From Bdellovibrio sp. (GTDB taxonomy: Bacteria > Bdellovibrionota > Bdellovibrionia > Bdellovibrionales > Bdellovibrionaceae), in contig JAKFCY010000003.1 of the NCBI GenBank assembly GCA_036676395.1, positions 352,001-416,000 of the forward strand: DNA of 64,000 nt, written 5' to 3'. The notes under the pieces were generated by a model. That model saw only the letters and a list, made by a program, of their open reading frames with translations. It did not search any database and was not told where the DNA came from. Numbering within the stretch: the stretch's first letter is position 1; every line of letters begins with the position of its first letter. Made by a program: the position numbers and the translations under genes. Of the stretch, positions 1 to 64,000 are shown piece by piece.

Positions 1-2
1 TT

Positions 3-500
3 ACCTTACCTGATTATAAAAAAGAGATTTATCTATATGACGGTGAAATTCGTGACACTTTAAGTACGCACGTAGCTGCCGATCACGGAGCTGATCTAAT
101 TATCGCCTCATATTCGATGCAACCTTATCACTACGCCGAAGAAATGGGTTCATTACATAAATACGGAATCCCGGCGATTGTGAACCAGGCTTTATATCAA
201 GTGCTTGAACAAAAAGTTGCTCGTGGTATTCAGTATCAGAATCAAAAAAAGAATCTTTACGGCGAACTAAAAAAAATCTGTGTGAGCGAAGGCTTGTCGT
301 CTGAGATCACCAAAAAAATATTAACTGCCGTTGAAAAAACAACCAGCTTTCAACCCAATGTCGACTACGTCTACATCAAGCCACGCCCACAAGATTACGA
401 AATGTTTTTTGCCGACCATTTCTCGCTAAACCCAGCAATTTTAGAAAAGATTCTCTGGATTGGCTTTAAATCGGGATTAAGCACTTTACGTCATCTGTAA
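3..500 (+). CDS. Patatin-like phospholipase family protein, C-terminal part (5' truncated by window edge)
   Basis: The frame is open from base 3: TLPDYKKEIYLYDGEIRDTLSTHVAADHGADLIIAS... This resembles the patatin 'Y.DGG...........GAD.II.V' segment (DGE variant), and the tail VYIKP also fits. Confidence 0.6.
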   Translation, partial: TLPDYKKEIYLYDGEIRDTLSTHVAADHGADLIIASYSMQPYHYAEEMGSLHKYGIPAIVNQALYQVLEQKVARGIQYQNQKKNLYGELKKICVSEGLSSEITKKILTAVEKTTSFQPNVDYVYIKPRPQDYEMFFADHFSLNPAILEKILWIGFKSGLSTLRHL

Positions 501-540
501 ATAGTCTGATCAATCAAAGCCTCTAAAACCTAGCTCTGTT

Positions 541-556
541 TGGAGCCAATATCGCA
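541..556 (+). promoter_or_regulatory. Possible sigma-54 (-24/-12) promoter upstream of the Fic gene
   Basis: TGGAGCCAATATCGCA has GG-N10-GC spacing as in the TGGCACG-N4-TTGCW consensus, about 55 nt before the ATG. Confidence 0.35.
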
Positions 557-610
557 ATATAAACCTCTTAAGAAATTGTCGCGTGTCTGCGACACGACTT
601 GGGAGTTTAT

Positions 611-1762
611 ATGAAAAATTTCACTCTATTTTTTGTCTCATTTTGGATCGGTCTTTCGGCCTATGCAGACTGCGATAGTTTTCTTCAATTACCCCAAGAA
701 GATGCGCGCAAAGCCAGTCTTTATAAGCGGGATTGCGATATCCAAGGTCGCTATCAAAAATTACAAGCTTCTTTTAATTCTGAAGGCATCAACGTCGCAG
801 AACTTGCTGAATATCGCTTGTTACGCTTTGTCGACCGCGGCAGTTATGAAACCGCTAAAAAAACTGAATTGCCACCTTCACAAATTTATAAACCGGCTCC
901 AACCACATGGGAGGTCTGGGATTCCGGAATCAGGGCTCTTTTTGCTGATGATACTCAAGTAGCCGCTTTGCTTTTTAGATCGGGTGGTTTTAACTCAACT
1001 GAAAAAGGTTACGAAAATTTAAACTTCGCCATAATCAACGGGGCTTTATTAAAAAATAATCGTGGCGATATCAGCCGCGATTATTTATCGGGAATAAATC
1101 GTCGCACATCAAAACCTGGAACTTACCGCCAAGCTGGAGATACACAAGTTGGTTGGACCGCAGCGATTCCTGACTGCAAAGACAAAGTGACTTGCGCACA
1201 AAATTCTATGCTTAAAGCCCAACAAAACTGGGAAGTTGAATACGGAATGAACTTTAGTGAAGTCGTCAAAGAATGGAATGGCCAAAAACCAAATGCTGCA
1301 ACACTTACCGTGCCGATGACTGTTACTGCGAGTGATGCAGGAAAATTTTATGTAGCCTATGCGCCAAGCGATATGGTTGCCGCGCAAATTTCATGGTTAG
1401 ATATTTTTATTAAAGCAACGATTGAACGCTATCGCGCGAATAAACCACTTATGCCGCCGATTGAATTTTCTGCCCTCGTGCAAAAGTGGTTAGTTACAAT
1501 TCACCCATTTTCTGATGGCAACGGCAGAACTTCGCGTGCAGTTCAGGATTTTATCTTAGCTACGTTTAAAATGCCCTATGCGCCGGGCGGTGATTTGCAA
1601 AACGATACTTTAGAAGACTTCGATAAATACGTAGATCTTACTTATGATCGTATGGAAAATATGGTTTTGAAACTTGAGGCTTGTGCAGAAGAATACCGCC
1701 AAAAACAAAAACCGTCCTACGGCTGTAGAACGGTTAAAAGTATGGAAACTATAACTAATTAA
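611..1762 (+). CDS. Fic-domain protein with N-terminal signal peptide
   Basis: Canonical Fic motif HPFSDGNGRTSR (1502-1537). Sec-type signal MKNFTLFFVSFWIGLSAYA-D. GGGAG RBS before ATG 611. Confidence 0.85.
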   Translation: MKNFTLFFVSFWIGLSAYADCDSFLQLPQEDARKASLYKRDCDIQGRYQKLQASFNSEGINVAELAEYRLLRFVDRGSYETAKKTELPPSQIYKPAPTTWEVWDSGIRALFADDTQVAALLFRSGGFNSTEKGYENLNFAIINGALLKNNRGDISRDYLSGINRRTSKPGTYRQAGDTQVGWTAAIPDCKDKVTCAQNSMLKAQQNWEVEYGMNFSEVVKEWNGQKPNAATLTVPMTVTASDAGKFYVAYAPSDMVAAQISWLDIFIKATIERYRANKPLMPPIEFSALVQKWLVTIHPFSDGNGRTSRAVQDFILATFKMPYAPGGDLQNDTLEDFDKYVDLTYDRMENMVLKLEACAEEYRQKQKPSYGCRTVKSMETITN

Positions 1763-1765
1763 AAA

Positions 1766-3226
1766 CTAACCTAAGCTTTTTTCAACAAGATCAAATAATG
1801 GACCCGAGAATAAGCCGATCGCGATAATTATAAATGCACAGACAAACACTAAAACTGTTGTCGCATGTAAAGAATGATCTGCAACATCTGCATCGCCGTC
1901 TTTCATGTACATAACAACGATTGGGCGTAAGTAGTAATAAACACTGATGACAGAGTTAATTACACCCCATAAAGCTAACCACACTAACCCTTCGTTTACA
2001 GCAGCGCTAAATAAATAGAACTTACCAAAAAATCCCAATGTTGGCGGAAGACCCGCAAGTGATAACATAAAAATCGTTAAGCACATGGCTAATGCCGGCT
2101 GGTTTTTCGCAAAACCTGCTAAGTCATCAGTATTGATTACCGAATTTTCAGAGCGTTCGATAAGGCTTACAATTGCAAAAGCACCCATCGTCATAATGCT
2201 GTAAGCAAATAGATAGAACAACACGCTTGATGCGCTATACGCTGAATTCTGACTGATGCCCGCCGTAATTAAACCAACTAAGATATAACCAGAATGAGCT
2301 ACTGAAGAATAAGCTAAAGTGCGTTTCAAATTATTTTGCATAATCGCCGCTACATTACCCACCGTCATGGTGATTACGGCTAGCCATTGCATAACATCAA
2401 ATAAATTTTGCGAACCTACTAATGGTTGCGTTGCGATTATACGTAAGAACGCCGCAAATGAAACTGCTTTTACTGCTGTCGCCATAAAAGAAGTTACTGG
2501 CGTAGGAGATCCCTGATAAACATCTGGAGCCCAGGCATGAAACGGAGCAATTGAAACCTTAAAACAAAAACCCAAGATCACAAAAACGATACCAAATAAG
2601 AATAATTTATTTGTTTTTACCAGTGTCGCGGCACTTTGCATGAAATCAGTAATATTTACTGATCCAGAACTTCCGAACACGAAAGATACTCCATATAAGA
2701 AAATCGCCGATGCAAAAGAGCCCAATACGAAATACTTAATTGCAGCTTCTTTTGAAATTTTTTGTTCGTGCGACATCGCAATCATTAAGTATAGGGCTAA
2801 TGACATTAACTCTAAACCGATAAACACCGTAATCAAATTCACAGCGGCAACCAAGATAATCATTCCCAGCACTGAATTTAGTGCTAAGAAAATTAATTCA
2901 GAAAACTGTTTACCGCGTGTCGATGGGTTTTCGTACATCATAATTAAACCGCCGGCCGAAGCCACGATCGCAAGTAATGCTGACCACTGAGTTAAGCCAT
3001 CAAATAATAATTGATTATTAAATGCCGTTCTATCAGAGCCACCAAATACTAATAATAAGCCTGCAGTTAAACCCAGGCCGATTAAAGCAATAACGATTGT
3101 AGCTGCGGGGTTTTGCTCTTTATTGCCACGCAAAACTTTAATCGCAAGCGGGATTAAGCTGAACAAAAACAAAACAATCAGCGGAGAGGCTAATAAAACA
3201 TCTGTAAGACCAACTGTAATATTCAT
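1766..3226 (-). CDS. nuoN: NADH-quinone oxidoreductase subunit N
   Basis: Antiporter-like membrane protein with EAAIKYF, FKVSIAPFHAWAPDVYQG and LAYSSVAH motifs; last gene of the nuo cluster. Confidence 0.95.
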   Translation of the reverse strand: MNITVGLTDVLLASPLIVLFLFSLIPLAIKVLRGNKEQNPAATIVIALIGLGLTAGLLLVFGGSDRTAFNNQLLFDGLTQWSALLAIVASAGGLIMMYENPSTRGKQFSELIFLALNSVLGMIILVAAVNLITVFIGLELMSLALYLMIAMSHEQKISKEAAIKYFVLGSFASAIFLYGVSFVFGSSGSVNITDFMQSAATLVKTNKLFLFGIVFVILGFCFKVSIAPFHAWAPDVYQGSPTPVTSFMATAVKAVSFAAFLRIIATQPLVGSQNLFDVMQWLAVITMTVGNVAAIMQNNLKRTLAYSSVAHSGYILVGLITAGISQNSAYSASSVLFYLFAYSIMTMGAFAIVSLIERSENSVINTDDLAGFAKNQPALAMCLTIFMLSLAGLPPTLGFFGKFYLFSAAVNEGLVWLALWGVINSVISVYYYLRPIVVMYMKDGDADVADHSLHATTVLVFVCAFIIIAIGLFSGPLFDLVEKSLG

Positions 3227-3228
3227 AA

Positions 3229-4755
3229 CTATTTCACCTCAAGAGTGTAGTTGTGTTTGTTAGAGATTAAATGATCAACGCTCTTTTTTGAATAATCCAT
3301 AAAGTGGTTGGGAAAAATCCCCATCCAAAAGATTAAGATAATCAGCGGAGTCATCACAACCCATTCACGTACACTTAAATCATGTAAAGCATGTTCTTTA
3401 TCTTCTTCAGCGTGAGTGACGATTTCACCTTTAGGCCCGAAGAACACACGTTTAACCATCCATAACATATACGCAGCACCCAAGATCACACCCGTTACCG
3501 AAATTCCTGCAGCTAAAGGAGAATATTGATATGTGCCCATTAAGATTAAGAATTCGCCGATGAAACCATTTGTTAGCGGAACCGCGATTGAAGACATCGT
3601 CACAATCACAAACATAATCGTAAAAATCGGAAGTGCACTTGCTAAACCGCCGTATTTAACAATCATACGCGAGTGTGTGCGTTCGTAAATCATACCGATT
3701 AACAGGAATAGCGCGCCTGTCGAAATACCGTGATTTAGCATTTGGTATAAAGCGCCGTTTACACCGTATTGATTCATCACAAAGATTCCTAAAATCACAT
3801 AACCCATGTGCGACACTGAAGAGTACGCTACTAATTTTTTCACATCAGGTTGTACCATCGCAACTAATGCGCCGTACACGATACCGATCACACCAAGAGC
3901 TACGAAAAACCAGGCATAGTATTCTGCAGCTTCAGGAAACAATGGAATCACCCAGCGCAAGTAACAAAATGTACCCATTTTTAACATCACACCCGCAAGA
4001 ACCACCGAACCAGGAGTTGGTGCCTCAACGTGGGCGTCAGGTAACCATGTGTGTAATGGAAAAAGTGGAACTTTAATCGCAAACGCTAGTGCGAAAGCAA
4101 AGAACAATAACGTTTGGGCAGTGAAAAAATCACCGGCCACAAATGGAATTTGTAATTTATAGAAATCAAGTAAGCTGGCACTTACTGCGCCGCCTGTTAC
4201 TTCTGGAGTTAAGCGCATTAAAAAGATAATCGCTAATAACATCAGAACAGATCCGGCCATCGTGTAGATGAAGAACTTGATCGTCGCGTATATTCTGCGA
4301 GCACCGCCCCAGATACCAACGATAAAGTACATCGGAACAAGCGATAATTCCCAGAACACATAGAATAAAACCGCATCCATCGCTAAGAAAGATCCCATCA
4401 TCGCTGTTTGTAAAACAAAAAGCGCAACGTGAAAGCCTTTAACTCTGTCTGTGATTGAATTCCAAGATCCTAAAATAATGATCGGAGTTAAGAACGTTGT
4501 TAGCATAATTAACATTAAGCTAATACCGTCAATCCCGATAAAATATGAAATCCCGAAACGCGGAACCCAAGCGTATTGCTCGGCCATTTGCAGGGCTGCA
4601 GAGGCTTGATCGAAGTTTTTAAGAACTACCAGTGATGCTAAAAACTCGATTAACGATAAACCCAAAGCCAGCTGGCGAATTGTGGTTTTTTGTGGCCAAA
4701 CTGTCAGAATCACCGCAAAAACTAAAGGTAAAAATAAAACAACTGATAACAACAT
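3229..4755 (-). CDS. nuoM: NADH-quinone oxidoreductase subunit M
   Basis: FYVFWE, KVPLFPLHTWLPDAHVEAP and AYSSVSHMG motifs. Confidence 0.95.
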   Translation of the reverse strand: MLLSVVLFLPLVFAVILTVWPQKTTIRQLALGLSLIEFLASLVVLKNFDQASAALQMAEQYAWVPRFGISYFIGIDGISLMLIMLTTFLTPIIILGSWNSITDRVKGFHVALFVLQTAMMGSFLAMDAVLFYVFWELSLVPMYFIVGIWGGARRIYATIKFFIYTMAGSVLMLLAIIFLMRLTPEVTGGAVSASLLDFYKLQIPFVAGDFFTAQTLLFFAFALAFAIKVPLFPLHTWLPDAHVEAPTPGSVVLAGVMLKMGTFCYLRWVIPLFPEAAEYYAWFFVALGVIGIVYGALVAMVQPDVKKLVAYSSVSHMGYVILGIFVMNQYGVNGALYQMLNHGISTGALFLLIGMIYERTHSRMIVKYGGLASALPIFTIMFVIVTMSSIAVPLTNGFIGEFLILMGTYQYSPLAAGISVTGVILGAAYMLWMVKRVFFGPKGEIVTHAEEDKEHALHDLSVREWVVMTPLIILIFWMGIFPNHFMDYSKKSVDHLISNKHNYTLEVK

Positions 4756-4758
4756 CGA

Positions 4759-6693
4759 CTACCTCATCAACACAAATGTTAGAACGACAACGACACCTAA
4801 TCCGATGTACATCGCGTATTGTTGCATGTTTCCAGTTTGAAAAGAGCGAGCTAGCGAGCCCGCGCCTTTTGTCATATCGCTGATCACATGAGTTGTCTTA
4901 TCGATGAAATTCACATCGATATACATCCATAAATTCTGACTTTGTTTAACTAGCGGATTAATGATTCCGGCAAAGTAAGCTTCATCAACAAAATATTTAT
5001 TATTCACAAAGTTATATACAGGACCAAAAGCTTTAGCGATTTGTTCGTTTGTGCCTTTGTTGTTTGTGTAAATACGGTAAGCTGTAAAAGCAGAAATTAA
5101 GGCTAATGAAACCGAAGTTGCCATTAAACCCCACTCTTCAGCAGCCGTGTGTGGTGCTCCTGTTTCAGGAAGTTTGCGAATTAAAGGATCTAACCAGTCA
5201 GCCCAGTAATTTGGAATGTGCCCTAAATACTCACCGATCACGTGTGGAACACCAATGAATCCACCAATAACAGATAAAATAGCTAAGATAATTAGTGGAA
5301 TCGTCATGATCGCAGGGCTTTCATGTGGATGCACTGATTTAGGAACTCTTGAACCACCCCAGAAAGTTAACGCCATTAAACGAGTCATGTAGAACGCAGT
5401 TAATAACGCACCGGCAACGCCAGCGATCCATAAGAAAACGCTACCGCGTGGAGAAGCGTAAGCTTGCCATAAGATTTCATCTTTAGAAAAGAAACCTGAA
5501 AATAACGGAAATCCGATAATCGCAAGCCATCCCATTAAGAATGTAAAATGCGTGATCGGTAAATATTTTTTAAGGCCACCCATTTTGCGAATGTCTTGTT
5601 CTTCGTGCATCGCGTGGATCACTGAACCAGAACCCAAGAACATTAACGCTTTAAAAAATGCGTGAGTCATTAAATGCATCATGCCCGCGCCGAATGCGCC
5701 AACACCCACAGCTAAGAACATATAACCAAGCTGAGACACTGTTGAATAAGCTAATACTTTTTTAATATCAAACTGGGTTAAACCAATTGTTGCTGCCATC
5801 ACCGCAGTCACCGCACCAACGATTGCAATCACCATCATTGTATTTGGCGCTGCTACGAACATTGGGTTTAAGCGCACGATCATGTAAACACCCGCCGTCA
5901 CCATCGTCGCCGCATGGATTAACGCAGATACCGGCGTTGGACCCGCCATCGCATCAGGTAGCCAAACATAAAGCGGAACCTGCGCTGATTTTCCAGTCGC
6001 GCCGATGAACAGCATGAGTGTTCCCAGCGTGGCTGCGCCCATCCAGCTTGCTTCAACAGTAGTTGGAGCTAACGCGTTTAATTCGAACATATTTAATGTG
6101 CCGAACGAAAAGAACAAAATAAACATACCGATAATAAAAGCCGCATCACCAATACGATTTGTGATAAAGGCTTTCATGCCGGCTGCAGCTTTAGCAGAAT
6201 CAGAGAACCAAAAACCAATGAGTAAGTAAGAACAAAGGCCGACGCCTTCCCAACCAACGAACATTGTTAATAATGAATCACCTAATACTAGAATTAACAT
6301 GTTGAAGATAAAAAGATTTAAATACGCAAAGTATTTAGTAACACCTTTATCGTGGTGCATGTAACCAATCGAAAATAAGTGAATCAATGAGCCTACGCCC
6401 GTAATGATTAAAATCATAATTGAGCTGATCTGATCGACGACAAAGCCCGCATTAACTTTAAAACCACCTACCGCGATCCATTCAAAAAAGTTAGCAGCCA
6501 ATCGTCTTTGATCTACTGGGGCGTTGATCAAATCAATCATCAACATCACAGAACAGATAAAAGAAACAAACACGGCACCCGTGGCAATCGATCCGGCTAA
6601 AATATAGTTAGACGAACGAAAACGGACTCCGTTTAAAATAAATCCCACCAAAGGGCTTAGTAATAATATTGCAATCAATGCTTCATGACTCAT
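4759..6693 (-). CDS. nuoL: NADH-quinone oxidoreductase subunit L
   Basis: GWEGVG, GKSAQVPLYVWLPDAMAGPTPVSALIHAATMV and HAFFKAL motifs. Confidence 0.95.
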   Translation of the reverse strand: MSHEALIAILLLSPLVGFILNGVRFRSSNYILAGSIATGAVFVSFICSVMLMIDLINAPVDQRRLAANFFEWIAVGGFKVNAGFVVDQISSIMILIITGVGSLIHLFSIGYMHHDKGVTKYFAYLNLFIFNMLILVLGDSLLTMFVGWEGVGLCSYLLIGFWFSDSAKAAAGMKAFITNRIGDAAFIIGMFILFFSFGTLNMFELNALAPTTVEASWMGAATLGTLMLFIGATGKSAQVPLYVWLPDAMAGPTPVSALIHAATMVTAGVYMIVRLNPMFVAAPNTMMVIAIVGAVTAVMAATIGLTQFDIKKVLAYSTVSQLGYMFLAVGVGAFGAGMMHLMTHAFFKALMFLGSGSVIHAMHEEQDIRKMGGLKKYLPITHFTFLMGWLAIIGFPLFSGFFSKDEILWQAYASPRGSVFLWIAGVAGALLTAFYMTRLMALTFWGGSRVPKSVHPHESPAIMTIPLIILAILSVIGGFIGVPHVIGEYLGHIPNYWADWLDPLIRKLPETGAPHTAAEEWGLMATSVSLALISAFTAYRIYTNNKGTNEQIAKAFGPVYNFVNNKYFVDEAYFAGIINPLVKQSQNLWMYIDVNFIDKTTHVISDMTKGAGSLARSFQTGNMQQYAMYIGLGVVVVLTFVLMR

Positions 6694-6699
6694 TTTAAA

Positions 6700-7026
6700 T
6701 TACCCCTTCAAGTGTTCAAAGAATCTGATATTAACTTCTTTGAAGCGTTTAAAGATTGATACCGCTAATGCCAAACCAACTGCTGCTTCAGCCGCTGCGA
6801 TTGTCATTACAAAGAAAACCATAATTTGGCCTTCGATGTTGTTGTTGTATTTTGAAAATGCCACGAAGCTGATGTTCACGGCGTTCAACATTAATTCAAC
6901 TGACATTAATAAAACGATCAAGTTACGGCGAAGTAATACTCCTGCCATACCCATAGAAAAGATAACCGCTGATAACACTAAGTAGTGTTCAAGACCGATT
7001 GTTGTAAAAATATTAGTCTCTGGCAT
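6700..7026 (-). CDS. nuoK: NADH-quinone oxidoreductase subunit K
   Basis: [17 protein letters not shown] and [10 protein letters not shown] motifs. Confidence 0.95.
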
Positions 7027-7555
7027 GTGTGCCCCCTCTGCTGCGTGATAGCGCTACAGTTCCAACTGCAATTACTAAAAGTAAAACGCCCAAAGCTTCA
7101 AAGCCAAAAACGTTTTGTAAAAATAAGTTTTGTGCTAACGCCATCGTGTTGTCGGCGTAGGTTTTTCCGGTATCCGCATCTGCTTGCGTTTTTTGCGATA
7201 ACTCAATCGCCTTGGTGCTTAGTGTGATCGCGCCAACAACTAATCCCGCTAAAATTCCGACCGAAGCAATCTTAACTGCTCCCGTAATTTTACCGCGCGT
7301 GAACGCTTGGATTTCGTGTTTCAAATCGAAAAGCATGATGACCATGACGAATAAAACCATCACCGCACCAGCATAAACGATCAATTGCACGCCAGCTAAA
7401 AAGAAAGCGCCTAAAGTTACAAACAAAGCTGATACACCCACCATCGTCATCGCTAGTGAAAGCGCTGAGTAGATCGGGTTAGACATCAGAACTACAGATA
7501 GCCCTGCACCAACAGTTACAAAAGCTAAAAACCAAAACAAGATTGCATCAGTCAC
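7013..7555 (-). CDS. nuoJ: NADH-quinone oxidoreductase subunit J
   Basis: NPIYSAL and [19 protein letters not shown] motifs; GTG start. Confidence 0.93.
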
Positions 7556-7569
7556 AAATTCCTACTTTC

Positions 7570-8706
7570 TTAGAACGCAAATTGCGCCGCTGCGAAAATT
7601 ACAATTGAAGTTAAAATCGTGTTAGCCAACGCCCATGGAAGCATGGTTTTCCAACCAAGATCCATTAATTGGTCATATCTAAAACGCGGAAGAGTCCAGC
7701 GAACATGGATGAAGATCCAAAGCAGAATTAAGAATTTAACATTGTACATCAAGAAGTGAAGCACAGTGTTTAAAACATTCGTTAAATCAGCAGAGAAACC
7801 AAAAGAGGCTAACCAGTCATGAACGCCCTGAACCGTTGTCCACGGAATGTTGTACCCACCTAAAAAGAAAGTCGCAAACAAACCAGAAGCAATCATCATG
7901 TGACCGTACTCGCCAATGAAGAACATTAACATTTTAAAGCCGCCGTACTCAGTGTGGAATCCGGCAACCAACTCTGCTTCGCCTTCAGCCAAGTCGAAAG
8001 GTAAACGATTTGATTCGGCAAAAGCTGCTGCAAAGAAAATTAAAGCGCCAAGCGGTTGAAAGAAAATTCCCCAGTTGGGTAGCGGCATTGTTAGGGTGCT
8101 GCCAAATCCGTTGAACGTTAAAAAACCTTGTTGCTGGGCAATCATCTCGCTTAGGTTAAACGTTCCGTAAGTCATGATCACGCCAACGATCGAAAGACCC
8201 AGCGCTAATTCGTAAGAAATAATTTGAGCTGATGCGCGCATCGCTCCCATTAAGGCAAACTTACTTCCCGAGCCCCAGCCCGCCATCAAAATAGTGTATG
8301 CTGCCAAAGACGAAACACCTAAAATGAAAACGATACCGACGTTAACTTCAAAACCTTGAATTAAAAATTTTGAATCGCCGATAAGAAGTGGCGTCGACAT
8401 TGGAATCGCCATGTAAGCAATTGAAGCCGGAATTAAAGCAAAAATCGGAGCCGCATAGAATAAATATTTATTGCCTTTATCTGGTACGAAATCTTCTTTA
8501 GTTAAGAATTTTACGGCATCTGCAAGAAGCTGCATTAAACCCAAGGGCCCGATACGATTTGGACCAAAACGATTTTGAATAAACGCAGACCCGCGACGCT
8601 CGACCCAAACTAAAATTGGAACAAGCTGAACCATCATTAAGAAAACTAAAACAGTTTTCACGACGTTGATTGTAATTTCAAAAGGAGTACTTCCCATATC
8701 CATCAT
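7570..8706 (-). CDS. nuoH: NADH-quinone oxidoreductase subunit H
   Basis: ERR..AFIQNRFGPNRIG, ESNRLPFDLAEGEAELVAGFHTEY and LPRFRYDQLM motifs. Confidence 0.95.
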   Translation of the reverse strand: MMDMGSTPFEITINVVKTVLVFLMMVQLVPILVWVERRGSAFIQNRFGPNRIGPLGLMQLLADAVKFLTKEDFVPDKGNKYLFYAAPIFALIPASIAYMAIPMSTPLLIGDSKFLIQGFEVNVGIVFILGVSSLAAYTILMAGWGSGSKFALMGAMRASAQIISYELALGLSIVGVIMTYGTFNLSEMIAQQQGFLTFNGFGSTLTMPLPNWGIFFQPLGALIFFAAAFAESNRLPFDLAEGEAELVAGFHTEYGGFKMLMFFIGEYGHMMIASGLFATFFLGGYNIPWTTVQGVHDWLASFGFSADLTNVLNTVLHFLMYNVKFLILLWIFIHVRWTLPRFRYDQLMDLGWKTMLPWALANTILTSIVIFAAAQFAF

Positions 8707-8719
8707 AAATTAGTTTCCT

Positions 8720-9091
8720 TTAGTCCCACTCAAGAGCTTTAGATTTGATTTCCCACCATAGACCGAAAATGAAAATCGCTAAGAAGATTGCCATTGATCC
8801 AAAAACAAAAGGCCCGGCGCCCGAGTGAATAAACTCTTTGAAACCAACTGCCCATGGGTACATAAAAATAATTTCGATATCGAACAGAATGAACAAGATC
8901 GCCGTTAAGTAAAACTTAACAGAAATTTTAGTGTCCTTTTTTTCTTGTTCTGGAATACCACATTCGTAGATTTCCATTTTAGCTTCGCTAGTGCGTTTTG
9001 CGCGGCCACCCGTCCAACGTGCTAGGTAAATTAAAATTACCCCAAACACACCGATGAAAAGCGTGATAAAAATGATCCCACCTAAAGGCAT
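8720..9091 (-). CDS. nuoA: NADH-quinone oxidoreductase subunit A
   Basis: YECG, FYLTAILFILFDIE and ALEW motifs; GGAGG RBS. Confidence 0.93.
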   Translation of the reverse strand: MPLGGIIFITLFIGVFGVILIYLARWTGGRAKRTSEAKMEIYECGIPEQEKKDTKISVKFYLTAILFILFDIEIIFMYPWAVGFKEFIHSGAGPFVFGSMAIFLAIFIFGLWWEIKSKALEWD

Positions 9092-9272
9092 CTTGCCTCC
9101 TTATTTTAATGAATAGTTTTAACTACTTAGTTATACAAAGCGTTCAGTTAAAAACCAAATGAAAAAGCTCAGATTTGGACTGCCAAATTATTGTTTCGCG
9201 AATGGTGTTTCGTGGATGACGAAAGAATATTTTTTTGGCAACATCCAAAAAGTTTTTAGGAAGATCATCAAA

Positions 9273-12200
9273 GTGAATAGTCAGTATCAACTGCGTTTAG
9301 AAGAAATTATTCTTCGCGCGGCCAACAAAAAGAAAGAATTGTTTAATATTGTCGGCACTCAGTCGTCGACAGCTATTTCTTTTTTGTTGTCACAACATTT
9401 TTCTATACATTTCAATGGCTTGCCGACACTTGTCGTAGTTTCAAGTTTAGATGATGCCGAACTATTTGCTAAGCAAATGAGCTTTTTTTCTAATGAATAT
9501 CGCTGCCATATCTTAAAACATTTTGATGTTCAGCCTTATTCAGGTCTTTACCCATCGCCTTCGGCTTCGTGGGATCGATCAAAATTTTTGTATTGGGCTA
9601 ATCAACCAAACGCTGAAAAAAACAACATCTTTATCGCACCCATCTCGGCCCTTCAACAAAAGTCAGCTCCGTTTAATCAATTCAGCAAACGCTGTCGTGC
9701 TATTAAATCTGGCGACGAGTTGCCGACAAACTTAGCCGAATATTTTCATGATTTAGGTTATCAACCAGCTCCAGTGGTTGAAGATCGCGGCCAATACAGT
9801 ATCCGCGGCGGTATTGTCGATATTTTTTCAGTGGCCGAAGAAAAGCCTATCCGTTTAGAGCTGTTCGGGGATCAGGTTGAAACCCTAAGATATTTTTCTC
9901 ATATTTCTCAATTAAGCGAAGATGTGACGAGGGTTTTAAATTTAGCGCCGGTGTTTGAATATCAACTTGATGACGACAATTTAGAATCTGTTGTTAAAAA
10001 GTTTCGTAAACAATTAGAGGGCCGTCCTGTTGCACATGCTGAGCGTGATGAATTGCTTCGCGAATTAACGCAAAAAACTTTGTTTCCAGGCGCTGAATAT
10101 CTTTTGCCTTACAGCTATGATTCGTTAGTTTCACCACTTGAGCACTTTTCTTCAGGGTTAAATGTGATCATGCTTGATCCTGTCGAGGTGGCCAGAAAAG
10201 CTGACGAATTCTATCAAGAGGTTGTTGCTGATTACCGCGCAGCTGAAACCACGTTGTTTAAGCCAGAAATTGAAGAGTTGTATTTTTCATTTGATAAAGT
10301 TGTTTATCCCGAAGGTTCGCAAACAATTCAATTTTCTAATTTAGCTTTTTTAACTGATGAATCTTTTACTGAAGAGCGTATCGAATACAAATCAAGCCCA
10401 CTGACTGAGTTTACCCAGTTGGCGCACAATAAAACTCCGGGATCTACCGAGTGGGTTTCTGTGGCCGCGCCAAAATTGCAATTATGGCGCAAAGATAAAT
10501 TTAAAATATTCATTTCTTATAAAAACCAAACTCAGCTTGATCGTTTAAAAAATTTATTGGATCGCTTAGAAGTTAGTTTTGAAGTCGCACCTAGCTCGGG
10601 CTCTGCAAGTTATGATTGGGATAAATGGTTAAGCTATTTAGACCAGGCTAATCAGCCGGCCGTGTTAATTCCGCGTGATCTTGGCGAAACGGTGTTGTTA
10701 CACGAAGAACAAATTGTATTCTTGCGTGCCGATGATTTTTTCGGGCGCAAACAACGAGCGGCGACACAAAGCTCTTACGAAGAGTTTTCTAAAAATGCTA
10801 AGCGCTTAAGTTTCGGAGATTTAAAACCTAGTGATTTAGTAGTGCACGTAAAACATGGCGTTGGTATTTATGAAGGCTTAAAGCTGATGAATGTAGGCGG
10901 TATCGAGTCTGAATTCATTCAGGTCGCCTACAAAGACAAAGATAAATTATATCTTCCTGTCTACCGCGTTGGCCAATTGCAAAAGTTTTCTGGCGCTTCG
11001 CAAACCACGATCTTAGACAAACTTGGCGGCACTGGTTGGGAAAAAACCACCAGTAAAGTTAAAAAACATTTACGCGATATTGCGGCTGAATTGTTACAGC
11101 TTTATGCAAAGCGCGCCGAAATCACACGCTTTCCTTTAATATTAGATGAAGTGGCTTACGGCCAGTTCGAGCGAGCCTTTCCATACGATGAAACGATAGA
11201 TCAATTGCGAGCGATCAATGAAATTCAAAAAGATTTTCACAGTGATCATCCAATGGATCGTTTAGTTTGTGGTGATGTGGGCTTTGGTAAAACCGAAGTT
11301 TCTATGCGTGCGGCATTTCAAGCTGTGGCCAACAAAAAGCAAGTGGCCGTGCTTGCACCGACAACAGTTTTAACATTTCAGCATTTAGAGACATTTAAAA
11401 AACGATTCGCGGGATTTAACTATGAAATCAGATCTTTAAATCGATTTGTTTCTACAGCTGATCAGAAAAAAACTTTAGCCGAACTGAAAGATGGTAAGGT
11501 CGACATAATTATCGGTACGCACCGCTTATTTAGTAAAGATGTTGTCTATAAAGATTTAGGTTTATTAATTATCGATGAAGAACAAAAGTTCGGCGTATTA
11601 CATAAAGAAAAAATCAAAAAATTTAAAACTAATGTTGATACGTTAACTTTGTCGGCAACACCGATTCCAAGAACTTTAAACATGAGCTTTACCGGCGTGC
11701 GCGATTTATCAATTATCAACACTCCGCCAGTAGACCGTTTGCCGACAAGAACATTTGTTTCAAAATTTGATACTGAACTTATTCGCAAAGGCATTACGGC
11801 TGAAATCGCTCGCGGCGGACAAGTTTATTTTATTCATAATCGCGTGCAATCTATTTACGGCATCGCAGACGAATTGCGGCAAATTCTTCCAGATGCACGC
11901 ATGAAAGTGGCTCACGGCCAAATGGCCGAAGAAGATCTTGAAGCTGCAATGCTTGCTTTTTTTAATCACGAAATCGATGTTCTAATTTGTACTTCAATTG
12001 TTGAATCGGGAATGGATGTTCCACGCGCCAACACTATGTTTATTGATCAAGCGCATATGTTTGGTCTATCGCAGCTTTATCAGCTGCGTGGACGCGTAGG
12101 CCGCAGCAAAGCGCGCGCTTATTGTTATTTATTAATGCCTAAAGACAAACGCATTGAAAAAGTTGCGCAAGAGCGGCTTAAAATTATTCAAGACAACTCT

Positions 12201-12806
12201 GCATTAGGTTCAGGAATCAAAATTGCGCAGTACGATTTAGAATTGCGCGGAGCCGGTAATATTTTAGGTGACGATCAATCTGGGCATGTAAATTCAGTTG
12301 GTTACGAAATGTATATGGATTTGTTAAACGAAGCTCTTGCCGAAGCAAAAGGTGAAAACACACCTGATGCTGAACTGGATCCAGAAATTAATTTACGTAT
12401 TCCTGCGCTTATTCCTGATAACTACATTAAAGATATTCGCATCAGACTAAGTTATTACAAAGCTTTAGCAGATATCAAATCTCAAGAAGACTTAGACCAA
12501 ATCGAAGCCGAATTAAAAGATCAGTTTGGCGAATTGCCAGAGCCCGTAGTTAATTTAATGGGTTTAATGCTGATTCGTCGCCAATGTAAAAATTTAGGCG
12601 TGCGCGATATCAGTGGCGGGTTAAAAACTGTGTCTCTGGTATTCACCGAACAAACTAAATTAAAACCGCAGACGGCAATTCAATTAGCTATGCGTGAAAA
12701 TAAAAAATATTCAATCACGCCAGATCAGCGTTTAAATGTGCGCATGAACACCATTACTTGGTCTGCAGTTTATGAAGAGCTACAGTATTTGTTAAGTCTT
12801 GTTTAA
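9273..12806 (+). CDS. mfd: Transcription-repair coupling factor
   Basis: UvrB-like N-terminus, RID (VVHVKHGVGIYEGL), RecG-like helicase (CGDVGFGKT, DEEQ, QLRGRVGR) and TRCF C-terminus. Start is uncertain: the ORF opens at 9159, and GTG 9273 was chosen. Confidence 0.95.
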   Translation: MNSQYQLRLEEIILRAANKKKELFNIVGTQSSTAISFLLSQHFSIHFNGLPTLVVVSSLDDAELFAKQMSFFSNEYRCHILKHFDVQPYSGLYPSPSASWDRSKFLYWANQPNAEKNNIFIAPISALQQKSAPFNQFSKRCRAIKSGDELPTNLAEYFHDLGYQPAPVVEDRGQYSIRGGIVDIFSVAEEKPIRLELFGDQVETLRYFSHISQLSEDVTRVLNLAPVFEYQLDDDNLESVVKKFRKQLEGRPVAHAERDELLRELTQKTLFPGAEYLLPYSYDSLVSPLEHFSSGLNVIMLDPVEVARKADEFYQEVVADYRAAETTLFKPEIEELYFSFDKVVYPEGSQTIQFSNLAFLTDESFTEERIEYKSSPLTEFTQLAHNKTPGSTEWVSVAAPKLQLWRKDKFKIFISYKNQTQLDRLKNLLDRLEVSFEVAPSSGSASYDWDKWLSYLDQANQPAVLIPRDLGETVLLHEEQIVFLRADDFFGRKQRAATQSSYEEFSKNAKRLSFGDLKPSDLVVHVKHGVGIYEGLKLMNVGGIESEFIQVAYKDKDKLYLPVYRVGQLQKFSGASQTTILDKLGGTGWEKTTSKVKKHLRDIAAELLQLYAKRAEITRFPLILDEVAYGQFERAFPYDETIDQLRAINEIQKDFHSDHPMDRLVCGDVGFGKTEVSMRAAFQAVANKKQVAVLAPTTVLTFQHLETFKKRFAGFNYEIRSLNRFVSTADQKKTLAELKDGKVDIIIGTHRLFSKDVVYKDLGLLIIDEEQKFGVLHKEKIKKFKTNVDTLTLSATPIPRTLNMSFTGVRDLSIINTPPVDRLPTRTFVSKFDTELIRKGITAEIARGGQVYFIHNRVQSIYGIADELRQILPDARMKVAHGQMAEEDLEAAMLAFFNHEIDVLICTSIVESGMDVPRANTMFIDQAHMFGLSQLYQLRGRVGRSKARAYCYLLMPKDKRIEKVAQERLKIIQDNSALGSGIKIAQYDLELRGAGNILGDDQSGHVNSVGYEMYMDLLNEALAEAKGENTPDAELDPEINLRIPALIPDNYIKDIRIRLSYYKALADIKSQEDLDQIEAELKDQFGELPEPVVNLMGLMLIRRQCKNLGVRDISGGLKTVSLVFTEQTKLKPQTAIQLAMRENKKYSITPDQRLNVRMNTITWSAVYEELQYLLSLV

Positions 12807-12834
12807 TACGAAAGTCCAGAAGTTTTACCCCAGC

Positions 12835-12862
12835 TAAACTGTTTATCCCTGCAAACCGAATA
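12835..12862 (+). promoter_or_regulatory. Possible sigma-28 (FliA) promoter
   Basis: TAAA-N16-ACCGAATA versus consensus TAAA-N15-GCCGATAA, just upstream of the RBS of ORF 12888. Confidence 0.35.
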
Positions 12863-12887
12863 GCTGTTTAATGAACAAGGGGAACTT

Positions 12888-13556
12888 ATGAAATTTACTG
12901 TCATTTTCACTATCTTATTTAGCCCTGCTTTCACTTTTGCTGCAGAAAAACTTGCACCATCTGATGCGCCAGCAAATTTTTCAGATAAATATAATGGCTC
13001 TTTAAAACTTTCTCAAACTTACTCTGCTTCTGAATATAATTCTAGCGTCATTAACTTTAAACAATTAAGAATTAAGCCCGGGACTGGTTCACTTATGGTT
13101 AAACAGGATACAAAAGATGAACAGCAGGCGGCTAAGATTGTTAAGGGATCTTGTAGTTTAACTATCCCAACAAAAAATAGCGTTGAAGTTACAAATACTA
13201 AACTTTGGAAAAGATCAACGGTAATTCTGAGTGATTCAGTAATTCGCGAAATTTATGTTGTCGCAAATGGAGCTGACAGTGTTTTTATGCACCTAAGATG
13301 TTTACACCCTAATCCTAAAGAGTGTAACCCAGACACAGCTTCTTACACGGCTTGCTCAAAAAAACACAAAACAGAACTCATCGAACAGTTAAAACAATTT
13401 AGCATCGAAAATCGTTTAGAAACCCAAATTTACGAATCAACTGCGCAAAAAAATGCTCGTTATCAGAAAAGTCTTAAAGAAGCTGAAGCTTCAAAGTTTA
13501 TTAAAATTCGCCACACGGTACCAGCTAAACCTTTACCGCGCGCAACAAGCATTTAA
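12888..13556 (+). CDS. Hypothetical exported protein
   Basis: 222-aa ORF with signal peptide (..SPAFTFA-AE), four Cys and an AAGGGG RBS; no family recognised. Confidence 0.7.
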   Translation: MKFTVIFTILFSPAFTFAAEKLAPSDAPANFSDKYNGSLKLSQTYSASEYNSSVINFKQLRIKPGTGSLMVKQDTKDEQQAAKIVKGSCSLTIPTKNSVEVTNTKLWKRSTVILSDSVIREIYVVANGADSVFMHLRCLHPNPKECNPDTASYTACSKKHKTELIEQLKQFSIENRLETQIYESTAQKNARYQKSLKEAEASKFIKIRHTVPAKPLPRATSI

Positions 13557-13582
13557 TTTTCAGGGTATATAATTTCGATATC

Positions 13583-14362
13583 TTAGTTTGATTTTAGTTT
13601 TAATAGCTCTACAACATTACGACTTGATGAAAAATTTAATCTAACCACTTGGCCTTCGTTACCAATGTTGCCAACCAATTTATTATTACGATAAATTTCA
13701 TAATTAAATTTACGATCAAGCGCTTGCAACATCGATTCAACACACGGAAGCGTGTCTTGATTAAAATAATCCATTTTTAAATAATTGATAAAGGCATCGT
13801 CTGATAATTTTTCAGAAATTTGCGCAAGTGTTAGCTGAAAACCTAACTGCCCCTCGTAAATTGCATCCATCGCATAATGCACATTTAAAATACCTTTAGT
13901 TTCTGAAAGTGCAATCACCGAGCGTGCCGTTTGACAGGCGCAAATCGTGAAATTTCCTCCCGCAATTACGACATCACTTCCACGCATTACTATGCGGTGC
14001 GAATCTCCTTGAAAGGGGTATAGGTTGTCTGCAGTTACACCCTTTGGAAAATAATTAGCTGTTAATTTTTGGCTGCGATCTTGTAAATCCGCCATATAGA
14101 GATACGGCAGATTTTTACCGGCAAAATATTGCACTAACTTTTCGGTACCACTCCAGGTCAGGCGCTGATTATCCCAGTACTGTGAATTATGCGTTATTAG
14201 CAGCAGCTGTGACTGCTCAACCGTTCTAGGCGGATATGGAAAGCTATCCATAAATTCGACTTTAAAACTACGACCACCAGAATTAAATATCTGTTCAACC
14301 ACTTCGCCAGCAGATGATATTTGCACAAACATAAAAGTAATCAATAAAGCCAATGTTTTCAC
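13583..14362 (-). CDS. Exported protein, possible isochorismatase/cysteine-hydrolase fold
   Basis: Signal peptide. VVIAGGNFTICACQTARS...VHYAMDA resembles the cysteine hydrolase 'G..T..CV..TA.....V.V..DA' pattern. Confidence 0.55.
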   Translation of the reverse strand: MKTLALLITFMFVQISSAGEVVEQIFNSGGRSFKVEFMDSFPYPPRTVEQSQLLLITHNSQYWDNQRLTWSGTEKLVQYFAGKNLPYLYMADLQDRSQKLTANYFPKGVTADNLYPFQGDSHRIVMRGSDVVIAGGNFTICACQTARSVIALSETKGILNVHYAMDAIYEGQLGFQLTLAQISEKLSDDAFINYLKMDYFNQDTLPCVESMLQALDRKFNYEIYRNNKLVGNIGNEGQVVRLNFSSSRNVVELLKLKSN

Positions 14363-14434
14363 AGAGAGCCTTTATAACATATTTTTTATGATTCTAAGGG
14401 ATTACTTGGGCTACTGTGTCTGGCTATGAAATAA

Positions 14435-15223
14435 TTACTGCTCTGGGTATACAATCTGTATATCGGCCATACGATCTTTTTTGCTTTTTTTGACTCGCGC
14501 CTTGCGCCCAGCTTTAACTATTAAAGGTTTCTCGTCTGCGCCGTCATCAAGGGCTGCGATGTTCTTGCTCTTGGATTTCTTGGCTGCAACTTTGCGAACA
14601 CTGCCTTTTTTAAGCTTCACCAGACGAATTTTTACTTGTCCTTTTTGTACAGATACATTTTCGTCAGTGTCCGCCGGTTCGCCATTTAGTTCTGCGAGCG
14701 CCTGATTTAAATCTACAGAATATTTAGTGCCGACCGGAGTTATCTCAATCGAACTCGTTGCGACTTCAAAATTTTCTTCGCTAGCTTTACAGTCTTTTTC
14801 GCGGGCTTTATGGTCAGATGAAAAAGTCGCTTTGCCGCTGTGTAATTCAAAACTTAAATGACAAATTTTTTCATCGAGAGATTTGTTATACCGTAAAATT
14901 TTAATCGCGGTCTTTGGTAAAAGTTCAATCATTTGACCCGTTGAAGGAATATAAACTTTAGCTTTGTCTGTACTTGCTGTAATCGTCATGCCCGGAGTTA
15001 AGACCATATTGTCGTCAATTTTAACGTCTTCACCTTTTTCGTTTTTAACTACTAGAAAGGGTGCACCACTGATCAAAGGCTTAGGTAAATACGCTGTGGC
15101 CGGCGCTTCTGTTTGTTGAGCTATTTGCAGTAAATTTTGCATAGACGAATTGCTCTGCAAACCGCAGGCTATCGCCTCGTTCGTAGAGGTTAACACATAC
15201 ATTAACACTAGCAATAGTCGCAT
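14435..15223 (-). CDS. FecR-domain exported protein
   Basis: Signal peptide. LTPGMTITAS..KAKVYI..GQMIELLPKTAIKI, FELHSGK, FEVATSSIEITPVGTKYSV and VSVQKGQVKI match the FecR pattern. Confidence 0.7.
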   Translation of the reverse strand: MRLLLVLMYVLTSTNEAIACGLQSNSSMQNLLQIAQQTEAPATAYLPKPLISGAPFLVVKNEKGEDVKIDDNMVLTPGMTITASTDKAKVYIPSTGQMIELLPKTAIKILRYNKSLDEKICHLSFELHSGKATFSSDHKAREKDCKASEENFEVATSSIEITPVGTKYSVDLNQALAELNGEPADTDENVSVQKGQVKIRLVKLKKGSVRKVAAKKSKSKNIAALDDGADEKPLIVKAGRKARVKKSKKDRMADIQIVYPEQ

Positions 15224-15234
15224 TAAAACCCTTA

Positions 15235-16017
15235 TCAGAACTCGAGCTTAAGTCCCATTCCAAGGCCAGAACTAGAAAGATTAGCTTCACCGTCATCAGA
15301 GCCTAAAGCTCCAACAATTGGATCTGGCTCTGCGTAAGCCGAATAACCAGAATAAAATATATCTAAATACGTATTTTCCAAACCAGAAGAGCGCAAGCCC
15401 TCGGTTGTCGTAGTCGGATCAATCCAATTTTCGATCCAGTTTAATTGTAACAACACGCCAAATTTATAGTGAGCATTTGGCTTGGCAATTAAGGTTTCAA
15501 TCACATTATCACTGCCGGTAAAACTGTTTTCTTCCCACTCGAGTTGGTGAATTCCGCCTTGCGCGTAGGGAACAATCCATGGCTCTGATGTTAAGTTATC
15601 TAAAGCAAAATTCAAATCAAGCTTTGTGATTCTAACGCTCGCACCATCTAGGTTTTGCGCCTCATTGGCAAAGGTGCCAGCGCCATAACCAAATAACGCA
15701 GAAACTGAACCTAAAGCAAAATTATATTTTACGCCGATTTCTGCACCTATAACCGGAATCGATTCGCCTTCAGAAATCTCTTCATAAGATTTGTTTTGAA
15801 TTACTGAAATATGCTCTTCAGGAAAGTAGCGTTCGTAATTAATTGAAAATAGCGCGCCAAAATCTTTACGTCGTTCTTTGTATGACGTCGTAAGATCTTG
15901 AATGCTTTCTACGGTAATTTCATCGCCACGCAATGGATCTGAATAATCTTGCGCGTTGGCATAGACGCCAAAAATTGTAACTCCGAAAAAAAGAACAGCT
16001 CTTTTTAGATAACTCAT
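15235..16017 (-). CDS. Putative outer-membrane beta-barrel protein
   Basis: Signal peptide (..VYANA-Q), alternating beta-strand pattern, PYAQGG, C-terminal GLKLEF (BAM signal). Confidence 0.7.
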   Translation of the reverse strand: MSYLKRAVLFFGVTIFGVYANAQDYSDPLRGDEITVESIQDLTTSYKERRKDFGALFSINYERYFPEEHISVIQNKSYEEISEGESIPVIGAEIGVKYNFALGSVSALFGYGAGTFANEAQNLDGASVRITKLDLNFALDNLTSEPWIVPYAQGGIHQLEWEENSFTGSDNVIETLIAKPNAHYKFGVLLQLNWIENWIDPTTTTEGLRSSGLENTYLDIFYSGYSAYAEPDPIVGALGSDDGEANLSSSGLGMGLKLEF

Positions 16018-16205
16018 ACCTCTTCATTTTAGCTCTATTTGCTTATCGCTGTTTACAGTTTTATGAATTAAGCTTGAATAGCCCTTATAATAGAGACCAA
16101 GGTTTTAAGACCTACGTCTGTCAAAGTTATGTACAGTCATTACCTTATTACCCTGACAAATCTTGCTCATTTCGCATTTAAAACGCTTCCCGCATAATCA
16201 CCGAC

Positions 16206-17285
16206 ATGAAATACCCCAATTCATCAAAATTAAAATTCTTCTTCGCTGCTCTTTTGTCAACTCAAGCTATCGCCTCTGTGGCTATCGCGGCCTCTGACGA
16301 TATCACCATAAGTGCGATCGGCGATGTCATGATGGGAACAAACTTTCCGTCTGAAAAAATGATGCCCGCAGATCATGGAATGGGCTTGTTTGACCCTGCA
16401 AAACAATGGATTCAAGCGGCCGATGTTCGCTTTGCAAATTTAGAAGGAACTCTCTTTGACGGTGAACCTCAAGAAGACGGCAAAAAAACCGGCCCAAATC
16501 GTTATTTATTTCGTACGCCAACAATCATGGGTAAACGTTTAGTTGATGCCGGTTTTAATGTAATCTCTTTGGCAAATAATCACGTAAATGATTTTGGCAA
16601 AGCTGGTGTTGAATCGACTAAATCAACTTTAGCTACGCTAGGTTTACAATATTCATCTAAAGCTGGTGAAGTGGCTTTGTTGTCTGCCAAGGGTCACAAA
16701 ATTGCGTTGATCGCAACAGACTTCTATAAAGGCCGCAGAAGTATTAATAACCCACTTGCCGTCTATGAAGAGATTCGTAAATTAAAGGCAGCAGGTTATA
16801 TCGTTTTAGTTTCTTCACATGTTGGCGGTGAAGGCTCGACAGAAATTTCTTTAACTGGAAACGAAATGTATCTGGGTGAAAACCGCGGTGATTCGGTGAA
16901 GTTCGCCAGAACGGCAATTGATGCCGGAGCGGATTCAATCATTATGCATGGCCCACATGTTCCACGCGCGATCGAACTTTATAAAAAGAAATTAATTATT
17001 TACAGCTTAGGTAATTTTTTAACTGGGCAAGGAATCAACGTGAGCGGACTTTCTGGCCAAGCCCCTTTGATTCGTTACCAAATCAATGCCAACGGCGAGT
17101 TTATCGGCGGGCAGATTGTTTCGTTTATTCAAAAAAGAAGTCCCCAGCGTATTGAAATTGATAAGGCTGCGGGGGCTCTTAAAACCATCTACACGATGAC
17201 ACAAGAACAGCTTAACGGCGGTGGTATCGATTTCGAAAAAAACGGTGTGTTCCGCCCAATGGATGGCAACGCAAATCTTCCGTAG
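16206..17285 (+). CDS. CapA/PGA_cap family metallophosphoesterase
   Basis: GDVMMG, NLEG, SLANNHVNDFG, H.GGEG, HGPHV and YSLGNF motifs; signal peptide. Confidence 0.88.
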   Translation: MKYPNSSKLKFFFAALLSTQAIASVAIAASDDITISAIGDVMMGTNFPSEKMMPADHGMGLFDPAKQWIQAADVRFANLEGTLFDGEPQEDGKKTGPNRYLFRTPTIMGKRLVDAGFNVISLANNHVNDFGKAGVESTKSTLATLGLQYSSKAGEVALLSAKGHKIALIATDFYKGRRSINNPLAVYEEIRKLKAAGYIVLVSSHVGGEGSTEISLTGNEMYLGENRGDSVKFARTAIDAGADSIIMHGPHVPRAIELYKKKLIIYSLGNFLTGQGINVSGLSGQAPLIRYQINANGEFIGGQIVSFIQKRSPQRIEIDKAAGALKTIYTMTQEQLNGGGIDFEKNGVFRPMDGNANLP

Positions 17286-17296
17286 TTTTTTCACAT

Positions 17297-17331
17297 AAAA
17301 AAAGACCAAGGATTTTCGCCCTTGGTCTTTT
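17297..17331. terminator. Bidirectional intrinsic terminator between capA-like gene and atpC
   Basis: AAAGACCAAGG-loop-CCTTGGTCTTT flanked by A and T runs. Confidence 0.85.
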
Positions 17332-17353
17332 CAATAAGAATTTTAATTTCTTC

Positions 17354-17773
17354 TTAGTGGTGTCTGATATTTTCGTTAACCAGATCAATGCCCACTTGAG
17401 CTTTTTTAGCTTCGTTTAAAGTCTCTTCAAACTGTGCATCAGTTAAATTTTCTTTTGTTAACTTAGCATTCGCTTCAACAACTTTAGCTTTTGCAACCTC
17501 TTCAGAAATCTCTTCTTTTAATTGAATTGATTCTGTAAGGATGTTTACACCTTCAGGATTTACTTCGCAGTAACCAGAGCTGATAACGGCTTTAAATACC
17601 GCGCCAGTTTCTTTAACTTTGAATTTTAAAATCCCAGTGCCAAGGTTTGCAATCATCGGAACGTGCCCAGGTAAAATATCAACTTCACCTGAGATCGTTG
17701 GGATAACGGCTTCTGTGATCTCTTGATCAACAACAACCTTTTTTTCTGGAGTTAATAGGTTTAGTTTAAACAT
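17354..17773 (-). CDS. atpC: ATP synthase F1 epsilon subunit
   Basis: LLTPEK, GEVDILPGHVP and ISSGYCEV motifs; follows atpD. Confidence 0.93.
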   Translation of the reverse strand: MFKLNLLTPEKKVVVDQEITEAVIPTISGEVDILPGHVPMIANLGTGILKFKVKETGAVFKAVISSGYCEVNPEGVNILTESIQLKEEISEEVAKAKVVEANAKLTKENLTDAQFEETLNEAKKAQVGIDLVNENIRHH

Positions 17774-17776
17774 AAA

Positions 17777-19222
<1,446 letters not shown>

Positions 19223-19252
19223 CTAAATTATTTAATCGCTTCCGCGGTCGAT

Positions 19253-20128
19253 CTACTTGATCGCCTCGGCTCCAGATACGATCTCGGTTAACTCTGTAGT
19301 AATTTTTTCTTGACGAGCTTTGTTGTAAGTCAGAGTTAATTTGTTAATCATTTCTTTCGCGTTGTTCGTTGCGTTTTCCATAGCAGACATACGAGCACCG
19401 TGCTCAGACGCCACTGATTCAGACATTGCTTTGTAAACCGATAAGTTAAAATGCTTTTTCAAAAGCTCTTCAACGATCGCTTCTGGAGACGGATCAAAAA
19501 TAATGTCTTTAGAAAATTGGCTGCCTTCTGCATCAAATGATGTTTGATCAACTTGAATCGGAAGAAGCGTTTCGCATGTCACGATTTGAGAGATAGCTGA
19601 TTGGAACTCGTTATATACTAAGCGAATTTCATCGTAGCTACCATCAAGGTAGTGATTAATTAATTTTTCAGCGACACCTTTTGCTAAACCGTAAGAAATA
19701 TCTTTATCTAACTTGAAGTAAGTTTCGATAGATTTGATATTACGTTTTGCGAAATAGTCATCACCGCGTTTGCCGATAAAGAAAAAATCTAATTTTTCTA
19801 GTTTAGGTGCGTTCTCTAAACGATATTTATCAGCAAACTTAATAATATTTGTATTAAAGCCACCACAAAGACCGCGATCCGAAGTTAAAACTACAAGTAG
19901 AACTCTTTTTACAGAGTCTTTTGCCGTCATCAACGGATGAGTCACTTTTTGAGTTGCCGTAATGTTTGCGATAACTTTTTTCAAAGTCACCGCATACGGT
20001 CTCATATTTGTGATGTTGTGTTGTGCTCTACGTAGTTTCGCCGCAGATACCAGCTTCATCGCTTTCGTGATTTGCTGAGTATTCTTTGTCGAATCGATAC
20101 GCATGCGTATGTCTTTTAAACTTGCCAT
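19253..20128 (-). CDS. atpG: ATP synthase F1 gamma subunit
   Basis: QITKAMKLVSAAK, SDRGLCG and ARMSAMENAT..RQEKIT.EL.EIVSGAEA motifs. Confidence 0.97.
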   Translation of the reverse strand: MASLKDIRMRIDSTKNTQQITKAMKLVSAAKLRRAQHNITNMRPYAVTLKKVIANITATQKVTHPLMTAKDSVKRVLLVVLTSDRGLCGGFNTNIIKFADKYRLENAPKLEKLDFFFIGKRGDDYFAKRNIKSIETYFKLDKDISYGLAKGVAEKLINHYLDGSYDEIRLVYNEFQSAISQIVTCETLLPIQVDQTSFDAEGSQFSKDIIFDPSPEAIVEELLKKHFNLSVYKAMSESVASEHGARMSAMENATNNAKEMINKLTLTYNKARQEKITTELTEIVSGAEAIK

Positions 20129-20140
20129 CTTTGTCCCTGA

Positions 20141-21661
20141 CTATTTAGTCGCTTGGAAAATAGCTTTGAATTCGTTAAGCGCGTTAACCATCTCTTTTTT
20201 GTTATCATCAGAGATCGCTTTTTTAGCCACGATATCTGTTAATACTCCAGAGTATTTTTGCTTCATGAATTCAATCATTTCTTTTTCGTAACGTTTAACA
20301 TCAGTTTCAGGAATAGTATCAACATAACCATTTGAAGCTGCGAAAATCATTGCAGTTTGTTCTTCAACTTTTACCGGTTGGTATTGACCTTGTTTTAAAA
20401 CTTCAACTAAACGACGACCACGAGCTAATTGGTTTTGCGAAGCTTTATCTAAGTCAGATGCGAAAGCTGCGAAAGCCTCTAACGCACGGAACTGAGCTAA
20501 TTCTAATTTCATAGAACCGGCAACTTGCTTCATCGCTTTAATCTGAGCGGCACCACCTACGCGTGATACTGATTTACCAACAGAAATTGCTGGACGGATA
20601 CCTTTGTAGAATAAATCTGATTCTAAGAAGATCTGACCATCAGTGATCGAGATAACGTTTGTTGGAATGTACGCAGAGATATCGCCCGCTTGAGTTTCGA
20701 TCATTGGTAATGCTGTTAATGAACCGGCACCAACTGCATCAGAAACTTTAGCTGCACGCTCTAATAAACGGCTGTGTAAATAGAATACGTCGCCTGGGTA
20801 GGCTTCACGTCCCGGAGGACGACGTAATAATAATGACATCTGACGGTATGCTTGAGCTTGCTTAGTTAAATCATCGTAAATGATTAATGCATGCTTACCA
20901 GAATCACGGAAGTATTCAGCCATTGCAGTACCAGTGTATGCAGATAAGTACTGCATAGGAGCTGGTTCAGAAGCTGAAGCTGTGATTACAGTTGTGTATT
21001 CCATTGCGCCAGCTTGACGTAATTTTTCAACAACTAGTGATACTGTAGATTGTTTTTGACCGATCGCTACGTAAAAGCAGTGAACGTTCTGACCTTTTTG
21101 ATTGATGATAGTATCAATCGCAATAGTCGTTTTGCCAGTTTGACGGTCGCCAATGATTAACTCACGTTGACCACGGCCAATTGGTACTAAGGCATCAATA
21201 GCTTTGATACCAGTCTGTAAAGGCTCATGAACCGATTTACGGTAAACGATACCTGGAGCTTTTAATTCTACGATACGAGTCTCTTTAGCGTTTAAAGGAC
21301 CTTTTCCATCAACTGGGTTACCTAAGGCATCAACTACGCGGCCTAATAATTCAGGGCCTACAGGAACTGATACGATTTGTTTTGTACGTTTAACAGTATC
21401 GCCTTCTTTAATGTCGCGATCTTCCCCGAAGATAACCACACCCACTTGAGAAGCCTCAAGATTTAGGGCCATACCTTTTACGCCTGAAGCGAATTCAACT
21501 AATTCACCGGCCATTACGTTTTCTAAACCATAAACGCGGGCAACACCGTCACCTACAGAAAGCACGCTTCCTGCCTCGGCAACTTCTACAGTTTTATTAT
21601 ATTTAGAAATCTGTTCTTTTAAAATACGGCCAATTTCATCGGCTCTGATTTGGGTTTCCAT
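20141..21661 (-). CDS. atpA: ATP synthase F1 alpha subunit
   Basis: GDRQTGKT and [23 protein letters not shown] motifs. Confidence 0.98.
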
Positions 21662-21664
21662 CAA

Positions 21665-22204
21665 TTATAGTCCTCTCTTAATTAAATCATCTTTTAAACT
21701 TTTTAAATGGGCTTGTGCAGAATCGTCCATTGTCCAACCAGCTACTTCGACTTTGAAGCCAGCCACTAAACTTGGATTTTTTTCGAAAGTAAGCTCTACT
21801 TTTTTACCTAAAGCTTTTGAAGCAGTTGCTTCAGCTTGCTTTAAGAATTCAGCAGAAACCTCTTGAGCCGCAGATAATTTGCCTTTTGTGATGCCAGCAG
21901 ACGCTTGCACCAAAGAGCTAAATTCTTTCGCGATATCTTTTAATAAAGCAACGCGCTCGTTTTGTACTAATATAAGAATAAAATTAAATGTTTCAGGAGT
22001 AACTTTTCCCTCTAATGCCGCTTTTGCTACAGATAATTTATTGTCTGCAGTGTTAAACGGGCTTGTGAAAAACGCCACTACTTCGCCAGTGAAAATTTTA
22101 GTGATTTCGTTAAGCTGTTGACCAACTTCGCCGGCAGCACCTTTTTCGTAAGTTACGTCAAATAAAGACTTTGCGTATTTTTTTACTACGTTATTAGAAC
22201 TCAT
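21665..22204 (-). CDS. atpH: ATP synthase F1 delta subunit
   Basis: YAKSLF and PSLVAGFKVEV..WTMDDS; position between atpF and atpA. Confidence 0.9.
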   Translation of the reverse strand: MSSNNVVKKYAKSLFDVTYEKGAAGEVGQQLNEITKIFTGEVVAFFTSPFNTADNKLSVAKAALEGKVTPETFNFILILVQNERVALLKDIAKEFSSLVQASAGITKGKLSAAQEVSAEFLKQAEATASKALGKKVELTFEKNPSLVAGFKVEVAGWTMDDSAQAHLKSLKDDLIKRGL

Positions 22205-22767
22205 GCTTTCACCTGTCCTAAATTTTGTAAAAATCCTGACTCAGATTTTTTAGTAACCGCATCTGCAGTGGCTTTTAGCCCTTGCTCAGTGATTGCCATA
22301 GATTGAGTAATGATTTTTTCGCGAATTTGTGATTTTGCTTTTAACACTTCAGCATTGATAATTAACGAAGTGTCTTCAACTATTTTTTTACCTTGAGCCT
22401 GAGAATCAGTTACCAATTTTTCAGCCGCAACCATCGCTTCTTTTTCGGCTTTGGCGATTGCTGCTGTTTCGCTTTTTTCAAGATCAGCAAGACGAGTTTT
22501 AATGTCTTTCAATTCCGCTTCCGCTAATTTTAAAGCGGCTTCGGTTTTTTGCGCTTCTTCTAAAAACGTCGCTTGGCGAGCAGCAAAAACCTGTGGAATT
22601 GATTTTCTTAATAAGAAAATAAGCGCAGCCAGCAAAATACCTACGTTGATTGCCTGATTGCGAATATCTGTCCAGGGAATGTGGTGATCGTCATGTGCGC
22701 CGCCCCCACTAGCCGCTAATGCAGCTGCAGATACTAATAATGTAGTTGTAAATAATAATGCTTTCAT
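22201..22767 (-). CDS. atpF: ATP synthase F0 subunit b
   Basis: Single TM plus long coiled coil with an N-terminal signal-like extension; operon position. Confidence 0.85.
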   Translation of the reverse strand: MKALLFTTTLLVSAAALAASGGGAHDDHHIPWTDIRNQAINVGILLAALIFLLRKSIPQVFAARQATFLEEAQKTEAALKLAEAELKDIKTRLADLEKSETAAIAKAEKEAMVAAEKLVTDSQAQGKKIVEDTSLIINAEVLKAKSQIREKIITQSMAITEQGLKATADAVTKKSESGFLQNLGQVKA

Positions 22768-22769
22768 TC

Positions 22770-23207
22770 TTATAACCCCTGCTCGAATTTGCCTGTTAGG
22801 GTTTGTGCGATATCCGAAGAAATTTTTGCGATTTCACCGTCAGCAGCCTTCATTTGATCGTCGATATTTTTACGAGCTTTTGTCGCAGCTTCATCGGCTT
22901 GAATTTTTGCTTGAGAAATAATATCAGCTGATTTTTTTAAAGCTTTATTTTTTTCGGCATCAAAAATATCGCGAATTTTATTATTCACTTCGCGCGCTTT
23001 GGTTTGATAAACCAATTGCAAATTTTTAGCTTCAGCGGCCGCATCTTTTGCTACTGCATCTGCACCTTTTGTTTTTTGAAAACGTTTATCAGCGGCTTTA
23101 AAATATGGACCATAAACCACCGTCGTTAAAAACGTAATCGCTACGATAAAAATAACGACTTGAATGTACGCAGTCGTATTAGCTCCTAATTGGAGAAGAA
23201 TCTGCAT
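22770..23207 (-). CDS. atpF2: ATP synthase F0 subunit b'
   Basis: TM (YIQVVIF...VVYGPY) plus coiled coil; first gene of the atp operon. ATG 23207 follows GGTGAG. Confidence 0.8.
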   Translation of the reverse strand: MQILLQLGANTTAYIQVVIFIVAITFLTTVVYGPYFKAADKRFQKTKGADAVAKDAAAEAKNLQLVYQTKAREVNNKIRDIFDAEKNKALKKSADIISQAKIQADEAATKARKNIDDQMKAADGEIAKISSDIAQTLTGKFEQGL

Positions 23208-23267
23208 AACGATCTCACCAATTTTTGAGAAAATTTCCATAGGCATCCTTATGTTAGAAAACACCTT

Positions 23268-23298
23268 GGAATAGCATTGTATTTAATTTGAGGTCAAG
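23268..23298 (-). promoter_or_regulatory. Putative sigma-70 promoter of the atp operon
   Basis: Minus strand TTGACC-N18-TATTCC with a TG extended -10. Confidence 0.4.
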
Positions 23299-23386
23299 AT
23301 CTAAGAGCCAGCTGGGTTTTTGCAAGGCAAGTGAAAATTAAATAGCTTCCGCTTTATTTTCATACAGCCGGAAGCTTTGGCAGATT

Positions 23387-23716
23387 TTATGTTTTAGGAA
23401 TATACGAGGCGCCCTCAAAAACCACACCCTCTTCTATCTTAAGACTTGGAGCAGTTACTGTGCCTCTAAAATGAGCTGGTGGCAGCATGATCACTTTAAC
23501 GTGAGCCGTGATATTGCCCTCAAAAGTGCCTTTTACGGTAATGCTGCCAACTTCAACATCGGCTTTTACAAAGCCCGTTTCGGTGATTATTAATTCATCA
23601 CGCGAAAAAATCTCTCCGTTAAACTGGCCCGAAATTTTTGCAGTGCCGCTGAAAGACATACGCCCCTCGATGGCGCAGCCTTCTTCAACAATAGCTGATA
23701 TAGAGTGTTGATCCAT
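23387..23716 (-). CDS. Bactofilin (polymer-forming cytoskeletal protein)
   Basis: IEGRMSFSGTAKISGQFNGEI...LIITETG.VKADV...GTFEGNI.A...L.IEEG..FEG beta-helix pattern; 1-nt overlap with the parB stop. Confidence 0.9.
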   Translation of the reverse strand: MDQHSISAIVEEGCAIEGRMSFSGTAKISGQFNGEIFSRDELIITETGFVKADVEVGSITVKGTFEGNITAHVKVIMLPPAHFRGTVTAPSLKIEEGVVFEGASYIPKT

Positions 23717-24681
23717 TATTCAGTTAATCTTTCGTAAATACTATTAAGTTGCTCATCCGAATAAAAGTGAATCGTTAACTCGCCCTTACCTTTTTTGTAA
23801 GAGATAGTTGTCTTGGTGCCTAAAGCCTTTTGAACCTGAGAGGCCAATTGCTGCGCAAGTTTTTCTGGCATATCTAATTCTTTAATTTTTGCATCAGAAG
23901 ATTCGTCTTTATGGCCGCCAGACTTTAAAAGTTGTTCTAAAGCACGAACCGATAGGCCTTTTGCTTGAACGGCTTTTGCTAAGCGCATTTGCTCTGGTTT
24001 TCCGTCTACAGAAAGAATTACTTTGGCATGTCCTACTGAAATCATTTTATCAGCGATCATATTTTTGATTTCAAATGGCAATACTAATAGGCGCAAGGCA
24101 TTGGCCACGGAAGATCTTTCTTTTCCAACTTTTTCAGCCACCTGCTGTTGCGAAAGATTAAATTCTTCCATTAAGCGCTGATAACTTTCAGCCTCATCAA
24201 TAGGGTCTAAATCTTCGCGTTGAATATTTTCAATTAATGCCAATTGAAGTGCTTCTTGATCAGTGAAGGCTTTAATTAATGCTGGAATTTCATGTAATCC
24301 GGCAATTTGAGCTGCTCTCCAGCGACGTTCACCGGCTACGATTTCAAAACCACCCGCTTGGCGCTTGCGAACTACGATGGGCTGTAGAATTCCGTTTTCT
24401 TTGATCGATTGAGCCAATTCATTTAATTGTTCTTTTTCAAATTTTTTACGAGGCTGATATTGGCCAGGAACAAGTTTATCTACGGCAATCGACCATATTC
24501 TTTTATCTTCATCGATTTTTTGTTCGACAATTTTTTCTACGATTTTTTCCACAACAACTTGTCTTGGCTCTTGATTAGCCACAGACTTTGGTTGAGTAGT
24601 CGCTCCAGCAGCTACGTCACCAAAAAGTGACATTTTTCCAAGACCGCGTTTTTTGTTTGAATTTTCTGTATTGTTTTCCAT
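23716..24681 (-). CDS. parB: Chromosome partitioning protein ParB
   Basis: QPRK.F, GILQPIVVR, AGERRWRA, ENIQREDL and HTH; N-terminal RGLG ParA-interaction peptide. Confidence 0.95.
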   Translation of the reverse strand: MENNTENSNKKRGLGKMSLFGDVAAGATTQPKSVANQEPRQVVVEKIVEKIVEQKIDEDKRIWSIAVDKLVPGQYQPRKKFEKEQLNELAQSIKENGILQPIVVRKRQAGGFEIVAGERRWRAAQIAGLHEIPALIKAFTDQEALQLALIENIQREDLDPIDEAESYQRLMEEFNLSQQQVAEKVGKERSSVANALRLLVLPFEIKNMIADKMISVGHAKVILSVDGKPEQMRLAKAVQAKGLSVRALEQLLKSGGHKDESSDAKIKELDMPEKLAQQLASQVQKALGTKTTISYKKGKGELTIHFYSDEQLNSIYERLTE

Positions 24682-24684
24682 GTG

Positions 24685-25494
24685 TTACAGCTCTTGACTT
24701 GGTTGTTTGTTTTGTTCTAAAACTTCAGTTTTGCGTTTTGCGATGATCTCTTTGCCCAATTCTAGGTACATTAAAGCACCAATGCTTCTTGGGTCGTAAC
24801 CAAAAATAGATACTCCGTGGCTAGGCGCCTCAGATAGACGAACATTTCTCGGAATGATCACGCCAAACACTTTATCTTTAAAATGGGTTTTAATTTCTTC
24901 AACCACTTGGTGGCTTAAGTTGTTGCGCTTATCAAACATCGTTAAAAGAATACCTTCGATATGCAAGTTGGGATTGATGCCCTTTTTGACTAAACCCGCA
25001 GTATTTAATAGTTGAGACAACCCTTCTAAGGCGTAATACTCACATTGAAGTGGAACTAAAAAGCTATTGGCCGCTGCCAAAGAGTTTAAAGTGAGTAGTC
25101 CAAGCGATGGTGGGCAATCAATGATAACGTAGTCATACTGATGAGAAACCGTCTGAATAGCCTGTTTTAGACGAAACTCACGCTGTGGCATATCCACCAG
25201 CTCGATTTCAGCCCCCACAAGGTCAGGATTTGCAGTAGCAATATGTAGATTGTCGTGATTGGCTCTAAAAACGACCTCAGATAGGGTACTTTCGCCGATT
25301 AAAACATGATAAATATTCTTTTCTTCGGTCTCGTGCTTCTTAATGCCTAGTCCGCTGGATGCATTTCCCTGGGGATCCATATCCACCACTAATACTTTTT
25401 TACCTAACTGAGCTAAGGCAGACGATAAATTCACTGTAGTGGTGGTTTTTCCCACTCCACCCTTTTGATTGGCTACGCAAATGACTTTAACCAT
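24685..25494 (-). CDS. parA: Chromosome partitioning ATPase ParA/Soj
   Basis: NQKGGVGKTTT, DMDPQGN, DCPPSLG and QCEYYALEG motifs; GGAGGA RBS before ATG 25494. Confidence 0.95.
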   Translation of the reverse strand: MVKVICVANQKGGVGKTTTTVNLSSALAQLGKKVLVVDMDPQGNASSGLGIKKHETEEKNIYHVLIGESTLSEVVFRANHDNLHIATANPDLVGAEIELVDMPQREFRLKQAIQTVSHQYDYVIIDCPPSLGLLTLNSLAAANSFLVPLQCEYYALEGLSQLLNTAGLVKKGINPNLHIEGILLTMFDKRNNLSHQVVEEIKTHFKDKVFGVIIPRNVRLSEAPSHGVSIFGYDPRSIGALMYLELGKEIIAKRKTEVLEQNKQPSQEL

Positions 25495-25514
25495 GATGTT
25501 TTCCTCCAAAGAAA

Positions 25515-25530
25515 TGTTCTACGTGGAACA
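25515..25530. other. parS site 1
   Basis: TGTTCTACGTGGAACA, one mismatch from a perfect parS palindrome. Confidence 0.85.
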
Positions 25531-25601
25531 ATGTGAATATCCTGTCCCTCGCATGTGTTCTTTACAAGAAAATACTTTAGTGCCGCACTATTTAATCCGA
25601 T

Positions 25602-25617
25602 TGTTCTACGTGGAACA
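25602..25617. other. parS site 2
   Basis: TGTTCTACGTGGAACA, identical to site 1. Confidence 0.85.
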
Positions 25618-25618
25618 T

Positions 25619-26146
25619 ATGCAAAAACCAATAAAACTCCTTCTTTTTACGCTCCTGCTGATCGGTTTGGCGGGTTGTAATAAGCGCGATCCCAACCCAG
25701 AGAATAAAGATGCTGTTTTTGCCCAATTAAATAAAGATCTAGCCGAAGCAAAAGTCGCACTCGCCTATGTCGCCGATTATATTAATACAAACAAACTAGA
25801 TCTTGAGACTGCCGTTCCACAATCAGGCGAACAGCCGGTTTATGTGAAAAGAATAAATGAAGGGCTAAACGCGCAGACTTATGCCGCACAACAGGTGCGC
25901 GCATATGAAGTTCGCATCGAAGAGCGAAAATTATATGTTCAGCGACGTTATTTAGAAAGTCTTACGCCTAATGGCAGAAAATGGCCCGAAGAGGGCGAAG
26001 CCGAAGCTGAACTATTAAAACTACAGATGCTTCGGGAAAAAGTCGCGCGCGTGAAGAACACGTTGCCAAAAGCCGAAGATAAAAATGTTCCACGTGGAAC
26101 AACCGATGGAAAAACTCCGGCAGTAGCTCCCGCAAGTTCTCATTAA
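25619..26146 (+). CDS. Hypothetical lipoprotein (coiled-coil)
   Basis: MQKPIKLLLFTLLLIGLAG-C lipobox, helical body, divergent from parA. Confidence 0.75.
   Translation: MQKPIKLLLFTLLLIGLAGCNKRDPNPENKDAVFAQLNKDLAEAKVALAYVADYINTNKLDLETAVPQSGEQPVYVKRINEGLNAQTYAAQQVRAYEVRIEERKLYVQRRYLESLTPNGRKWPEEGEAEAELLKLQMLREKVARVKNTLPKAEDKNVPRGTTDGKTPAVAPASSH
26086..26101. other. parS site 3 (within lipoprotein CDS)
   Basis: Perfect palindrome TGTTCCACGTGGAACA. Confidence 0.88.
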
Positions 26147-26161
26147 TAACGTAATTTTAAA

Positions 26162-26812
26162 TTAGGCGATCTTTGTCGCCGCAATAACATAGAAACTAGA
26201 ATCTGTTGTCGGAAGCTTATATTCATGAAAAAGTTTAGGCGACCAGATAGAACAAAGCTGTGTTGGTACCTCAGAAATTTCTATCGGCCAATCCGAAGCT
26301 TTCATAAAATACATCACACCATTAACTTTAAAAGATTTGCGTAAAGCTAAAAAAGCTTTCGACAAAGTCGTGTATCCCCGACAAATGGCTTGCTCAATTG
26401 AATCTTCTTCAAGAGTTTCTGCAGACAGCGGAATAACAAAAATATTTTTTGCACCGGTGATTGCGATAACTTTTTTCAAGAAGTCGCACCGACGTTGGTC
26501 TGAGTCGACAAGGTGCACGCGCACGTCAGGATAAGCCAAGCCGATGACCATTCCTGGAAAACCATTTCCAGAGGCTATGTCATATAAAGGCTCGTTTTTA
26601 TTAATGTTTTTGTAAACTGATTCGAAAGCAAGGAGTGAATCCGAAAAATGCACAAGATCTGCATGGGGAAGCGATTTATCTGAGACTAGGCTTAGGTTTT
26701 TATTGGCTTTGATAAGTTCTTGGTTAAATAGACTTAGCTTATCAATCGCATTTTGCGGAAGTTTTGGAAACCATTTAGCTAAGCGCCAGTTGACTTGTAA
26801 TTCAGAGCTCAT
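26162..26812 (-). CDS. rsmG: 16S rRNA m7G527 methyltransferase
   Basis: NLSLVS..HFSDSL, DIASGNGFPG and LVDS..RRCDFL motifs; follows mnmG. Confidence 0.88.
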   Translation of the reverse strand: MSSELQVNWRLAKWFPKLPQNAIDKLSLFNQELIKANKNLSLVSDKSLPHADLVHFSDSLLAFESVYKNINKNEPLYDIASGNGFPGMVIGLAYPDVRVHLVDSDQRRCDFLKKVIAITGAKNIFVIPLSAETLEEDSIEQAICRGYTTLSKAFLALRKSFKVNGVMYFMKASDWPIEISEVPTQLCSIWSPKLFHEYKLPTTDSSFYVIAATKIA

Positions 26813-26833
26813 GAGAAATAGGTCCCTCTCAAA

Positions 26834-28702
26834 CTATAAAAATTTATTACCTTTAAGATAAATCATTATAGCCTGAATTGCTGACGGATTCACACCTGAA
26901 ATTCTTTGCGCCTGACCTAAAGTGCGTGGCTTAACTTTATTTAGTTTATCAACTTCTTCGTTCGATAACCCTTTAATATTTGAGAAAACTAATTCTTGTG
27001 GAATTTCGAGCGTCTCTAATTTTTTAGATTGTTCGATGATTTCGTACTGTTTCTTCACGTAGCCAGAATACTTAACTTCGATCTCTACAGCCTCGGTGAC
27101 CACTTCATTTTTATTAACTGGAAAGTCTAGCTTCTCAAGATGTGAAAAATTGATCTCGGTGCGACGTAAGAACTCTTCCATAGTGACAGGCTTTAATAAA
27201 GGCTTACTGCCCATTTCAACAATTGTGTCGTTGATCGCTTTTTTTGGATAAAGAATCGTAGATTGTAGCTGACCTAGTAAAACACTGCGCTCATCTTTGA
27301 TAGCCATTAGCTGATTCAGCTCTTTTTCAGAGACTAAACCGATCTTTTTCGAGATATCCGCCAAACGATCAATCGTATTGTCTTCACGTAAGACTAAACG
27401 ATGCTCGGCACGTGAAGTAAACATGCGGTAGGGCTCGCGAGTGCCTTTAGTTACAAGGTCATCAATCAATACACCCGAATAAGCTTCAGATCTTGATAGG
27501 ATAAACTCTTCTTTTTCTAATAAACTGTGTGAAGCATTTACGCCGGCAATAAAACCCTGAGTGGCAGCTTCTTCATACCCGCTAGTTCCGTTAATTTGCC
27601 CTGCTAAAAATAGATTTTTAATCGGACGAGTTTCTAGGCGGTGATGAATCTGAGTTGGCTCAATAAAATCATACTCAACAGCGTATCCGTAGCGAACTAC
27701 TTTTACGTTTTCTAAGCCAGGAATAGTCTTTAAGAACTGATCTTGTACATCAGCTGGCAAGGACGTCGAAATACCCTGTAGATAAATCAAATCACTGGTT
27801 AAACTTTCTGGTTCTAAGAAAGTTTGATGTGTGCCTTTTTCATGAAAGCGCGTCACCTTGTCTTCGATAGATGGACAGTAACGTGGCCCAACGCCTTCGA
27901 TAATTCCGCAATACATAGGAGATTTATCTAAGTTGTTTCTGATAATTTCGTGCGTTTGCTCTGTCGTGTGCGAAAGATAGCACAGCACTTGTGGCAGGTA
28001 AAATTCACGTTTTGATTTAAAACTGAACGGGTAAAACTTTGGATCACCCTGTTGCGGCATGGTTTTACTCCAGTCGATACTATCTTTATGAAGGCGCGCA
28101 GGAGTTCCCGTTTTTAAACGTTGAACAGTAAAACCGAATTCACGCATTTGATCAGAAAGCCCCACAGAAGCCGCATCGCCGACGCGTCCACCTGGAGTTT
28201 GTTCTAAACCGATATGCATAACTCCATTTAAAAAAGTTCCTGCCGTAATGATCACGCGCTCAGAAAAAATTTGCGAACCATCTTGTAAAACTACACCACG
28301 GCATTCGTTACCGTCTAAGATAAGATGTTTTACTTCGCCCTGAATTACTTCTAAATTTTGTTGGCTATACAAGGCTGTCGTTTGAATTTGTGAATATATT
28401 TTTTTATCGTTTTGCGTACGTGTTCCACGAACCGCTGGGCCCTTAGAGGCATTTAGTCTTTTAAACTGAATACAAGATTCATCAGCGGCGACACCCATTT
28501 GTCCGCCAAGCACGTCGATTTCGCGAACCATGTGGCCTTTGGCTAATCCGCCGATAGATGGATTACAAGACATGTAACCTATGCGATCGATATTACTAGT
28601 CACCATCAGGGTTTTTAATCCTAATTTAGCTGGCACTAAACAGGCTTCAATTCCTGCGTGACCTGCTCCGACTACAATGACTTGATACGAATTAGATTTC
28701 AT
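26834..28702 (-). CDS. mnmG: tRNA uridine-5-carboxymethylaminomethyl modification enzyme GidA
   Basis: GAGHAG.EA, MSCNPSIGG, GPRYCPSIEDK and AGQINGTSGYEEAA motifs. Confidence 0.97.
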   Translation of the reverse strand: MKSNSYQVIVVGAGHAGIEACLVPAKLGLKTLMVTSNIDRIGYMSCNPSIGGLAKGHMVREIDVLGGQMGVAADESCIQFKRLNASKGPAVRGTRTQNDKKIYSQIQTTALYSQQNLEVIQGEVKHLILDGNECRGVVLQDGSQIFSERVIITAGTFLNGVMHIGLEQTPGGRVGDAASVGLSDQMREFGFTVQRLKTGTPARLHKDSIDWSKTMPQQGDPKFYPFSFKSKREFYLPQVLCYLSHTTEQTHEIIRNNLDKSPMYCGIIEGVGPRYCPSIEDKVTRFHEKGTHQTFLEPESLTSDLIYLQGISTSLPADVQDQFLKTIPGLENVKVVRYGYAVEYDFIEPTQIHHRLETRPIKNLFLAGQINGTSGYEEAATQGFIAGVNASHSLLEKEEFILSRSEAYSGVLIDDLVTKGTREPYRMFTSRAEHRLVLREDNTIDRLADISKKIGLVSEKELNQLMAIKDERSVLLGQLQSTILYPKKAINDTIVEMGSKPLLKPVTMEEFLRRTEINFSHLEKLDFPVNKNEVVTEAVEIEVKYSGYVKKQYEIIEQSKKLETLEIPQELVFSNIKGLSNEEVDKLNKVKPRTLGQAQRISGVNPSAIQAIMIYLKGNKFL

Positions 28703-28753
28703 GTGCCCTTATAATTGTAACGCTTCGTCCGTTACCCTTTGTGTTTAGGGCGA

Positions 28754-30151
28754 TTACTTCCCTAAGCAGAATTCTTTAAAAACGCGATCCATAATTTGAT
28801 CGTCAAAATATCTTCCAAGAATTTTTTGTAACGCTAATAGTGAGTTCTTTAAAGTCTGTGCAACGAATTCGCTTCCGAGTTCATTTTCTAATTCAGTGAT
28901 AGATTGATCGATTAGATCCATCGCCGCATTTGAAAGTTCGAACTGTCGGGCTGATGAAATAACCGATTCATCGCTAAACTTTTCAGACCCCATAATAGTG
29001 CTTACACGAAGTAATATCGTATCGCGGGCAGTAACATCAAGGGCTGAGACAGGAACCACATCGATAACCCTGGGGCCACCCTCTAAATCCTGTAATTTTT
29101 GCTTAATTTTTTCGGGCGCTTCAGAACTGGCTTTATCGGCTTTATTCGCAAGGATCAGGGCGTTTCCCTTAACCATGCGAAAACGCTCAAGATCGCCCTG
29201 CTGGAGGCCTAAAGAGCTATCAAACACAAACAGCGTAAGATCTCCGCTTTCGATCTCTTTAAGTGATCTTTGCACCCCGATATTTTCAACAACATCGATA
29301 GTATCGCGTAAACCTGCGGTATCTGAGATATTAAATTTAATGCCATTGAAAAAAGTATGGCCAACAACCACATCACGAGTTGTTCCTGCGATATCGGTTA
29401 CAATCGCCTTTTCGTCTAAAACTAAATTATTTAACAAACTTGATTTACCCACATTTGGTAAACCTGCCAAAACTAACTTAATACCATCTTTTAAAATTTT
29501 ACCCTGACTGTATGACCCAGTTAAAATTTCTAGTTCGGCTTTTAATTCTTTTAATTTTTGAATCAGCACTAATGGATCAACGACATCAATGCCTTCAGTT
29601 GAAAAATCAATTGAAGCTTCAATGTGAGCCAGGCACCAAGTTAGTTTATCTTCTAGGTGCTGAAATTTTTCTGAAACTTTGCCTTCGAGCTGACGCAGTG
29701 ACATTTTTAGAGCGCTATCTGATTGGCTTTCAATAACTGATAACACCGCTTCGGCTTGTACTAGATCCAGCCTGTCATTCATGAACGCGCGATAGGTGTA
29801 TTCGCCTTTTTCTGCAGTGACAGCACCGTATTCAACTAAAGCTTCTAATATTTTTTTTGTAACATGTGGAGAACCATGTGAAGAAATCTCGATGGTCTCT
29901 TCTCCGGTATAAGATTTACCCTGAGCAAAGGCCGTAACCACAACTTGATCGATGATTTCATTTTTACTGTTGGCAAATTTTGCGAGATAAACTTTATGCG
30001 ATTCGATTTTTTTGCGGCCCAGGCTTTTACAGGCTTTTTGAATAATTTTATAAGAATCTGGGCCACTGAGTCTGATGACTGAAATGGCCGCAGTTCCGGC
30101 TGCTGATGCTAACGCACAAATCGTTTTTGCTTCGCGATTAGCATCGAACAT
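28754..30151 (-). CDS. mnmE: tRNA modification GTPase MnmE/TrmE
   Basis: GLPNVGKSS, GTTRD, DTAG and NKAD motifs; C-terminal FCLGK. Confidence 0.97.
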   Translation of the reverse strand: MFDANREAKTICALASAAGTAAISVIRLSGPDSYKIIQKACKSLGRKKIESHKVYLAKFANSKNEIIDQVVVTAFAQGKSYTGEETIEISSHGSPHVTKKILEALVEYGAVTAEKGEYTYRAFMNDRLDLVQAEAVLSVIESQSDSALKMSLRQLEGKVSEKFQHLEDKLTWCLAHIEASIDFSTEGIDVVDPLVLIQKLKELKAELEILTGSYSQGKILKDGIKLVLAGLPNVGKSSLLNNLVLDEKAIVTDIAGTTRDVVVGHTFFNGIKFNISDTAGLRDTIDVVENIGVQRSLKEIESGDLTLFVFDSSLGLQQGDLERFRMVKGNALILANKADKASSEAPEKIKQKLQDLEGGPRVIDVVPVSALDVTARDTILLRVSTIMGSEKFSDESVISSARQFELSNAAMDLIDQSITELENELGSEFVAQTLKNSLLALQKILGRYFDDQIMDRVFKEFCLGK

Positions 30152-30159
30152 TTTTTAAA

Positions 30160-30711
30160 TTACCCTTCGTCAGACATAGAAGCATCTGGTGCTTCAGTGC
30201 CATTGGCTTTAACTGGAAAAATTTTAATTTTTTTGTATAAGCCATCACCTAACGAGCGACTTTTTACGCGCGCATCTAAAGCTAAATATTGGTGAACAAC
30301 TTTACGCTCTTTCGGAGGTAAAGCGCGGTAATAAACTGATTTACCCTGTTCGATAGCAATAGTTTTTAAGTGTTCAGCGCGCTCGATAAGAGCAGCTTCT
30401 GATTCTTGACGGTATCCGCCGCAATCAACTAATACATTTGTTTGCACATCTGGAAAGTTATGTTGAGTAACGCGTTTAATGATTAATTGAAATGCGTCTA
30501 ATAGCTGACCTTTGTGGTCTTTTAATAACTCTTCGTCTGCGCCAGAAAAATCAATTTTAATTTCAGTGATTTCTTCTTTTTTGGTGATTGCTAGATTGTA
30601 CTCTAAATCAAAACCACCTTTTTCTAAAATTCCTGACAATGTTGCTTCAACAACTGCGTCGATATCTGATTTTTTTCCACCACCAAATAATTTTGCGAAA
30701 AATCCTGCCAT
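30160..30711 (-). CDS. jag: Jag/KhpB (EloR) RNA-binding protein, KH + R3H
   Basis: GQLLDAFQ, VDCGGYR and ERKVVH..SRSLG motifs; position between yidC and mnmE. Confidence 0.85.
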   Translation of the reverse strand: MAGFFAKLFGGGKKSDIDAVVEATLSGILEKGGFDLEYNLAITKKEEITEIKIDFSGADEELLKDHKGQLLDAFQLIIKRVTQHNFPDVQTNVLVDCGGYRQESEAALIERAEHLKTIAIEQGKSVYYRALPPKERKVVHQYLALDARVKSRSLGDGLYKKIKIFPVKANGTEAPDASMSDEG

Positions 30712-30759
30712 ATGTGTCCCCTATCCTTAATAACTTTACGCCACTGTTAAGTGTGGCGG

Positions 30760-32346
30760 CTATGCCACCGCTGGGCTATTAGTTTTTGTTTCTTTTAATA
30801 AAAAATACTGTTGAATCACACCGAAAAGCGCACTCACGAAATTGTACAGAGTTAAACCACTCGGAAGAGTTAACATAAATAACGTAAATAAAATCGGCAT
30901 GAAATTTAAAATTTTAGCCTGTGTAGGATCCATCGTTGTCGGAGTCATTTTTTGTTGTAAGAACATTGTAATACCCATCAATACCGGGAATACAAAGAAT
31001 GGATCATGATAGCTTAAATCTGTGATCCAACCAAAGAATGGTTGTTGATAAATCTCAATGCTAGAGCCAATTGCGCGCCATAGAGCGAAGAAAATTGGAA
31101 TTTGAATTAACATTGGCAAACAACCAGATAAAGGGTTGGCGTTATTTTCTTTCATAACAGCCATGGTCTCTTTATTCATACGCATTGGATCGTCTTTAAA
31201 CTTCGCACGAATCGCATCAAGTTTTGGTTTCACTTTTTGCATTGATTGCGCAGATCTAAAAGACATGACGTTAAATGGTAAAAGAATCGAACGTACAACC
31301 AAAGTTAAAGCAATAATCGCCAAACCCCAGTTGCCAAAAATGCTGTGCATGAACACTAATAGTTTCATTAACAATGCCGAGATAAAACCGAACATACCGT
31401 AATTTAAAGTCTCAGTTAATTGTGTATCAATTTTAGCTAAGACTTCAGTTTGTTTTGGACCAAGATAAATCGCTTGGCTGATTTTGTTGATCTTAGCATC
31501 TTTAAGATTATAGCTGATATTTACAGAGGCTAAATTGCTTTCAACCTTATTTGTAATGCTTGGTACAATGTCAGCGCGATTTACAGAAGCCGCAGTAAAA
31601 TACTGTGTGCCAATTGATGCCATTGTCGCTGCTGGAGCCGCTTTTAAGAAGCTTTCGTTTTCTTTTAATCCCGCAATACTTTCGTTGTTCGCAGAACCGG
31701 CTTCCATCCAGATAAAATCTTGCTGTTCAAAGCTCGGAGTTAAAAAGTTTGTACTTTCTGGTTTATGATGTTTTTGAAATAATTTAAGCGCTAAAGAATC
31801 AAAACCTAAATCAAATTCAGCTTCAGAACTAAAAGATGAGGTCTCTTTATTATATGTTAATTTGCGGGTGATTTTTTTACCGTCTACAACTGCAGATCCG
31901 GTAAACTCAGATTCTCCAGCTTTTTCCACAGTGAAATTAACAACATTATTATTTGCTAATAATTCTGCTTGGCCTTCAACACTTGTAAAGTTGATTTGTT
32001 GGCCTTTTCTGTCGGTGTATTTTTTAAGAGTGAAATTTTTGATTCCTAAACCGCGAGATGAAACTTCAAATTTAACTGTGTCATCTTCGTAAGGAAACGT
32101 TTTTTCTTCTTCAACAGCTGTTGTCGCGGCAACTGTTGCTGAAGTGCTCGGTATAGTGGTTGCTGTTTCACCCGTTGTTGCCGTCGTGGTTGCGCTAGCT
32201 ATCGTTGCAACTTGTTCGGTAACTGGTTTTTGTGGGTATTTTTTACTTAAATAAAACTGCCAGCCCCATAAACCAAAAAATGTGAATGCTATGGCCATCA
32301 AAAATTTTGGATTTCCAAAGGGTGATTCGCTTTGATTTTTATTCAT
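30760..32346 (-). CDS. yidC: Membrane protein insertase YidC
   Basis: GNWGLAIIALT, NPLSGCLPMLIQIPIFFA, WITDLS..DP and PSGLTLY motifs. Confidence 0.96.
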   Translation of the reverse strand: MNKNQSESPFGNPKFLMAIAFTFFGLWGWQFYLSKKYPQKPVTEQVATIASATTTATTGETATTIPSTSATVAATTAVEEEKTFPYEDDTVKFEVSSRGLGIKNFTLKKYTDRKGQQINFTSVEGQAELLANNNVVNFTVEKAGESEFTGSAVVDGKKITRKLTYNKETSSFSSEAEFDLGFDSLALKLFQKHHKPESTNFLTPSFEQQDFIWMEAGSANNESIAGLKENESFLKAAPAATMASIGTQYFTAASVNRADIVPSITNKVESNLASVNISYNLKDAKINKISQAIYLGPKQTEVLAKIDTQLTETLNYGMFGFISALLMKLLVFMHSIFGNWGLAIIALTLVVRSILLPFNVMSFRSAQSMQKVKPKLDAIRAKFKDDPMRMNKETMAVMKENNANPLSGCLPMLIQIPIFFALWRAIGSSIEIYQQPFFGWITDLSYHDPFFVFPVLMGITMFLQQKMTPTTMDPTQAKILNFMPILFTLFMLTLPSGLTLYNFVSALFGVIQQYFLLKETKTNSPAVA

Positions 32347-32363
32347 CTGTATCCCTATCTTCT

Positions 32364-32606
32364 TTATGCCTTTGGTACCGGATCAAACCCCTTGTGGGAG
32401 CAGAACGGATGGCATTTAAGTAGTCTGACTGTTGTTAAACGAAAGGCTTTTAAGAAAGTGTGCGTCTGAAAGCTTTCAACTGCGTAATGCGAGCAGCTGG
32501 GATAAAACCGGCAATTTCCACCTAAAAAGTATGAAAATGAAGCCTGATAAAATTTCACTAAATATATAGATGCTTGGCTAGGCCATGACGGCCGAGACGA
32601 AATCAC
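32364..32606 (-). CDS. yidD: Membrane protein insertion efficiency factor YidD
   Basis: CRFYPSCSHYA and RLLKCHPF..GFDPVP motifs. Probable GTG start at 32606 overlaps the rnpA end. Confidence 0.88.
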   Translation of the reverse strand: MISSRPSWPSQASIYLVKFYQASFSYFLGGNCRFYPSCSHYAVESFQTHTFLKAFRLTTVRLLKCHPFCSHKGFDPVPKA

Positions 32607-32913
32607 TGTACTTGAGATTTTTGTAAAAACCTTCGGGTTGTGTTCTGAACATGAACACAACTTTTTTAGATTTGAATTTAGAACTCCAGCCTGCAGATCG
32701 TACACAGTTACGCACCCATCTCTTTAGCTTATTTCGTACTACGGCGGAGCCTACTTTTTTTGAAACTGTTATGCCGAAATACGCAAAATCATCCTTTGAA
32801 TCCAATGTAATTACGGTCAGATAAGAGGAAGCTCTTATCTTACGACCAGTTTTTGTAATTTGAGTGAATTCAGAGGAAAGCTTTATTGGAAAGACTTTAG
32901 AATTACTTTCCAC
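32578..32913 (-). CDS. rnpA: Ribonuclease P protein component
   Basis: [19 protein letters not shown] motif; GTG start overlaps the rpmH end. Confidence 0.92.
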
Positions 32914-33055
32914 CAGGTTTAACAGTTAATTTTTTACGGCCTTTAGCTCTACGACGAGCGATAGTTTTTTTACCTGCAGAAGTTTTCATTCTAGCACGGA
33001 AACCGTGTTTTTTAGCGCGACGTTTTTTGCTAGGTTGGTATGTACGTTTGCTCAT
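32903..33055 (-). CDS. rpmH: 50S ribosomal protein L34
   Basis: Not in the ORF track; translated by hand: [50 protein letters not shown]. Confidence 0.97.
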
Positions 33056-33223
33056 ATGTATCCTCTATATCTTTGTCTTTCGACTTTTACTCTTACGACG
33101 ATTAACCGTCTGTTGTAAGTTTTAACTTGCAAATATTTTAAGCTCTCCCAAAAAAGAGAATCCTAGTTAAAGCACATCGCGGCATCATGGTCAACTGTTG
33201 AAAACTGGCTCTGCCTTTGGTAG

Positions 33224-33232
33224 TTATCCACA
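33224..33232 (+). promoter_or_regulatory. DnaA box upstream of dnaA (autoregulation)
   Basis: Perfect TTATCCACA about 25 nt before the dnaA start. Confidence 0.75.
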
Positions 33233-33256
33233 TTCCGTTAATTGCTAGGGGGGCCA

Positions 33257-34678
33257 GTGCAGTTAAATTCAGCAAATTTGGATTCATCGTTTTGGAATCA
33301 AGTAAAGTCGACTATGAAGCAGAAGAGCGGTTCAAACCGTATCTTAGAGTCATATCTTGAGCCGGTGGAGTTTATTAGCACCGAAAAAAAGGATGATAAG
33401 TTCCATTTCACCCTATCTGTGCCTAACCAGTTCATCTATTTTTATGTGAATGAGAACCTTAAAGAAAAGATCGTAGCTGAAATTAAGAATCTTATTCCTG
33501 AAGAATTTGAGATTAATCTTATAGTTTCGGCAAAAAATACAATTGATTACAACTCATCATTGCAGGATGTGCTGCAAAATTCAGATGAATTGTTACAAGT
33601 TCAAAATAAATTAAACCAAGCCAAGCAACTCCCCGTAGTCGCCAATATGGATTTAATGGGTGAAGAGTTTACCTTTTCAACATTCGTTGTCGGTAAAAAT
33701 TCAGAATTTGCCCATGCAGCTACATATAATGTGTCGCAAAGCCCTGGCGAAGGTGATTACAATCCCCTCTTTATATATGGACCATCGGGAATGGGTAAAA
33801 CGCATTTATTAAAAGCGGCTATCCACCAGATTCACCAAAATTATCCACATTATCGCGTACTCTATACAAGTGCTGAAAAATTTCTAAATGAGTGCGTTCA
33901 ATCTATTCGTCGCCAAGAGATGGATAAATTTCGCATGAAATACCGCGAAAACTGCGATGTTTTAGTTGTCGATGACGTACAGTACATTGAACGTGGTGAA
34001 CGCGTTCAGGAAGAATTCTTCCATACCGTGAACGCATTTATTGAACGACGCCGCCAAGTGATCTTAGCCAGCGATCGTATGCCTAAAGATATTTTAAATT
34101 TAGAAGATAGATCGCGCACACGTTTAGAACGTGGATTAATCGCAGATATCACAATGCCCGATTTTGAAACACGGATAGCCATATTACGTTACAAAGTTGA
34201 AAAGAAAAATTTGCGTATCCCTGAAGATGCTATCCAATATTTAGCAAGAATTTCAAAACGCTCGATTCGTGAGCTTGAAGGCAATTTAAATAAAATTAAA
34301 ATGTTCTCTGAACTTCAAGGGGTAACGGTTAATTTAGAATTAGCGCGTAAAATTTTATCACATCACGAAAACACAGCGACTATTAGTGTTGATGAAATTT
34401 TACGAATTACGGCGGAATACTTCAAAATTCGCATTACTGATCTAAAATCAAGCAGCCGGGCGAAGCCAGTTGTAGTGCCTAGACAAATCGCAATGTGGTT
34501 GATCAAAAAGTTTTTAGATAAGTCTTTAGTTGAAATTGGTAAAACTTTTGGCGGTCGTGATCACACAACAGTCATCAATTCACTTGAAAAGGTCGAATCT
34601 ACACAGGCCAAAGATCTGCAATACAAAAGTGATATCGACGAGTTAGTGAACCAAATCCACAATATCACCGGTTTATAA
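33257..34678 (+). CDS. dnaA: Chromosomal replication initiator DnaA
   Basis: YNPLFIYGPSGMGKTHL, DDVQ, QEEFFH, RELEG and GGRDHTTV motifs; GTG start after a G-rich RBS. Confidence 0.98.
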   Translation: MQLNSANLDSSFWNQVKSTMKQKSGSNRILESYLEPVEFISTEKKDDKFHFTLSVPNQFIYFYVNENLKEKIVAEIKNLIPEEFEINLIVSAKNTIDYNSSLQDVLQNSDELLQVQNKLNQAKQLPVVANMDLMGEEFTFSTFVVGKNSEFAHAATYNVSQSPGEGDYNPLFIYGPSGMGKTHLLKAAIHQIHQNYPHYRVLYTSAEKFLNECVQSIRRQEMDKFRMKYRENCDVLVVDDVQYIERGERVQEEFFHTVNAFIERRRQVILASDRMPKDILNLEDRSRTRLERGLIADITMPDFETRIAILRYKVEKKNLRIPEDAIQYLARISKRSIRELEGNLNKIKMFSELQGVTVNLELARKILSHHENTATISVDEILRITAEYFKIRITDLKSSSRAKPVVVPRQIAMWLIKKFLDKSLVEIGKTFGGRDHTTVINSLEKVESTQAKDLQYKSDIDELVNQIHNITGL

Positions 34679-34920
34679 CATGTGGATTGTGGATAATTAT
34701 GTGGATTAGCTTTGTATAGTTTGGTGGACAAAGTTACCCCCAAATTCAGGCGAATAAAAAGGTAAGCTAGGCGTTGAGTTTTCCACAGGAAAAGGTTAGA
34801 AGTTTCAATAATTTAATAGAGTTTTACGGATAACTACAGCCCCTACTACTACGACTATATATTTATATATATAATAATAGGGAAAAAGGGATCCAAAAAA
34901 CAGAACCAAAAAGGCTTGAT
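34679..34920. other. Replication origin oriC
   Basis: dnaA-dnaN intergenic region with clustered DnaA boxes (TGTGGATAA 34688-96, TGTGGATTG, TGTGGATTA, TTTTCCACA, TACGGATAA), then GCCCC, TACTACTACGACTAT trios and an AT-rich tract. Confidence 0.9.
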
Positions 34921-36027
34921 ATGAAAATCGAAATTCAGAAAAAAGATTTATTAGGATTAATTGGTAGAACACAAAACATCGTTGAAAAAAGAAATACAAT
35001 GCCTGTTTTAGTGAATGTTCTTTTAGAAAGCTCTAATAATCAATTAAAGGCCTATGCAACGGATTTAGAAGTAAGCCTTACTGACAGCAGCCCAGCCGTG
35101 ATTAAAGAAGATGGCAAGGTCGCAGTGAGCGCTAAGAGCCTATTTGATTTAACTAAAGAACTTTTAGAAGGACCAATCCAATTAACTAAAAAAGATAATA
35201 ACTACTTAGAAATCAAGCAGGGTAAGTTTTTATCTAAAATTGTTGGTGTTGCTGCTGAAGAGTATCCAGTGTTCCCAACTTACAAATCTGAAAACTTCTC
35301 AAAAATTGATGCGTCAGAATTTAAGCAGATGATCGATAAAACTATTTATTCTGTTTCAAACGATGAGACTCGTTACCACTTAAACGGAGTTTTTTTTGAA
35401 GCCTCTGATATGAACAATGTGACAATGGTTGCTACTGATGGTCACCGTCTAAGTTTAATTAAAAAAACTTTCGCCGGCTTAACTTTCACCGACAAAGTTG
35501 GCGTGATTATTCCTAAAAAAGGTTTATTCGAAATTAAAAAATTAATTGAGAACACAGTTGAAGATGTATTTGTCGCTGTAGAAGGTTCACAATTTATTGT
35601 TAAATGTGGCACTTGTGTATTGATGATTCGTTTGATCGAAGGCAAGTACCCGAATTATCAACAGTTTATTCCACAAAAGTTATCTCACAAAATTAAAATT
35701 CCTCGTGAAATGATTTTATCTTCGTTAAAAAAAGTTTCTTTATTAGCGAACCAAAAATCAAAAGCGATTTTATTTTCATTCACATCAAATAAATTAGAAA
35801 TCACTTCAAGCAATCCAGAACTTGGTGATGCTAAAGATGAATTAGATGTTGATTACACTGGGCCTGATTTAAAAATCGGTTTTAATGCAAGATACATTGA
35901 AGATGTTTTAAAAAATATCGAACAAGAAAGTATCGAGATCGAATTAAATGATCAGACTTCTCCTGGCGTTTTAAAAGCGCACGGTAAAAATGATTACATC
36001 AACGTAGTTATGCCTATGAGAATTTGA
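34921..36027 (+). CDS. dnaN: DNA polymerase III beta clamp
   Basis: ATDLEV, DETRYHLNGV, VATDGHRL, GFNARY and VVMPMR motifs. Confidence 0.97.
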   Translation: MKIEIQKKDLLGLIGRTQNIVEKRNTMPVLVNVLLESSNNQLKAYATDLEVSLTDSSPAVIKEDGKVAVSAKSLFDLTKELLEGPIQLTKKDNNYLEIKQGKFLSKIVGVAAEEYPVFPTYKSENFSKIDASEFKQMIDKTIYSVSNDETRYHLNGVFFEASDMNNVTMVATDGHRLSLIKKTFAGLTFTDKVGVIIPKKGLFEIKKLIENTVEDVFVAVEGSQFIVKCGTCVLMIRLIEGKYPNYQQFIPQKLSHKIKIPREMILSSLKKVSLLANQKSKAILFSFTSNKLEITSSNPELGDAKDELDVDYTGPDLKIGFNARYIEDVLKNIEQESIEIELNDQTSPGVLKAHGKNDYINVVMPMRI

Positions 36028-37160
36028 TGCAATTAAATACGCTCGGGTTGAAAAACTTTAGAAACATTTCTGAAGCTTTTCTACGGCTTTCTCCACGCCT
36101 TAATATTTTTATTGGCGATAATGGTCAGGGAAAAACAAATTTTATCGAAAGTATTCATCTTCTGATTGAGGGTGAATCTTTTAGATACTCTGATTATTCA
36201 ACACTTGTTCAATTCGGCCATCAGAATGCTTTTATCAAAGCCACTTTAATAAATAACGATCTTGAATACCAAATACTGTTGAAAATTCTGGGGAATAAGA
36301 AAGAAACTTTGGTGAATGATAAAAAAACCACCAAGATTGAGCAGTATTTGCCTCCTGTTGTGTTATTTTCACCTGAAAGCCTATCAGTGATCAAAGAAAG
36401 TGCTGATGAGCGTAGAAAGCTTTTAGATAGCTTAATCGAAACCAGCATAAAAAATGGTAAACAGTTATTACTAGATTTTAAAAAAGCCTTAAGAACGCGC
36501 AATAAAATTTTAAAAGATATTTCTGAAGAAAAAATATCTCGTGATATGGGATTGCAAACATTGGAGAGCATCAATCAGATCTATTTTAATTTAGCCGGTA
36601 AGCTTACCTACCTGCGAATTAAATGTCTGACCGACATCAAACCCTTTGTGCAAGAGGCTTTGGTTAAAATCGAAGCAAAAAATCCAAATGTGACGTTTGA
36701 TTTTTCTTACGTTATTTCAGATCAAAAAATTGTGGAAAATTCTGAGGAAATGTTGATAAACCTCATGAAAAAAAGAGCTCAAGAATTGCTTCCAGCTGAG
36801 CTTTCCGCAGGCATAAGTTTAGTTGGTCCGCAGAAGCATGATGTCATATTTCTATATAGCGGAAATGACTCACGATTCTACTCTTCACAGGGACAACAAA
36901 GATCTATCATATTAGCTTTCAAAATGGCTCAAATCGTGTATCATTACAGGGTTAACGGATTCTATCCTGTTTTGTTATTGGATGATGTGTTGTCAGAGCT
37001 CGATCAAACTAAGCAAAGTTCGCTTGTTTTGGCGTTGAATGAAATTCAAACGCAGACCTTTCTCACCTCTACTGATATCGAAGTTTTAAAAAAACTGAAC
37101 ATCGATAGTAGTATCGTTTTCAAAGTACAAAATGGATTTGTACAAAGCGAAAATAAGTAA
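36027..37160 (+). CDS. recF: DNA replication and repair protein RecF
   Basis: NFRN, GDNGQGKTN, SQGQQRS and LLLDDVLSELD motifs; TGATG overlap with dnaN. Confidence 0.95.
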   Translation: MQLNTLGLKNFRNISEAFLRLSPRLNIFIGDNGQGKTNFIESIHLLIEGESFRYSDYSTLVQFGHQNAFIKATLINNDLEYQILLKILGNKKETLVNDKKTTKIEQYLPPVVLFSPESLSVIKESADERRKLLDSLIETSIKNGKQLLLDFKKALRTRNKILKDISEEKISRDMGLQTLESINQIYFNLAGKLTYLRIKCLTDIKPFVQEALVKIEAKNPNVTFDFSYVISDQKIVENSEEMLINLMKKRAQELLPAELSAGISLVGPQKHDVIFLYSGNDSRFYSSQGQQRSIILAFKMAQIVYHYRVNGFYPVLLLDDVLSELDQTKQSSLVLALNEIQTQTFLTSTDIEVLKKLNIDSSIVFKVQNGFVQSENK

Positions 37161-37182
37161 ATTTTAAAAATTTATTTTTTAA

Positions 37183-39636
<2,454 letters not shown>

Positions 39637-39649
39637 AGGGAAAAGTTAG

Positions 39650-42115
39650 ATGGATTCAAACGAAACACCAGTTAGAGGCGTAACTAACGTAGATATTAAT
39701 AAAGAAATGCGCGAAGCTTACTTACAGTATTCAATGTCTGTAATCGTGGGGCGCGCATTACCAGATGTGCGTGATGGTTTAAAACCAGTTCACAGACGCG
39801 TGTTGTTCGCGCAGCATGAATTATCAAATACTCATGATAAACCCTATAAAAAATCGGCACGTGTTGTCGGTGACGTTATCGGTAAATACCATCCGCATGG
39901 TGATACTGCGGCTTACGATACTATGGTTCGTATGGCGCAAGATTTTTCGCTACGCTACCCGTTGATTGATGGTCAGGGTAACTTCGGTTCTATCGATGGC
40001 GATTCGGCCGCAGCTTCTCGTTATACAGAAGTTCGTATGACTCGTTTGGCAGAAGAATTACTTGCTGATATCGAAAAAGAAACTGTAGCTCACGGACCCA
40101 ATTACGATGACTCTTTAGAAATTCCGCTAGTTTTACCTGCTAAATTTCCTAATTTATTAGTGAATGGTTCATCAGGTATTGCGGTTGGTATGGCGACAAA
40201 TATTCCGCCACACAACTTAGGCGAAGTGATCGACGGAGCAATTCATTTAATTAATAATCCAGACTGTTCGATTGATGAATTAATCGAAAGAATTCCAGGA
40301 CCGGATTTTCCAACAGCTGGTTTAATCGCAGGCCGCGCAGGGATCTTACAGGCTTATAAAAAAGGCCGCGGGATCATCACTTTAAAAGCGCGCACTGAAA
40401 TTGAAACTAAAAAAGATCACGAAGAAATTATCGTGACTGAACTTCCGTACCAAGTGAACAAAGCAAAACTAATTGAAAGTATTGCTGATCTTGTGAAAGA
40501 AAAAACTGTTGAAGGTATCTCTGATATCCGCGACGAATCTTCTCGTGAAGGTATGCGCGTAGTTATTATTTTAAAACGTAACGAAAACGCATCTGTTATT
40601 TTAAATCGTTTATTTAAATACACTCAGCTTCAAGTAAGCTTTGGTATTATCATGCTTGCGATTGATAAAACGAATCAACCGGTAACATTCGACTTAAAAG
40701 CGATGTTAGAAGCTTTCGTTGATCACAGACGTGATGTTGTAACTAAACGTTGTATTTTCGAACTTAAAAAAGCTCAAGAGCGCGCTCATATTTTAGAAGG
40801 CTTGAAAAAAGCGTTAGATAATATCGATGCGGTTATTGCTACGATTAAGGCTTCAAAAGAAGCTAATCAAGCTCGTGAAGCGTTACAAACTACATTTCAA
40901 TTCTCTGAGCGCCAGGCAACAGCGATCTTAGAAATGCGTTTACAACGTTTAACTGGTTTAGAAATTCAAAAAATCATTGATGAATTAGCAGAGATTACAA
41001 AACAAATTAACTGGTTAAGATTCGTTTTAGCTGACGTTAAAGAAATCTATAAAATCATCGTTGGTGAATTAGAAGACATTAGAAAAAAATATGCAGATCC
41101 ACGCCGCTCTGAAATCACGGGTGATATGGAAGATCTTGAAGACGAAGACTTAATTGCTGATGAAGCAATGGTTGTGACTGTGACTAACACAGGTTACATC
41201 AAGCGTATTTCGACTGAAGAATACCGCGTACAAAAACGTGGTGGTAAAGGCCTTAAAGGCATGGAGACTCGCGAAGAAGACTATGTAACCGATATCTTTA
41301 CAGCAAGTACGAAAACTCAGTTATTAGTGTTCACAGATAAAGGTAAAGTTTACTGGTGTAAAGTTCATAAATTACCATTGGGTAACAGAACTTCTAAAGG
41401 TAAAGCGATTGCCAATGTTGTTCAGCTTGCAGCTGGCGAAAAAGTAAAAGCGATTTTACCGGTAAATGAATTTAGCGAAAATAAATATGTTGTGATGTTA
41501 ACTGAAAAAGGGATCATCAAAAAAACATCTTTAGATGCATTTAATAATCCACGCCAAGCAGGTATTATTGCTTTAACTACGGATCTTGATGATCAGCTAG
41601 TGGCCGCAAAAATTTCTGATGGCCAAAGTGATATTTTCATCGCAACCAAAGAAGGTATGTCGATTCGTTTTAACGAAGATGACGTGCGTGGCATGGGCAG
41701 ATCTGCTCGTGGCGTGAAGGGTATGACTTTAGCTAAAGAAGATATCGTAGTGGGCTTCCAAGTGATCGAGAAAGACACGAAAGATACTTTATTGATGGTA
41801 ACTTCAAAAGGTTACGGCAAACGTTCAGAAGTATCAGAATATCGCGTACAAAGCCGCGGTGGTGTTGGTATCATTACGCAAAAAACAACGGATAAAGTTG
41901 GTATTGTGGTTGGAACATTAAAAGTTAATGCCGCACAAGAATTGATTTTATCTACGGATCAAGGCCAAGTTATTAGAATGAAAATTTCTGATATTTCTGT
42001 TCTTGGACGTAATACTCAAGGTGTTAGATTAATTAACTTAGATGAAAAACAAGAATTCGTGTCAGGTTTAGCTGTTGTCGATGATGAAGATAAAGCCGGC
42101 GAAGAAATCCATTAA
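39650..42115 (+). CDS. gyrA: DNA gyrase subunit A
   Basis: GKYHPHGD, ASRYTE, GyrA-box QKRGGKG and beta-pinwheel CTD. Confidence 0.98.
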   Translation: MDSNETPVRGVTNVDINKEMREAYLQYSMSVIVGRALPDVRDGLKPVHRRVLFAQHELSNTHDKPYKKSARVVGDVIGKYHPHGDTAAYDTMVRMAQDFSLRYPLIDGQGNFGSIDGDSAAASRYTEVRMTRLAEELLADIEKETVAHGPNYDDSLEIPLVLPAKFPNLLVNGSSGIAVGMATNIPPHNLGEVIDGAIHLINNPDCSIDELIERIPGPDFPTAGLIAGRAGILQAYKKGRGIITLKARTEIETKKDHEEIIVTELPYQVNKAKLIESIADLVKEKTVEGISDIRDESSREGMRVVIILKRNENASVILNRLFKYTQLQVSFGIIMLAIDKTNQPVTFDLKAMLEAFVDHRRDVVTKRCIFELKKAQERAHILEGLKKALDNIDAVIATIKASKEANQAREALQTTFQFSERQATAILEMRLQRLTGLEIQKIIDELAEITKQINWLRFVLADVKEIYKIIVGELEDIRKKYADPRRSEITGDMEDLEDEDLIADEAMVVTVTNTGYIKRISTEEYRVQKRGGKGLKGMETREEDYVTDIFTASTKTQLLVFTDKGKVYWCKVHKLPLGNRTSKGKAIANVVQLAAGEKVKAILPVNEFSENKYVVMLTEKGIIKKTSLDAFNNPRQAGIIALTTDLDDQLVAAKISDGQSDIFIATKEGMSIRFNEDDVRGMGRSARGVKGMTLAKEDIVVGFQVIEKDTKDTLLMVTSKGYGKRSEVSEYRVQSRGGVGIITQKTTDKVGIVVGTLKVNAAQELILSTDQGQVIRMKISDISVLGRNTQGVRLINLDEKQEFVSGLAVVDDEDKAGEEIH

Positions 42116-42902
42116 GTTATTCACACTTCTTTTTATGGCAGGTGCCATTAGTGCCTGCCAATCTAGAGCTGAAAAATTTTATCATTTAGCGCAAACAAAA
42201 ATCGAACAGCGTCAGTTTTCTGATGCTGTTGAATTGTTAGAAAACTCTGCTGAATTAGAAAAAAATAATCGCATCTGGTCTAAAACTAATTTTGAAATTG
42301 CCAGAATCCTGCGTTTTGAAATTCAAGATTACAATAAAGCCCTGTTCGTCTATCGTGAACTTATTTTAAAATCCGAAGAAGCCTCTATTCGCTTGTTATC
42401 ACAAGAAGCTATTGCTGAAATTTATTTTGAAAATATTCAAGACTACATCACCGCAGTTAAAGAATACTTGTTATTAGAATCACTGATTAGAGATCCTGAA
42501 AAATTAGAACGCATTCGTCTTAAAATTGCTCAGTGCTATAGATACACCGGAAGTTTTAAAACAGCGCTTGAATATATCGAAGTGTTTTTAAACTCAGCTA
42601 AGACTGAAAAAAATTCCTTTTTAAAATTAAAAGCTCAAACCTATGCCTCATTAGGTCAGTACGATGAAGCCATTAAAAACTATAACTTAATTCTATCGAA
42701 CGACCCGAAATACTTTTTAGATGAAAACCTATATGTAGTGGTTGCGATGGCTTACGAAGAAAAACAGGATTACAAAACGGCTTTGGCTTACATCCAACAA
42801 AACAAAAATAAAATTAAAGACGGCTCTTATGTTGAGCTAAGAATTAAGCGACTAAATGAAAAGCTTTTGAATAAGCCGTTCACAAAGGGAGTTCGTAAAT
42901 GA
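42081..42902 (+). CDS. TPR-repeat lipoprotein
   Basis: Lipobox AISAC and multiple TPR-like helices (A..Y..LG.Y.EA...Y); overlaps the gyrA end. Confidence 0.75.
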   Translation: MMKIKPAKKSIKLFTLLFMAGAISACQSRAEKFYHLAQTKIEQRQFSDAVELLENSAELEKNNRIWSKTNFEIARILRFEIQDYNKALFVYRELILKSEEASIRLLSQEAIAEIYFENIQDYITAVKEYLLLESLIRDPEKLERIRLKIAQCYRYTGSFKTALEYIEVFLNSAKTEKNSFLKLKAQTYASLGQYDEAIKNYNLILSNDPKYFLDENLYVVVAMAYEEKQDYKTALAYIQQNKNKIKDGSYVELRIKRLNEKLLNKPFTKGVRK

Positions 42903-43117
42903 GTAAGCCAGCGAAGAAAAATAAATACCTTATGTTCGGTGCGATTGGCTTCGAATTGATATCGCTTATTTTGTTTGCAATTTATGGCGGCGAATATTTG
43001 GTTAAACAAGGCTATCCGAACTACTTGAAAGCTTTATTCATTGTCTTGGCATTTGTTGTATGGTTTATCAGTCTTATCACTAAGTTACGCTCGATCGAAA
43101 AAAATAAAGATCAGTAG
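42899..43117 (+). CDS. atpZ: AtpZ/AtpI-family small membrane protein
   Basis: Two TM helices, IGFEL...GGEYL; upstream of atpI/atpB. Confidence 0.65.
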   Translation: MSKPAKKNKYLMFGAIGFELISLILFAIYGGEYLVKQGYPNYLKALFIVLAFVVWFISLITKLRSIEKNKDQ

Positions 43118-43130
43118 AAAGACCTCTATA

Positions 43131-43481
43131 ATGATTAAAAAAATCGCACTTTTATCCTTGCTAACCGCGATTGTTGCGGGACTTGCCGCCTGGCTTTTCA
43201 CAAAACCAGATATGGCCGCAACCGGATTTGCGACGCATGTGATGTTAATCCTAAATATGCTAGGAATTTGGCTTATTTGGAGTGTGGTTTTCGAGAAAAA
43301 ATCGGTTGCCCTAGGGGTCGTGATCATTATATTAAAATACCCATTGCTTGGATATATTGTCGTACAGATGAGCCGCCAAACTTGGTTTAGTTCTATTGGC
43401 GTTTTAATCGGATTTTCATCGTTTGTACTTTCAATCGTCTTAGCAGCATTAGTTAGACACAAACTTGAAAACAAAACTTAA
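43131..43481 (+). CDS. atpI: ATP synthase assembly protein I
   Basis: Four TM helices with LKY and GVLIGFS; directly before atpB. Confidence 0.65.
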   Translation: MIKKIALLSLLTAIVAGLAAWLFTKPDMAATGFATHVMLILNMLGIWLIWSVVFEKKSVALGVVIIILKYPLLGYIVVQMSRQTWFSSIGVLIGFSSFVLSIVLAALVRHKLENKT

Positions 43482-43498
43482 AGCGTAAGGAAACGATT

Positions 43499-44179
43499 AT
43501 GCATTTTAACTGGACGCAATTATTAGTGGGTCATCACTATGCTCACGTAGCAACTCTTGTTCTTGCCACTGTATTAACGATCATCTTAGGCCTAGTAGCT
43601 CGCGTATCATTAGGATCAGGTGATGCAGCAGTTATCCCAACAGGAAAATTTTCTGTTCGCGGTGTTTTCGAATTCTTAACTGAATACTTATACAACTTAG
43701 CAAGCCAAGTGATCGGCGCACACGGAAGAGCTTTCGGTCCGTACTTCGCGGCGATTTTTACTTTTATTTTAATCAACAACTTCTTAGGTTTATTACCTGG
43801 AATGACTCCTGCAACTGATAACTTCAACACGACATTCGCGTTCGGTGTGTTTTCATTCTTAGCATACAATGTTGTTGGTTTAAAAGAAGGTGGCTTAGGT
43901 TACCTTAAACATTTCTTGGGCCCAGTTTTAGCTTTAGCTCCATTGATGTTAATCATAGAATTAATTTCTCACTTTATTCGTCCGTTAACTTTAGGTTTAC
44001 GTTTAGCGAATGTAATGACAGGTGACCATGCGGTATTAACAGTTTTCTTAAACTTGTTTCCGATCGGGCCTGCAATTCCATTCTACTTAATGGGAATGCT
44101 TGTTTGCGTAATTCAAGCGTTCGTATTCACTTTATTATCAATGGTCTACGTGGCTCTTGCTACAGCCCACGACCACTAA
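43499..44179 (+). CDS. atpB: ATP synthase F0 subunit a
   Basis: RPLTLGLRLANVM.GDH and IQAFVFTLLSMVY motifs. Confidence 0.95.
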   Translation: MHFNWTQLLVGHHYAHVATLVLATVLTIILGLVARVSLGSGDAAVIPTGKFSVRGVFEFLTEYLYNLASQVIGAHGRAFGPYFAAIFTFILINNFLGLLPGMTPATDNFNTTFAFGVFSFLAYNVVGLKEGGLGYLKHFLGPVLALAPLMLIIELISHFIRPLTLGLRLANVMTGDHAVLTVFLNLFPIGPAIPFYLMGMLVCVIQAFVFTLLSMVYVALATAHDH

Positions 44180-44213
44180 TACACAACACCCTTAATTGGG
44201 TAAGGAGATCCCC

Positions 44214-44531
44214 ATGAAAAAAGCAATTTTATTTGCTACAACTTTTTTAGCTTCTGTTAGCGTTTTCGCTCAAGATGCTGCTGCAGCTTCTTCTAATAGC
44301 GGTTTAATCGCTATCGGCGCTGCTATCGCAATCGGTTTAGCTGTTTACGGCGGAACTTCTGCACAAGGTAAAGCTGCTTCTGCTGCTTTAGAAGGAATGG
44401 CTCGTAATCCAGCTGCTTCTGACAAATTATTCACTCCGCTTATCTTATCTTTAGCTCTTATCGAGTCTTTAGTTATCTTAGCGTTCCTAGTTGCTTTCGT
44501 AAAATTACCAGCAGCTGGTTTCGGTTTCTAA
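44214..44531 (+). CDS. atpE: ATP synthase F0 subunit c with N-terminal signal-like extension
   Basis: ARNP loop and ALIESL with the essential Glu; AAGGAG RBS before ATG 44214. Confidence 0.95.
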   Translation: MKKAILFATTFLASVSVFAQDAAAASSNSGLIAIGAAIAIGLAVYGGTSAQGKAASAALEGMARNPAASDKLFTPLILSLALIESLVILAFLVAFVKLPAAGFGF

Positions 44532-44563
44532 TTTTTTCTATTAGAAAAAGTTTCGAACTTAAG

Positions 44564-44593
44564 AAAGGTCGGTTTAATGCCGGCCTTTTTTTA
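44564..44593 (+). terminator. Intrinsic terminator after atpE
   Basis: AAAGGTCGGT-TTAAT-GCCGGCCTTT followed by a T run. Confidence 0.8.
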
Positions 44594-44669
44594 TTTGTAG
44601 AAACGACCGCTCCGCTGGTTACCATCCGTGGCGGGTTTCTTCTGCCAGGAAGGCAGAAGAGTGATGATA

Positions 44670-44699
44670 AAAAAACCCATACATTTCTGCATGGGTTTT
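44670..44699 (-). terminator. Intrinsic terminator after pgm
   Basis: AAAACCCAT...ATGGGTTTT with a U-tract on the minus strand. Confidence 0.7.
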
Positions 44700-44723
44700 A
44701 ATTCAAAATCTAAATATTAAATT

Positions 44724-46091
44724 TTATAAATATTTGTTCACTACGTTCATTACTGAATCTTGGATTTTCTTTAATCCCGCCTCAGATGATGATTCGAAAC
44801 GAACTACTAATACAGGTTGTGTATTAGAGGCTCTTGCCAATGCCCAGCCGTCTGCGAAACTGATTCTGATGCCATCGATTAGATTTACTTTGTAATCGTC
44901 TGAAGGTTTTAAGAAAGCTTCTTTTACTTTTTCTACGATTAATACTTTTTTCTCTTCGGTTGTATCAATTCTGATTTCTGGTGTGTTGAATGCTGGAGGT
45001 AAACCTTCTAATAATTGCTGAACGTTCTTTCCTGTTTGAGAAAGGATTTCGCAAAGACGTAGACCTGCGTAGGGAGCATCATCGTAGCCGTAGTTTCTGT
45101 CGGCGAAGAAGATGTGGCCCGACATTTCGCCGCCGAAGGGTGCTTTTTCTGATTTAACTTTATCTTTGATTAAGCTGTGGCCGGTTTTCCATAATACCGG
45201 AATACCGCCGTGTTTTGCAATGTCAGCGTACATTCTATCAGAGCATTTTACATCGCCCACTACTTTTCCACCCTTGCTAGTAGCAAGAATAGAGCGTGCG
45301 TAGATTGTCATTAATTCATCGCCGTAAATCATTTTGCCGGTGTGATCAACGATACCGATGCGATCTGCATCGCCGTCAAAGCCGATTCCGCAAATGGCGC
45401 CTGTTTCTTTTACGCGTTTTGCAAGATCAACTAAGTTTTCTTCTACTGTTGGATCTGGATGATGGTTAGGAAAATTTCCGTCTGGTTGTTCGAATAAAAT
45501 TTCTGGAGTTAAACCGACAGCTTCGAATAATCTTTTTACGATCACGCCGCCAGCGCCATTACCGCAATCTAGAACAACTTTGATTGGCTTTAACTGCCCG
45601 AATTCTTTTTTGTAGCGCTCTAAGTATTCTGGAAAAATATCGTGGTCTTTTGAAGCGCCAGGCCCTTGGATGTAATCTTTTTCTGAAATAATTTTGTATA
45701 ATTCTTGGATTTCAGCTCCATGAATTGTGGTTTTACCGAATGAAATTTTAAAACCGTTATATTCTGGTGGATTATGTGAACCCGTTACCATGATGCCGCC
45801 ATCTAAATCTAGCGCGAATGTTGAGAAATAACTGATCGGAGATGTGACCATTCCCAACATGTAAACTTCGGCGCCCGATTCAACGAAACCTTTTCTTAGA
45901 TTTTCGATTAACGGAATAGAAGAAGTTCTGGCGTCGTGGCCTAAAGATAAACGAAAAGATTTTTTACCGGTTTTTTTGTAAACGTAAGAGCAAAAAGCTT
46001 TTCCTAGGTTGTAAGCGAATTCATCGTCGAATTGTTTGTTATAAACTCCACGGATATCGTATTCACGAAAAATAATTGGGCTGATAATCAT
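44724..46091 (-). CDS. pgm: Phosphomannomutase/phosphoglucomutase
   Basis: FREYDIRG, TGSHNP, FDGDADR, GEMSGH and RASNTQP motifs. Confidence 0.93.
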   Translation of the reverse strand: MIISPIIFREYDIRGVYNKQFDDEFAYNLGKAFCSYVYKKTGKKSFRLSLGHDARTSSIPLIENLRKGFVESGAEVYMLGMVTSPISYFSTFALDLDGGIMVTGSHNPPEYNGFKISFGKTTIHGAEIQELYKIISEKDYIQGPGASKDHDIFPEYLERYKKEFGQLKPIKVVLDCGNGAGGVIVKRLFEAVGLTPEILFEQPDGNFPNHHPDPTVEENLVDLAKRVKETGAICGIGFDGDADRIGIVDHTGKMIYGDELMTIYARSILATSKGGKVVGDVKCSDRMYADIAKHGGIPVLWKTGHSLIKDKVKSEKAPFGGEMSGHIFFADRNYGYDDAPYAGLRLCEILSQTGKNVQQLLEGLPPAFNTPEIRIDTTEEKKVLIVEKVKEAFLKPSDDYKVNLIDGIRISFADGWALARASNTQPVLVVRFESSSEAGLKKIQDSVMNVVNKYL

Positions 46092-47071
46092 GTTCTTTTT
46101 CCTCTCAGTAACTGTAAATTTAACTCAATCGCCTCACGCATGGAATTGGCGTTAGCTTTGTTTTTATTGTAAATATCTTTAGCTGTTCCATGATCTACGC
46201 TGGTGCGTAGAAATGGTAGTCCTAACGTAATGTGAACGCCAGAGTCTTGGCCATGGATCATTTTAAACGGGATTAAACCTTGGTCATGGTACAGAGCCAG
46301 GTAGGTCGAATATTTTGACCAGTTACTGGGAAAAAACGCTGCATCTGGAACCAGCGGCTGCGATAAATGTCTATATTTCTTCACTAGCGGTAGTAAAACT
46401 TTTTGTTCGAAAGATCCAACTACACCTTTTTCGCCGGCGTGTGGATTTAAACCTAAAAGACCTACGGGCTTACCACTAGATAGCAGTGTTTGTAATTTTT
46501 TGGCCGCTAAAATACTGCCTGTGAGTTTCTGTGTGGATAAGTCCTTTTCAACATCTTTTAGCGCAATATGATCTGTGGCAATGATGACATTAAACTTATT
46601 GCCGACAAACCCCATAAATAGTGGGTACTTTGGAAAGTAATGACGAAAGATTCCGGTGTGGCCGATAAACTTATAACCCGCATCTTTGATTAAGGTTTTT
46701 GAAATAGGCGCTGTAACTAAGGAATCAAATACTTTATCGCGACAAAGCTCTGTTGCTTCGATAATCCAATCAGCCGCATTAGTTGAAAGCTCTAGGTCGA
46801 ATAAAAAGCGCGAATCAAGAGCCTTGGCGCTTTTTAAAATATAATAAAAAGCTAAGGCTGACTTTGTAGTTTTAAACGTTAGACGTGAAAACTTTGTATC
46901 TAATAATTGAAAATAGCGTTTTTGATTTTTTTCTTGGTTCTTGTCGCGAAATATAAAAAACGATGCGCTTTTTTGCGGACCAAGTTTAGCCAAAGCTTTG
47001 GCTGTAACTTCAAAACCAATACCATCGGGGTCACCGGTGGTAATTGCTACTGCAGAAAATTTATTACTCAT
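46088..47071 (-). CDS. pdxA: 4-hydroxythreonine-4-phosphate dehydrogenase
   Basis: GDPDGIG.E, TAPISK, GHT, GLNPHAGE, YHDQGL and RTSVDHGTA motifs. Confidence 0.93.
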   Translation of the reverse strand: MSNKFSAVAITTGDPDGIGFEVTAKALAKLGPQKSASFFIFRDKNQEKNQKRYFQLLDTKFSRLTFKTTKSALAFYYILKSAKALDSRFLFDLELSTNAADWIIEATELCRDKVFDSLVTAPISKTLIKDAGYKFIGHTGIFRHYFPKYPLFMGFVGNKFNVIIATDHIALKDVEKDLSTQKLTGSILAAKKLQTLLSSGKPVGLLGLNPHAGEKGVVGSFEQKVLLPLVKKYRHLSQPLVPDAAFFPSNWSKYSTYLALYHDQGLIPFKMIHGQDSGVHITLGLPFLRTSVDHGTAKDIYNKNKANANSMREAIELNLQLLRGKRT

Positions 47072-48050
47072 ATAGCTTGATGTAGGCGTCTTGTTTTTTA
47101 GATTCAAACCAGTTTTTTAATTGACGCTTGAAATTTTTTTCAACAAGCCCTGCTTTGATTTGTTCTTTGTAGCGTAAAAACATTGGGTCTTGAGTTACTT
47201 TTTTATCTAAAACTTTTAAAATTTGAAAACCACGTGAGGTGCGAACAATTTGCGAAGTTTCGCCAGCCTCTAAATTAGCGACAGCTTTTTCCATTTCGGC
47301 ATTTAGTTCACCAGTTTTAAACTGACCCAAATAACCACCGGCATTTGCATTTGAATCTTCATTATATTTATCGGCTAACGCTTCAAAAGATTCTCCGGCC
47401 TGTAGTTTTTTGTAAACTGCATCAGCACGCTTCAAAGCTTCTGCAGGAGTACCTTTGCGTGGATTAAAGAAAATCATTCCTACTTTAATTTCGTTTACGT
47501 TAGGCTTGTATTTAGGATTACGGTTTTTATATTCGTTGTAGGCGTCTTCGTCAGTAATGCGAAGCTTAGCAACAATTTCAGATTCAAAAAAGCTTTGGCG
47601 CTCTAAGCGTGATTTCAAAGTTTTTTTGTAATCAGCGATGTTGTAGCCCTGCTTTTTTAAATAAGTTTCTAACTCAGTTCTGTTCATCTGATTTTTTTTT
47701 GCCAGATTGCCCATTTCTTCATTAATGCGTTCTTCAGTAAAAGATAGATTTTGGCGTTTAATTTCTGATTCGACTAATTTTTCGCGAATTAAATACTGTA
47801 ATTGACTTGTGCGGCTAGACTTAAGATCTTCGATTTTATCATCTAACAACATCGTATCATCAATTGAACCTTCTTTTTTTAAGCGTGAAGGAATCTCGTT
47901 AAGATCAGATTGTAAAACAGCTTCAGAACCCACCGTGGCGATAATCTTGTCGACCAATTCAGATTTTTTAGTGTTTTCTTTGGCAGGAGCGGCCGTCGAA
48001 ATTGAAGAAATAGACAGTATAAATGTAAGGCAGATAAATAAGCGTTTCAT
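47064..48050 (-). CDS. surA: SurA-like periplasmic chaperone / parvulin PPIase
   Basis: Signal peptide, VDKIIATV SurA N-domain, parvulin FEALA..Y.ED..GGYLG; upstream of pdxA. Confidence 0.8.
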   Translation of the reverse strand: MKRLFICLTFILSISSISTAAPAKENTKKSELVDKIIATVGSEAVLQSDLNEIPSRLKKEGSIDDTMLLDDKIEDLKSSRTSQLQYLIREKLVESEIKRQNLSFTEERINEEMGNLAKKNQMNRTELETYLKKQGYNIADYKKTLKSRLERQSFFESEIVAKLRITDEDAYNEYKNRNPKYKPNVNEIKVGMIFFNPRKGTPAEALKRADAVYKKLQAGESFEALADKYNEDSNANAGGYLGQFKTGELNAEMEKAVANLEAGETSQIVRTSRGFQILKVLDKKVTQDPMFLRYKEQIKAGLVEKNFKRQLKNWFESKKQDAYIKLYE

Positions 48051-48065
48051 GCTTTATTTATCTCT

Positions 48066-49070
48066 TTATTCTTCGCGGGTTTCAACGACCAAAGCGTCAA
48101 TAGCAGCATTGTTTCTAAGTATTTTATAGCGCTTAATTTGTTCGTCTAACCAGGCTGAAAACCGCGCAGATTCACGAAGAGAAACGACTTCAGCCAGAAT
48201 CTGTGGCTTGACCTCGTCAAACAGGCGCTGAAAAGACTGCTTGCGCTGAGTGACTTTAAATAAACGATAGCCTTCGGCTACCTGAATGGGACCAATGAGC
48301 TCAGATTTTTTAGAAATAAACAACGGTTCAAGCGGAGACCCTTGCGCGCGTTCAATCCAGCCGTATTTCATTGCGACGGGATTGGCCCGATCTAAAGAGT
48401 ATTCTTTAAACAAACTTTGCAAAGATGATTTGCGGTAAAGTTTTTTAACAACATCAGCTTGGTTTTCATCTTGTAATAAAATGGACTCAGCGTGCACGGA
48501 TTCGTTTTGAAAATATTTAAGTTTATTGTTTTGGTAATGGGCCTGAAGTTCTTCAGCAGTTGGCGTGGCCATTTCTTTGCGAAGTTCAGAAAATAAAACA
48601 TCTCGTTTCAAACCTATTTCGACGGCTTTACGCCAATCTTGGTAAGATTTATTTTGCGAAGCCAATTCATCACGAAAATCTTTATCGCTCGGAAATTGCG
48701 AAATTGTTTTTGCAAGTTCAGCTTCTAAAACTTTTCTATCGATGTGTAATTTTTTGTCAGCGAACCATTGCTCAATTAAGGCGTCGACTAAAAAGTCAGT
48801 GGTTACCTTAGTTTTAAATGTTTTTAAAACAGAAGGATCTTTTGCCGACAAAGGATCAAGTTCTTTGAGGCGATTGGCTAAAGCCATCGAAAATTGGCTT
48901 AAGGTCATGGCGCGATTTTCAACCTGTAGAACGACTTTAGATTTTGTGTTGTAAGAAAAAAGATCGCAGCCTGACAGCAATGCCAGACATACAAAAAACC
49001 CCGCGACGGCGGGGCTTTTGCTAAGCAATAAATTTATCTGAGGTTTACTCAACCAATTTAGAGTTAACAT
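48066..49070 (-). CDS. Parvulin/SurA-like lipoprotein (degenerate PPIase)
   Basis: Lipobox LSGC, EELQAHY..N...Y, SILL, YGWIER and GPIQVAEGYRLFKV. Start is ATG 49070 or TTG 49052. Confidence 0.7.
   Translation of the reverse strand: MLTLNWLSKPQINLLLSKSPAVAGFFVCLALLSGCDLFSYNTKSKVVLQVENRAMTLSQFSMALANRLKELDPLSAKDPSVLKTFKTKVTTDFLVDALIEQWFADKKLHIDRKVLEAELAKTISQFPSDKDFRDELASQNKSYQDWRKAVEIGLKRDVLFSELRKEMATPTAEELQAHYQNNKLKYFQNESVHAESILLQDENQADVVKKLYRKSSLQSLFKEYSLDRANPVAMKYGWIERAQGSPLEPLFISKKSELIGPIQVAEGYRLFKVTQRKQSFQRLFDEVKPQILAEVVSLRESARFSAWLDEQIKRYKILRNNAAIDALVVETREE
48993..49020 (-). terminator. Terminator-like hairpin after upstream PPIase, inside next CDS
   Basis: Minus strand AAAAGCCCCGC-CGTC-GCGGGGTTTTTT. 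Confidence 0.65.
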
Positions 49071-49860
49071 TTACAGGGTATTGTTTTTTTAATTTAGCAA
49101 AAAAATCATCGAATAAAGCTTTTCTTTTTTCGTCAAAAACCGCCATGCGGATTTCACGCTTTGTAGCTTCTTCATATGAACGTTTGCCAGTTAACTTAAA
49201 GATGTGAAATCCAAACGGAGTTTCTACTAAACTAGGAGTTACTTGGTTAAGTTTTAATTTAAGGGCGAAGTCATAATAAGAAGGAACTAAAGTTAAACGT
49301 GACTGCCAACCGATATCACCACCTAAGTTTTTAGTCGTTAAATCATCAGAATACAAACGAACTAATTCTTCAAATGGACGCTTTGATTTTAAAACTTCAC
49401 CTAAGATTTCAGTCGCACGTTTTTTAGCCTCTTCCCGCTGTTGAGGTGTGGCACCCGGCTTAACTTCGATTAAAATATCTGAAACGCGAATTTGAGGATT
49501 TCTTGCGTAGTGTTCTTTCATTTCCTGTTCAGAAACTTTACTTTCTTGAACTTTTTGGCCCAATTCTTTTTCAAGTAAACCTTTGTAAAGCTCTTGGTTT
49601 AAACGGTCTTGAACCATTGGGTCTTTTTCTAAGTTACGTTTTTTAGCTTCTTGTAAGCCAATTTCGTAACGAATAAGATCTTCTAAGAAAAGTTTGCGGC
49701 TTGGCATGTTGGTGATGACTTGCGAAGTCACTTCTTTGTACTTTTTGTTAAACTCATCAAGAGTGATTTTTTTATTTCCAACAGTTGCAACAACGTCAGA
49801 ACCTTTTTGAGCAAAAGCTGACAACGAAAAAGCTAGGCCTAATGATAAAATCCATTTCAT
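49045..49860 (-). CDS. Peptidyl-prolyl cis-trans isomerase (parvulin, PrsA-like)
   Basis: Signal peptide, VVATVG..KIT, FEELVRLYSDD..GGDIGW and VETPFGFHIFK motifs. Confidence 0.88.
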   Translation of the reverse strand: MKWILSLGLAFSLSAFAQKGSDVVATVGNKKITLDEFNKKYKEVTSQVITNMPSRKLFLEDLIRYEIGLQEAKKRNLEKDPMVQDRLNQELYKGLLEKELGQKVQESKVSEQEMKEHYARNPQIRVSDILIEVKPGATPQQREEAKKRATEILGEVLKSKRPFEELVRLYSDDLTTKNLGGDIGWQSRLTLVPSYYDFALKLKLNQVTPSLVETPFGFHIFKLTGKRSYEEATKREIRMAVFDEKRKALFDDFFAKLKKQYPVNVNSKLVE

Positions 49861-49931
49861 GTGCGTATTCCTTTATGCGAGATAAGTCCTATATAAAATG
49901 ATAAGGACTGCCCGCGGACTCGACAATGATT

Positions 49932-50576
49932 TTAAGTTAATTTGGCCGATTGGCTGCGTGCAGCATGAATCTGATTTTTCAGGGAATTTGCCAATTCAGG
50001 AGATCGTGGATCAGTAGTTTTATCAATCGTGAAATTAAACTCTAACCACAATACCGTTAGCTGGGCGAAAGGCTTGGGAAGATAAGTTTTGTTCCATGAT
50101 TTTGGAAAATGCCAGGCGCGATCACAAGTCAGTGCGCCAGCAAAAATTGGCGCTTTCATTAAACGAGCGATTTCAAACACGCCGGGCTTTACTTCATAAA
50201 TTGGACCTTTAGGACCATCCACAGCCATGCTGCAGTTTGAACCTTCTTTGCAAAACTTAAGTAAGCCTTTAAGTGCGGATACTCCGCCACGAGTAGCAGA
50301 GCCGCGCGAAGTTTTTGCGCCTAACAGATGAAGAACTGTATTCATCATCTCGCCGTCTTTTGACGTCGAAGTCATTGTTGCAATTTTATATCTTGAAGCT
50401 AATGAAATCAGGGCCAGTTCATCGCCGTGAAAATGCGCCAAGATAAAAGGTTTTTTTTCTTTCATCATGGTTTTCATAGAATCAGGTTCAATGATGTGAA
50501 CTTTCCAAGTCATCGACAGTGTTCTGTAGATGACCCAGATAATAAAACCTAAAATAAGGCCGCGAATTTTATGCAT
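49932..50576 (-). CDS. DUF374 / lysophospholipid acyltransferase family protein
   Basis: FHG, S.SKDGE, RGS..RGG, DGPKGP and SWNK..LPKPF motifs. Confidence 0.85.
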   Translation of the reverse strand: MHKIRGLILGFIIWVIYRTLSMTWKVHIIEPDSMKTMMKEKKPFILAHFHGDELALISLASRYKIATMTSTSKDGEMMNTVLHLLGAKTSRGSATRGGVSALKGLLKFCKEGSNCSMAVDGPKGPIYEVKPGVFEIARLMKAPIFAGALTCDRAWHFPKSWNKTYLPKPFAQLTVLWLEFNFTIDKTTDPRSPELANSLKNQIHAARSQSAKLT

Positions 50577-50583
50577 TAAAAAA

Positions 50584-51552
50584 TTAGTGGTGAAGAGCTT
50601 TTTTAAATTCTTCAGTTAACTTCGGTAAAATTTCAAACGCATCACCTACGATACCGTAAGTTGCTTTTTGAAAAATTGGAGCATTCGGATCATTGTTAAT
50701 CGCAACGATTACTTTTGAACCACTCATGCCGGCTAAATGTTGAATCGCGCCAGAAACACCAACAGCAATGTAAAGTGATGGAGCAACAGTTTTACCTGTT
50801 TGACCTACTTGCATACTGTGTGGAACCCAACCCGCATCAACAACCGCGCGTGATGCGCCAACTGTCGCACCTAAAACATCAGCTAAATCATTTAAAAGTT
50901 TAAAGTTGCCTGCTTCTTTTAAGCCGCGGCCGCCAGAAACGATAACGTTTGCTTCAGTTAAATCTAATTTTTCTGAAGTGCCTTTTACGATTTGTTTGAT
51001 AATTGTTTTTAAAGAAGGAGCCGCAAATGTGTGTTCAGTTGCAGGAGCTGTTTTTGAAGTGTCTGCCGGACCAACAAGTAATTGATTTGCGCGCATCAAA
51101 ACGATTTTAATTGCTGAGTTTTCAAAAGTTCCTGTGGCGAAAACTTTTCCGGCGTATAAAGGCTTTTTAACTTTTACGTCATCGCCAGAAATTGTGATTT
51201 CAGTGCCATCAGAAATTACACCCGCATTTAATTTTGCAGCTACGCGTGGAAATAAATCTTTAGCCGTCGAACCAGCAGAAGCCAGAACGATGGTTGCGCC
51301 AGTTTTTGTAATCACTTCAGAAACTGCTGTCGTAAATAATTCTGGGTTGTACATGTCAAAAGAAGCATCTTTTGCAAAATGGATTTCTTGAGCGCCATGA
51401 TGAGCAAGTTCTGCATTTGCAGTTCCAGCTTGTGTGCCTAAAGCAAAACCAAGAACTGTGTGACCAGACTTAGCAGCGAATTGTAAAAGCTCTTGAGAGC
51501 TTCTTTTAAGTTTATTGTTTTGAAATTCAGCAAATACTAAAATTTTAGACAT
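50584..51552 (-). CDS. etfA: Electron transfer flavoprotein alpha subunit
   Basis: VSGGRG, GASRAVVDAGW, QVGQTGKTV and GVSGAIQH motifs. Confidence 0.96.
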   Translation of the reverse strand: MSKILVFAEFQNNKLKRSSQELLQFAAKSGHTVLGFALGTQAGTANAELAHHGAQEIHFAKDASFDMYNPELFTTAVSEVITKTGATIVLASAGSTAKDLFPRVAAKLNAGVISDGTEITISGDDVKVKKPLYAGKVFATGTFENSAIKIVLMRANQLLVGPADTSKTAPATEHTFAAPSLKTIIKQIVKGTSEKLDLTEANVIVSGGRGLKEAGNFKLLNDLADVLGATVGASRAVVDAGWVPHSMQVGQTGKTVAPSLYIAVGVSGAIQHLAGMSGSKVIVAINNDPNAPIFQKATYGIVGDAFEILPKLTEEFKKALHH

Positions 51553-51560
51553 ATCGGCTC

Positions 51561-52337
51561 CTATAACACTTTCGCTTCGTCGCGAAGAAGTTTAATTAAT
51601 TCAGCAGCTTGTGCTGAAGCATCGCCAGTTAAAAGTTTAACCGCTGGTTTTTCAGCCGGTAATGTGAACTGAACATATTTTACTTTTTGGTCAGTGGCTG
51701 CGATTCCTAAAGTTGAAAATTCAACTTCTTTGATCACTTTCTTTTTGGCTTTCATGATTCCAGGTAAAGATGCATAACGAGGCATGTTTAAGCCTTTGTT
51801 TGCAGCAATTAATGAAGGATTCATCATTTGCACAACTTCTTTAGCTCCGCCTTCAGCATCACGTTCAACTAAAACGCTTTCGCCTTGGTTTTCAAATTTT
51901 GAAACCACAGAAGTGTGAGGAATTGATAAAAATTCTGCCACCATTTGTGGAACTGAAGATTGGTTGGCATCAATGGCTAATTTTCCAGTGAAAATTAAAT
52001 GAGCCCCGCCTTCAGCTTTAATTGTAGCTGCCAAAGCTTTTGCTGTAGAGAGAGCATCTAATTTTTCATCAGCATTAATTACGATGGCTTCATCAGCGCC
52101 CATGGCTAATGCAGTTCTTAATGATTCAACGGCGCGAGTTTTTGGTCCAGCAGTGATGGCCCACACTTGAGCTGTTGGATTCTTTTCTTTAAATTTTACA
52201 GCTTCTTCTACGGCAAATTCGTCGTAAGGGTTTAAAACCCATTTGATTCCAGCTGTGTCGATTCCATTTTGGTCAGCGGCAACTTTGATTTTTGTTTCAG
52301 TGTCTGGCACTTGCTTAATACACACGAAAATTTTCAT
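51561..52337 (-). CDS. etfB: Electron transfer flavoprotein beta subunit
   Basis: MKIFVCIKQVPD, NPYDEFAVEEA, ALAMGAD and PRYASL motifs. Confidence 0.96.
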   Translation of the reverse strand: MKIFVCIKQVPDTETKIKVAADQNGIDTAGIKWVLNPYDEFAVEEAVKFKEKNPTAQVWAITAGPKTRAVESLRTALAMGADEAIVINADEKLDALSTAKALAATIKAEGGAHLIFTGKLAIDANQSSVPQMVAEFLSIPHTSVVSKFENQGESVLVERDAEGGAKEVVQMMNPSLIAANKGLNMPRYASLPGIMKAKKKVIKEVEFSTLGIAATDQKVKYVQFTLPAEKPAVKLLTGDASAQAAELIKLLRDEAKVL

Positions 52338-52517
52338 GCTTTGATACCTCATTTTTGTTTAATAAATGAACCCATTTGTTCTAGCGCAAGTGCCTGAAAT
52401 CAGACAGTGAATTATAAAAATAACGTGACGCAAAATTTGTGCGGTAAAGCGAGGCGTAAAGTGACAATTTATCCAGGCAAGGTTTATTGTAAGATGAAAA
52501 CATTATGAGAAGGTGAA

Positions 52518-53189
52518 GTGTCTATGTTTGATTTCGTTAAGTCGACAGTCGGTCGAAAATACATCATGGGAATCTCTGGCTTGGTGTGGATGGGTTTTGT
52601 GCTCTCTCACATGGCAGGAAATATGCTGATTCTTGTGAGCCCTGATTTGTACAATGCTTATGGGCATGCAATTTTATCAAACAAGCCGCTGCTTTACGGG
52701 GCGGAATCAGTTTTGGTTTTGGCTTTGATCGTTCACGTGGTGACGGCGATTTCTTTAACCGTAGAAAATCGCAAAGCCAAAGGCTCTCGTTATGCTGTGG
52801 GCGCAAGCGGCGAAAAAGCTTCAACCTTAGCTTCGCGAACTATGGGCATGCAAGGCTCACTGGTTTTGGCTTTCATCATTTTACATTTAGCGACGTTTAA
52901 ATATGGAACCCATTACGACACAACAGTAAATGGCGTGCAAATGCGCGATCTGCATCGCTTAGTTATCGAAATTTTTCAACAGCCTGGCTATGTGGTTTGG
53001 TATGTTGTCGCACTAATTGTTTTAATGTTCCACTTAAGCCACGGTGCTCATTCGATCTTTCAATCATTTGGTTTCTTAGAAAGAAAAATGATTAAGGGAG
53101 TTAGAAAGTTTGCCTGGGTTTATGCAATTATCGTAGTTGCTGGATTCTTATCTCAACCCGCTTACGTATTTTTATTGAGAGGAAAATAA
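52518..53189 (+). CDS. sdhC: Succinate dehydrogenase cytochrome b subunit
   Basis: [18 protein letters not shown] and HLSHG..S.FQSFG; five TM helices with heme His. Confidence 0.9.
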
Positions 53190-53190
53190 T

Positions 53191-55107
53191 ATGTCTTCTA
53201 AACTAGATAGCAAAATTCCTAGTGGCTCGATCGACCAAAAATGGACGAAGCACAAATTCGACATGAAGTTAATCAATCCAGCGAATAAAAGAAAACACTC
53301 GGTGATTGTAATCGGAACAGGCCTTGCTGGCGCATCTGCTGCGGCATCTCTTGGTGAGCTTGGTTATAAAGTAAAAGCTTTCTGCGTGCATGAGTCTCCT
53401 CGCCGCGCCCATTCAGTGGCGGCACAAGGCGGAATCAACGCTGCAAAAAATTATCAAAACGATGGCGACTCAGTTTATCGTTTATTTTATGACACCGTGA
53501 AAGGCGGAGACTTTCGTGCCCGCGAAGCCAACGTTCATCGTTTAGCAGAAGTTTCTGTTAATATTATCGATCAGGCGGTTGCATCGGGTGTTCCATTGGC
53601 TCGTGAATACGGCGGATTACTTTCAAATCGTTCGTTCGGCGGATCACAAGTATCACGCACGTTCTATGCACGCGGACAAACTGGTCAGCAATTATTATTA
53701 GGTGCTTACTCTTCAATGATGCGCCAAGTGGATTTGGGAACTGTTGAATTATATACTCGTCGTGAAATGTTAGATCTAGTTGTGATTGATGGTAAGGCGC
53801 GCGGCGTGATTATCAGAAATTTATTAACGGGTGAAATTGAATCACATGAAGCAGATGCTGTAATCGTTGCTTCTGGCGGATACTCAAACGTATTTTACTT
53901 ATCTACAAACGCAATGGCCTGTGCCGTAACTGCTGCTTGGAAAGCTCATAAAAAAGGAGCTTTCTTTGCAAACCCTTGTTACACACAAATTCACCCGACT
54001 TGTATTCCAGTACATGGTGAAAACCAATCTAAACTAACACTCATGTCTGAATCATTACGTAATGACGGTCGTATTTGGGCTCCATTGAAAAAAGGCGACG
54101 CGCGCCTAGGAAATGATATTCCAGAGTCAGAGCGCGATTACTTCTTAGAGCGCGTTTATCCAAGCTTCGGTAATTTAGCTCCGCGTGACGTAGCTTCGCG
54201 CCAGGCTAAATACCGGGTTGATGAAGGTCACGGTGCTTTAGGTGAAAAATCAGTTTTCTTAGATTTTAAAGACAGTATTAAGCGTTTAGGTGAAGACAAA
54301 GTAGCTGAGCGCTACGGAAATCTTTTCCAGATGTACGATAAAATCACTGGCGAAAATCCATACAAACAACCGATGAGAATCTTTCCAGCTCCGCATTATA
54401 CAATGGGCGGATTATGGGTAGATTACAATCTTGAATCAACAATTCCTGGCTTATTCGTAGCTGGTGAAGCGAACTTCTCTGATCACGGTGCAAATCGACT
54501 GGGTGCTTCCGCACTAATGCAAGGTTTAGCAGATGGTTATTTTGTATTACCACATACAATCGGTAATTATATTGCCAATGCTAAATTAGAAAAAGTGACG
54601 ACAACGAATGATGCGTTCAAACACGCGGCGAATGAAACACAAAATGAATTGAACAAATTCTTAAGCGTTAAAGGTTCAAGATCAGTTGAATCTCTTCACA
54701 AAGAACTTGGCCACATCATGTGGGAAAAATGCGGCATGGCTCGCGATAAAGCGGGCCTTACAGAAGCCATTTCTAAAATCCAAAACTTACGTAAAGAATT
54801 TCATTCAAATGTTAATGTTCCTGGCGAAGTCAAAGGCATTAATAATGAATTAGAAAAAGCAGGCCGCGTAGCAGACTTCATCGAGCTTGGTGAATTAATG
54901 TGTCGTGATGCCCTAACTCGTGAAGAATCTTGCGGCGGTCACTTTAGATCTGAATATCAGGTTGATGGCGAAGCAAAACGTGACGATGAAAAATTCTGTC
55001 ACGCAGCTGCTTGGGAATGGAATGGCTCTGCAGACAAGGCGCAGAATCGTCACCAAGAAGAATTAACTTTCGACAACGTCCATTTAGCGACACGTTCGTA
55101 TAAATAG
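53191..55107 (+). CDS. sdhA: Succinate dehydrogenase/fumarate reductase flavoprotein
   Basis: [35 protein letters not shown] and [10 protein letters not shown] motifs. Confidence 0.96.
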
Positions 55108-55119
55108 GTTGAGGATTAT

Positions 55120-55914
55120 ATGGGAATTGCAAAACCAACTATCAATTTAAAATTAAAAGTTTGGCGCCAAAAAAACAGTAGCTCTAAAGGCGAATTTAAA
55201 AATTACGAAGCAAAAAATGTATCTCCAGACGCTTCATTTTTAGAAATGCTTGATGCTGTCAATGAAGAGCTCATCAATAAAAACGAAGAACCGATTTTAT
55301 TCGACCATGACTGCCGCGAAGGTATTTGTGGAAGCTGCGGTTTCATGATTAACGGCAATGCGCATGGCCCACAAAAATCAACAACCGTGTGCCAATTGCA
55401 CATGCGCTCATTCAAAGACGGCGAAACATTGGTGCTAGAACCATGGAGAGCAGCCGCTTTTCCAATTCTAAAAGATTTGGTTGCTGACCGATCAGCTTTT
55501 GACCGCATTATTAAATCTGGCGGCTACATTTCTGTAAACACGGGTAATGCTCGCGATGCAAATAACATTTTAATTCCAAAACCAGATGCTGATGAAGCTA
55601 TGGCTTCTGCAACTTGCATCGGTTGTGGTGCGTGTGTTGCTTCTTGTAAAAATGCTTCTGCCGCCCTATTCACTTCTGCAAAAATCCAACATATGGCTTT
55701 ATTGCCGCAAGGCAAAGTTGAACGCGCACAACGTGCGCTAGATATGACGGCGCAAATGGATGCAGAAGGTTTCGGAGCTTGTTCTACAACAGGATCATGT
55801 TCTGCAGCTTGTCCGAAAGACATTTCATTAATCAATATCGCGACAATGAATCGCGAATTATTAAAAGCTACGATCACAAAACAAGAAGAACATTCTGGTG
55901 GCGGCGACGGCTAG
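55120..55914 (+). CDS. sdhB: Succinate dehydrogenase iron-sulfur subunit
   Basis: [21 protein letters not shown] and [12 protein letters not shown]e-S motifs. Confidence 0.96.
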
Positions 55915-56855
55915 TGAAAGACTTTATTAAGATCTTTTTAGTTTTAATTACAGTAGTTGTGGCCTTTGTATTTGGCCGCAGCTACGGCGAACAATCGATC
56001 TTAGAGTCTAAAGAATTTAAAGACAACAAAAGCAGTCAGGCCGAAAACGCACGCGCTGAAGAAGAGCTAAAACTTATGAAAGATAAGTTTCAAAGCTTAC
56101 TAGATAGCGCAGATTTAAAAAAAGCCGACGAAGTTTACGGTAAAATGATGACTTTGTTTTTAGTCGATCTTGGTCTGCGCATTTCAGAACAACAGCAAAA
56201 AGACTTAGATGCAGGTAAAACACAACTCTTAATTTGTGCGGCTCAATCAGGGCAATCTGCGGCTATAAAAACGCCCCAAACCCCAGCTCAAGTTTCTGTT
56301 TCTAAGACATTGCCTGAAGAAGTCGAAGAAGCTCCTAAAGCACCTAAGTTTTCTCAAGCAGCGCCAGGGCGATTTAAATCTACAGAATGGACTCTTGTTA
56401 ACAGCCACTCAAATTCAGAAATTTTAAAAAATCTTGAAAAAGTAAAGTTAACTAATATAGATGCTTTCTTGGTCGCAGCTCCTGAAACGCCATTTTCAGA
56501 TTTACAAAAATACTATGGAACATTTCGCGGCCGTGTAGCTGCCGTTGATGGTTCAAATTATGGTTCATTGGTTATGACGATTGGTCCGCATGCAGAAAAA
56601 GCCAATAATGTTTCTGGTGAAGTGCAATTTTATCGTGGTGGCAAATCCGAATCTACGTCTACTTTCAATGGCGCCACTTGGGGATATACGCCGACGGGTT
56701 ATCAAGGAAATATGGTTAGCATGGGTGGAAGATTTTTACAGATTTATAAAATTGAATCCGCCGATAAAATTGCCGGAAATTTCTATGAACGCCTTCCAAA
56801 CGGCACAACAAAACTTATCGGAAGTTTTGTTTTAAATCGTACTGATCGTATTTAG
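55914..56855 (+). CDS. Hypothetical membrane-anchored protein
   Basis: GTG start overlaps the sdhB stop (TAGTG). N-terminal TM, coiled coil, Pro-rich linker and beta-rich C-domain. Confidence 0.7.
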   Translation: MKDFIKIFLVLITVVVAFVFGRSYGEQSILESKEFKDNKSSQAENARAEEELKLMKDKFQSLLDSADLKKADEVYGKMMTLFLVDLGLRISEQQQKDLDAGKTQLLICAAQSGQSAAIKTPQTPAQVSVSKTLPEEVEEAPKAPKFSQAAPGRFKSTEWTLVNSHSNSEILKNLEKVKLTNIDAFLVAAPETPFSDLQKYYGTFRGRVAAVDGSNYGSLVMTIGPHAEKANNVSGEVQFYRGGKSESTSTFNGATWGYTPTGYQGNMVSMGGRFLQIYKIESADKIAGNFYERLPNGTTKLIGSFVLNRTDRI

Positions 56856-57304
56856 TTTTCTATACAAGTCGGCAATTCATCAGCAGAAAATTTCAGAACT
56901 ACATCTTTTTCTAAGGGCAAAACCGTTTTGCTTGAATTGTATTTTTGCATAACCTTAACGCCAGCAACCCCAACTGATAAATTAGAAAACGAACTCCCGC
57001 GTAAAATCTCTTGTTTAATTTCTAGATATGGAAACCCAGAAAGTAGCGTAGAGTCTTGTAAAGCTTGTGTGGCGCGCATTTCAAAAGAACCAGAAAAATC
57101 TTTTTTGGTTTCATGAGTAACTACATCAATAACGTTCATCGGGTGGTAGCCCTTAGTCATTAAGGCTTCAGTGATTTCGTCAGGTGTGGTGTTTGGAACA
57201 ATTAAACTGCAACCTTTAACTTGGTAAGCCCCGATTTGACTGGCGAAAGCCGAAAGTGAAATGAAGCTAGTAGCGACGATATAAAATTTAAATAAATTTT
57301 TCAT
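56852..57304 (-). CDS. Hypothetical exported protein
   Basis: MKNLFKFYIVATSFISLSAFA-S signal peptide; Cys near both ends. Confidence 0.7.
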   Translation of the reverse strand: MKNLFKFYIVATSFISLSAFASQIGAYQVKGCSLIVPNTTPDEITEALMTKGYHPMNVIDVVTHETKKDFSGSFEMRATQALQDSTLLSGFPYLEIKQEILRGSSFSNLSVGVAGVKVMQKYNSSKTVLPLEKDVVLKFSADELPTCIEN

Positions 57305-57584
57305 ATATAGAGAGAGTGCAAAAAGCCCCGCAATTTTGAATCGCATATCGCTGAGGTGAATGTACCATTTTGAGACAGCTCACTAATGACACGACAGCCA
57401 CAGCCGCAACTTGTTACACAGATTTAAATTTATTTTTAAATGCACTAACCTTTAAAAATCGCGTCATTCGTCTCACTTACGTACGTTAGTTCAGGAAGAA
57501 CTAAACACAGCGATGATTTGCACCCTGACAAAAGTCTACATTCCTGGACCTATTCTGACGAAGAGAATCATAGGTAGGGTGCAA

Positions 57585-57827
57585 ATGAAAAAAGCCAGCG
57601 ATTTATTGAAAGAAATGGGATTCAACCAAAATGCCCCGGTTGCAACGCAAGAAGCATTTTTGAAACATCTTATCAAAGCCGCGACAGGAGCCAATGTTGT
57701 GACTCCGACCGAGAAAAAAATTATCCAAGAAAACCCCGATAAAATCGTACAATTTCCGAAACAATTATCTTTTGATTTTGTCGACGAAGAAAACTTAGCG
57801 CCCGCGAAAAAATCTAAAAAGGCGTAA
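57585..57827 (+). CDS. Small hypothetical protein (80 aa) with QLSFDF motif
   Basis: AGGGTG RBS; MKKASDLLKEMGFN..A....QEAFLKHL...QLSFDF. Confidence 0.7.
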   Translation: MKKASDLLKEMGFNQNAPVATQEAFLKHLIKAATGANVVTPTEKKIIQENPDKIVQFPKQLSFDFVDEENLAPAKKSKKA

Positions 57828-57955
57828 CAATAAATTTTATTAAATGCTAGTTTTCCCCTAGCCGTTTTGCCAGTTTCAGTCTGGAACCAACAACTAGACT
57901 GTTTAGTAAACAAGCACGTGCTAATATTTTTCGTAAGTTAAGGGGAAACACCACC

Positions 57956-59584
57956 ATGAAAAAGAATTTTTCTAAAGTAGGCGCAGTAGCGGCGACAATG
58001 ATGTTAGCTATCACTGCAAACGCAAAATTTACAACTGAGTCTGTACCGGGCGAATTTGTTGTAAAATTAAAACCAGGAATGATGCGCTTATCAACGCAAT
58101 CACTTTCTACACAGCTAAATGGGTTTGTAACTCAAAAGATTTCTGGACAAGACATTGTCGTAGTTAAAAAAGCTGTATTTCAAACTAATGATTCGGCAAT
58201 TAAATCATTAAATGAAAATCCAATGGTTGAGATCGCTGAACCAAATTTCATTTACAAAATTAACAAAGCTCCAACTGATCCCATGTATTTACAAACTTGG
58301 GGTTTAGGTAACGTTGGCCAGGCAGATCCAAAAAATCAAGTTGGTGTTGCAGGAATCGATATCAATGCTGAGCGCGCTTGGGAAATCCAAACAGGAACTC
58401 GCGAAAAAATTATTGCCATCATCGATACAGGTATTGATCACACTCACCCTGATTTAGTTGATAACATGTGGCAAAATGAAGCTGAAGCAAACGGAACAGC
58501 TGGCGTAGATGATGATAACAACGGTGTTGTTGATGATATCTATGGTTACAATGCAATTAATAATTCTGGTAATTCAAAAGATGACCAAGGTCACGGTTCA
58601 CACTGTGCTGGTACAATCGGAGCTCGCGCAAATAATGGTATCGGCGTTGCTGGTGTAAACTGGAATGTTCGCATGATGTCAGTTAAATTTTTAGATGCTG
58701 GCGGATCTGGTTCTTTAGCTGATGCTATCAAAGCTATCGACTACGCAACTAAAATGGGTGCGCATGTTATGTCGAATTCTTGGGGCGGCGGCGGATTCTC
58801 GCAAACTCTGTTAGATGCTATCGAGCGTTCAAACGCAGCAGGCGCGATCTTTATCGCAGCAGCAGGTAATGAATATAACAATAATGATAACTCACCTACT
58901 TACCCATCAACTTACCAAGCAACAAATGTAATGTCGGTTGCAGCGATTGACAATCGTGGTGCTAAAGCAGATTTTTCTAACTTCGGTAAAAAAACAGTTC
59001 ACTTAGGAGCTCCTGGTGTGAATGTTATGTCGACGACTGGTGGTTCGTATAAATCTTATTCTGGAACTTCAATGGCAACTCCACACGTTGCTGGTGTTGC
59101 AGCTTTATTATGGGCTAACGAGCCGAACTTAACTGCTGCAGAAGTAAAAGCTAGATTAGTTGCTACGGTTAGACCTTTAGCTTCTATGAAAGGTAAAACT
59201 AGAACTGGCGGTATGGTTGATGCTTACGGTGCTTTAACAAACACACAAGCTCCACCTGATGCAAATGATCCATCTAACTGGGCAACAGTTTCTATGGATT
59301 TTAAATCTGAGTCTCCGTACAAACCAAATACAAACCAAGTGTTTGAAGTTTCGGTTCCGGGCGCGAAAGAATTTGCAGTTTACTTTGAAAAATTCAATGT
59401 TGAATCTGGTTATGACTTCGTAACTATCTATGATTCAAAAGGAACTAAAGTTCAAACATTAACTGGTTCATTAGACGAATCTTTTTCAATGACGATCACT
59501 GGCGAATCAGCTCGTATCGAATTTAAATCAGATAAATCTGTTGAAAAATCTGGTTGGACAATCACTAAAGCTGCTTACAGATAG
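57956..59584 (+). CDS. Secreted S8 subtilisin-like serine protease with C-terminal CUB-like domain
   Basis: Signal peptide, propeptide (VPGEFVVKLK..AEPN), triad IIDTG/HGSHCAG/GTSMATP, and CUB-like ESGYDFVTIYD..FKSDKSVEKSGW. Confidence 0.93.
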   Translation: MKKNFSKVGAVAATMMLAITANAKFTTESVPGEFVVKLKPGMMRLSTQSLSTQLNGFVTQKISGQDIVVVKKAVFQTNDSAIKSLNENPMVEIAEPNFIYKINKAPTDPMYLQTWGLGNVGQADPKNQVGVAGIDINAERAWEIQTGTREKIIAIIDTGIDHTHPDLVDNMWQNEAEANGTAGVDDDNNGVVDDIYGYNAINNSGNSKDDQGHGSHCAGTIGARANNGIGVAGVNWNVRMMSVKFLDAGGSGSLADAIKAIDYATKMGAHVMSNSWGGGGFSQTLLDAIERSNAAGAIFIAAAGNEYNNNDNSPTYPSTYQATNVMSVAAIDNRGAKADFSNFGKKTVHLGAPGVNVMSTTGGSYKSYSGTSMATPHVAGVAALLWANEPNLTAAEVKARLVATVRPLASMKGKTRTGGMVDAYGALTNTQAPPDANDPSNWATVSMDFKSESPYKPNTNQVFEVSVPGAKEFAVYFEKFNVESGYDFVTIYDSKGTKVQTLTGSLDESFSMTITGESARIEFKSDKSVEKSGWTITKAAYR

Positions 59585-59658
59585 TAATTTAATCTGATTA
59601 GTTTGTTTGCTGGATTTACGAATAGTTTTTCCAGCGAAATTCAGATAAATTCGAATTC

Positions 59659-59696
59659 AAAAAAATTGCAAAGCTAAAACTTTGCAATTTTTTTTT
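59659..59696 (+). terminator. Intrinsic terminator after protease
   Basis: AAAATTGCAAAG-CTAAAA-CTTTGCAATTTT followed by a T run. Confidence 0.8.
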
Positions 59697-59716
59697 GCAC
59701 GAAGCAGGTTGAGAGT

Positions 59717-59917
59717 ATGAAAAAACATATTACACAACTCGTTCTTGTTTCAATAATGATATTTACGCAAAGCTGTGCCGACTATGGAATTGGCGGTAAC
59801 ACAGGTACAGCTAACATCCTAATGACCAAACCTTATCCGCCATCAGAATCTTCGGGCGTTAATATTAAATTATTTCGAACTCAAAGATTATCTGTACAGG
59901 ACCTATTTCTGTTTTAA
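59717..59917 (+). CDS. Short lipoprotein ORF, possibly a truncated remnant
   Basis: MKKHITQLVLVSIMIFTQS-C lipobox; 66 aa; 3' end overlaps the convergent gene. Confidence 0.45.
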   Translation: MKKHITQLVLVSIMIFTQSCADYGIGGNTGTANILMTKPYPPSESSGVNIKLFRTQRLSVQDLFLF

Positions 59918-60274
59918 GACTTTAATCTCTACATAAACGACCAATAGGATAATAACAATTTCGGCAGTTAAAAATGTTTTGCCAAGTGAAGTTATACGCT
60001 CGCGAAACAAAATTAGGGCTGCCGAAATTAAACAATAAAATAAATTGGCTGAAATGATCGTCATCAACATCCACGGTCGAATCTTAGACACGAAAAAATA
60101 ACAGCTTAAAGAATATAAGGCATACACAGCGGGCAACATCGCCAAGCTTTGCAATAACGATACGTTAATTCCAAGAAACAAGGAATAACGAACAAGAATA
60201 AGACCTGTAAAACAAGCACTAAGAATCGCGCCGATTCCATCCAATAGAAAAATATTTTTTTGATTTAACCGCAC
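59903..60274 (-). CDS. Hypothetical four-TM membrane protein
   Basis: IFLLDGIGAILSA..., ANLFYC and AEIVIILLVVYVE; hydrophobic; abuts the hydrolase stop. Confidence 0.75.
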   Translation of the reverse strand: MRLNQKNIFLLDGIGAILSACFTGLILVRYSLFLGINVSLLQSLAMLPAVYALYSLSCYFFVSKIRPWMLMTIISANLFYCLISAALILFRERITSLGKTFLTAEIVIILLVVYVEIKVLKQK

Positions 60275-60275
60275 G

Positions 60276-61154
60276 CTACTGATGCCGACTTAAAAAGTCG
60301 CGAAGTTTTAAATTTAAAAATTCTGGAAAATCCAACTGACAGCAGTGTGATCCGTAAGGCACTAAAACATATTCTGCCCCGTGAATTTGATCGACCAATT
60401 CTTTTTGATAACTTGGGGGAGTTAAAAAATCGCGATCGCCGGCAATCACCAAGGCCGGCTTGTCGATTGAATGTAAAATTCTTGTGCCATCAAAACTTAA
60501 CAATTGTTCAAACAATCTAAAAAATAACGGAAGTTCTAGTCTTGAAACTCCCCGCCCGTACATTTCGATATCTTTAAATTGCGTAAGTTTTATATTAAAG
60601 CCACCAGATAATGCGGCCACTTGAAAAGCGACGGGATTATCAATCATGGCTCTCCATAGCGCATTCCATAGGTCAGGGGCTTTGGTGTGTTGAATTTTTA
60701 AAAATTGAAAAAGTGGCTCTACGAACTCTAAACCAAAAAGTTTTTTCAATGGGTTTCTGGCAAAACCATTAATGAATGTTAAAGTTTTAAAAATTTCAGG
60801 AAACTGCTCAAAAGATTTTAACTGGTAAGGAACACCAAAACTGTGGCCGACTACGTGGGCACTTTTATGACCTAAATGATTAATTAACCCTTTAAGATCA
60901 AAAGCTAAATGTTCAAAAGTCATGTTATCAAGATTTCTTACCGGCACACTTTTGTGATGACCGCGAATATCAAACAAAATTACCTGATGCGTGCGCGAAA
61001 AAAATTCGACTTGTGGGTGCCAGTGATTCATTAAACAAGCGATGCCGTAAATAAAAACGATAGGTTCGCCTTTACCATGAACCTCGTAATAAATCGGAGT
61101 TCCATCCATGGCTTCATAGTATCCAGTTTTTTTCTCAATAAATTGTGCACTCAT
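60276..61154 (-). CDS. Alpha/beta hydrolase
   Basis: DGTPIYYEVHG.GEPIVF, DIRGH, GHSFG nucleophile elbow, AGDRD and GSH motifs. Confidence 0.9.
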   Translation of the reverse strand: MSAQFIEKKTGYYEAMDGTPIYYEVHGKGEPIVFIYGIACLMNHWHPQVEFFSRTHQVILFDIRGHHKSVPVRNLDNMTFEHLAFDLKGLINHLGHKSAHVVGHSFGVPYQLKSFEQFPEIFKTLTFINGFARNPLKKLFGLEFVEPLFQFLKIQHTKAPDLWNALWRAMIDNPVAFQVAALSGGFNIKLTQFKDIEMYGRGVSRLELPLFFRLFEQLLSFDGTRILHSIDKPALVIAGDRDFLTPPSYQKELVDQIHGAEYVLVPYGSHCCQLDFPEFLNLKLRDFLSRHQ

Positions 61155-61804
61155 TTTAAAATCGAAAGCTCCACTACGTTGGCTCCAAACATTACGCGAT
61201 CTCCACTTTCGATGGGATGTTGTGTGAATGCTTTGCCATTGATAAGTATCTTATCACCGCAAAGAGTTTCGATGTAAGCTGTTTCGCCGACCTGAAAAAA
61301 TTTGGCAATTTGTCCGGGCTGGGTGGGGTCTTTTATGTTTAAATCTAGGCTATTAAAACCCATGGTTCTTGGACCATAACTGAGCGTGTAGAATTCGTCG
61401 GTTTGTGGACCCGATAAGAAAGTTAGGCGCACAGGGTATAAATAGAAGAAAAACTCTGTTAAAATAGGCTCCCAGCTGTCAGATTCTAAAAATTCTACTA
61501 AGGATTCTTCCCAGGTGGTAAAGCTAGATTTAGGCTTTTCGATCACCTTAAAACCTGTCTGTCCCATATGAAAAATCAGCCCACTAATTAAGCTAAGCGA
61601 CACCCCTTCAGATGAACCGGCACGAATTTTATTGCCGTCTAAGGCTCTGATTTTCCATAAGAAATTTGGATCTAGATAGATTTCAGCATGCACCGACGCC
61701 ATTTCAGGGTCACCGAAATAGCCAGACGAGAAAATATAGTTCTCGCGCATGGTTATAATCTGTCCTTTGTGGTGTCCGTCTAACACCTGCAATGCCAATT
61801 TCAT
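61151..61804 (-). CDS. FHA-domain protein (two degenerate FHA-like modules)
   Basis: L.VL.G...G, D..MAS.HAEI, LINGK..IESGDRVMFG; ATGA overlap with the hydrolase. Confidence 0.65.
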   Translation of the reverse strand: MKLALQVLDGHHKGQIITMRENYIFSSGYFGDPEMASVHAEIYLDPNFLWKIRALDGNKIRAGSSEGVSLSLISGLIFHMGQTGFKVIEKPKSSFTTWEESLVEFLESDSWEPILTEFFFYLYPVRLTFLSGPQTDEFYTLSYGPRTMGFNSLDLNIKDPTQPGQIAKFFQVGETAYIETLCGDKILINGKAFTQHPIESGDRVMFGANVVELSILK

Positions 61805-61880
61805 AAATTTATCTTAGGGCCTAGATCAAGCCTTGTCTACGTCTACGGAAGCTGCTAAACCAGTTGAACATTATAAGTCA

Positions 61881-61921
61881 TCCTTGCTCCCCGATAGTCG
61901 GTGGAGCTTTAACCGGAAGGA
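61881..61921 (+). promoter_or_regulatory. S6:S18 ribosomal protein leader RNA
   Basis: TCCTT-GCTCC-(CCGATAGTCGG)-TGGAGC-TTTAA-CCG-G-AAGGA: a stem that sequesters the RBS, with the conserved CCR internal loop. Confidence 0.75.
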
Positions 61922-61927
61922 ATATCC

Positions 61928-62377
61928 ATGGATCTTAAGACAGACCTTAAGCGTCCGTATGAGGTTGTTATCCTCATGCACCCAGACGCAAACTTAGAAG
62001 AGCAAAAAGCTCTTTTCAACAAAAACAAAACAACAATCACTAGCTTTAAAGGCTCTGTGCACTCAGTAGAAACTTGGGGCAAAAGAAACTTAGCTACACC
62101 GATTGGAAAAATTCGTAAAGCTGTGTTCTTTCACTCAGTTTTCGAAGCTAATCCACAAGCGGTTATGGAGATTGAACGTACTATGCGTATCAATGATAAA
62201 GTTTTACGCTTTATGCATACACGCTTAGACGAACGCACTTCTACTGCAAAACACTTAGAAGCTTTCAAAAAAGGCTTAGCTGAGTCAGCTGCAAAAGAAA
62301 AAGAACGTGAAGCAAAAGCACAACTTCGTCGCCAAGCAGCCCAACAAGCTCGCATGGAAAGACAAGACGAAGAATAG
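61928..62377 (+). CDS. rpsF: 30S ribosomal protein S6
   Basis: RPYEVVILMHPD, WGKRNLATPI and RINDKVLRF motifs; long charged C-terminal tail. Confidence 0.95.
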   Translation: MDLKTDLKRPYEVVILMHPDANLEEQKALFNKNKTTITSFKGSVHSVETWGKRNLATPIGKIRKAVFFHSVFEANPQAVMEIERTMRINDKVLRFMHTRLDERTSTAKHLEAFKKGLAESAAKEKEREAKAQLRRQAAQQARMERQDEE

Positions 62378-62384
62378 ATAACGA

Positions 62385-63263
62385 ATGCTGCCACAACAAG
62401 CCTCAGACAATAAAAAATATTTCTTACTAGCGGCAGTTTCTGCTGCTATGAGCATTATTTTTTCAATCATGAGTGCTCCGTTTATTCGTGTGCTAGCAGC
62501 AACTAAATCCAAAATTTTTTGGTTGGTTGGATTAGTTTTTGTGACTTCATTATTTTTTCTGAAGATGAACCTGGTCGCAATTTATGTAGGGGCAGTTTGG
62601 ATGACTTTAGGCCTTTACAGTGAATTGGAAAAAAAGGGCATCACGTGGAAAAAATCAGGCGCATTGTCGGTTTTTGCCGGCATGTTGTTTGGAGTAATCG
62701 CATTTCTCTCAATTACGAAATGGTCTGTTGATCATCAGTTATACAAAGAGGTAATCGATCCGCTCATGGTTTCATTAAAACAGGTTTTACCCGATGAAAA
62801 TTTCGAAAACAAAGCCGTAATGATGTTTATGCCGGGATTACTGGCTTCTGCATTGATCAGCTCGTTAGCTGTTTCACTTGTATTTGAAGCACAAATCTTC
62901 AAAGTTTTTCACATTAAACGTGAACGACTGGCTTCAGGGCTTAAATGGTTAGAATTTCGATTACCCGATATGTTTATTTGGTTATCGTTATTTGCATTTT
63001 TATTTTCAGCAGTAGAAACACCATTTAAATTTCTTCAAGTGATCGCCATTAACTTCGCGGTTATCAGCATTGTGAGCTTTTTCTTTCAAGGGATTTCGGT
63101 TTTCGAATTTGCTACACGAATTTTCAGATTAGGCAGAATAACAAAAGTGTTACTTTATCTTTTAATCATCACATGGGCGCTACCAGTCGTTACAATTTTA
63201 GGATTTGCCGATTACTGGGTGGATTTTCGCCGTCACATGAGAAAAAAGATTAAAGTAGCTTAA
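62385..63263 (+). CDS. DUF2232 (YybS-like) membrane protein
   Basis: Multi-TM, FRLPD..IW, FFQGISV and LGFADYWVDFR motifs; position before rplI. Confidence 0.85.
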   Translation: MLPQQASDNKKYFLLAAVSAAMSIIFSIMSAPFIRVLAATKSKIFWLVGLVFVTSLFFLKMNLVAIYVGAVWMTLGLYSELEKKGITWKKSGALSVFAGMLFGVIAFLSITKWSVDHQLYKEVIDPLMVSLKQVLPDENFENKAVMMFMPGLLASALISSLAVSLVFEAQIFKVFHIKRERLASGLKWLEFRLPDMFIWLSLFAFLFSAVETPFKFLQVIAINFAVISIVSFFFQGISVFEFATRIFRLGRITKVLLYLLIITWALPVVTILGFADYWVDFRRHMRKKIKVA

Positions 63264-63298
63264 TAAGCCGTGCCGAAGGCACGTAAAAGGATTTTACA

Positions 63299-63742
63299 AT
63301 GAAAGTAATTTTACAAAAAGACGTTAAAGACTTAGGAAAAGTTGGCGATCTAGTTAACGTTTCTGCAGGTTTTGCTAGAAATTTATTATTCCCACGCAAA
63401 TTAGCTGTTGAAGCTACTGAAACTCGCGTGAACGAATACAATCACTTAAAACGCGTTGCTGATTCTAAAAAGAAAAAAGCAGCAACAGAGCGCCTAGCGT
63501 TCTTAGCAAAAATTAAAGGTACAACTGTTACTTTTAAATTAAACGCTGGTGATGGCGACAAACTTTTCGGAACTGTTACAACTTCTGATATCTCTAAAGG
63601 CTTAGGTAAACTAGGTTTTTCTGTAGACAGAAAAGACATCGTTCTTGAAGAGCAAATCAAAGTATTAGGAACTCATAAAGCAGTTATCAAGTACAGCGAA
63701 GGAATGGAAGCTCCAATCCAAATCTCTGTAGAACGCGCTTAA
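63299..63742 (+). CDS. rplI: 50S ribosomal protein L9
   Basis: [24 protein letters not shown] and KLFGTVT motifs. Confidence 0.97.
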
Positions 63743-63767
63743 TAGTTTTTAACTATAAAGAACCACT

Positions 63768-63806
63768 AAAGGGCTGGCACCGCAAAGTGTCGGCCCTTTT
63801 TATTTT
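63768..63806 (+). terminator. Intrinsic terminator after rplI
   Basis: AAAGGGCTGGCAC-CGCAAA-GTGTCGGCCCTTT followed by a T run. Confidence 0.88.
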
Positions 63807-63859
63807 GTGCCCGCGAGAGCAGCGGTGGTACATTGATCCCCAATGAACAGGGGTTTACC

Positions 63860-64000
63860 ATGACTAAGCTTTTCGTGATTTTAGGTCTTATTTTTTCTAT
63901 ACAAGCCTTCGCTAAAAAAACAGATGGCGCAGTAATTACTGAAGTAGTTCCGAGCGAAATCGTTTTAACAGTTAAAAAAGGCTATCATTTCAACGATAAG
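63860..64000 (+). CDS. Exported protein, N-terminus only (3' truncated by window edge)
   Basis: MTKLFVILGLIFSIQAFA-KKTDG...VKKGYHFNDK; signal peptide and AGGGG RBS. Confidence 0.6.
   Translation, partial: MTKLFVILGLIFSIQAFAKKTDGAVITEVVPSEIVLTVKKGYHFNDK

Follow-up and report, generated by a model that had tools for sequence, protein, structure and literature searches.

A Predicted Sec-Exported Fic Protein Family of Bdellovibrionota without a Conserved Canonical Inhibitory Motif

Introduction

Fic enzymes are usually studied as cytosolic toxins, as injected virulence factors, or as the endoplasmic reticulum (ER) enzyme FICD. Within a 64,000-nucleotide stretch of Bdellovibrio sp. DNA (hereafter the window), we analyzed a gene whose product belongs to a family that fits none of these three frames, being Sec-exported and disulfide-bonded by prediction, devoid of a canonical inhibitory Glu, and encoded without an antitoxin. 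The family raises the question of where an exported AMPylase would obtain its nucleotide. If the nucleotide is met in prey, the family would supply the first examples of post-translational-modification effectors in bacterial predators, with self-immunity provided by compartment; if it is met in the periplasm, a nucleotide or diphosphate donor that has gone unrecognized would have to be available there. Full-text literature searches turned up no paper connecting Bdellovibrio to Fic proteins and none on bacterial Fic enzymes exported through Sec; in the only text where "Bdellovibrio" and "Fic domain" co-occurred, Bdellovibrio appeared in the reference list alone. An earlier note on this DNA had proposed an exported, prey-directed Fic effector with class II auto-inhibition, or possibly a de-AMPylase; the features that it listed are all present in the sequence where it placed them (Table 1), and the reading of those features is what we assess here.

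Table 1. Features of the Fic locus, with coordinates given as positions in the window
Feature	Coordinates	Strand	Remarks
Sigma-54-type promoter-like site TGGAGCCAATATCGCA, TGGAGC-N5-TCGCA	541..556	+	GG 542-543, GC 554-555; GG-N10-GC spacing
23-nt palindromic insertion in 5′ leader	574..596	+	this genome only; missing from 5 orthologous loci
Ribosome-binding site GGGAG	601..605	+	5 nt 5′ of ATG; read from sequence
CDS, Fic protein (predicted to be exported)	611..1762	+	ATG 611, stop 1760-1762; 383 aa plus stop
Predicted Sec signal peptide, residues 1-19	611..667	+	rule-based; predicted cleavage A-Y-A/D
N-terminal Cys pair C21...C42	671..736	+	close family: C21 71/72, C42 72/72; wide family: 182/187 each
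SFNSEG, residues 54-59	770..787	+	literal (S/T)xxxE(G/N) match; non-conserved
Helical excursion, residues ~185-243, possible flap-region insert	1163..1339	+	from model secondary structure; holds C189/C195
Pfam Fic domain match PF02661, residues 244-316	1340..1558	+	E 8.9e-9; 36.5 bits vs cut-off 24
Fic signature HPFSDGNGRTSR, residues 298-309	1502..1537	+	agrees with HxFx(D/E)GNGRxxR; H298, D302, N304, R306, R309
C-terminal Cys pair C358...C372	1682..1726	+	close family: 72/72 each; wide family: 185/187 each

Gene Context and Fic Fold

The Met-Lys start of the protein is common to its 76 relatives, and the G/A/G of the GGGAG block is invariant across the ortholog alignment. The gene is preceded by a patatin-like gene on the same strand (398 aa, ending at 500) and followed, 3 nt past its stop, by three convergent genes for complex-I/Mrp antiporter-type membrane subunits (PF00361). 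No open reading frame of at least 50 aa lies between the Fic gene and either neighbor, leaving no space for an adjacent antitoxin ORF. The earlier statement that no antitoxin gene is adjacent is thereby borne out, and the small neighboring gene that supplies the α-inh element in class I FicTA systems is not found at this locus. The gene matches its surroundings in GC content (0.40-0.43), giving no indication of recent transfer.

The PF02661 search that the earlier note had proposed placed the protein above the Pfam cut-off. The active site had been described as complete, including the second Arg, and this was confirmed: the signature is present in full, and its H, D, G, N, G, R, and R positions show no variation across the 72 sequences of the close family and are kept in at least 185 of the 187 in the wide family. 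According to PMC3667792, the strict HxFx(D/E)GNGRxxR motif is associated with adenylylation, and deviating Fic activities are tied to deviating motifs.

An AF2 model of the protein (pLDDT 92.6, pTM 0.91) was compared with the Protein DataBank. Foldseek returned nothing at E ≤1e-3, its top match being FICD (E 2.5e-3, TM 0.33), and the fold became visible only with VIA-align. There, the top 23 matches were all Fic-fold chains (Z 15.0 to 5.3), followed by unrelated entries at Z ≤3. BT_2513 scored best (Z 15.0, rmsd 4.0, 231 aligned), with AnkX (Z 14.9, rmsd 4.1, 247 aligned) and FICD (Z 14.3, rmsd 4.2, 223 aligned) close behind. The window protein is an enzyme of the Fic fold whose catalytic motif is intact. 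Among NCBIfam models, XopAC ranked top over residues 240-327 (E 2.9e-9), but its 36 bits fell short of the cut-off of 450. PADLOC gave matches to SoFic and PDC-S04 at the level of the core only; we rejected a defense-system reading for a protein predicted to be exported.

One part of the model may be an insert in the flap region. The helical excursion sits between strands 181-184 and 246-249, with a further strand at 237-240. Cys residues at position 183 (26 carriers) and 243/244 (23 carriers) co-occur in 23 sequences, an argument for contact between the ends of the segment. The canonical β-hairpin flap can be mapped onto the protein in two incompatible ways.

Predicted Export and Disulfides

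Export was assessed with a rule-based script that looks for a positive n-region, a hydrophobic h-region, and small residues at −3/−1. The N-terminus, MKNFTLFFVSFWIGLSAYA/DC, has all three, with K2 and a 15-residue hydrophobic core leading into A-Y-A. The Sec signal peptide with an AYA-D site that had been proposed is therefore predicted here too, and an SPase I-type site is kept in 71/71 homologs in which the first conserved Cys could be aligned, where it falls at, or one residue before, that invariant Cys. Across the wide family, a hydrophobic segment directly precedes the first Cys in 170/182 sequences. Together, these sequence features make export of the protein well supported.

The mature region contains six Cys (21, 42, 189, 195, 358, and 372), which the earlier note had taken as three close pairs suggestive of disulfides. 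Two of these pairs are family-wide, and C21-C42 and C358-C372 are likely disulfides judging from their conservation. The third, C189/C195, did not hold as a family trait: it occurs in 6/72 homologs, always with both residues together, and is lineage-specific. An even number of Cys is found in 65/72 sequences (36 with four and 29 with six), and DsbA-type genes are present in the genome.

Absence of a Conserved Canonical Inhibitory Motif

The SFNSEG segment had been matched to the α-inhibitory motif of class II Fic proteins, which would place Glu58 in the ATP site. In PMC3667792, the inhibitory Glu and the γ-phosphate are described as competing at the second Arg. SFNSEG is indeed a literal match N-terminal to the Fic core, but at this position the full motif is found in the window protein alone (1/72), the Glu in 5/72, and even a homolog of 93% identity reads YFSSEG. 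The spacing also disagrees. In 54 class II relatives (of 63 signature-bearing ORFs from loci L020-L083, those with an upstream motif and a length of 300-470 aa), [ST]xxIE[GN] precedes the catalytic His, with the inhibitory Glu 126-141 residues ahead of it; for E58 the distance is 240. Finally, residues 54-57 form the last part of a long helix (32-57), which corresponds by range to the linker helix of FICD, not to α-inh. We consider the match a product of chance and a class II auto-inhibited enzyme very improbable. The de-AMPylase alternative is likewise weakened, since de-AMPylation by FICD reportedly depends on its inhibitory glutamate (PMC6408439), and the Glu in question is kept in so few homologs.

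We then looked for the motif elsewhere in the family. No alignment column carries (S/T)xxxE(G/N) in more than 7/72 sequences, and after the core, where a class III protein would have it, the C-terminal columns hold it in at most 2/72. With the non-conservation of SFNSEG, this points to a family that lacks canonical auto-inhibition. Attempts to position the equivalent of α-inh diverged. A profile match of residues 21-250 to the class II α-inh region was not significant (E 0.62); global and local hhalign runs paired the S..IEG of class II with residues ~160-164, at a confidence close to zero; a sub-threshold HMMER alignment set the TVAIEG of FICD opposite residues 145-150; and, judged by where the structural alignments begin and end, α-inh would lie at residues ~62-97 instead. 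Because these placements disagree, our claim is limited to the absence of a conserved canonical motif. E67 (71/72), D75 (70/72), and E80 are situated in helices at the α-inh position as judged by the structural-alignment end points, and are candidates for a non-canonical brake in the model.

A Probable Sigma-54-Type Promoter

The GG-N10-GC site noted earlier upstream of the gene is supported by its conservation. TGGAGC-N5-TCGCA is invariant in 6/6 orthologous upstream regions while the surrounding bases diverge, TTGGAGC-N5-TCGCA has its sole exact copy in the genome at this position, and rpoN is present. The shorter pattern TGG-N8-TNGC, whose background frequency is 0.13 per 400 nt, precedes 3/3 paralog transcription units in this genome and 11/15 loci of the family elsewhere. 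In the window, the loose sigma-54 pattern occurs at chance level (6 found vs 7.08 expected); the support comes from conservation and not from pattern count. A search of 400-610 for a sigma-70-like site found none. The −12 element of the predicted site reads TCGCA, and the textbook element is TTGCA. A literature search combining Bdellovibrio with sigma-54 gave nothing specific.

Distribution and Divergence

In the genome, which is 99.3% complete, the PF02661 matches are three members of this family only. The two paralogs adjoin conserved, uncharacterized exported proteins, and no Pfam families were found among the neighbors of the paralogs. All eight organism names attached to family members are Bdellovibrionota (five among the 76 relatives and three further, so that few named records stand behind this statement), as are 16/16 full-length loci among GTDB species genomes. 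Orthologs are encoded by Pseudobdellovibrio sp. HCB154 and Bdellovibrio sp. qaytius, both complete genome records and apparently isolates.

Within this range the family is patchy. The close family is found in 5/13 further genomes from its own genus and in 0/26 of a neighboring genus, and 23/401 sampled genomes of the phylum match the family at E ≤1e-15. Such a distribution argues that the Fic family is not a core predation gene and is dispensable for predation as such. Between orthologous loci, the Fic proteins share 56-78% identity, whereas the flanking patatin-like and antiporter-type genes share 90-96%; by this measure, the Fic gene diverges fast between highly conserved neighbors. The wider set forms more than 100 clusters at 50% identity with the same signal peptide and Cys pattern. 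Among 15 long relatives, two carry a C-terminal NAD:arginine ADP-ribosyltransferase domain and two carry HEAT repeats.

Comparison with Known Fic Enzymes

The ER imports ATP; ATP import is not known for the bacterial periplasm. This bears on FICD/HYPE, the eukaryotic ER-lumenal AMPylase (PDB 4u04, 6i7g), which gives the top sequence match across the active-site helices (family profile E 5.9e-10) and which, according to PMC4342408, is likewise a Fic enzyme of an exported, oxidizing compartment behind an N-terminal hydrophobic segment. FICD has an uncleaved membrane anchor, TPR motifs, and a Glu234 in TVAIEG that is both inhibitory and de-AMPylating. The window family instead has a predicted cleavable signal peptide and lacks both the TPR motifs and a conserved α-inh motif. 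The class II proteins SoFic, CdFic, and BT_2513 share the overall Fic fold, N-terminal helices included (Z 12.8, 10.6, and 15.0, respectively), and a single-gene organization, but it is the inhibitory motif before the His that sets the class II relatives apart from this family.

In lacking an inhibitory helix next to a canonical motif, the family resembles VopS, IbpA (Fic2, Z 12.2), and XopAC/AvrAC; for the effectors IbpA and VopS, the absence of α-inh is given in PMC4342408. These proteins act on eukaryotic GTPases or kinases and rely on dedicated injection or secretion systems (T3SS or two-partner secretion for VopS and IbpA). The window protein differs in having a plain Sec signal, conserved Cys pairs that are likely disulfides, another N-terminal region, and a host that preys on bacteria. 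A precedent for a bacterium-to-bacterium Fic effector is CccR of Yersinia pseudotuberculosis, which, according to PMC9755527, is secreted by a T6SS and AMPylates FtsZ of neighboring bacteria; the T6SS secretion, entry via FhuA, and DNA-binding domain reported there are features of its own.

The longest structural alignment to the window model (247 residues) was obtained with AnkX, the phosphocholine transferase of Legionella pneumophila. AnkX has ankyrin repeats, T4SS delivery, and CDP-choline as its donor, whereas the window protein carries the strict adenylylation signature. The signature of AnkX deviates from the strict Fic motif.

Proposed Function and Alternatives

We favor, with a probability of roughly 0.45, a secreted and constitutively competent NMP-transferase aimed at prey, Sec-exported, held by disulfides, and free of a canonical brake. 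Transcription would probably start from the sigma-54 promoter and hence depend on an enhancer-binding activator. We infer that the signal peptide would be removed after A19, that C21-C42 and C358-C372 would be oxidized outside the cytoplasm, and that the enzyme would stay idle in the predator's own periplasm, where no nucleotide triphosphate is at hand. Upon release beyond the periplasm, onto or into prey, it would meet NTP and could modify prey proteins by transferring AMP or another NMP to their hydroxyl-bearing side chains, with compartment replacing an antitoxin or inhibitory Glu as self-protection. The idea of a prey-directed effector gains indirect support from the organism names, which are confined to Bdellovibrionota, from the fast divergence, and from the ADP-ribosyltransferase fusions. 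As a counterpoint, the disulfides would be reduced in the prey cytoplasm. Of secretion genes in the genome, a GspG-like pseudopilin was found, and a search for the T2SS L component did not find it. More tentatively, and with the odds against it, the family may amount to a Bdellovibrionota arsenal of Sec-exported, brake-free Fic AMPylators under sigma-54 control, immune by compartment only, in which nucleotide availability would trigger the attack: the periplasm would offer neither NTP nor NAD, and the enzymes would be switched on in the prey cytoplasm or by nucleotides leaking into the junction.

The most serious competitor, although itself unlikely, is a resident periplasmic or envelope enzyme that modifies the predator's own exported proteins, for instance as a switch fired by nucleotides from breached prey. 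The Sec signal and conserved disulfides, both predicted, would place the protein at least in the periplasm, and the gene is not linked to a dedicated delivery system; sigma-54 control would suit a regulated physiological function, and the exported proteins beside the two paralogs could be substrates or partners. Against such a role stand the rate of divergence relative to the neighboring genes, a distribution that is patchy even within the genus, and fusions that resemble weaponry over housekeeping. By the established view, moreover, the periplasm holds no ATP. That difficulty would disappear if the protein were an exported Fic-fold transferase working in the ATP-free periplasm on a donor other than an NTP, such as a CDP-alcohol, as used by AnkX, or a lipid-linked diphosphate. 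Besides the length of the AnkX alignment (Z 14.9), PMC7228754 describes a helical/β insert of ~70 residues in the conserved β-hairpin of AnkX, comparable to the ~60-residue excursion in the same general region here, and isoprenoid diphosphates are bound by FicD (PMC12974487; PDB 9yz5). The isoprenoid diphosphates are, however, reported to be inhibitors and not substrates. The insert can be mapped to the flap in two conflicting ways, and the strict adenylylation signature, with both Gly and the second Arg, is kept in 72/72, whereas deviating activities go with deviating motifs according to PMC3667792. We therefore regard a diphosphate donor as improbable.

Less probable again, and ranked slightly below the class II reading, would be an error in the predicted location, with the protein being a lipoprotein anchored in the membrane or a cytoplasmic Fic protein of the toxin-antitoxin type in which the hydrophobic N-terminus does not act as a signal peptide. 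A Cys does follow directly on the hydrophobic segment, a loose PROSITE lipobox fits 18/71 homologs, and in a few members of the wide family a linker comes after a clear lipobox. The strict lipobox, in contrast, fits 2/71, against cleavage of the A-x-A type in 71/71, and with Asp at −1 of the Cys, the window protein cannot have a lipobox. A cytoplasmic toxin is at odds with the lack of an adjacent antitoxin gene and with the conserved even Cys count, which suits an exported protein.

The 5′ Leader

The leader between the promoter-like site and the start codon carries the palindromic insertion, of which one near-copy (3 mismatches) exists elsewhere in the genome. Positions 566-625 are predicted to fold at −14.9 kcal/mol (z −2.36), with the outer stem pairing with part of GGGAG.

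Fic Fold and Active Site

By sequence and structure comparison, we show the Fic protein to be a conserved, catalytically intact Fic fold, predicted to be exported, that lacks the canonical brake and is encoded behind a conserved sigma-54-type element. The signature, N-terminus, six Cys, SFNSEG segment, and 541-556 site that an earlier note had described were all located (see table). The PF02661 search proposed in that note returned residues 244-316 at 36.5 bits, above the Pfam cut-off of 24, while NCBIfam gave sub-threshold matches only, the best being XopAC. Sequence matches in the PDB (FICD and BT_2513) were confined to the active-site helices. An AF2 model built from the 72 homologs of the close family (pLDDT 92.6, pTM 0.91) yielded no Foldseek match at E <= 1e-3. 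When the model was compared with 48,161 chains using VIA-align, the top 23 rows were all Fic-fold chains, after which Z fell to 3 or less; these included BT_2513 (Z 15.0, rmsd 4.0, 231 aligned), AnkX (Z 14.9, rmsd 4.1, 247 aligned), FICD (Z 14.3), M. marinum Fic (Z 14.3), SoFic (Z 12.8), and AvrB (Z 12.6). Each of the signature residues H, D, G, N, G, R, and R occurs in 72/72 close homologs and in at least 185/187 wide-family sequences. A strict HxFx(D/E)GNGRxxR motif is associated with adenylylation and deviating motifs with other activities (PMC3667792).

Features of the Fic gene, its product, and its neighbors (nucleotide positions are those of the window)
Feature	Position	Strand	Detail
Patatin-like phospholipase gene (PF01734)	3-500; locus L001 194-1390		398 aa; upstream of Fic gene
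Sigma-54-type site	541-556		TGGAGCCAATATCGCA
Palindromic insertion	574-596		23 nt, 5' leader of Fic gene; core TTGTCGCG...CGACACGAC
Ribosome-binding site	601-605	+	GGGAG
Fic ORF	ATG 611 to stop 1760-1762	+	383 aa
Fic N-terminus			MKNFTLFFVSFWIGLSAYA followed by DC; predicted cleavage between the two
SFNSEG	770-787 (residues 54-59)		
Fic signature	residues 298-309		HPFSDGNGRTSR
Six Cys	residues 21, 42, 189, 195, 358, 372		
Antiporter-type membrane subunit genes (complex-I/Mrp, PF00361)	start 3 nt past Fic stop		three genes; convergent to Fic gene

Export Signal and Cysteines

The evidence for export is rule-based, namely small residues at -3/-1 behind a hydrophobic N-terminus, and both cleavage and disulfides are predicted. 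By this rule, the signal peptide read in the earlier note extends to the homologs: SPase I-type features occur directly or one residue before the first conserved Cys in 71/71, the remaining homolog being N-terminally truncated. Within the clade of the window protein, an extra Asp or Glu separates A-x-A from Cys, so no lipobox is possible in the Fic protein; across the 71 homologs, 2 match a strict lipobox and 18 the looser form. Wide-family sequences with that Cys aligned carry a hydrophobic segment just before it in 170/182 cases; most of the others are either truncated gene calls or show a lipobox followed by a linker.

Cys21 is aligned in 71/72 homologs, and Cys42, Cys358, and Cys372 are each present in 72/72. 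Cys189 and Cys195 occur in only 6/72, always together, and another subclade pairs Cys at 183 and 243/244 (26 and 23 carriers, respectively; 23 sequences with both). The Cys count is even in 65/72 sequences (36 with four, 29 with six), and DsbA-type genes are present in the window's genome.

Promoter and Leader

The element TGGAGC-N5-TCGCA is unchanged in six orthologous upstream regions, while the rest of the intergenic sequence diverges. The sigma-54-like site claimed earlier thus gains from its conservation, although the loose sigma-54 pattern alone occurs at chance level within the window. The only exact copy in the genome, which encodes rpoN, lies upstream of the Fic gene, within the 110 nt separating it from the patatin-like gene; no sigma-70-like site was found in 400-610. 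TGG-N8-TCGC also precedes the two remaining paralog transcription units, 48-54 nt ahead of the first ATG. In other genomes, one such site falls in the 400 nt upstream of 11/15 family loci, the background rate being 0.13 per 400 nt (binomial P about 1.6e-7, an overstatement given the non-independence of related loci).

All relatives share a Met-Lys start; TTG 599 lies directly 5' of the ribosome-binding site, overlapping GGGAG by one base. The palindromic insertion is missing from 5/5 orthologous loci, has a near-copy with three mismatches at G000:C2:1456489 in the same genome, and also scores as a minus-strand terminator-like site. The leader folds into a hairpin (-14.9 kcal/mol, z -2.36) in which part of the ribosome-binding site is paired.

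Proposed Inhibitory Motif

At the SFNSEG column, (S/T)xxxE(G/N) occurs in 1/72 homologs, the window's protein itself, and the Glu in 5/72; a 93%-identical homolog reads YFSSEG, and the best column for the motif reaches at most 7/72. SFNSEG was therefore rejected as the class II inhibitory motif (alpha-inh) that the earlier note had seen in it. For contrast, in 54 class II Fic proteins taken from more distant loci, [ST]xxIE[GN] precedes the His by 126-141 residues. When the N-terminal 230 residues of the family were aligned, profile to profile, with the class II alpha-inh region, the match was not significant (E 0.62). Sequence-based alignments and structural-alignment end points disagree on which helix takes the alpha-inh position. 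In the candidate region, Glu67 (71/72), Asp75 (70/72), and Glu80 are conserved, falling to 122-129/187 (Asp plus Glu) in the wide family. The close family may thus have a non-canonical brake formed by these acidic residues.

Proposed Mechanism and Relation to Known Systems

The comparisons show a conserved fold, conserved export features, and a conserved promoter element, with no canonical brake; the mechanism we infer is that the enzyme would be idle in the producer's nucleotide-free periplasm and, on reaching prey cytoplasm or prey-derived nucleotides, would transfer NMP. We assign this reading a probability of about 0.45. That the enzyme instead resides in the envelope and modifies proteins of the predator itself we regard as possible but rather unlikely. 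Use of a diphosphate donor other than an NTP is improbable. The class II or de-AMPylase version of the earlier note has the window's own SFNSEG in its favor, yet the rarity of motif and Glu among homologs makes it very improbable. Lowest in our estimation stands a lipoprotein or cytoplasmic toxin: some homologs fit a loose lipobox, but Asp precedes Cys in the Fic protein and strict lipoboxes are scarce.

We file the protein in the Fic superfamily, outside classes I, II, and III. By analogy, it would work most like VopS and IbpA, secreted effectors that lack alpha-inh (PMC4342408), and its target kingdom would liken it to CccR, a T6SS effector that AMPylates FtsZ (PMC9755527). From all three it differs by the Sec pathway and conserved disulfides, both predicted. 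FICD, which retains Glu234, is closest by sequence and exported location; AnkX, which has an insert in the hairpin (PMC7228754), is closest by aligned length.

Distribution, Paralogs, and Neighbors

A word-indexed search returned 76 relatives; the five named ones are all Bdellovibrionota (two proteins of Bdellovibrio sp. qaytius, one of Pseudobdellovibrio sp., and two from MAGs recorded as "Bdellovibrionota bacterium"). In a set with one genome for each GTDB species, full-length matches fell at 16 loci, 16/16 in Bdellovibrionota, and subsequent matches covered the Fic core only. An exhaustive profile search of 50%-identity representatives gave 3339 proteins at E <= 1e-3, of which 114 reached E <= 1e-30; in the wide family, the three named proteins were from Bdellovibrio sp., Pseudobdellovibrio sp., and Bdellovibrionaceae; the closest ESM Atlas cluster was most often Bdellovibrionota. 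Confinement to this phylum is provisional because organism names are few. Across a 401-genome phylum sample, 23 genomes match at E <= 1e-15, and the close family (E < 1e-130) is limited to the window's genus (5/13 other genomes; 0/26 in a neighboring genus). The carriers are said to be epibiotic predators, a habit ascribed at genus level.

Three Fic paralogs of ~40% mutual identity account for all PF02661 matches in the window's genome (3.4 Mb, 99.3% complete). The other two (L002 2539-3693 and L003 331-1410, contig C2) each adjoin an uncharacterized protein with a signal-like N-terminus, one of 384 aa downstream and one of 359 aa upstream, 3 nt apart, for which Pfam and PADLOC searches found no family. 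The pairing is kept in other genomes at 73-85% identity (L010, L011) and 37-41% (L009, L013, L015). Among 15 long wide-family members, two are fused at the C-terminus to an NAD:arginine ADP-ribosyltransferase domain (23-25 bits, cut-off 22.3), two have HEAT repeats (these fusions being P0157, P0198, P0162, and P0173), and one has a sub-threshold PDZ match.

At five orthologous loci (L004-L008, against window 1-3226), the Fic protein retains 56-78% identity, compared with 90-94% for the patatin-like gene and, across 47-50 residues, 93-96% for the antiporter-type subunit gene; judged by these alignments, the Fic gene is evolving much faster than its flanks. Its GC content equals that of its surroundings. 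The patatin-like N-terminus, as read from its sequence, has no signal-peptide-like segment. No antitoxin-sized ORF adjoins the Fic gene, in agreement with the first reading.

In several extra family matches from related genomes (G156, G301, G361, G090), a single TAA or TGA interrupts the reading frame, and these are possibly decaying copies. A gap of 3 nt separates the Fic stop codon from that of the convergent subunit gene (1766-1768). Within the 3' end of the Fic coding region, a minus-strand terminator-like hairpin (1735-1710, 11 pairs, T-rich tail) overlaps the codon of the invariant Cys372.
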